The notes: generated from the letters alone by a model not told the origin. DNA of 32,000 nucleotides from Kiritimatiella glycovorans (GCF_001017655.1 NZ_CP010904.1:120001-152000); one strand, 5' to 3'. Positions 1 through 32,000 are shown, counted from the stretch's first letter. Translations and numbers: made by a program.

Positions 1-1403
1 TGGGTCACGAGCCGCCCCGAATTCTCTTCGGCGATGCCGAGCCGGGCATGGGCCATGGGCCCGAAGGCGGTTTCCGAAACGTACCAGCGTCCGGTGATGT
101 TGCGTTCGCTGCCGATCGCCCCGACGGGACAGACCAGCGGGCAGAGCCCGCAGCCCTCGCAGGCCAGCGGCTCCACGCGGTACGTTTTAGCGACGCCGTC
201 TCCCGGCGGGCCGTCGAACCGTATGGCGTTGAAGTGACAGGCCTGCGCGCATCGGCCGCAGCCCACGCAGCGCATGGGATCGATCTCCGCCTTGATGCCC
301 CCCGCGAAATCGTGCCCCTCCCTCACCGCGGGGGCGAGGAGCAGGTGCAGGTCCGCGGCATCCACGTCGTTGTCCGCCAGCACCTTGTTCCGCGCCAGGT
401 GCGCCAGCGAACTGACCACCGTCGTCTTGCCGGTGCCGCCCTTGCCGCTGATCACGGTGACCTCGCGGCACTCGTCCGCATCGCCCTCCTCAAAGGCGGC
501 CGGTTCGTCCTCCGCGAGCTCGAAGATCTCCTCTTCAGGGCAGGGCGGGGCCGCGGCGTACAGGTGATCGTAGATGCCCAGCAGATTCTCCCGCAGCTCC
601 GGGAAGGCCTCCGCCAGGAAGTCCCCGCGCGAATAGGCCTCCGCATACGTGCGCCTGAACGGGATGCGCCCCGCAATGGGGATTCCGACCCGCTGGGCAT
701 AGTCCGCAATGATCCGGTCTTCGCCGTTGGAGCGGTTGATCACGATCCCCGTCGGGACCCCGAGCTTGAGAGTCAGCCCCACGGCCAGCTTGAGGTCGTT
801 CAGGCCGAACGGGGTCGGCTCGGTCACCAGCAGGGCGACGTCCGATCCCTCGACGGCCTCGACGACGGGGCAGGCGGTACCCGGCGAGGCGTCGATGATA
901 TTGACCGCATCCGGGTCGATATATGTTTTGACGTCGCGCACCACGTTCGGCGCCAGGGCCTCGCCGATGTTCAGCAGCCCGTGCGCGAAAAAGAACGGAT
1001 TGGCGGGATCGTCGGCCGGCTCCGCGACCTGGACCTTCCCGATCGCGGTGTCGACCTCCGTAAACGCCTTCTCGGGGCAGACGTAGGAGCAGACTCCGCA
1101 GGAATGGCACAGCTCATTAAACACGAGCACCTTGTCGTTGACCACCGCGATGGCGTTGTAGTTGCACGCCTCGGCGCATTTCCCGCAGGCGGTGCATCGT
1201 TCGCTGTCCCATACGGGTTTCGGCGCAAGCACCTCCCGTCCGTCGGTGAAAGAGGGTTTGACGAAGAGGTGATCGTTCGGCTCCTCGACATCGCAGTCGA
1301 GCAGCCGGACGGGTTCACCGCGTTGCGCGAGCGACGAGGCCAGATTGACCGCAAAGGTCGTCTTGCCCGTACCGCCTTTTCCGCTGGCGATCGTGATAAT
1401 CAT
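1..1403 (-). CDS. MinD/ParA-type P-loop ATPase with 4Fe-4S ferredoxin domains. Two complete ATPase-ferredoxin modules are fused in one frame. The 3' end lies beyond the window.
   Basis: Manual reverse-strand translation from ATG at 1403: MIITIASGKGGTGKTTFAVNLASSLAQRGEPVRLLDCDVEEPN... (Walker A), CTACGKCAEACNYNAI and CHSCGVCSYVCPEKA (2x CxxCxxCxxxCP-type). After an acidic linker comes a second module: VTVISGKGGTGKTTVVSSLA, CVGCGRCAQACHFNAI, CEGCGLCPLVCPVGAI, ...EENSGRLVT. The frame is open to position 1 (467 codons), and I verified it codon by codon at several points. It is absent from the ORF track because no stop lies inside the window. Confidence 0.85.
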   Translation of the reverse strand, partial: MIITIASGKGGTGKTTFAVNLASSLAQRGEPVRLLDCDVEEPNDHLFVKPSFTDGREVLAPKPVWDSERCTACGKCAEACNYNAIAVVNDKVLVFNELCHSCGVCSYVCPEKAFTEVDTAIGKVQVAEPADDPANPFFFAHGLLNIGEALAPNVVRDVKTYIDPDAVNIIDASPGTACPVVEAVEGSDVALLVTEPTPFGLNDLKLAVGLTLKLGVPTGIVINRSNGEDRIIADYAQRVGIPIAGRIPFRRTYAEAYSRGDFLAEAFPELRENLLGIYDHLYAAAPPCPEEEIFELAEDEPAAFEEGDADECREVTVISGKGGTGKTTVVSSLAHLARNKVLADNDVDAADLHLLLAPAVREGHDFAGGIKAEIDPMRCVGCGRCAQACHFNAIRFDGPPGDGVAKTYRVEPLACEGCGLCPLVCPVGAIGSERNITGRWYVSETAFGPMAHARLGIAEENSGRLVT

Positions 1404-1428
1404 AAATTTCCGTTCCCTTTCCGGTCTT

Positions 1429-1641
1429 CTATTCCGAGCGCGTCATGGTCGCGCCGCAGGCGGGACATTGGCGCTGATTGCACGGCGTCCCGCGCCCGTG
1501 GGCCACGCGTTTCCCGCATGCGGGGCAGACGCAGGACCCTCCGGCGCCGAAGCCGGCACCGCCCTGACGTCCCATGCCCCGGCCTTTTCCGCGGCCGCGG
1601 CCGTCGCCCATCGGTCCGGTTCCATCTCCTCGCGGCATCAT
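1429..1641 (-). CDS. Small DUF5320-like protein with an RG-rich segment and a C-terminal zinc ribbon
   Basis: Internal start MMPRGDGTGPMG (ATG ATG at 1641/1638) directly preceded by GGGAGGTGG. The N-terminus matches the MPRGDGTGP signature of DUF5320. This is followed by GRGRGKGRGMGRQGG and then CVCPACG...CPACG (two CPxCG knuckles). Confidence 0.65.
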   Translation of the reverse strand: MMPRGDGTGPMGDGRGRGKGRGMGRQGGAGFGAGGSCVCPACGKRVAHGRGTPCNQRQCPACGATMTRSE

Positions 1642-1707
1642 CCACCTCCCTGCAGTCGAGGACGACGGATGCGCCGGAGCATTCCGGCGCACCCGTTCTC
1701 TGTCCGC

Positions 1708-2082
1708 TTACTTCCCGTCCGATTCCAGATCCGCGATGCGCTTGCGGATATCCTCCAGCGCTTCCTGCAAAGATCCCGCCTGTCCCTTCAACGCCTCCAG
1801 CTCCTGCTCCGGAGCCGGAGCCGCGCCGTAGGGATAGGGAGCGCCCGCGGGCGGATAAGCCGGGGCGGCGTACGGCTGAGGCCCGTATCCTCCCCGCCCG
1901 CGTCCTCCGCGAAAGCCGAATCCGAGCCCGCGACCGAATCCGCCGCGTCCGCGCCCGAACCCGAATCCGCGGCCGGGAACCGGGTTGGCGTATCCGGGCA
2001 CTCCGTACCCGGCGCAGTATCCCGCAGCGCGTCCCGTCATCGGTCCCATTCCTGCCGGTCCTGTTCCATCTCCACCTGGCAT
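1708..2082 (-). CDS. DUF5320-family protein with an RGG/FG low-complexity region and a C-terminal coiled-coil-like tail
   Basis: Internal ATG at 2082 with GGGAGG upstream. Sequence: MPGGDGTGPAGMGPMTGRAAGYCAG..., then GRGFGFGRGRGGFGRGLGFGFRGGRGRGG, a P/A/Y-rich stretch, then EQELEALKGQAGSLQEALEDIRKRIADLE. The upstream 86 codons of track ORF 1708..2340 look non-coding. Confidence 0.7.
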   Translation of the reverse strand: MPGGDGTGPAGMGPMTGRAAGYCAGYGVPGYANPVPGRGFGFGRGRGGFGRGLGFGFRGGRGRGGYGPQPYAAPAYPPAGAPYPYGAAPAPEQELEALKGQAGSLQEALEDIRKRIADLESDGK

Positions 2083-2152
2083 AATGCACCTCCCTGTGCT
2101 GTGTATCTTCCTCGAATCGCGCGCCCCGACGGACGACGCGATCCCGCTTCTC

Positions 2153-2545
2153 CTAAACGCTTCCTCCGCGAAAGCGCCGCCTGCGGCCGCCTCCGCGGCC
2201 CCGGCCCCGCCTGCCGCCGAAGACCGGCTCCGGCCAGGGCTCGGCCGGGTGCAGCGCCCCGGTTCTCCATGCCTCCAGCACGCCCTCCGGTGTGCCCGCG
2301 GCATGAGGGACCACGTCGATGCCGTGTCCCCGGATCGCACTCCACGTGGCCGGATCGATCCCCGCGCAGAGCAGGGTCCCCACGTCGCGCCGCATCAGCT
2401 CGCGGCCCCAGGCAAGCGGATGCCACCCGCGGGTCGATACCTCCGCGCCCGCGTCCGGCGACGCGCCCGTATCAACCACCAGCAGCCGCGTCCCCGCAAA
2501 ACAGGGCGCCATCCTTCCTCCACGGGTCACCAGTGCCGCTTTCAT
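2153..2545 (-). CDS. NifB/NifX-like (FeMo-cofactor-binding fold family) small protein with a C-terminal RG-rich tail
   Basis: MKAALVTRGGRMAPCFAGTRLLVVD...LLCAGIDPATWSAIRGHGIDVV...GVLEAWRTGAL matches the layout of the small NifX/NifB-C-terminal family and of the paralog at 4067-4471. It ends in FGGRRGRGRGGGRRRRFRGG. An alternative in-frame ATG at 2512 follows GGAGGAAGG. Confidence 0.7.
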   Translation of the reverse strand: MKAALVTRGGRMAPCFAGTRLLVVDTGASPDAGAEVSTRGWHPLAWGRELMRRDVGTLLCAGIDPATWSAIRGHGIDVVPHAAGTPEGVLEAWRTGALHPAEPWPEPVFGGRRGRGRGGGRRRRFRGGSV

Positions 2546-2557
2546 GCCTGACCGTGT

Positions 2558-2574
2558 ATGCATGTGTCGTGCCA
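2558..2574 (-). promoter_or_regulatory. Sigma-54 (-24/-12) promoter
   Basis: The minus strand reads TGGCACGACACATGCAT. Against the consensus TGGCACG-N4-TTGCW, GG and GC are correctly spaced and there is one mismatch in the -12 box. It lies between the sigma-54 activator gene and the downstream Fe-S cluster genes. Confidence 0.6.
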
Positions 2575-2687
2575 TTACAGGATTACGATATCTGTAACGA
2601 TATGAACGCGAAGGGATAAAAAAAATATACGCGCGGCGGTGCGACCCGGGGCCATGTGGCATGTTGCGAGTGCCGTCGAGGCGAGCC

Positions 2688-2700
2688 TTGCAGAATGCAA
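2688..2700. promoter_or_regulatory. Palindrome TTGCA-GAA-TGCAA, a candidate upstream activator site for the adjacent sigma-54 activator
   Basis: Perfect 5-bp inverted arms lie about 125 bp upstream of the -24/-12 element. An A8 tract (2618-2625) sits between them, which is unusual in this GC-rich DNA. Confidence 0.3.
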
Positions 2701-2726
2701 CGGCTCATGGCTTTCGGTTCCGGGTC

Positions 2727-4070
2727 TCAGTCGATTCCGTAGCGGTGCATCTTACGGTAGAGGGTACTGGGGTTGATACCGAGCTGGCGGGCGGCGGCCG
2801 CGCGGTTCCCGGCCTGATCGCGCAGGGCGCTGCGGATGGCCTTCTGTTCGAGGCCCTTGAGGGTCAGCGGCGGGGAGGTCTGGTCCTCCGTACTCTCGCG
2901 GAGTTCGGCGGGCAGGTGCTGCGGCTGCACGGCGTTGCCGCGGCAGAGGACGAAGGCGTGTTGGATAACATTCTCGAGTTCGCGGATATTACCGGGGAAG
3001 TCGTGGCGCATGAGGATCTCGTAGACGGCGGGGTCGAGGCGTTCGATCTCTTTGCCGGTCTCGGCGTTGAACCGCCGCCGGAAGTGTTCGGCGAGCAGCG
3101 GGATATCGCATCGCCGCTCGCGCAGCGGCGGGAGTTCCAGCCGCAGCACGTTGAGGCGGTAGTACAGGTCCTGCCGGAAGGTGCCCTCGCTGAGCAGGTC
3201 CGCCAGTCTGCGGTTGGTGGCCGCCAGGATCCGCGCGTCGCTTCGCACCGGCTCGCTGGAGCCGAGGGGCTCATAGGTCTTCTCCTGGAGCACGCGCAGG
3301 AGGCGGACCTGCATGGCCGCGGAGATGTTGCCGATCTCGTCGAGGAACAGGGTTCCGCCGCGTGCGGCATCGAACCGCCCGGGGCGGTCGGACCTGGCAT
3401 CGGTGAACGCGCCTTTGCGGTGGCCGAAGAGTTCGGATTCCAGCAGCGTGTCGGGGAGCGCGCCGCAGTTGACGGCGATGAAGGGGCCCTCGCTCCGGTC
3501 GCTGAGATTGTGGATGGCGCGGGCCAGCAGTTCCTTGCCGGTGCCGCTTTCGCCCTCGATGAGCACCGGGACTTCGGAGGCGGCGACGTCGGGGAGGATC
3601 GCGAAGATGTCGTGCATGTCGGGATGGCGGCTGACGATATCCTGAAAGGTGTAGTTCTGTTCAACGCGCCGCCGCAGGTCCTCCTCGCCGCTCACGTCGC
3701 GGAAAGTCTCGATGCCGCCGATGCATGTTCCGCGGGCGTCGCGCAGCGGGGCGGCGTTGACGCAGACCGTGAACGGGCGGCCGTAGTGATCGATGATGGT
3801 CACCCGCCGGTCCGTTACGCTCGCTTCGGTCTGCGTGACCTCGTCGACGATACAGCGCTCGCCGCAGACGTCGGAGCGGAAGATCTCGCTGCAGGGCCGA
3901 CCGATCGCATCGGTGGCGTCGAAGCCGGTGATCCGCTCCGCGGCGCGGTTGAAGAAGGTGATCCGCTTCTCGCGGTCGACCGTAAACACGCCCTCCGCAA
4001 TACAGTCGAGCATCGCCTCGAGCTGCTTCATGTCGGCATGCTTATTCTGGAGGCGCGAGTCGGAGGTCAT
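2727..4070 (-). CDS. PAS-domain sigma-54-dependent transcriptional activator (bacterial enhancer-binding protein, Fis-type HTH)
   Basis: Start [32 protein letters not shown] (PAS). AAA+ core: [23 protein letters not shown] (GAFTGA-loop variant), [27 protein letters not shown]-terminal HTH: [23 protein letters not shown]. The start overlaps the upstream stop by 4 nt (ATGA). Confidence 0.9.
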
Positions 4071-4471
4071 CCCGTACCCCCCGGGTCCGGTCGCGAACGC
4101 GTCCCGTCCCGCCCGTAGCCGCGGGATACGTCGGGGCGATTCGAGGCTGCGAGCGTCCCGGCCCGCCAGGCCTCGACGACCTCCCGCGCCGACCCCCCGG
4201 CGTCCCGGACGACCGCCACTTTTCCCGCCTCCAGCACGGCGTACGCATTGGGTCCGCAGTGTCCCGTGATCACCGCCTCCGCGTTCAGATCGATGACGCG
4301 CTGCGCGGTCTGAATGCCGGCGCCCCGCCCGGCTTCGAGATTGCGGCTGTTGTCGTGGGCCGACCACGTATCCGTCTCCGTGTCATACAGCAGAAGAAAC
4401 CGCGCCCGCCCGAAACGGGGGTCGAGGGGCGATTCGGGGCGTTCGCCCAGTGCGGTGATGACGATGTTCAT
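4067..4471 (-). CDS. NifB/NifX-like (FeMo-cofactor-binding fold family) small protein
   Basis: Internal ATG at 4471: MNIVITALGERPESPLDPRFGRARFLLLYDTETD...GAGIQTAQRVIDLNAEAVITGHCGPNAYAVLEAGKVAVV...VVEAWRAG. This is the typical pattern of the family. Confidence 0.75.
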   Translation of the reverse strand: MNIVITALGERPESPLDPRFGRARFLLLYDTETDTWSAHDNSRNLEAGRGAGIQTAQRVIDLNAEAVITGHCGPNAYAVLEAGKVAVVRDAGGSAREVVEAWRAGTLAASNRPDVSRGYGRDGTRSRPDPGGTG

Positions 4472-4599
4472 GGTGCCGGGATTCCTTCTCGTGCCGTCGG
4501 TCTTGCGGGGGTTGACGATACGCATTATAATAAAACGCGCGTGATTTTAAAGTCCGGATCCTCCGGCCACGGAAAACAGACGGGAACGAACCTCGCGCG

Positions 4600-5235
4600 A
4601 TGCCAAAGATACTCCCTTTCGAACGGGAACCCCGGCGGTATGACCGGTGGTTCGATGATCACGACGCCGCCTACCGCTCCGAGCTGGCCGCGATCCGGGA
4701 ACTCCTTCCGCCGCGCCCGGGACGGGCGCTGGAGATCGGAAGCGGGACCGGACGCTTTGCACTCCCGCTGGGTATCCGGGAAGGCGTGGAGCCCTCGCCG
4801 GCCATGCGACGAAGGTCCGCCGCGCGCGGCCTGCACGCGATCGACGGCGTCGCGGAAGCGCTCCCGTTCGACGACGCCCGGTTCGATCTTGTCCTTATGG
4901 TGACGACGATCTGTTTCGTGGACGATGCCGCGCAGAGCTGCCGGGAGGCGGCGAGGGTCTTGCATCCCGGAGGACGGTTCATCGTCGGTCTGGTCGACCG
5001 CGACAGTTTTCTCGGCGAGTCCTACGAGGCTCGAAGAAAGGAAAGCGTGTTCTACCGTGACGCGCGCTTCTTCAGCGCGGCGGAGGTCGTCGATTTTATG
5101 AAGGATGCCGGGATGCGGGAGTTCCGGTTCCGGCAGACCCTCTTCAGCATGCCGGCAGAACTCGCCGGTCCCGATTCGATCCGTGAAGGATACGGGGAGG
5201 GAGGGTTTGCGGCGATTTCGGGGGAAAGGGGTTAA
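4600..5235 (+). CDS. Class I SAM-dependent methyltransferase (type 11-like)
   Basis: ALEIGSGTGRFA (motif I), FDLVLMVTTICFVDD, LHPGGRFIVG. Confidence 0.85.
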   Translation: MPKILPFEREPRRYDRWFDDHDAAYRSELAAIRELLPPRPGRALEIGSGTGRFALPLGIREGVEPSPAMRRRSAARGLHAIDGVAEALPFDDARFDLVLMVTTICFVDDAAQSCREAARVLHPGGRFIVGLVDRDSFLGESYEARRKESVFYRDARFFSAAEVVDFMKDAGMREFRFRQTLFSMPAELAGPDSIREGYGEGGFAAISGERG

Positions 5236-5263
5236 TCGGGATTCACCACAGACCACAGAAAAC

Positions 5264-5827
5264 ATGATACGATCCGTGAGACTCTGTTTTGCTCATTCGC
5301 TGCAGGTGAAGGGCGCGCGCACGATTGAATTTTCGGGCGGAATGAATGTCGTGGCCGGACCCAACGGGTCCGGGAAGAGCACGCTTCTCCGCGCCCTCAA
5401 CACCTGCGAACGCTGCGAAATCCGACGCGCCGGCGGTGCCCCGGTCAGGTATTTCAGCGCGGAGACGATGAACCCGCATCACCCGACGGGGCCCGCCGGG
5501 GATATGCAGGAGATGATCCTGCGGGTGCGCGGCGTCTTTACCTCGCATGGCGAGATTATGAGATCGGCCCTCGCCGCCGTCCCGCTGAGAGAGGGTGAGA
5601 CCCTGCTCGTCGACGAACCGGAGGCCGGTCAGGACCTGGAAGGCGTGAAGAGGATACGGGAGGCTTTCGATGTCCTTTGTGCGAGGGGAGGACAGGTCAT
5701 CGCCGCGACCCACCACCCGGTGCTGATGGAGGGTGTGAAAGTCATCGAACTCGTGCCGGGGTATGTCGGGCGTATGCGGGCGGAGTGCCGTCGCTGGCTG
5801 GGAGAGGATGCGGATCGCTCATCCTGA
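5264..5827 (+). CDS. Small (187 aa) ABC-type/AAA P-loop ATPase
   Basis: Internal ATG at 5264. Motifs: GPNGSGKSTLLRAL (Walker A), TSHGE (signature-like), LLVDEPEAGQD (Walker B), IAATHH (H-loop). Confidence 0.6.
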   Translation: MIRSVRLCFAHSLQVKGARTIEFSGGMNVVAGPNGSGKSTLLRALNTCERCEIRRAGGAPVRYFSAETMNPHHPTGPAGDMQEMILRVRGVFTSHGEIMRSALAAVPLREGETLLVDEPEAGQDLEGVKRIREAFDVLCARGGQVIAATHHPVLMEGVKVIELVPGYVGRMRAECRRWLGEDADRSS

Positions 5828-5873
5828 GGCGGTTGGGCTGACGCGGACATCGCGAGCCGGGGGGGACGTAATC

Positions 5874-6328
5874 CGTATTCGTACTCGTACTCGGTACACG
5901 TACTCGGACCGCCGAAGGCGCGATCCCACTCCCCCGGTTCAAGGAACTCGAGTACGAATTATGTTCTCTCTGAATCCCGATTTCGACCTCGATCCGAATT
6001 TCGAGATCCCCTCCGTGTCATCGGTCGAAAACACAAGAAAGGTCTCTCGCAAAGGCGCCGGGATCGCAAAGATGAATGAGAAGAGCACAGGCAAAGAAAT
6101 GGTGCGTTCTCTCTTACGTTCGTAGTAGCGCCGCAGGCCTGCGAAGCAGGGCCAGGGCCGTGATCTTCACGCGCCTGGCCTGCCGGAGGCAGGCTTGCGG
6201 CGCTACTACGAACGATATCACGCGCCTTGGCCCTTCGGACGCGTGCGGCGCTACTACGAACGTTTGTCGTCTCCCATCCCGCCTCTTCCCCGAACGGCTC
6301 CACCGCAAAAATCTGCGAAGAACCCGGC
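5874..6328. repeat. Structured intergenic repeat element, left copy, inverted relative to 9764-10149
   Basis: By-eye alignment with the reverse complement of 9764-10149 shows only scattered mismatches over about 300 bp (6022-6328). There is a further match in the (GTACTC)n-rich outer part, and the left copy carries roughly 90 bp of extra sequence. Confidence 0.8.
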
Positions 6329-6407
6329 GGTCAGATAAACCATTGAAGAAGCCGCCCGGGTCCCCCACAATGGCTGCGTTCGGCCGGTCCTGCTGAGAGG
6401 TACGATT

Positions 6408-6665
6408 ATGCCGCTGCCCCCGGTACATCAAACGCTGCGCCATGCGCTGAGACTTGCCTTCGGGTGGATCTTTCTCGTGCTGGGTGTACTCGGCCTTTTC
6501 CTGCCGCTGCTCCAGGGGCTGCTCTTCCTGGTGATCGGCTCGGCGCTGCTCGCCCCCGGCAACCCGCACCTGGCCCGCATGCGGGAGCGTTTCTACCGCC
6601 GGTTCCCGCGCGTGCGCCAGTGGACGCAACGCCTCCACGACCATTTTCACAGGCGGAAGACATGA
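6408..6665 (+). CDS. Small two-TM membrane protein (YbaN/DUF454- or PGPGW-like)
   Basis: FGWIFLVLGVLGLFLPLLQGLLFLVIGSALLA is hydrophobic and is followed by a basic tail. The stop overlaps the next ATG (ATGA). Confidence 0.5.
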   Translation: MPLPPVHQTLRHALRLAFGWIFLVLGVLGLFLPLLQGLLFLVIGSALLAPGNPHLARMRERFYRRFPRVRQWTQRLHDHFHRRKT

Positions 6666-8329
6666 GCGACACGCTGAAAAGCCTGCTGATCGCGTCGGCG
6701 GAACGCCGCCCCGACGCGGTGCTGTTCCGCTACGCCGGCCCGGAGGGCTGGCGCACCATGACGTACGGTGAGTTTCTCGACGAAGTTCGCGCGGCGAGCG
6801 AGCTGTTCGTTTCCCTCGGCATGAATCGCGGCGATCATGTGGCCCTGCACCTGGAGAACGATCCCCTGTGGGCGGTGCTCTACTTCGGTCTCGTGTCGAT
6901 CGGGGTGACCGCCGTGCCCGTCGATCCCCGGTTTGAGGCCGGCGAGGTGGCCCACCTGATCCGGCACGGGGAATGCCGGACGCTGATCACCGCCGCGGGC
7001 TCGCTCCCGCTCGTGCGTGAGATCGCCCCGGACCTCCCCGGGCTGGACACCGTCGTGCTCGCCGGGGAGCGGGTAAAGGAAGATTTCGCCGGTACGGTCA
7101 AAGTGGTCGACTTCGCATCCGGTTCCGCGGCCCTGGCGGACCGCGCGTACAGCTCCGGGTCGGCCTTCGAGCAGGTCCACCCCGACCCCGACACACCGGC
7201 CTCGATCATCTTCACCTCGGGCACCACGGGCCGCCCCAAGGGCGCCGTACTCACGCACCGCAACTTCGTCAGCAACGTCGAGGCCTGCCTGGACGTCATC
7301 GGGGTGCGGGACGACGACGTCTTTCTGCTCGTGCTGCCCCTGCACCACGTCTTCGCCTTCACCACCGACCTTCTGCTTCCGATCCGCGCGGGCGCCGGCA
7401 TCTCGCTGGTGCGCAGCATCCGCACGGTGGCCGACGATCTGCGCGAGCTGCAACCCACGGCGCTGATCGCGGTGCCGCTGCTGCTGGAGAAACTGCATGA
7501 CCGCATATTCCGCGGCATCCGCGAACAGCCGCTGGCGCATCTCGCCTGGCGCGCGGGCCTGAAAAGGGCGGTCGGCCGCAAGGTACGCCGCAAGCTGGGC
7601 GGCCGCCTGCGTATGGTGGTTTCGGGCGGCGCACCGGCGCCCGTGTACATGTTGAAGAACTTCATGAGCCTCGGCATCCCCATCCTCGAAGGGTACGGGC
7701 TCACCGAGACCGCCCCGGTGGTCAGCGTCAATCCGCCCGACGACCCCCGCCCCGGCACGGCGGGGACGCCGCTGCCCGGAGTCGAGGTTGAGGTACGCCG
7801 TCCGAACCGTGAAGGGATCGGCGAACTGGCGGTGCGAGGACCCGGCGTCATGCGCGAGTACTACCGCAATCCCGACGACACCGCGGAGGTCATGGAGGGC
7901 GGCTGGTTTCTGACCGGCGATCTCGCGCGGATCGACGAAGACGGCTACGTTGTCATCGCCGGCCGCCGCAAGAACATGATCGTCAACCGCGAAGGGAAGA
8001 ACATCTACCCGGAGGAGGTCGAGGAGGCGATCAACCGCAGTCCGCTGATCCTGGAGTCGCTCGTGCTGGGGATCCGGGAGGAAGGCGCGAAGGGCGAGCG
8101 GGTGGGCGCGATCGTGGTACCCGACCGCGAGGCCCTCGACCGGCGCGAAGCGGCGAAGGGCACGACGCTCGATGAGGAGGGCATCGGATCGCTGGTGCGC
8201 GAGGAGGTCGCCCGCATGACGGCTGAACTTTCGGCCTACAAGCGGCCGCGACGCGTGCGGGTCCGCGCCGGGGAGTTCGAAAAGACCGCGACCCGGAAGA
8301 TCAAACGCTACCTCTACGACCTCCCGTAA
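6662..8329 (+). CDS. AMP-dependent synthetase/ligase (long-chain acyl-CoA synthetase-like)
   Basis: Start MSDTLKSLLIASAERRPDAV. Motifs: IFTSGTTGRPKGAVLTHRN (AMP-binding motif), GYGLTETAP, GWFLTGDLARIDEDGYVVIAGRRKNMI. Confidence 0.9.
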   Translation: MSDTLKSLLIASAERRPDAVLFRYAGPEGWRTMTYGEFLDEVRAASELFVSLGMNRGDHVALHLENDPLWAVLYFGLVSIGVTAVPVDPRFEAGEVAHLIRHGECRTLITAAGSLPLVREIAPDLPGLDTVVLAGERVKEDFAGTVKVVDFASGSAALADRAYSSGSAFEQVHPDPDTPASIIFTSGTTGRPKGAVLTHRNFVSNVEACLDVIGVRDDDVFLLVLPLHHVFAFTTDLLLPIRAGAGISLVRSIRTVADDLRELQPTALIAVPLLLEKLHDRIFRGIREQPLAHLAWRAGLKRAVGRKVRRKLGGRLRMVVSGGAPAPVYMLKNFMSLGIPILEGYGLTETAPVVSVNPPDDPRPGTAGTPLPGVEVEVRRPNREGIGELAVRGPGVMREYYRNPDDTAEVMEGGWFLTGDLARIDEDGYVVIAGRRKNMIVNREGKNIYPEEVEEAINRSPLILESLVLGIREEGAKGERVGAIVVPDREALDRREAAKGTTLDEEGIGSLVREEVARMTAELSAYKRPRRVRVRAGEFEKTATRKIKRYLYDLP

Positions 8330-8413
8330 GACTTCGGCCGAAAGTCGATTGAAGTCGATCGCGGCTCCCTTTACCCTGTACAAGCCCTGACCATTGACCA
8401 GGAGAGAGACGCC

Positions 8414-9727
8414 ATGAATCCTGACGAGTCCATGTTCCGCATCGTGCCGACCGAGACGCTCGGGCCGTGCCGCTACGATTCGCCCCTGGGCGCAATGCGC
8501 CAGCGGTTTTATACCGACGGGGAATGGGTGATCCGCCGGACGCGCAGCCACGAGTTCGAGGAACTCGAAGGTCCCCCCTTCGAGTGCTTCGAGCGATCGG
8601 GCGCAAGGGAGAAGCTCTACTTCCGCCCGCAGGACACCACGGTCGGCATCGTCACCTGCGGCGGACTCTGCCCGGGCATCAACGACGTCATCCGCGCGAT
8701 CACCTTCGCGGCGGCGGAGGGCTACGGTGTGAAACAGGTCCTCGGCTTCCAGTACGGCTACGAGGGGCTGGTCGCCAAGTACTACCACCGGCCGATCGAA
8801 CTCAATCCCGACAATACCGACGACATCCACGAGAAGGGCGGATCGATCCTCAAGTCCTCGCGGGGGCCCCAGGACACGGGGGAAATCGTCGATACCCTCC
8901 AGCACTATTGCGTCGACATCCTGTTTGCCATCGGCGGCGACGGAACGATGCGCGGCGTGCGTGATATCCACGACGAGATCGCCCGGCGCGGTCTCAGGAT
9001 CTCGGTCATCGGCGTGCCGAAGACGATCGACAACGACATCAGTCTCGTGGAGCGGACCTTCGGGTACGAGACCGCGGTGGAGTCGGCCTGGAGCACCATC
9101 ACGTCCGCCCACGCGGAGGCCAAGGGCTACCGGAACGGAATCGGACTGGTGAAACTCATGGGCCGCGACTCAGGCTGGATCGCGGCCTCCACCGCACTCG
9201 CGAACAGCAACGTCAATTTCTGCCTGATTCCCGAAGTGCCGTTCGATCTCGAGCCCCCGAACGGGTTCCTGGAACACCTGCGCCGTCGTCTTATGCGGCG
9301 CGCCCACGCGGTGATCGTGGTCGCGGAGGGTGCGGGACAGAACCTGTTCGAAGGCGAATACGAGCGCGACAAGTCGGGGAACAAGCGGCTGCACGACATC
9401 GGCGTACTTCTTCAGGAGCAAATAGAGCGATTTTTCGCGGAGCAGAACACGGAGATCAATCTGAAGTATTTCGATCCGAGCTATCTCATCCGGAGCACGC
9501 CGGCGAACGCGAACGATTCGGAGTACTGCCTGCGGCTGGGGCACAACGCGGTTCATGCGGCAATGGCCGGCAAGACGAACTGCATCGTCGGGCTGCACTG
9601 TGGCGTGCTGGTCAACCTTCCCATGCCGATGATCGGCGAGCGCAAACGGGTGGACCCCAACGGCTGGACCTGGCAGTCGGTGCTTCAGGCCACTCGACAG
9701 CCCGCCGACATGACCCACGAAGAATGA
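8414..9727 (+). CDS. pfkA: ATP-dependent 6-phosphofructokinase (long, mixed-substrate clade)
   Basis: GIVTCGGLCPGINDVIR, FAIGGDGTMRG (GGDG, not the GGDD of PPi enzymes), PKTIDNDI, LMGRDSGWIA. Confidence 0.85.
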   Translation: MNPDESMFRIVPTETLGPCRYDSPLGAMRQRFYTDGEWVIRRTRSHEFEELEGPPFECFERSGAREKLYFRPQDTTVGIVTCGGLCPGINDVIRAITFAAAEGYGVKQVLGFQYGYEGLVAKYYHRPIELNPDNTDDIHEKGGSILKSSRGPQDTGEIVDTLQHYCVDILFAIGGDGTMRGVRDIHDEIARRGLRISVIGVPKTIDNDISLVERTFGYETAVESAWSTITSAHAEAKGYRNGIGLVKLMGRDSGWIAASTALANSNVNFCLIPEVPFDLEPPNGFLEHLRRRLMRRAHAVIVVAEGAGQNLFEGEYERDKSGNKRLHDIGVLLQEQIERFFAEQNTEINLKYFDPSYLIRSTPANANDSEYCLRLGHNAVHAAMAGKTNCIVGLHCGVLVNLPMPMIGERKRVDPNGWTWQSVLQATRQPADMTHEE

Positions 9728-9760
9728 CGTCCTGACTTCAACATGGCCCGAAAACGCTAC

Positions 9761-9786
9761 AAAAATCCGGCCCCTCGCGGATTTTT
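9761..9786 (+). terminator. Hairpin with T-run downstream of pfk (weak intrinsic-terminator candidate)
   Basis: AAAAATCCG-gcccctcg-CGGATTTTT, 34 nt after the pfk stop. The stem is AT-rich at its base, so it is weak. Confidence 0.3.
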
Positions 9787-10149
9787 GCGGTGGAGCCGTT
9801 CGGGGAAGAGGCGGGATGGGAGACGACGAACGTTCGTAGTAGCGCCGCACGCGCCCGAAGGGCCAAGGCGCGTGATATCGTTCGTAGTAGCGCCGCAAGT
9901 CTGCCCCCCGGCAGGCCAGGCGCGTGAAAGATAACGGCCCTGGCCCTGCTTCGCAGGCCTGCGGGCCTACTACGAACGTAAGAGAGAACGCACCATTTCT
10001 TTGCCTGTGCTCCTCCCATTCATCTTTGCGATCTCTGCGTCTTGGCGAGAGACCTTTCTTGTGTTTTCGACCACGGATTACACCGATCACACGGATGGGA
10101 TCGCGCCTTCGGCGCTCCGAGTACGCGTACGAGTACGAGTAAGAGTACG
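9764..10149. repeat. Structured intergenic repeat element, right copy, inverted relative to 5874-6328
   Basis: See the left copy. It contains the same 19-mer CGTTCGTAGTAGCGCCGCA hairpin arms and a (GAGTAC)n tract. Confidence 0.8.
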
Positions 10150-10381
10150 AATTATGTTCACCCCTTCATGTCCTTCATGGTGAATCCCATTCTCTCCCCA
10201 CGATGGCGATTCAGGTGTTACGCCCCCTTTTTTTTTCGGACGACTGTCCGCGAAAATCCGCGAATAGCCGGCCGCCGACAATACCGACTAAAATACTCCT
10301 GATTTGACCACGTCTCTGTTTTGGCTTAACGTGAATATACGACCGGGCATTTGGGACACTGCACACGAAGGAGTGACGGCC

Positions 10382-11524
10382 ATGAGCGCGCGACTGAATC
10401 GACGCCATCTTTTGCAGGGAACCGGCCTCGCCGCCCTGGCCGCCGCCGGGGGCGGGGCGCGGGCCGCTGAATCCGACGAAGCCGCGATACTCAACCACGA
10501 ACCCGGCATGCCGTATCGCCGGCTCGGGAACACGGATATCCGTCTCTCCGTCCTTTCGCTCGGCGGGATCAAGATCGACGAGCAGGGGATCACCCACCAT
10601 CACGCGATCGACCGGGGCTGCAATCTCGTCCACATCTCCAACGGGTACCGGGGCGGGGTCTGCATCCGGCGGCTGGGGAAGGTCATGAAGACGAAGCGTG
10701 ACCGGGTCTACATCGCGCTCAAGGACAACTTCCTGAGCCGTGAAGACTACCGGAAGCGCGATTTCAGTAAGATCGACCAGTGGCTGAAGGTGCTGAACAC
10801 CGATCATGTCGATTTCCTGATGTTCAATCGCCACAAGGGGGACCAGGCGGCCGAAGCGTATATGCGCGAGTCCCTGGAGATTCTGCGGGAGCAGGGAAAG
10901 GTGCGGTTTGCCGGCCTCACCACCCACGGCGACATCAAAAACTGTCTGCGCAACGGGATCGAGAGCGGTACTTTTCATCTGCTCAATCCCGCGCTCAACC
11001 AGCCGAATCTCGAAGCGCTGGAGGAGGAACTTCGCGACGCGCATGAGCGGCAGCTGGGCGTGATGGCCATGAAGACCATGAAAGGGCAGAAAAGCCGCGC
11101 CGATGAGCTGGCCTTTCTCAAGAAGCTGTTGCGCAATCCGGCCCTGACCACCATTTTAAAAGGCATGGATTCGCCGCAGATGTTTGACGAGTACCTCGCG
11201 GCGGCGCGCACGGAACTGACCGCGGCGGAGGACGAGCGGCTCTACCGCACGGCGCAGCGGCAGCGGGCTGAAAACTGCATGATGTGCGACGCCTGCAAGC
11301 GGGCCTGCCCGGAGGGGATCGAGATCTCGACCGTGCTGCGCTGCAAAGACTATTACCTGGAGCAGGAGCGCGATCCGGAATACGCCTTCGAGCAATATCA
11401 TGCCGTGGCGCCGCAGTACCGCTGGTCGGCGGACTGCACCTCGTGCCGCCGCTGTGAAGCGGCCTGCCCGAACGGGATCGGGATCGTCGCCCGCCTCGAA
11501 GCCGCGCGAAAGGCCCTGGCATGA
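10382..11524 (+). CDS. Tat-signal aldo/keto reductase with a C-terminal 2x[4Fe-4S] ferredoxin domain
   Basis: ATG at 10382 after GAAGGAG. MSARLNRRHLLQGTGLAALAAAGGGARA (twin-arginine signal), YRRLGNTDIRLSVLSLGG (AKR N-terminus), CMMCDACKRACPEG and CTSCRRCEAACPNG. Confidence 0.8.
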   Translation: MSARLNRRHLLQGTGLAALAAAGGGARAAESDEAAILNHEPGMPYRRLGNTDIRLSVLSLGGIKIDEQGITHHHAIDRGCNLVHISNGYRGGVCIRRLGKVMKTKRDRVYIALKDNFLSREDYRKRDFSKIDQWLKVLNTDHVDFLMFNRHKGDQAAEAYMRESLEILREQGKVRFAGLTTHGDIKNCLRNGIESGTFHLLNPALNQPNLEALEEELRDAHERQLGVMAMKTMKGQKSRADELAFLKKLLRNPALTTILKGMDSPQMFDEYLAAARTELTAAEDERLYRTAQRQRAENCMMCDACKRACPEGIEISTVLRCKDYYLEQERDPEYAFEQYHAVAPQYRWSADCTSCRRCEAACPNGIGIVARLEAARKALA

Positions 11525-12405
11525 AATACCGACTTATCCCGGCGTTAACGCTCGCCCTCGCCGTGTATGCTCAGGCGGGCGCGCGGCCGCGCGACCCCGG
11601 CCCCGCCGCGCTGCTTCCGTCGCCGCACTCCCTTGGAGCCGTCGCGGCCTCCGAAACGGAATGTTTCGGCCCTGAGGAACTGTTCGAGTACATCAACGGC
11701 GCCGCCCCGCTCTACCTCGACTACGGCTTCGAGCGGCTGGCGCACCGGGTCTACCGGTTTGAGAAGGGATCGCTCACGGCGGACCTCTACGCCATGCCGG
11801 ACCCGACCCGCGCATTCGGCATCTACGCCGCCGAGCGAGACGCGGAGGCGACCTTTGTGGAAACCGGAGCCGAAGGTTACCGCTGGGGCGACGTGCTGCG
11901 GTTCTTCCGCGGACGTTACTACGTCAAACTCTACGCCGATGCCGGAGAGGATACGGTCCCGCTGCTGGTGCGCGCCGCGAAGGCGATCGATGCACGCCTG
12001 CCCGGCAGGGCGGTGCTGCCCTCCGCGACGACCTGGTTCCCGGAGAAGGGTCGCGTCCCCCATTCGCTCAGTTACACCGTGGAACCCCCGCTGGGGGTCG
12101 AGGCGCTGGCGCCCGCCTGGAAGGCCCGCTATCGCTGCGGCGATGAAGAAAGCACGCTGTGGATCGTTCCGACGGCCGGTGCCGCGCAGGCCGAAGCCGG
12201 GCTCGCCGCGCTCGAAACACAACTGCGAGAATACGACGCGGCGCCGCAGCCATGGGATGAAGCGGACCGGACCGGTCTGCGCGCCGACCATCCGTATGCC
12301 GGGCCTGTACTGGCAACCGCATCCGGAGCGCGCGTCTTCGTCCTGCTCAATCCCCCGCCCGATTCGCTCCCGCTGCTGCGCGCGGCGCGCGAGCGGTGCC
12401 GGTGA
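11521..12405 (+). CDS. Secreted hypothetical protein, translationally coupled to the reductase
   Basis: MKYRLIPALTLALAVYAQA signal peptide. The ATGA overlap with the upstream stop is present. I did not recognise a family with confidence. Confidence 0.6.
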   Translation: MKYRLIPALTLALAVYAQAGARPRDPGPAALLPSPHSLGAVAASETECFGPEELFEYINGAAPLYLDYGFERLAHRVYRFEKGSLTADLYAMPDPTRAFGIYAAERDAEATFVETGAEGYRWGDVLRFFRGRYYVKLYADAGEDTVPLLVRAAKAIDARLPGRAVLPSATTWFPEKGRVPHSLSYTVEPPLGVEALAPAWKARYRCGDEESTLWIVPTAGAAQAEAGLAALETQLREYDAAPQPWDEADRTGLRADHPYAGPVLATASGARVFVLLNPPPDSLPLLRAARERCR

Positions 12406-12443
12406 AAGCGCGGACGGCGAAGTCTCACGCGGGTTCCGGCGGC

Positions 12444-13826
12444 TTATTCAATCCACATCCGTTCGATTTCCTCGAGCGATTTGCCTTTGGTCTCCGGCAC
12501 GTAGCGAAGCACGACAAAGATCGTGACGGCGCAGAAGGCCGCGTAGACCCAGAACGGGAAGGCGTGGTTGAACGTATCCACGAGCACGGGATGATCGTTC
12601 ATGATCGGAAAGGTCTGCGACACCGCGTAGCAGGAGATCCAGAGCACGACCGTGGACAGCGCCATCGCACGCCCTCGGATGCGCGTGGGGAAGATTTCCG
12701 AGAGCACGACCCAGACCACCGGCCCGAGTGACATCGCGAAGCAGGCGATGTAGATCAGCACGAAGATCAGCGCCCACGCCCCGGTGGCGCGGAAGAAAAA
12801 ACCGAATCCCAGCGTCAGCAGCGAGAGGCCCATGCCCGCCGATCCGATGACCATGAGCGGCTTGCGCCCGAAGCGGTCCACCGTATACAGCGCGATCACG
12901 GTGAACGTCATGTTCACCAGTCCCACCGCGACCGTCTGGAGCAGCGCTGCATTCATGTCCGCGCCGAGGTCTTTAAAAATTTCCGGGGCGTAGTAGAGCA
13001 CCACGTTAATCCCGGTGACCTGCTGCAGGATCGCGAGGCTGATCCCGATGATGAGCAGGATACGCATACGCGGCTGGAAGAGCTGGGCCAGCGAACCGCC
13101 CTCGTGTGCCAGGTTGGTCCGGATCTCGCGCAGCTCGTGCTCGGCGTGAGCCGGACCGTCGACGCGCGTAAGGACCCCGTTCGCGATCTTTTCCCGGCCC
13201 ATCTTCACCAGCCAGCGCGGACTCTCGGGAACCAGAAATAAAAGCAGGAACAGAAGCAGGGCCGGCACGGACTCGGACGCGAACATCCAGCGCCAGCCGA
13301 AGTTCAGGTTCCAGGTTTCGCTGATGCCCGCCCCGTGCCGTTCGATGAAGAAGTTGACGAAGTAGACGACGACCATTCCCAGCACGATGGCGAACTGGTT
13401 AACGGTCACCATGCGCCCGCGAATCCGTGCCGGGGAGACCTCCGCGATGTACATCGGCGAGGTGAGCGAGGCCGCGCCCACGCCGACCCCACCGAGAATA
13501 CGGAAAAGGACGAATTCCGTAAGCGAGCGGGGCATCGCCGACCCGACGGCGGAGATGAAGAAACACACCGCGGCGAAGATCAGCGTCTTTTTCCGACCCA
13601 GCCGGTCGCTGAGCGTACCTGCCAGCGCGGCACCGAAAATGCAGCCGATCAAGGCGCTCGACGCCGCCCAGCCGGTCATCGCCGGGGAGAGATCAAAGAA
13701 ATCGCGCAGGAATCCCACCGCACCCGATATGACCGCTGTGTCGTACCCGAACAGCAGTCCGCCCAGCGCCGCCACCATCGCGATCAGCGCCACATACAGC
13801 ATATTTCCGCCGGCCCGTTCCTTCAT
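12444..13826 (-). CDS. MFS sugar porter (XylE/GalP-like sugar:H+ symporter)
   Basis: ATG at 13826 after AGGAGG. Motifs: LFGYDTAVISGA, GRKKTL, PESPRWL, PETKGKSLEEIE. Confidence 0.9.
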   Translation of the reverse strand: MKERAGGNMLYVALIAMVAALGGLLFGYDTAVISGAVGFLRDFFDLSPAMTGWAASSALIGCIFGAALAGTLSDRLGRKKTLIFAAVCFFISAVGSAMPRSLTEFVLFRILGGVGVGAASLTSPMYIAEVSPARIRGRMVTVNQFAIVLGMVVVYFVNFFIERHGAGISETWNLNFGWRWMFASESVPALLLFLLLFLVPESPRWLVKMGREKIANGVLTRVDGPAHAEHELREIRTNLAHEGGSLAQLFQPRMRILLIIGISLAILQQVTGINVVLYYAPEIFKDLGADMNAALLQTVAVGLVNMTFTVIALYTVDRFGRKPLMVIGSAGMGLSLLTLGFGFFFRATGAWALIFVLIYIACFAMSLGPVVWVVLSEIFPTRIRGRAMALSTVVLWISCYAVSQTFPIMNDHPVLVDTFNHAFPFWVYAAFCAVTIFVVLRYVPETKGKSLEEIERMWIE

Positions 13827-14109
13827 CCCGCCTCCTTTGCAGTGTAGCGGTAAGTATCTAACACCGCGGGGGGTGCGGAACAAGGAGGATCGGAATGGAC
13901 GATGGAAGGCATGTCAGAGGGGGCTGCAGGAATTTTTTTGACTTCAACATGGCACGAAAACGCGCTCGCCCCCCCTGTGAACATTGAAGTGAGTATTGAA
14001 TCAGGGTGTCCCGGCGGGAAAAAAGGGGATCTACAGGACGTTTATTGCGGCGCAAAAAACCGTATCCGCGTTCATCCGCGCGACCCTTAATTCCCCGCGC
14101 CATAGTGCC

Positions 14110-14268
14110 GCGCGCAACCAGCAGTTCTCATTATGGCCGCATTCCGACCGCGGACGGCGCGGCAGCCGTCCCTCTCGAGTCGATATCCGACGCATTTTCG
14201 GGCACTGGGAGGGTCGGGTGCCACCCCGACCGAAAAGGGTGAAGCCATAATGAGAATCGCTGGCGCGC
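14110..14268. other. Long imperfect hairpin (candidate structured RNA or MITE-like palindrome)
   Basis: A perfect 13-bp stem TTCTCATTATGGC (14125-14137) / GCCATAATGAGAA (14244-14256) is extended outward by GCTGG/CCAGC and GCGCGC pairs. Internal sub-hairpins are GACGG-n8-CCGTC and GGTCGGG-tgccac-CCCGACC. Confidence 0.3.
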
Positions 14269-14320
14269 AACGGGGCGGTATTGTCATCCCGCGCGCGACG
14301 GTATACAGTGTTGCGCTTTA

Positions 14321-14394
14321 CGGGGAGTAGCTCAGCCTGGCAGAGCGCCAGCTTTGGGAGCTGGATGTCGCAGGTTCGAATCCTGTCTCCCCGA
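14321..14394 (+). tRNA. tRNA-Pro (anticodon UGG)
   Basis: Manual cloverleaf: acceptor CGGGGAG/CTCCCCG, D-arm GCTC/GAGC, anticodon arm CCAGC-TTTGGGA-GCTGG (TGG, G37), T-arm GCAGG-TTCGAAT-CCTGT, discriminator A. No CCA is encoded. Confidence 0.9.
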
Positions 14395-14425
14395 TTCCCC
14401 ACCCCTTTTTTTTATCTCATTTTCT

Positions 14426-15634
14426 GGTAGGTTGTAAACCCAAATGCCGCATGTAGTGGTCTTGTTTCATTTATGAGATCGTTTTGAGTTCGTTCGTGAA
14501 GAGTTCGTGAGGGGTCATGAAGTCGAGGATCCGGCGCGGGTAGTTATTGATCCATAGCTCGATGTCGCGGATTTTCTGCTTGGTAAAGCGCGCGATATCC
14601 CGGCCCTTGGCCACGAACCGTCTGATCATCCTGTTGCCGTTCTCGTTCGATCCGCGTTCCCAGGATGAGTATGGGTGGGCGTAGAAGATCTGGGTTCGCT
14701 GTTGCTTCGAGAAGGAAGAGGCTTCTAAGGCTTCGAAGTCCAGGAACTCGCTGCCGTTGTCGACCGTGATGGTCTTGAAGATCTGACGGAAGCAGCGGGA
14801 GCCATGTTCACGCTCGAGCCCTCTGAGAACTTTGAGCACGCTGGCTTGGCTCTTATCAGGCAGCTTGCGAATGATCGTGATCCGATGTCTGCGTTCCACC
14901 AGGGTCAATAGGGCGGCATTGGACCCGCGCGTGGGGCCGGTCACCAGGTCCATCTCCCAGTGTCCGAACTCCTCGCGCGTCTCGGCTCCTTCGGGACGCT
15001 GGTCGATGCTTTTGCCTTTGGAAATCCGCTTCGCCAACCGCCGAGCGCCGCGTTTGCGCCGCTTGGCTCGCTTACGCTTCTCCCACAGTGACTCGTTGCT
15101 GAGCCCGAAAATGACGCCTTTATCGATGTAGTTATAGATCGTCTTGGTGCACACCACCTCCTCCAGACCGGCCTGACGCATCCGAAAGGCGACTACATCG
15201 GGCGATTCCTTATGTTCCACAATGCGGCAACGGATGAATTCGGCCAGCGCATAGTTGCGGCCCAGCCTCAGACCGGGCCCCCTTGCGGTGGCGTGGTAAT
15301 CATGGAGGTCCTGGCCGCGATCGCTGCTGTAGGTCCGGTATTCCCGCCACTCCGAGTCCCGGTGGGTCACCGTCCCGCGCTTGAGCTCACGCTGGATCGT
15401 ACGCGGGTGACGCTCCAAGGCGGCCGCGATGTCCCGTGGGGGGATCCCCCCACGGGACATCCGCTCAATCACCATGCGCTCCACCCTCGTCAAGTGCTTG
15501 CCCTTCCTGCTATTCTGATTCTGTTCCATGCCGTCTCCTTCCTCTGTTGTCCTGTTGTAAGACCACAAAGGATAGCGAACCACGGCATGGAACGCTCTCT
15601 CCTATACCTGCGGCATTTCACATTACACTTCTCA
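14426..15634 (-). mobile_element. IS30-family insertion sequence
   Basis: A single IS30-type transposase ORF. Imperfect terminal inverted repeats share the core TGTAA-n5-AAATGCCGCA-n-GTA, starting at 14433 and, reverse-complemented, at 15627. The 15-bp direct repeat TTTATCTCATTTTCT lies at 14411-14425 and 15635-15649. Confidence 0.85.
14471..15529 (-). CDS. IS30-family transposase
   Basis: ATG at 15529 after GGAAGGAG. N-terminal HTH region (LTRVERMVIERMSRGG..., RTIQRELKRG) and DDE core (GHWEMDLV, ITVDNGSEF, HPYSSWERGSNENGNRMIRRF). Confidence 0.9.
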   Translation of the reverse strand: MEQNQNSRKGKHLTRVERMVIERMSRGGIPPRDIAAALERHPRTIQRELKRGTVTHRDSEWREYRTYSSDRGQDLHDYHATARGPGLRLGRNYALAEFIRCRIVEHKESPDVVAFRMRQAGLEEVVCTKTIYNYIDKGVIFGLSNESLWEKRKRAKRRKRGARRLAKRISKGKSIDQRPEGAETREEFGHWEMDLVTGPTRGSNAALLTLVERRHRITIIRKLPDKSQASVLKVLRGLEREHGSRCFRQIFKTITVDNGSEFLDFEALEASSFSKQQRTQIFYAHPYSSWERGSNENGNRMIRRFVAKGRDIARFTKQKIRDIELWINNYPRRILDFMTPHELFTNELKTIS

Positions 15635-15744
15635 TTTATCTCATTTTCTCCATAAACGCTTTTGCACGCTCTGAACTATATGCTAATTAACACCCCGGAG
15701 CATTAACTATTACGACCTGAAAAGAGGTGTGGAGGAAAGGGCGA

Positions 15745-24120: not shown

Positions 24121-27100
24121 CTAAAAGTCAATATCGAAGAGATAGAATACCCCCTGGTCACTACCGTCTGCGCCTGCGCCCTGCATTACGCCAAACCGGC
24201 TTCCAGGATGCGCCACCAGAAAAGCCGGTATTGCTGCCCACGCACGGAAGAGAGGGGGACGTTCAGAGAAATCAGGTCCTGGACTGCGCAAAGGAGCAAC
24301 GAAGGATCGTAGTATCAATCTGGCGTCGGCCCTCCTCACATTTTGAGGGCTTTTAGCTCCGGCAAGCTCCCTGTCATGCATCAGATACGTAACATCGAGC
24401 CAGTTCCTGACCGGCGCGCCCTGTGGATAGCCAATGGCATCAGGCCCAATGTTCTCGGGGCGCATTCCGCTTTGGCCGGCACGCCGGTAGTAGCCGACCA
24501 TATTGGCGCCCCCATAGGGACCATACCAAATACGACTGGGGATGAAGTATTCCCACCATCTTGGCGTATCTTGTCCTGAATCGCACAGCCCGAACGGGTC
24601 AGTACCATTCACCGGATCATTCCCGCAGAACACATACTGGTTCAACCCGCCGTTGATCCCGATGGGATCTTTACTGAGGAATCTCCCTGTGACGGGGTCA
24701 TACCACCGCGCGCGGAATTGATAGAGGCCGTAGCCGCCGGTGGTTTCGTGCAGAGCCCAGTCGTACTCGCGCCCCTGCCAGAGGTAGCGGTTCGCGAGCG
24801 CGGAGCGGGTCAGCTCCTCGCCGTCGGCCTGGCGCACGGCCTCGACCCGCCCCCAGGCGTTGTACTCGTACGACTCGGCCACCGCGCCGGTCTCGTCGAG
24901 CAGCGCGTGGACGGTGCCCTGCGGGTCGGTGAGCGCGTAGTACGTGTTTGTCGCCCCGGACTCGTAGTCGGTGAACGAGAGCAGCCGGTCGATTTCCGGG
25001 GCCCATACATACGTGCGGCGCAGCGTCCCGCTCTCGTCGATCTCGGCGACGACCTGTTCGCCGTCGTAGATGTAATGAACCGTGTTGGTCGCCCCGGAAG
25101 TTCTCACCTCGCGGCGGGTCCGGCGCCCGTCGAGATCGTACTCGTGTTCGATCTCCAGCCCGCCGAGCGTGACGGAGGTGAGCCGGTAGCGGCCGTCCCA
25201 CCGAAGTTCCGCATCCCAATCGGCCGCGTGGCCGCGGCAGGTGATGTTCGTCACGCAGCCCGCGGCGTCGTACCCGTACTGCGCGTTGGTCACCACCCCC
25301 AGCACCAGCGTATGGGTCGCGTAGCCCATGTTCCCCGCCGCGTCGCGGATCGCCGCCGTGACCTCCTGCGTCGACCAGCCCACCACGAAGTCCTCGGCGC
25401 GAAATACCGCCCCGCTGACCTCCGGTGTGACGCACGAGACGGCGTTGCTGATCTGAAGATACCCGAACGCGCCGTTCGTACCGATCGGTTCGGAGGAACT
25501 CCCGAGCACGTCGAACGTGCGCAGCGAGGCGAAGTCATTGGAAGACGTCGCCGTCCACGCCGCGAGCCGATTGCCCGCGCCGCGGGTATAGTCCACGGTC
25601 CAGTCCCCGCCGCGCTTCGAGGTGCGGTTCCCGGCGGCGTCGTAGCGGTAGGTCATGGTGTTTTCGCCGCGCGTCCCGGTCCGGAGCCGCTCGAGCGCGT
25701 CGTAGGCATACGACGCGCGGTTCGTCGTCGCCGCAGTCCGGATGACGCGCGAGGTGATCATGCCTGCGGCATCATAGCCGTACTTGATCTCGAGCGCAAC
25801 GGTGCTCCCGGCGTGCCAGAGCAGATTTGTCACGCGATCCATCACGTCGCAGTGCCGACTCATCCAGACGCCCGCGTTCGTCGCGCTGATCGACGCGAGT
25901 CGGCCGTGGGTCGGGTCGTAGGCCAGCGTCCAGTCCGATCCCGGTCCGGAGAGCGCGTCCACCCGCTCCGCCGCGTCAATGCCCCAGGAGTAGAGGAGGT
26001 TCGTTCCCGCGCAGCTCACCTGCGCGTTCGTCCGGTTTCCCGCAGGATCGTACCCGTACGCGAGACTCCAGTCCTCGCCCGGCCGGTCGACCTCGCGTCC
26101 GATGAGCCGCCCCGCGCCGTCGTAGCGGTTCGACACCGAGCCCGTCGCATCGCCGGCCGTGCGCAGGAGGCCGTTCGAGGCATAGGTGTAGATATTCGTC
26201 GCGTCCGGGTAGCGCGCCTCCGAACGCCGCCCGTCCCGGTCATAATCGTAGCCGACCTCCGTACCGTCGAAACGGGTGATCGCCAGGACGTAGTCGCCCA
26301 CCCCGTTTGAGACGCTCATCTGCTGGCCTTCCAGGTTGGTGACCTCTTCCACGCGTCCCTGCAGATCGAGCCGGTAGGTCTCCACCGCCCGGTCCAGCCG
26401 GTCGGTGATCGAGAGCGTATGAAAGAGCGGGTCATAGGCGTAGCGGATGGTGAGATTCGTCCCGTTGCACACCCGGCCGATCTCGCGAACCTTCCCGGTC
26501 GGGTACCAGCGGGTCGTCGTCACCCGCCCCGCGCGGTCCACATGATTCGTCACCCGTCCGTGCGCGTCGCGGGCGAACTGCTCGCCGGTCCCGTCGGGAT
26601 AGCGCACCTCCAGCACGCGGCCGAGCGCATCCACCCGGTTGCTCGCCAGACACACGCCGCCGCGTTCGGTGCGCACGAGATGGCCCAGCTCGTTATAGGC
26701 GAAGCTCAGCGCCGGTCCCGCCTGCGGCACCGACGAGGTGCGAAAGCCGCTCGCGTCGTAGTAATGCCGCGTCCAGTGCCCGTTGGCGTTGGTCACCGCC
26801 GCCAGCAGACCGTGGGTGGTGTACGCCAGGCGCGTCTCTGTGGTTCGGTTGGTGGCGGGGAACGTACGGATCGCCGCGACCAGGCCGTTCGTGTAATCGA
26901 ACTCCGTGCGCAGGCCCGAGGCATCGGTGAGGACCTGCAGGAGGTTATGGGTATCGTACGTCATCGACTCGAAACAGCGCGGGTCTGTGCCGTAGCCGGT
27001 TCCGCGCAGGGTGCGGTTGTTCCGCGCGTCGTACTGCGACCAGGTGCGGATGAAGAGGTTGGTGTCCGCCGCGTACCGGGTCTCGTTGGTCGTGTTGCCC

Positions 27101-28680
27101 GCGAGGTCGTGATCAAAGCGGACCGAGGGTCCTCCCTCCGCCGGGTCGGCAAAGGGCCCGTGCTGTTCGATGATCTGCCCGAAGAACGGCTCGTAGTAAT
27201 ACAGATTGGTGACGGTCACGTCGCCCAGGTTGTAGGCGATCGCCGTGACCGGATCCTCCGGTCGCGCGCCCGCCTCGTAGTCGACCTGGTGGGCGTACCA
27301 CTGATCGTTGATCGAGAGGGACGTACCTCTGGCCGGCGGAAGGTTGGTGGTATAGCCGTAGCGATAGACATGGCCGAGTCCGTCCACGCGCTGCGTGATC
27401 ACACCCGCGCCGTCCGCCGCGCAGTCGTAGGTTCGTGTCAGGGCCGCGCCCTCCCCGGTGCGTTCGCTGCGACGGAGCTGCCCTGAGGCGGTGTATTCGC
27501 AGGAGACCGCGAGATTCGTCGAAAGCGTCGCGCTGCGCAACAGGCCGTTCGAATAACTCAGATTCAGGCTCTTCCCCGCCGGATGGCTCACCTCGATCAG
27601 CCGCTCCCCCGCGGGCAGATTCGTATAGCTCAGATCGATCTGCGGGCCCGAGAGCCGCCGGATATGGTCCAGTCGCCCTTCCCCGTTAAAGGCGTACTCC
27701 AGGTCCGGGGGGACGCTGAGCGTATAGCCGTTCGTTGCGTTGCCGCAGAGTGTCCAGTTCAGTCCTTTCGCGGGTTCGAATCCGCCGCTGCCGTCGGGGT
27801 GAAACGTATGGATTTTGCCCGTGCCGGTGCGAACCCGCATCACCTCCGCGGTCACACTGCCGTGCACGGTCTGAGCCCTATCCGCCGACCAGTCGTAGCG
27901 GTGCGTCCAGCACCGGCCCAGCGCGCCCGTCTCCGCGAGCGTGCTATGGTAGTGCCGGGTGAATTCCAGCGGCAGGCCGGGCAGCGGCGCGGAGAGGTCC
28001 CGTTCCTTAAAGAACAGATCGCCCGTGGTGCCGCTGATCGGCTCCTCCGAAAAGCCCTTCGGATCGCCCAGCGTAATCTCCGGCTCCGCCGGCGGCGGGA
28101 GGTCGAACGTGCCGTCGCCGGAGAGCTGCAGGGTAATCTCGTATTCGCAGTGCTTCGGCCCCTTATGGGGTGGGCAGGGCAGCGGATTACGTTCCGTCAC
28201 CGTGAGGTAACCGCTGGTCCGGCCGGTGTACCCCGGGATGCCGGTCGTCGGATTCCCGCCGTCCCAGTCCGGCAGGGAGGGAACTCCGCGGTGCACGTTG
28301 TTATCCGGAAGCTCCCAGCGATGATTGTTACCCCGGTTGTTCGATGCGGTGTGCGTGTAGCGGTAGCCGTCTTCGACCCCCTCTACAAGCTCCCCGCCGC
28401 GTGCGTTGTTCCCGTGATTCGGCAGCCAAAGATCCAGGCGGTTGGTGGGACAGTGGTGGAAGTCCACCGTGAAATGGAGGGTAACCGTATCCGAGCCGAG
28501 GTAATGACAGAGACTGCTGTCGCGGTACCCGTAAATATTCCGGTTTCCGTAATACGGCGCGTCACGATAGGGGTCCGTATAGTTTCTTGCCGGGGCCGAT
28601 TCCGGGCACGGCGTATTGAGAAGCGCGCATTCCACCATCAGGGCCACGGGTTTCACCGGAACGTATTTTCGCTTCATCAT
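24121..28680 (-). CDS. RHS/YD-repeat polymorphic toxin (1519 aa)
   Basis: Dozens of YD-type repeats (e.g. YRYDAAGNRTS, YGYDPAGNRT, YDYDRDGRRSE). RHS core end: RARWYDPVTGRFLSKDPIGINGGLNQYVFCGNDPVNGTDPFGL. RBS GGGGAGTAAGGA before ATGATG at 28680. Confidence 0.95.
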   Translation of the reverse strand: MMKRKYVPVKPVALMVECALLNTPCPESAPARNYTDPYRDAPYYGNRNIYGYRDSSLCHYLGSDTVTLHFTVDFHHCPTNRLDLWLPNHGNNARGGELVEGVEDGYRYTHTASNNRGNNHRWELPDNNVHRGVPSLPDWDGGNPTTGIPGYTGRTSGYLTVTERNPLPCPPHKGPKHCEYEITLQLSGDGTFDLPPPAEPEITLGDPKGFSEEPISGTTGDLFFKERDLSAPLPGLPLEFTRHYHSTLAETGALGRCWTHRYDWSADRAQTVHGSVTAEVMRVRTGTGKIHTFHPDGSGGFEPAKGLNWTLCGNATNGYTLSVPPDLEYAFNGEGRLDHIRRLSGPQIDLSYTNLPAGERLIEVSHPAGKSLNLSYSNGLLRSATLSTNLAVSCEYTASGQLRRSERTGEGAALTRTYDCAADGAGVITQRVDGLGHVYRYGYTTNLPPARGTSLSINDQWYAHQVDYEAGARPEDPVTAIAYNLGDVTVTNLYYYEPFFGQIIEQHGPFADPAEGGPSVRFDHDLAGNTTNETRYAADTNLFIRTWSQYDARNNRTLRGTGYGTDPRCFESMTYDTHNLLQVLTDASGLRTEFDYTNGLVAAIRTFPATNRTTETRLAYTTHGLLAAVTNANGHWTRHYYDASGFRTSSVPQAGPALSFAYNELGHLVRTERGGVCLASNRVDALGRVLEVRYPDGTGEQFARDAHGRVTNHVDRAGRVTTTRWYPTGKVREIGRVCNGTNLTIRYAYDPLFHTLSITDRLDRAVETYRLDLQGRVEEVTNLEGQQMSVSNGVGDYVLAITRFDGTEVGYDYDRDGRRSEARYPDATNIYTYASNGLLRTAGDATGSVSNRYDGAGRLIGREVDRPGEDWSLAYGYDPAGNRTNAQVSCAGTNLLYSWGIDAAERVDALSGPGSDWTLAYDPTHGRLASISATNAGVWMSRHCDVMDRVTNLLWHAGSTVALEIKYGYDAAGMITSRVIRTAATTNRASYAYDALERLRTGTRGENTMTYRYDAAGNRTSKRGGDWTVDYTRGAGNRLAAWTATSSNDFASLRTFDVLGSSSEPIGTNGAFGYLQISNAVSCVTPEVSGAVFRAEDFVVGWSTQEVTAAIRDAAGNMGYATHTLVLGVVTNAQYGYDAAGCVTNITCRGHAADWDAELRWDGRYRLTSVTLGGLEIEHEYDLDGRRTRREVRTSGATNTVHYIYDGEQVVAEIDESGTLRRTYVWAPEIDRLLSFTDYESGATNTYYALTDPQGTVHALLDETGAVAESYEYNAWGRVEAVRQADGEELTRSALANRYLWQGREYDWALHETTGGYGLYQFRARWYDPVTGRFLSKDPIGINGGLNQYVFCGNDPVNGTDPFGLCDSGQDTPRWWEYFIPSRIWYGPYGGANMVGYYRRAGQSGMRPENIGPDAIGYPQGAPVRNWLDVTYLMHDRELAGAKSPQNVRRADARLILRSFVAPLRSPGPDFSERPPLFRAWAAIPAFLVAHPGSRFGVMQGAGADGSDQGVFYLFDIDF
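24124..24585 (-). other. C-terminal toxin tip (154 aa after the DPFGL cleavage motif), family unassigned
   Basis: CDSGQDTPRWWEYFIPSRIWYGPYGGANMV...APVRNWLDVTYLMHDRELAG...FYLFDIDF. The DNA is visibly AT-richer than the RHS core. Confidence 0.6.
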
Positions 28681-28695
28681 AATCCTTACTCCCCT

Positions 28696-29214
28696 TCATG
28701 GTTGGCGGATATAGACGGCGTTGTCTGCCGGGGCATGAATCGTAACAAGCGGGGAGACGGCGTCCGCATTACAGGGGTCCGTCCGCCGCCCGTAGAGTTC
28801 CTCGCCGTCGTCGAGCCCGTCTCCGTCCGTATCCGTCCGGGAAGCCGCCGTCCCGTAAAGATAAACCTCCCGGCCGTCGGGAACGAGGTCGGCATCCGCA
28901 TCGGCATCCCATAACGCCGCCGCGTAGAATACGGCTTCGCCGGGGTCGGCGAAGTGGACGCGGGCGATGCGCGCCGTACCCCCCAGCGGCAGCCTTTCGC
29001 CGTCCAGGCACCAGCTCTGGAGATCCCGGCTCACAAAGAGGTCGCAGGGTTCGAGGTCCGGCGCCGGGGAACGCAGAACCGTCCGGACGCTGCCGTCCGC
29101 GCGTGGATAAACCTCGATCGCGAGCTTCGTGACCGCTTCGCAGCCGGCTCCCTGCGCGACGCCCCCCACGAGCCACGGACCGGCGACGGCAGCGAAAAGT
29201 GAAAGGGGTTTCAT
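28696..29214 (-). CDS. Secreted protein with a thrombospondin-type-3-like Ca-binding repeat; first gene of the RHS operon
   Basis: ATG at 29214 after GGGAGG. MKPLSLFAAVAGPWLVGGVAQGAGC signal, TDTDGDGLDDGEELYGRRTDPCNADA. The stop lies 15 nt before the RHS start. Confidence 0.7.
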   Translation of the reverse strand: MKPLSLFAAVAGPWLVGGVAQGAGCEAVTKLAIEVYPRADGSVRTVLRSPAPDLEPCDLFVSRDLQSWCLDGERLPLGGTARIARVHFADPGEAVFYAAALWDADADADLVPDGREVYLYGTAASRTDTDGDGLDDGEELYGRRTDPCNADAVSPLVTIHAPADNAVYIRQP

Positions 29215-29313
29215 AACATCTACCTCCCGGCGGGTGTGAGTGAAGAGCGCCCTTTATGGGATATGTACGTTACCGTTATATTCGATACAGGCTAGAACTA
29301 TATTCAATTATTC

Positions 29314-29328
29314 CGTGCACTATGTGCA
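29314..29328. promoter_or_regulatory. GTGCAC-TAT-GTGCAC palindromic site in the AT-rich divergent intergenic region
   Basis: Read directly. It lies between the divergent RHS operon (starts at 29214, minus strand) and xfp (starts at 29571, plus strand). Confidence 0.25.
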
Positions 29329-29570
29329 CAGACTATCTATGCCATCCTGTGTACCTATTCTCGTACTATCGCCTGCATAATATTGGGATCTGCAGGATTT
29401 ATATCGGGTGACCCATCTCATGGATCAGGAGGCCAGGTAAGCGAAAAGGGGCAAGAGTGAACGTGATTCGTGCGCGTCGTTTGAAAAACGGATCTCGAAG
29501 CGGTAGACTGCCGACAGATCGCCGGGTCGATGTCCGGCGCCGGTGCGCCAGAGTAAGAGGGGGTGCGGTG

Positions 29571-31934
29571 ATGCATGCAGACGCGACCATTAGCGACGAA
29601 GAACTCCGGCGGATTGACGCGTGGTGGCGCGCCGCCAACTATCTTTCGGTGGGCCAGATCTATCTCTTCGCCAATCCGCTGCTGCGTGAAAAGCTCCGGA
29701 AGGAGCACGTCAAGCCGCGGCTGCTCGGTCACTGGGGCACCACGCCCGGGCTGAATTTCATCTATGCCCATCTCAACCGCGCGATCCTCGCGCGGGACCT
29801 TAACATGATCATGATCTGCGGCCCGGGGCACGGCGGTCCGGCCATGGTGGCCAATACCTATCTTGAGGGGACGTACAGCGAGCTGTACCCGGAGGTCACG
29901 CGGGACGCCGAGGGCATGCAGATGCTCTTCAAGCAGTTTTCTTTCCCCGGCGGCGTACCGAGCCACGTGGCGCCCGAGACACCCGGCTCGATTCACGAGG
30001 GCGGCGAACTTGGCTACTCTCTCGCCCACGCCTTCGGTGCTGTCTTCGACAATCCGGACCTCATCGCCGCGTGCGTGATCGGCGACGGCGAGGCCGAGAC
30101 CGGGCCTCTGGCCGCGGGATGGCACGGAAACAAGTTTCTGAATCCCGGGCGCGACGGCACGGTGCTTCCCATCCTGCACCTCAACGGATACAAGATCGCC
30201 AACCCCTCGTTCCTGGCGCGGATGCCGGAGGACGAACTCTACCGCCTCATGGAGGGCTATGGATACCGGCCCTTCACGGTGGTCGGAGACGACCCGGCGG
30301 AGGCACACCGTGCGATGGCCGGGGCGCTCGAAGAGATTTTCGAGTCGATCGCCGCCATCCGCGGCGAGGCCGCCGGGCGCGACGACGGTTATCGCCCGCG
30401 GTGGCCGATGCTCATCCTGCGCACGCCCAAGGGCTGGACGGGTCCGGAGCAGGTCGACGGCAGGCAGGTGGAGGGGACATGGCGATCGCACCAGGTGCCG
30501 TTGACCCGTCCCCGCACCGACCCCGAGCAGACGCTTCAGCTCGAGCGGTGGATGAAGAGCTATCGCCCGGAAGAGTTGTTCGACGACGAAGGAACGCTTC
30601 GCCCCGAAGTCGGCGCGCTCTCGCCCGCCGGTCCGCGGCGGATGGGGGCCAATCCCCACGCCAACGGCGGCGTTCTGCTGCGGTCGCTGTGCATGCCCGA
30701 TTTCCGCGACTACGCCGTAAAGGTCGAGTCGCCCGGGACCGAATGCGCCGAGGCCACGCGCATCCTCGGGTGTTTCCTGCGCGACGTGATCCGGCGCAAT
30801 CCGGACAACTTCCGCGTCTTCGGCCCGGACGAGACCGAATCGAACCGGCTGGGCGCTCTTTTCGAGGCCACCGGCCGCACCTGGAACTGCGAAAGGATGG
30901 AAACCGACGAAACGCTCTCGCCCGAAGGCCGCGTGATGGAGGTGCTGAGCGAACACACCTGTCAGGGGTGGCTCGAGGGTTATCTGCTCACGGGCCGTCA
31001 CGGCTTTTTCGCCTGCTACGAAGCATTCATCCACATCATCGACTCCATGTTCAATCAGCATGCGAAATGGCTGAAGGTCACGCGTGATGAAATACCCTGG
31101 CGCCAGTCGATCGCCTCGTTCAACTACCTGCTGACCTCGCACGTCTGGCGTCAGGACCACAATGGGTTCTCGCACCAGGACCCCGGCTTCATCGACCATG
31201 TGGTCAACAAGAAGGCGGATATCATCCGCGTCTACCTGCCGCCGGACGCCAACACGCTGCTCTCCGTGGCCGACCACTGTCTGCGCAGCCGCGATTACAT
31301 CAATGTAATCGTCGCCGGCAAGCAGCCCGAACCGCAGTACCTGGACATGGAGTCGGCGATCAAGCACTGCACCGCGGGCCTCGGCATCTGGGAGTGGGCC
31401 AGCAACGACCGCGGCGGCGAACCCGACGTGGTCATGGCCTGCGCGGGCGACGTCCCCACACTGGAGACCCTGGCCGCCGTGGACATCCTCAGGCGACGCT
31501 TCCCCGAACTCAGGGTGCGGGTGGTGAACGTGGTCGATCTCATGACCCTGCAGCCCGAGTCGGAACACCCGCACGGACTGCCGGACAAGGACTTCGATGC
31601 GATGTTCACGACGGACAAGCCGATCATCTTCGCCTACCACGGATACCCTTGGCTGATCCACCGGCTCACGTACCGCCGCACGAACCATCGCAATCTTCAC
31701 GTTCGGGGATACAAGGAGGAAGGCACGACCACCACACCGTTCGACATGGTGGTGCGCAACGATCTGGACCGTTTTCATCTGGTCGGCGACGTGATCGATC
31801 GCGTGGAGAAACTCGGCTACGCGGCGGCGTATACCAAGCAGATGCTGCGGGACAGGCTTATCGAACACCGCGAGTACGTACAGCGTTACGGAGAGGACGT
31901 GCCCGAAATCCGGGACTGGGTGTGGCCCGGCTGA
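29571..31934 (+). CDS. xfp: Xylulose-5-phosphate/fructose-6-phosphate phosphoketolase
   Basis: ATG at 29571. [64 protein letters not shown]. 787 aa. Confidence 0.95.
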
Positions 31935-32000
31935 GGGGCCGTGCTCCGGATCACGGTGGGCGCGGACGATTCCCGGCCCTGCCGCCTGTTTGACGACCCG

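Follow-up and report, generated by a model that had tools for sequence, protein, structure and literature searches.

It was found that six genes lying side by side in Kiritimatiella glycovorans are a rearranged variant of the orp (ORange Protein) metal-cluster gene set of Desulfovibrio vulgaris and its OrpR redox switch. A Kiritimatiella/PVC-type version of the orp system is very likely the best reading of the cluster. The stretch analysed, hereafter the window, is 32,000 nucleotides long (NZ_CP010904.1:120001-152000). The initial annotation had described the neighbourhood as one without an experimentally established function. This does not hold, since it matches the orp cluster DVU2103-DVU2109, whose complex, regulation, maturation factor and signal have been studied by experiment. 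In D. vulgaris Hildenborough, the work covers the ORP protein complex, the regulation by sigma-54, IHF, and OrpR, and the maturation factor MrpORP (PMC8359166, PMC3897727, PMC6345978, PMC4641369). The activator and promoter had been regarded as a handle for finding the inducing signal. Since the D. vulgaris signal is low redox potential, sensed by OrpR, a handle on the K. glycovorans signal exists by homology, and this signal is probably known already from the OrpR of Desulfovibrio.

Table 1. Features of the K. glycovorans orp-type cluster in window coordinates
Feature	Position	Strand	Basis or remark
Fused Orp4-Orp3-like ATPase, 5′ 467 codons	1..1403	-	translation; runs off window start
Small Orp5-like protein, 69 aa	1429..1638	-	ORF
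DUF5320 protein, 124 aa	1708..2082	-	Pfam PF17253, 89.2 bits vs cutoff 27, E=4.3e-25
NifX2, divergent NifX/IPR003731-fold protein, 130 aa	2153..2545	-	first gene of sigma-54 operon, Orp7 position
Sigma-54 (-24/-12) promoter TGGCACGACACATGCAT; site read as TGGCACGACACATGCA(T)	2558..2574	-	sole match with at most 1 mismatch in window
T8 tract	2618..2625	-	sequence; between candidate enhancer and promoter
Candidate OrpR-binding enhancer, perfect palindrome TTGCATTCTGCAA (TTGCA-N3-TGCAA)	2688..2700	.	sole copy in window
OrpR-type enhancer-binding protein, 447 aa	2727..4070	-	Pfam PAS, Sigma54_activat (E=1.7e-67), HTH_8
NifX1, single-domain NifX/ORP-family protein, 134 aa	4067..4471	-	Pfam Nitro_FeMo-Co, E=6.8e-21
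Sigma-70-like promoter TTTAAA-16-TATAAT, upstream of NifX1-orpR	4524..4551	-	consensus scan

The activator and the distribution of the gene set

As shown in Table 1, all six co-directional minus-strand genes of the initial annotation are present, as judged from ORFs, translations, and Pfam matches. Its gene content was broadly right, with corrections to the fifth gene and to the ATPase architecture. The activator has a PAS domain, an AAA+ domain with a GAFTDA loop, and a Fis-type HTH domain, and is 100% identical to a K. glycovorans database protein. Its PAS domain has a C60-x8-C69-x3-C73 triad with E62 at +2; the triad and GAFTDA are invariant in 14 homologues. At the level of sequence, the activator carries every hallmark of OrpR, namely the PAS–AAA+–HTH order, Cys-x8-Cys-x3-Cys with Glu at +2, and GAFTDA. 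The counterpart residues in D. vulgaris Hildenborough OrpR are C52, C61, and C65 with D/E54 (PMC8359166), and the GAFTDA loop is also found there (PMC4641369). In this OrpR, a [4Fe-4S] cluster held by the three PAS cysteines serves as the sensor of low redox potential (PMC8359166, PMC3897727, PMC6345978, PMC4641369), and the protein is active only at about -425 mV. As in D. vulgaris OrpR, the three cysteines and the acidic residue of the K. glycovorans protein would hold a redox-sensitive [4Fe-4S] cluster. By homology, the activator would be active only at very low redox potential and off when the potential rises.

Is this combination of genes found elsewhere? In about 31 of 80 loci, spread over several phyla, a Cys3-PAS activator gene lies within 10 kb of NifX-like, DUF5320, small-Cys, and paired MinD-ferredoxin genes. 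Fusions of NifX2 with the small-Cys protein, and of NifX1 with a DUF5320-like tail, occur in other loci. Thus, the parts of the cluster are functionally linked. About half of the Cys3-PAS activator loci have no orp genes nearby, and the activator of a Desulfovibrio locus (L043) controls genes unrelated to orp. Thus, the activator family is wider than orp.

Promoters and upstream elements

The sigma-54 site was confirmed exactly where the initial annotation had placed it, with GG at 2573-2572 and GC at 2561-2560. By itself, this site is not significant (0.48 matches expected; at least one match in 38 of 100 shuffles). A same-strand TGGCAC-N5-TTGCW site was found about 120-280 nt past the orpR stop codon in about 24 of 80 related loci, the background in this comparison being about 0.06 per kb per strand. 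The site and its distance from the orpR stop codon are conserved across homologous loci. This kept position supports the proposal that the cluster is served by a PAS activator of its own and by a built-in sigma-54 promoter. Sigma-54 control, ascribed at first to the whole cluster, holds for only four of the six genes, those downstream of the site (NifX2, DUF5320, the ATPase, and the small Cys6-His protein); the genes for NifX1 and the activator lie upstream, behind the sigma-70-like promoter. The latter is put forward as a consensus match only (10 of 12 positions; one site found vs 0.5 expected in 5 kb). The orpR gene of D. vulgaris Hildenborough likewise has its own sigma-70 promoter. The stop codon of the NifX1 gene overlaps with the start codon of orpR (ATGA), and thus the two genes are translationally coupled. 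The sigma-70-like promoter would give a bicistronic, translationally coupled NifX1-orpR message.

The predicted sigma-54 start is near 2548, 3 nt ahead of the NifX2 ATG at 2545. Since the -12 element lies 13 nt ahead of this first ATG, the mRNA of the sigma-54 operon should be near-leaderless. This spacing recurs in about 12 loci, and distances of 11-17 nt to the ATG are seen repeatedly. An ATG-initiated ORF begins 10-17 nt downstream of 9 of the 62 strong sigma-54 sites, compared with 4% of random positions, and eight of the nine precede NifX2-like genes. The orpR-proximal sigma-54 site is followed by a NifX2-like gene in about 20 of 26 loci.

The palindrome TTGCATTCTGCAA lies about 146 nt upstream of the predicted sigma-54 start. 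Allowing one mismatch, it occurs in 7 of 26 orpR-downstream intergenic regions, with nine copies vs 0.29 expected (about 30-fold enrichment). This points to TTGCATTCTGCAA as a candidate OrpR enhancer. The D. vulgaris OrpR enhancer GGGCGYRTTTTGCGCCC was not found at the K. glycovorans cluster, and there is no IHF consensus (WATCARNNNNTTR, at most one mismatch) between the candidate enhancer and the sigma-54 promoter. The T8 tract may act as an intrinsic bend in place of an IHF site.

The encoded proteins and competing readings

The closest solved relative of NifX1 is the D. gigas orange protein (2WFB, E=1.2e-11). An assignment of NifX1 as the ORP orthologue was ruled out by the 33% identity to D. 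gigas ORP and the placement in a separate clade of orpR-adjacent genes. The second NifX-like gene stands as far as the fold is concerned: in a profile-profile comparison (hhalign), the NifX2 and NifX1 families were matched with 98.4% probability (E=5e-15, 103 columns), although the Pfam Nitro_FeMo-Co score of NifX2 is below threshold (23.7 bits, cutoff 26.3).

Since the Pfam family of NifX1 and NifX2 is named "dinitrogenase iron-molybdenum cofactor", the cluster might be an ordinary nif accessory set that helps to assemble the FeMo cofactor of a nitrogenase whose genes lie just beyond the window. The activator also scores well against the NifA model, but below its cutoff, as any enhancer-binding protein does, and it has a Cys3 PAS sensor instead of the GAF domain of NifA. 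No nifHDK, nifEN, or nifB was found in the 32-kb window, and the same genes were missing from the more complete clusters of the related loci L003, L081, and L082, so the absence of nitrogenase genes noted at first was upheld. K. glycovorans is not among the nifH carriers in a survey of Kiritimatiellota genomes (PMC10880615). The ATPase is MinD/Mrp-like with an inserted ferredoxin and is not NifH; its Fer4_NifH match covers the Walker A region only. The nif explanation is thus highly improbable.

The C-terminal tail of NifX2 is Pro-rich (PAEPWPEP) and then poly-Arg/Gly (GGRRGRGRGGGRRRRFRGG), with a pI of 12.0, and poly-Arg cationic tails are kept across the NifX2 homologues. The same layout is known from IssA (PF2025 of Pyrococcus furiosus; Vaccaro 2017), in which an IPR003731 globular domain is followed by a Pro-rich segment and then by a disordered tail that is cationic, rich in Gly, and of high pI and contains aromatic residues. 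Electrostatic binding of anionic thioferrate has been proposed for this tail. The cationic tails of the K. glycovorans cluster match this proposed chemistry. It is conceivable, though rather unlikely, that the K. glycovorans cluster serves IssA-type iron-sulfur storage: NifX2, perhaps aided by the DUF5320 and small-Cys proteins, would use cationic Gly/Arg/aromatic tails to nucleate a thioferrate-like (FeS2-)n polymer and wrap it, and loading or mobilisation of the store would fall to the Fe-S ATPase. This would be a specific form of the functional step in the orp reading and not a rival on identity. Two IPR003731 proteins are up-expressed in Methanococcus voltae accumulating thioferrate-like iron. 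Expression at a very low, sulfidic redox potential also fits; IssA is linked to sulfidic, very reducing conditions. On the other hand, the NifX2 tail is Arg-dominated and only about half as long (about 35 vs 70 aa), the ORP protein proper binds a Mo-Cu-S cluster and not thioferrate, and no MinD-ferredoxin ATPase, DUF5320 protein, or sigma-54 switch is reported alongside IssA.

The DUF5320 protein, with homologues in 22 loci, begins with MPGGDGTGP, continues with a cationic middle rich in RG, FG, Pro, and Tyr (pI 10.4), and ends in an acidic segment resembling a coiled coil. The fifth gene had been taken for a DUF5320 protein with a zinc ribbon, but its product has no Pfam match above threshold, and the zinc-ribbon matches are sub-threshold only. 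It shares with DUF5320 only the 11-residue N-terminus (MPRGDGTGP; hhalign 59%), which is followed by an Arg/Gly-rich linker and a CxCxxC-x5-H-x5-C-x4-CxxC module. Thirteen homologues adjoining orp-type genes keep the six Cys and the His. DVU2105 (Orp5) begins similarly with MPYGDGT, and an Orp5 homologue binds [2Fe-2S], as cited in PMC6345978 (Maiti 2016).

The MinD-ferredoxin ATPase was correctly assigned to its family; its architecture is that of two MinD-2x[4Fe-4S] modules fused in tandem. The deviant Walker A motifs of MinD/ParA type (GKGGTGKTT) are at aa 8 and aa 317, and a 2x[4Fe-4S] ferredoxin domain is inserted in each module; Pfam matches are CbiA in two stretches, Fer4 in four stretches, and ParA/NUBPL. 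The modules form one ORF in K. glycovorans and L003, whereas 16 other loci have a separate gene for each. In the published description, Orp3 and Orp4 are MinD-like paralogues with two ferredoxin motifs and are members of the same complex; the fusion supports their physical association. The PDB matches cover the Walker A end or the ferredoxins only, and none of them spans the whole architecture.

Since the closest solved fragments are archaeal MinD proteins, one may think of a cell-division or polar-positioning device, in which the fused ATPase would behave as MinD does at the pole or membrane, partnered by the small proteins. A putative role of the orp genes in cell division was suggested by the D. 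vulgaris authors, who also reported morphological defects after OrpR inactivation; MrpORP is polar, and Orp3 and Orp4 reportedly have MinD-like C-terminal amphipathic helices. However, the division link is a hypothesis in its authors' own words, and the PDB similarity is confined to the Walker A N-terminus. In the fused protein, the C-terminus of the first module lies inside the polypeptide, the second module appears without its C-terminal part in the database protein P0121, and the operon encodes no MinC-, MinE-, or divisome-like protein as judged by Pfam. Such a device is therefore improbable.

P0121 is 100% identical to all 467 aa of the window ATPase and provided the reading of the 3′ end, whose DNA lies beyond the window start. 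It has 496 aa, while its homologues have about 605 aa; the 119 next-best homologues are fused proteins of 600-677 aa, except one partial record of 565 aa. P0121 ends with GDGPPVPAAP, where the two homologues compared (P0126 and P0162) read GDGPPGTGCPV. This end looks like a frameshifted switch-II motif, and the system of this strain may be impaired or the record may contain a sequencing error. A decaying remnant, inactive in this strain, would explain the short length and altered ending, but this has a low probability: the other five genes and the first 467 ATPase codons are intact with a strong third-position GC bias, the sigma-54 promoter and the palindrome are intact, and one-base indels in GC-rich homopolymer contexts are also typical of assembly errors.

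Proposed working and comparison with known systems

In the orp-type system proposed here, active OrpR would bind the palindromic enhancer (candidate TTGCATTCTGCAA) and then open the sigma-54 promoter at 2574..2558. The operon products would be a NifX-fold protein that resembles IssA and bears a poly-Arg/Gly tail, a DUF5320 protein that combines a cationic, RG/aromatic-rich middle with a coiled coil, an Orp5-like Cys6-His metal or Fe-S protein, and a joined Orp4-/Orp3-like ATPase with two [4Fe-4S] clusters per module. By analogy with the D. vulgaris ORP complex, they would form an anaerobiosis-specific metalloprotein complex. The most likely biochemistry would be ATP-driven handling of anionic inorganic metal-sulfide species (Fe-S or Mo/Cu-S). 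Such species could be bound, stored, or transferred on NifX-fold scaffolds, with the cationic tails as stabilisers.

The comparison with D. vulgaris Hildenborough is based on Fievet 2011/2014/2021 and Pardoux 2019; the likeness of the Orp proteins rests on descriptions, short N-termini, and the D. gigas ORP from PDB. In both systems, the sigma-54 activator has a GAFTDA loop and, in its PAS domain, a Cys-x8-Cys-x3-Cys motif with an acidic residue at +2; its gene adjoins a sigma-54 promoter and has a separate promoter of sigma-70 type. Both also have MinD-type ATPase modules as a paralogous pair with two [4Fe-4S] motifs apiece (Orp3/Orp4), a small protein with an MPxGDGT start (Orp5), and single-domain NifX/IPR003731 proteins (Orp8 family), and neither is connected to nitrogenase. 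In contrast, the K. glycovorans genes are collinear and not in two divergent operons, and the Orp4- and Orp3-like modules are in one ORF. MrpORP (Orp9), a feature of the D. vulgaris orp system, was not found in the window. NifX1 falls outside the ORP clade proper and would be co-transcribed with orpR, not sigma-54 controlled as in D. vulgaris. The candidate enhancer TTGCA-N3-TGCAA differs from the D. vulgaris element and comes without an IHF consensus, and the promoter abuts the start codon, whereas the D. vulgaris leaders are about 35-45 nt with Shine-Dalgarno sites.

Like the FeMo-cofactor carriers NifX, NafY, and the NifB C-terminal domain, the NifX-like proteins belong to PF02579/IPR003731, non-covalent binders of complex anionic metal-sulfur clusters. 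They differ in being single-domain proteins without a nitrogenase or nifB/nifEN context, accompanied by a Cys3-PAS OrpR and not by NifA. The ATPase shares the GKGGxGK[ST] deviant Walker A and the DxxPGTx switch-II with the SIMIBI class (Mrp/NBP35/ApbC and MinD/CooC/NifH), and the tandem fusion implies a dimer-based function, as in that class. In contrast to those proteins, each module has the inserted 2x[4Fe-4S] ferredoxin domain, and a Cys directly follows PGT[AG] in each module instead of the PGTGDE/CxxC arrangement of Mrp.

OrpR was thought to be restricted to delta-proteobacteria, outside which the fermentative Kiritimatiellota species K. glycovorans lies. The host is a sugar-fermenting anaerobe.

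The orp-type gene cluster and its activator

As listed in the table, the initial annotation of six co-directional minus-strand genes with an internal sigma-54 site was borne out by ORFs, Pfam matches, and a motif scan. The stop codon of NifX1 and the start codon of the activator gene share an ATGA sequence. The families assigned to NifX1, the activator, and the DUF5320 protein were confirmed by profile searches, while NifX2 was recognized only by profile-profile comparison, and the fifth gene did not prove to be a DUF5320 gene. An Rfam scan assigned no RNA family to the cluster, the sole match in the window being a tRNA. The other genes of the window encode an acyl-CoA ligase, a PPi-phosphofructokinase, three sulfatases, an IS30 transposase, an RHS protein, and a phosphoketolase. 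The class I SAM-dependent methyltransferase gene divergent from NifX1 was also considered as a cluster member. A homologue (40% identical) lies just after the cluster of a Kiritimatiellae MAG (L082) but was found next to the cluster in no further locus, so this association is doubtful and the gene was rejected as a member.

Features of the orp-type cluster and of the rest of the window (window positions)
Feature	Coordinates	Strand	Remarks
Methyltransferase gene	4600..5235	plus	Divergent from NifX1
Candidate NifX1-orpR promoter	4551..4524		TTTAAA-16-TATAAT
NifX1	4471..4067	minus	134 aa; Pfam Nitro_FeMo-Co E=6.8e-21
Stop/start overlap	4070..4067		ATGA
Sigma-54 activator (orpR)	4070..2727	minus	447 aa; PAS, Sigma54_activat E=1.7e-67, AAA_lid_14, HTH_8
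Candidate enhancer	2688..2700		TTGCATTCTGCAA, perfect palindrome
T8 tract	2625..2618
Sigma-54 site	2574..2558		TGGCACGACACATGCA at 2574..2559
NifX2	2545..2153	minus	130 aa; Nitro_FeMo-Co 23.7 bits, under the 26.3 cutoff
DUF5320 gene	2082..1708	minus	124 aa; PF17253 89.2 bits (gathering score 27)
Small Cys protein gene	1638..1429	minus	69 aa; zinc-ribbon matches all sub-threshold
MinD-ferredoxin ATPase	1403..<1	minus	467 codons within the window; continues past window start
REP-like repeat regions	6116-6262, 9830-9908		Intergenic element at 6116, 9830, 9878
48-nt tandem repeat	6167-6262
tRNA gene	14321-14394	plus
IS30-family transposase	14471-15583	minus
16-nt tandem array	17146-17427
Low-GC stretch with RHS gene	22000-28680		49-nt repeat at 22359 and 23008
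RHS-repeat protein gene	24121-28680	minus	1519 aa

Are these genes nif accessory genes of the NifX/NafY type? The NifX fold would be in keeping with such a role. However, no nifHDK, nifEN, or nifB was found among the ORFs of the 32-kb window, as had been noted, nor in the Lentisphaerales locus L003, in L081 (the closest contig that was readable), or in L082, and the nif accessory explanation was rejected. In a survey of Kiritimatiellota genomes, K. glycovorans does not appear in the list of nifH carriers (PMC10880615).

The neighbourhood had been regarded as one of no experimentally established function. It corresponds, however, to the ORange Protein (orp) cluster already worked on in Desulfovibrio vulgaris Hildenborough (DvH). 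In DvH, DVU2103-2105 (orp3-5) and DVU2107-2109 (orp7-9) form two divergent sigma-54 operons flanking orpR (DVU2106). Orp3 and Orp4 are paralogous MinD-like proteins with two [4Fe-4S] motifs each. The orange protein itself is Orp8, whose NifX-type domain carries a non-covalent Mo-Cu-S cluster, and Orp9 (MrpORP) is an Fe-S carrier which matures Orp3 and Orp4. Orp5 is homologous to a small [2Fe-2S]-binding protein (PMC6345978). The K. glycovorans cluster likewise encodes two MinD-like ATPase modules with two [4Fe-4S] motifs each, but they are fused, and the six genes lie on one strand instead of in two divergent operons around orpR. MrpORP, an Mrp/NBP35 ATPase with or without a Di-Nase domain, is absent from the window: its NCBIfam model scored 64 bits against a cutoff of 450, matching only the Walker A of the MinD-ferredoxin ATPase, and no Mrp-type ORF was found there. 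The cluster is a variant of the known orp system with several testable peculiarities.

The activator has a PAS domain, an AAA+ sigma-54 interaction domain, and a Fis-type HTH (Pfam PAS_4/PAS/PAS_9, Sigma54_activat at 226.8 bits, AAA_lid_14, and HTH_8). In DvH OrpR, a [4Fe-4S] cluster is held by C52, C61, and C65 of the PAS domain and a nearby Asp/Glu (D/E54); the protein is on at about -425 mV and off at about -280 mV, and its ChIP-seq targets are the two orp operons only (PMC8359166). The K. glycovorans PAS domain has C60, E62, C69, and C73, a C-x8-C-x3-C motif with Glu at +2, whose spacing is identical to that of DvH OrpR. Its loop reads GAFTDA in place of GAFTGA, and the DVU2106 loop is also entered as GAFTDA (PMC4641369). 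The Cys triad and GAFTDA are invariant in 14 aligned homologues labelled Kiritimatiellia, Lentisphaeria, Fibrobacteria, and Thermodesulfobacteriota, while a Desulfovibrionaceae relative (L057) has a GAFTGA loop. Thus, GAFTDA is not universal. The activator matches OrpR in architecture, in the Cys triad with the acidic residue, in GAFTDA, and in adjoining its cognate promoter, and it is predicted to be a redox switch.

Distribution of orp-type loci

Is this gene set found in other phyla? I performed a census in which one genome per species was scanned with a PAS alignment. The 80 listed loci, which do not include that of K. glycovorans itself, were then searched with the window proteins. In about 31 of them, two or more distinct orp-type families are encoded no farther than 10 kb from the activator gene. 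Their records are labelled Lentisphaerales, Phycisphaerae/Planctomycetota, Spirochaetes, Syntrophobacteraceae, Desulfuromonadales, Nitrospiraceae, Desulfovibrionaceae, CSSED10-310, Bacillota, and others. The remaining listed loci, some of which are short contigs, have no orp genes nearby. Judged by these sequence matches, the census contradicts the published impression that OrpR is delta-proteobacterial only (PMC8359166). The orp genes form a metalloprotein gene set that is specific to anaerobes and widely conserved, with more than a decade of Desulfovibrio work behind it. A predicted OrpR-type redox switch now accompanies orp-type genes well beyond the delta-proteobacteria, in Kiritimatiellota, Lentisphaerota, Planctomycetota, and other phyla, which turns a "sulfate-reducer peculiarity" into a general question about strict anaerobes. 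K. glycovorans is a cultured, non-sulfate-reducing host in which orp can be studied.

In L081, the activator is 70% and the ATPase 77% identical to those of K. glycovorans. Its gene order is NifX1, orpR, a sigma-54 site with 13 nt to the ATG, NifX2, a small Cys protein, a radical SAM protein, a second sigma-54 site, the fused ATPase, a NifX+2x[4Fe-4S] fusion, and a ferredoxin. The related gene sets of L082 and L003 include genes for thioredoxin and for DUF89, IscU-like, and radical SAM proteins. Around the PVC-type clusters (L003 2146-7453; L081 2974-3933 and 6117-7074; L082 7311-21848), the recurring neighbours encode an IscU-like scaffold directly upstream of orpR, a DUF89/ARMT1-like protein, a radical SAM protein, and thioredoxin; further ones are the NifX+2x[4Fe-4S] fusion, a small ferredoxin, a TonB receptor with a FecCD-type ABC importer, and FmdE.

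A different arrangement was seen in a Desulfovibrio sp. locus (L043, 9705-13166), where an OrpR-like activator with the Cys triad is accompanied by a D. vulgaris-type enhancer (GGCGTGTTTTGCGCC) and a sigma-54 site. The genes behind that promoter are not orp genes; they encode a repeat-rich 419-aa protein and a 241-aa membrane protein, which look beta-propeller-like and NarI-like, respectively, by eye. As this promoter serves genes unrelated to orp, Cys3-PAS activators form a family that extends beyond orp.

A conserved sigma-54 promoter and a predicted leaderless transcript

The sigma-54 site, 153 nt past the orpR stop codon, is the only match in the window with at most one mismatch, which alone is not significant. 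The related loci were searched for TGGCAC-N5-TTGCW with up to two mismatches, GG and GC being required (background 0.06 per kb per strand). In ~24 of the 80 listed loci, against about 0.9 expected, such a site lies on the same strand 120-280 nt downstream of the activator stop codon. The promoter is conserved and is predicted to drive four genes only, those for NifX2, the DUF5320 protein, the small Cys protein, and the ATPase. Sigma-54 control of the whole cluster, as proposed initially, thus holds for these four genes and not for NifX1 and orpR, which lie upstream of the promoter. The best candidate promoter of NifX1-orpR has 10 of 12 consensus matches; D. vulgaris orpR likewise has its own sigma-70 promoter.

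The enhancer appears to differ from that of D. vulgaris. The D. vulgaris OrpR enhancer GGGCGYRTTTTGCGCCC has no match in the window at up to three mismatches, whereas a different palindrome, TTGCATTCTGCAA (TTGCA-N3-TGCAA), lies at the equivalent place. It was brought out by aligning the intergenic regions of the loci on the promoter, and it is the only copy in the window. The palindrome is about 146 nt upstream of the predicted transcription start, compared with -131 and -88 for the sites in D. vulgaris. With at most one mismatch, nine copies were found in 7 of 26 intergenic regions, against 0.29 expected. In other sub-groups of loci, GTTTCA…TGAAAC repeats or a motif of the D. vulgaris type were seen. 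A generic search for inverted and direct repeats in two intergenic regions of the window gave nothing convincing, and no IHF consensus was found between the palindrome and the promoter, where the T8 tract might support bending.

The NifX2 ATG lies 13 nt past the promoter 16-mer. With the GC at -12, transcription is predicted to start near position 2548, giving a leader of ~3 nt, which leaves no room for a ribosome-binding site. Thus, the NifX2 transcript would be nearly leaderless, its start position being derived from promoter spacing. A promoter-ATG spacing of 11-17 nt was found in 12 of 26 promoter regions (the window, L003, L004, L005, L009, L015, L031, L057, L058, L060, L073, and L077) and also in the separately retrieved L081. 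The genes at this spacing are all NifX2-like and start with MK(I/V)A(I/V)P…GR(I/V)(S/A)P. Among 62 strong sigma-54-like sites in the loci, nine have an ATG ORF (at least 60 aa) 10-17 nt downstream, compared with 4% of random positions; eight of the nine ORFs are NifX2-like, and the other is orpR itself, in L082. Translation of NifX2 might instead start at a downstream Met (MAPCF...), which has a GGAGGA site. However, this Met is Ile or Val in relatives, while the N-terminal strand MK(I/V)A(I/V) is conserved, and the upstream ATG was therefore kept. In contrast to the near-leaderless transcript predicted here, the D. vulgaris orp leaders are about 35-45 nt long with Shine-Dalgarno sites. The conserved spacing predicts leaderless sigma-54 transcripts, an unusual type.

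In L082, TGGCACGGTATGTGCT (6982-6953, minus strand) lies upstream of the orpR-like gene with exactly 13 nt to its ATG, which suggests autoregulation of this gene with the same putative leaderless layout.

Protein components, a possible function, and other features of the window

When alignments of NifX2-like and NifX1-like proteins from the related loci were compared profile to profile, they matched over 103 columns, the whole domain (98.4% probability, E=5e-15). Thus, NifX2 is a divergent NifX/IPR003731 domain. Unlike NifX1, it has a tail, PAEPWPEP followed by GGRRGRGRGGGRRRRFRGG, whose 34 residues include 9 Arg/Lys, 9 Gly, 4 Pro, and 3 aromatic ones and whose pI is 12.0. Cationic, Arg-rich tails were found in seven of nine NifX2 homologues. 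Is NifX1 the orange protein proper (an Orp8 orthologue)? Its best solved relative in a PDB search is D. gigas ORP (2WFB, E=1.2e-11), nearly tied with TM1290. However, the identity to D. gigas ORP is 33%, and in a distance tree NifX1 groups with the orpR-adjoining genes of PVC-type loci (50-52% identity), whereas the true ORP orthologues, which share 64-68% identity with D. gigas ORP and come from loci labelled Desulfovibrionaceae, Syntrophobacteraceae, delta-proteobacterium, or Nitrospiraceae, fall into a separate clade. NifX1 thus shares the fold family of ORP without being its orthologue.

The 69-aa protein had been annotated as a second DUF5320 protein. It has no Pfam match and shares only its first 11 residues (MPRGDGTGP…) with DUF5320 (hhalign, 59%, 11 columns); thus, it is not a member of the family. 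Its C-terminal half has a CxCxxC-x5-H-x5-C-x4-CxxC motif (six Cys and a His), conserved in 13 sequences. DVU2105 (Orp5), compared by its N-terminus only, begins with MPYGDGT, a signature shared with the 69-aa and DUF5320 proteins. The N-terminal half of the 69-aa protein has 16 Gly and 6 Arg/Lys in 34 residues, and the middle of the DUF5320 protein has 26 Gly, 8 Arg, 13 aromatic, and no acidic residues in 82.

Fusions of these parts were found elsewhere. A NifX2-like domain is fused with the Cys6-His module in L018, L028, and L066 (labelled Syntrophobacteraceae or delta-proteobacterium), and a NifX1-like domain is fused with an RG-rich and coiled-coil, DUF5320-like tail in a Planctomycetota locus (L060). 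Such fusions tie the components together.

The ATPase family assigned initially was correct, but the protein is not a single unit; it consists of two modules in tandem, with two CbiA and four Fer4 stretches in Pfam and a second Walker A (GKGGTGKTT) and second 4Fe-4S motif pair from near residue 305. The modules are encoded by separate adjacent genes in 16 of the 19 loci having both, whereas the window and L003/L008 (a single Lentisphaerales contig) have them in one frame. The best 119 other relatives (68-77% identical), which include Kiritimatiellia, Verrucomicrobiota, Victivallales, and Krumholzibacteriaceae proteins, are all fused; all but one have 600-677 aa, the other being a partial record of 565 aa. 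Thus, the fusion is a clade feature. It supports a putative Orp4-Orp3 heterodimer. In the PDB, no solved structure spans the whole ATPase, the matches being archaeal MinD N-termini or ferredoxins. Like the activator, the ATPase is 100% identical to a K. glycovorans database protein. This entry (P0121) has only 496 aa and ends with …ILGDGPPVPAAP (GDGPPVPAAP), where two other database ATPases (P0126 and P0162) read …GDGPPGTGCPV. Residues 485-496 have the appearance of a one-base frameshift that hits the switch-II Cys motif, ~87 nt outside the window past its start; this could be a real truncation or an assembly error.

What might this system do? A link of orp with cell division is a hypothesis of the D. 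vulgaris authors (PMC8359166). IssA consists of an IPR003731 domain, a Pro-rich part, and a cationic, Gly- and aromatic-containing tail of high pI, and it was proposed to wrap anionic thioferrate (PMC5524996). NifX2, with its fold and its cationic, Gly-rich, aromatic-bearing tail, has the IssA layout in miniature, and a similar tail character is seen in the middle of the DUF5320 protein and in the N-terminal half of the 69-aa protein. The conserved poly-Arg tails point to anionic metal-sulfide ligands, as a prediction. From the IssA-like tails and the fusions tying the parts together, I favour, as the probable function, an ATP-dependent process in which anionic metal-sulfide species are handled on scaffolds of the NifX fold. 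A far more speculative joint reading, which I consider improbable as a whole, is a bacterial IssA-like sigma-54 operon that would be expressed exclusively when the redox potential is very low. In this reading, an anionic inorganic metal-sulfide polymer or clusters would be wrapped by a NifX-fold scaffold and three proteins with cationic Arg/Gly/aromatic disordered segments, and the Fe-S ATPase, a pseudo-dimer in a single chain, would serve to load or release them; the conserved distance of 11-14 nt between the -12 element and the first ATG would define a rare, dedicated leaderless sigma-54 class across several phyla.

Some other features were found in the window. Between two sulfatase genes, a 16-nt unit (GAAATCGTG[G/C/A]AACGAG) is repeated in tandem about 15 times, with higher-order periods of 80 and 96 nt, and fills the whole gap. 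A short repeated intergenic element (ACGTTCGTAGTAGCGCCGCA…) has three copies, two of them 48 nt apart, and its pattern together with a separate 48-nt tandem repeat is REP-like. The tRNA gene lies directly beside the IS30-family transposase gene. A stretch of low GC content (0.49-0.52 versus about 0.65), just 3′ of the stop codon of the RHS-repeat protein gene, contains a 49-nt repeat and may be foreign DNA or a toxin/immunity cassette.
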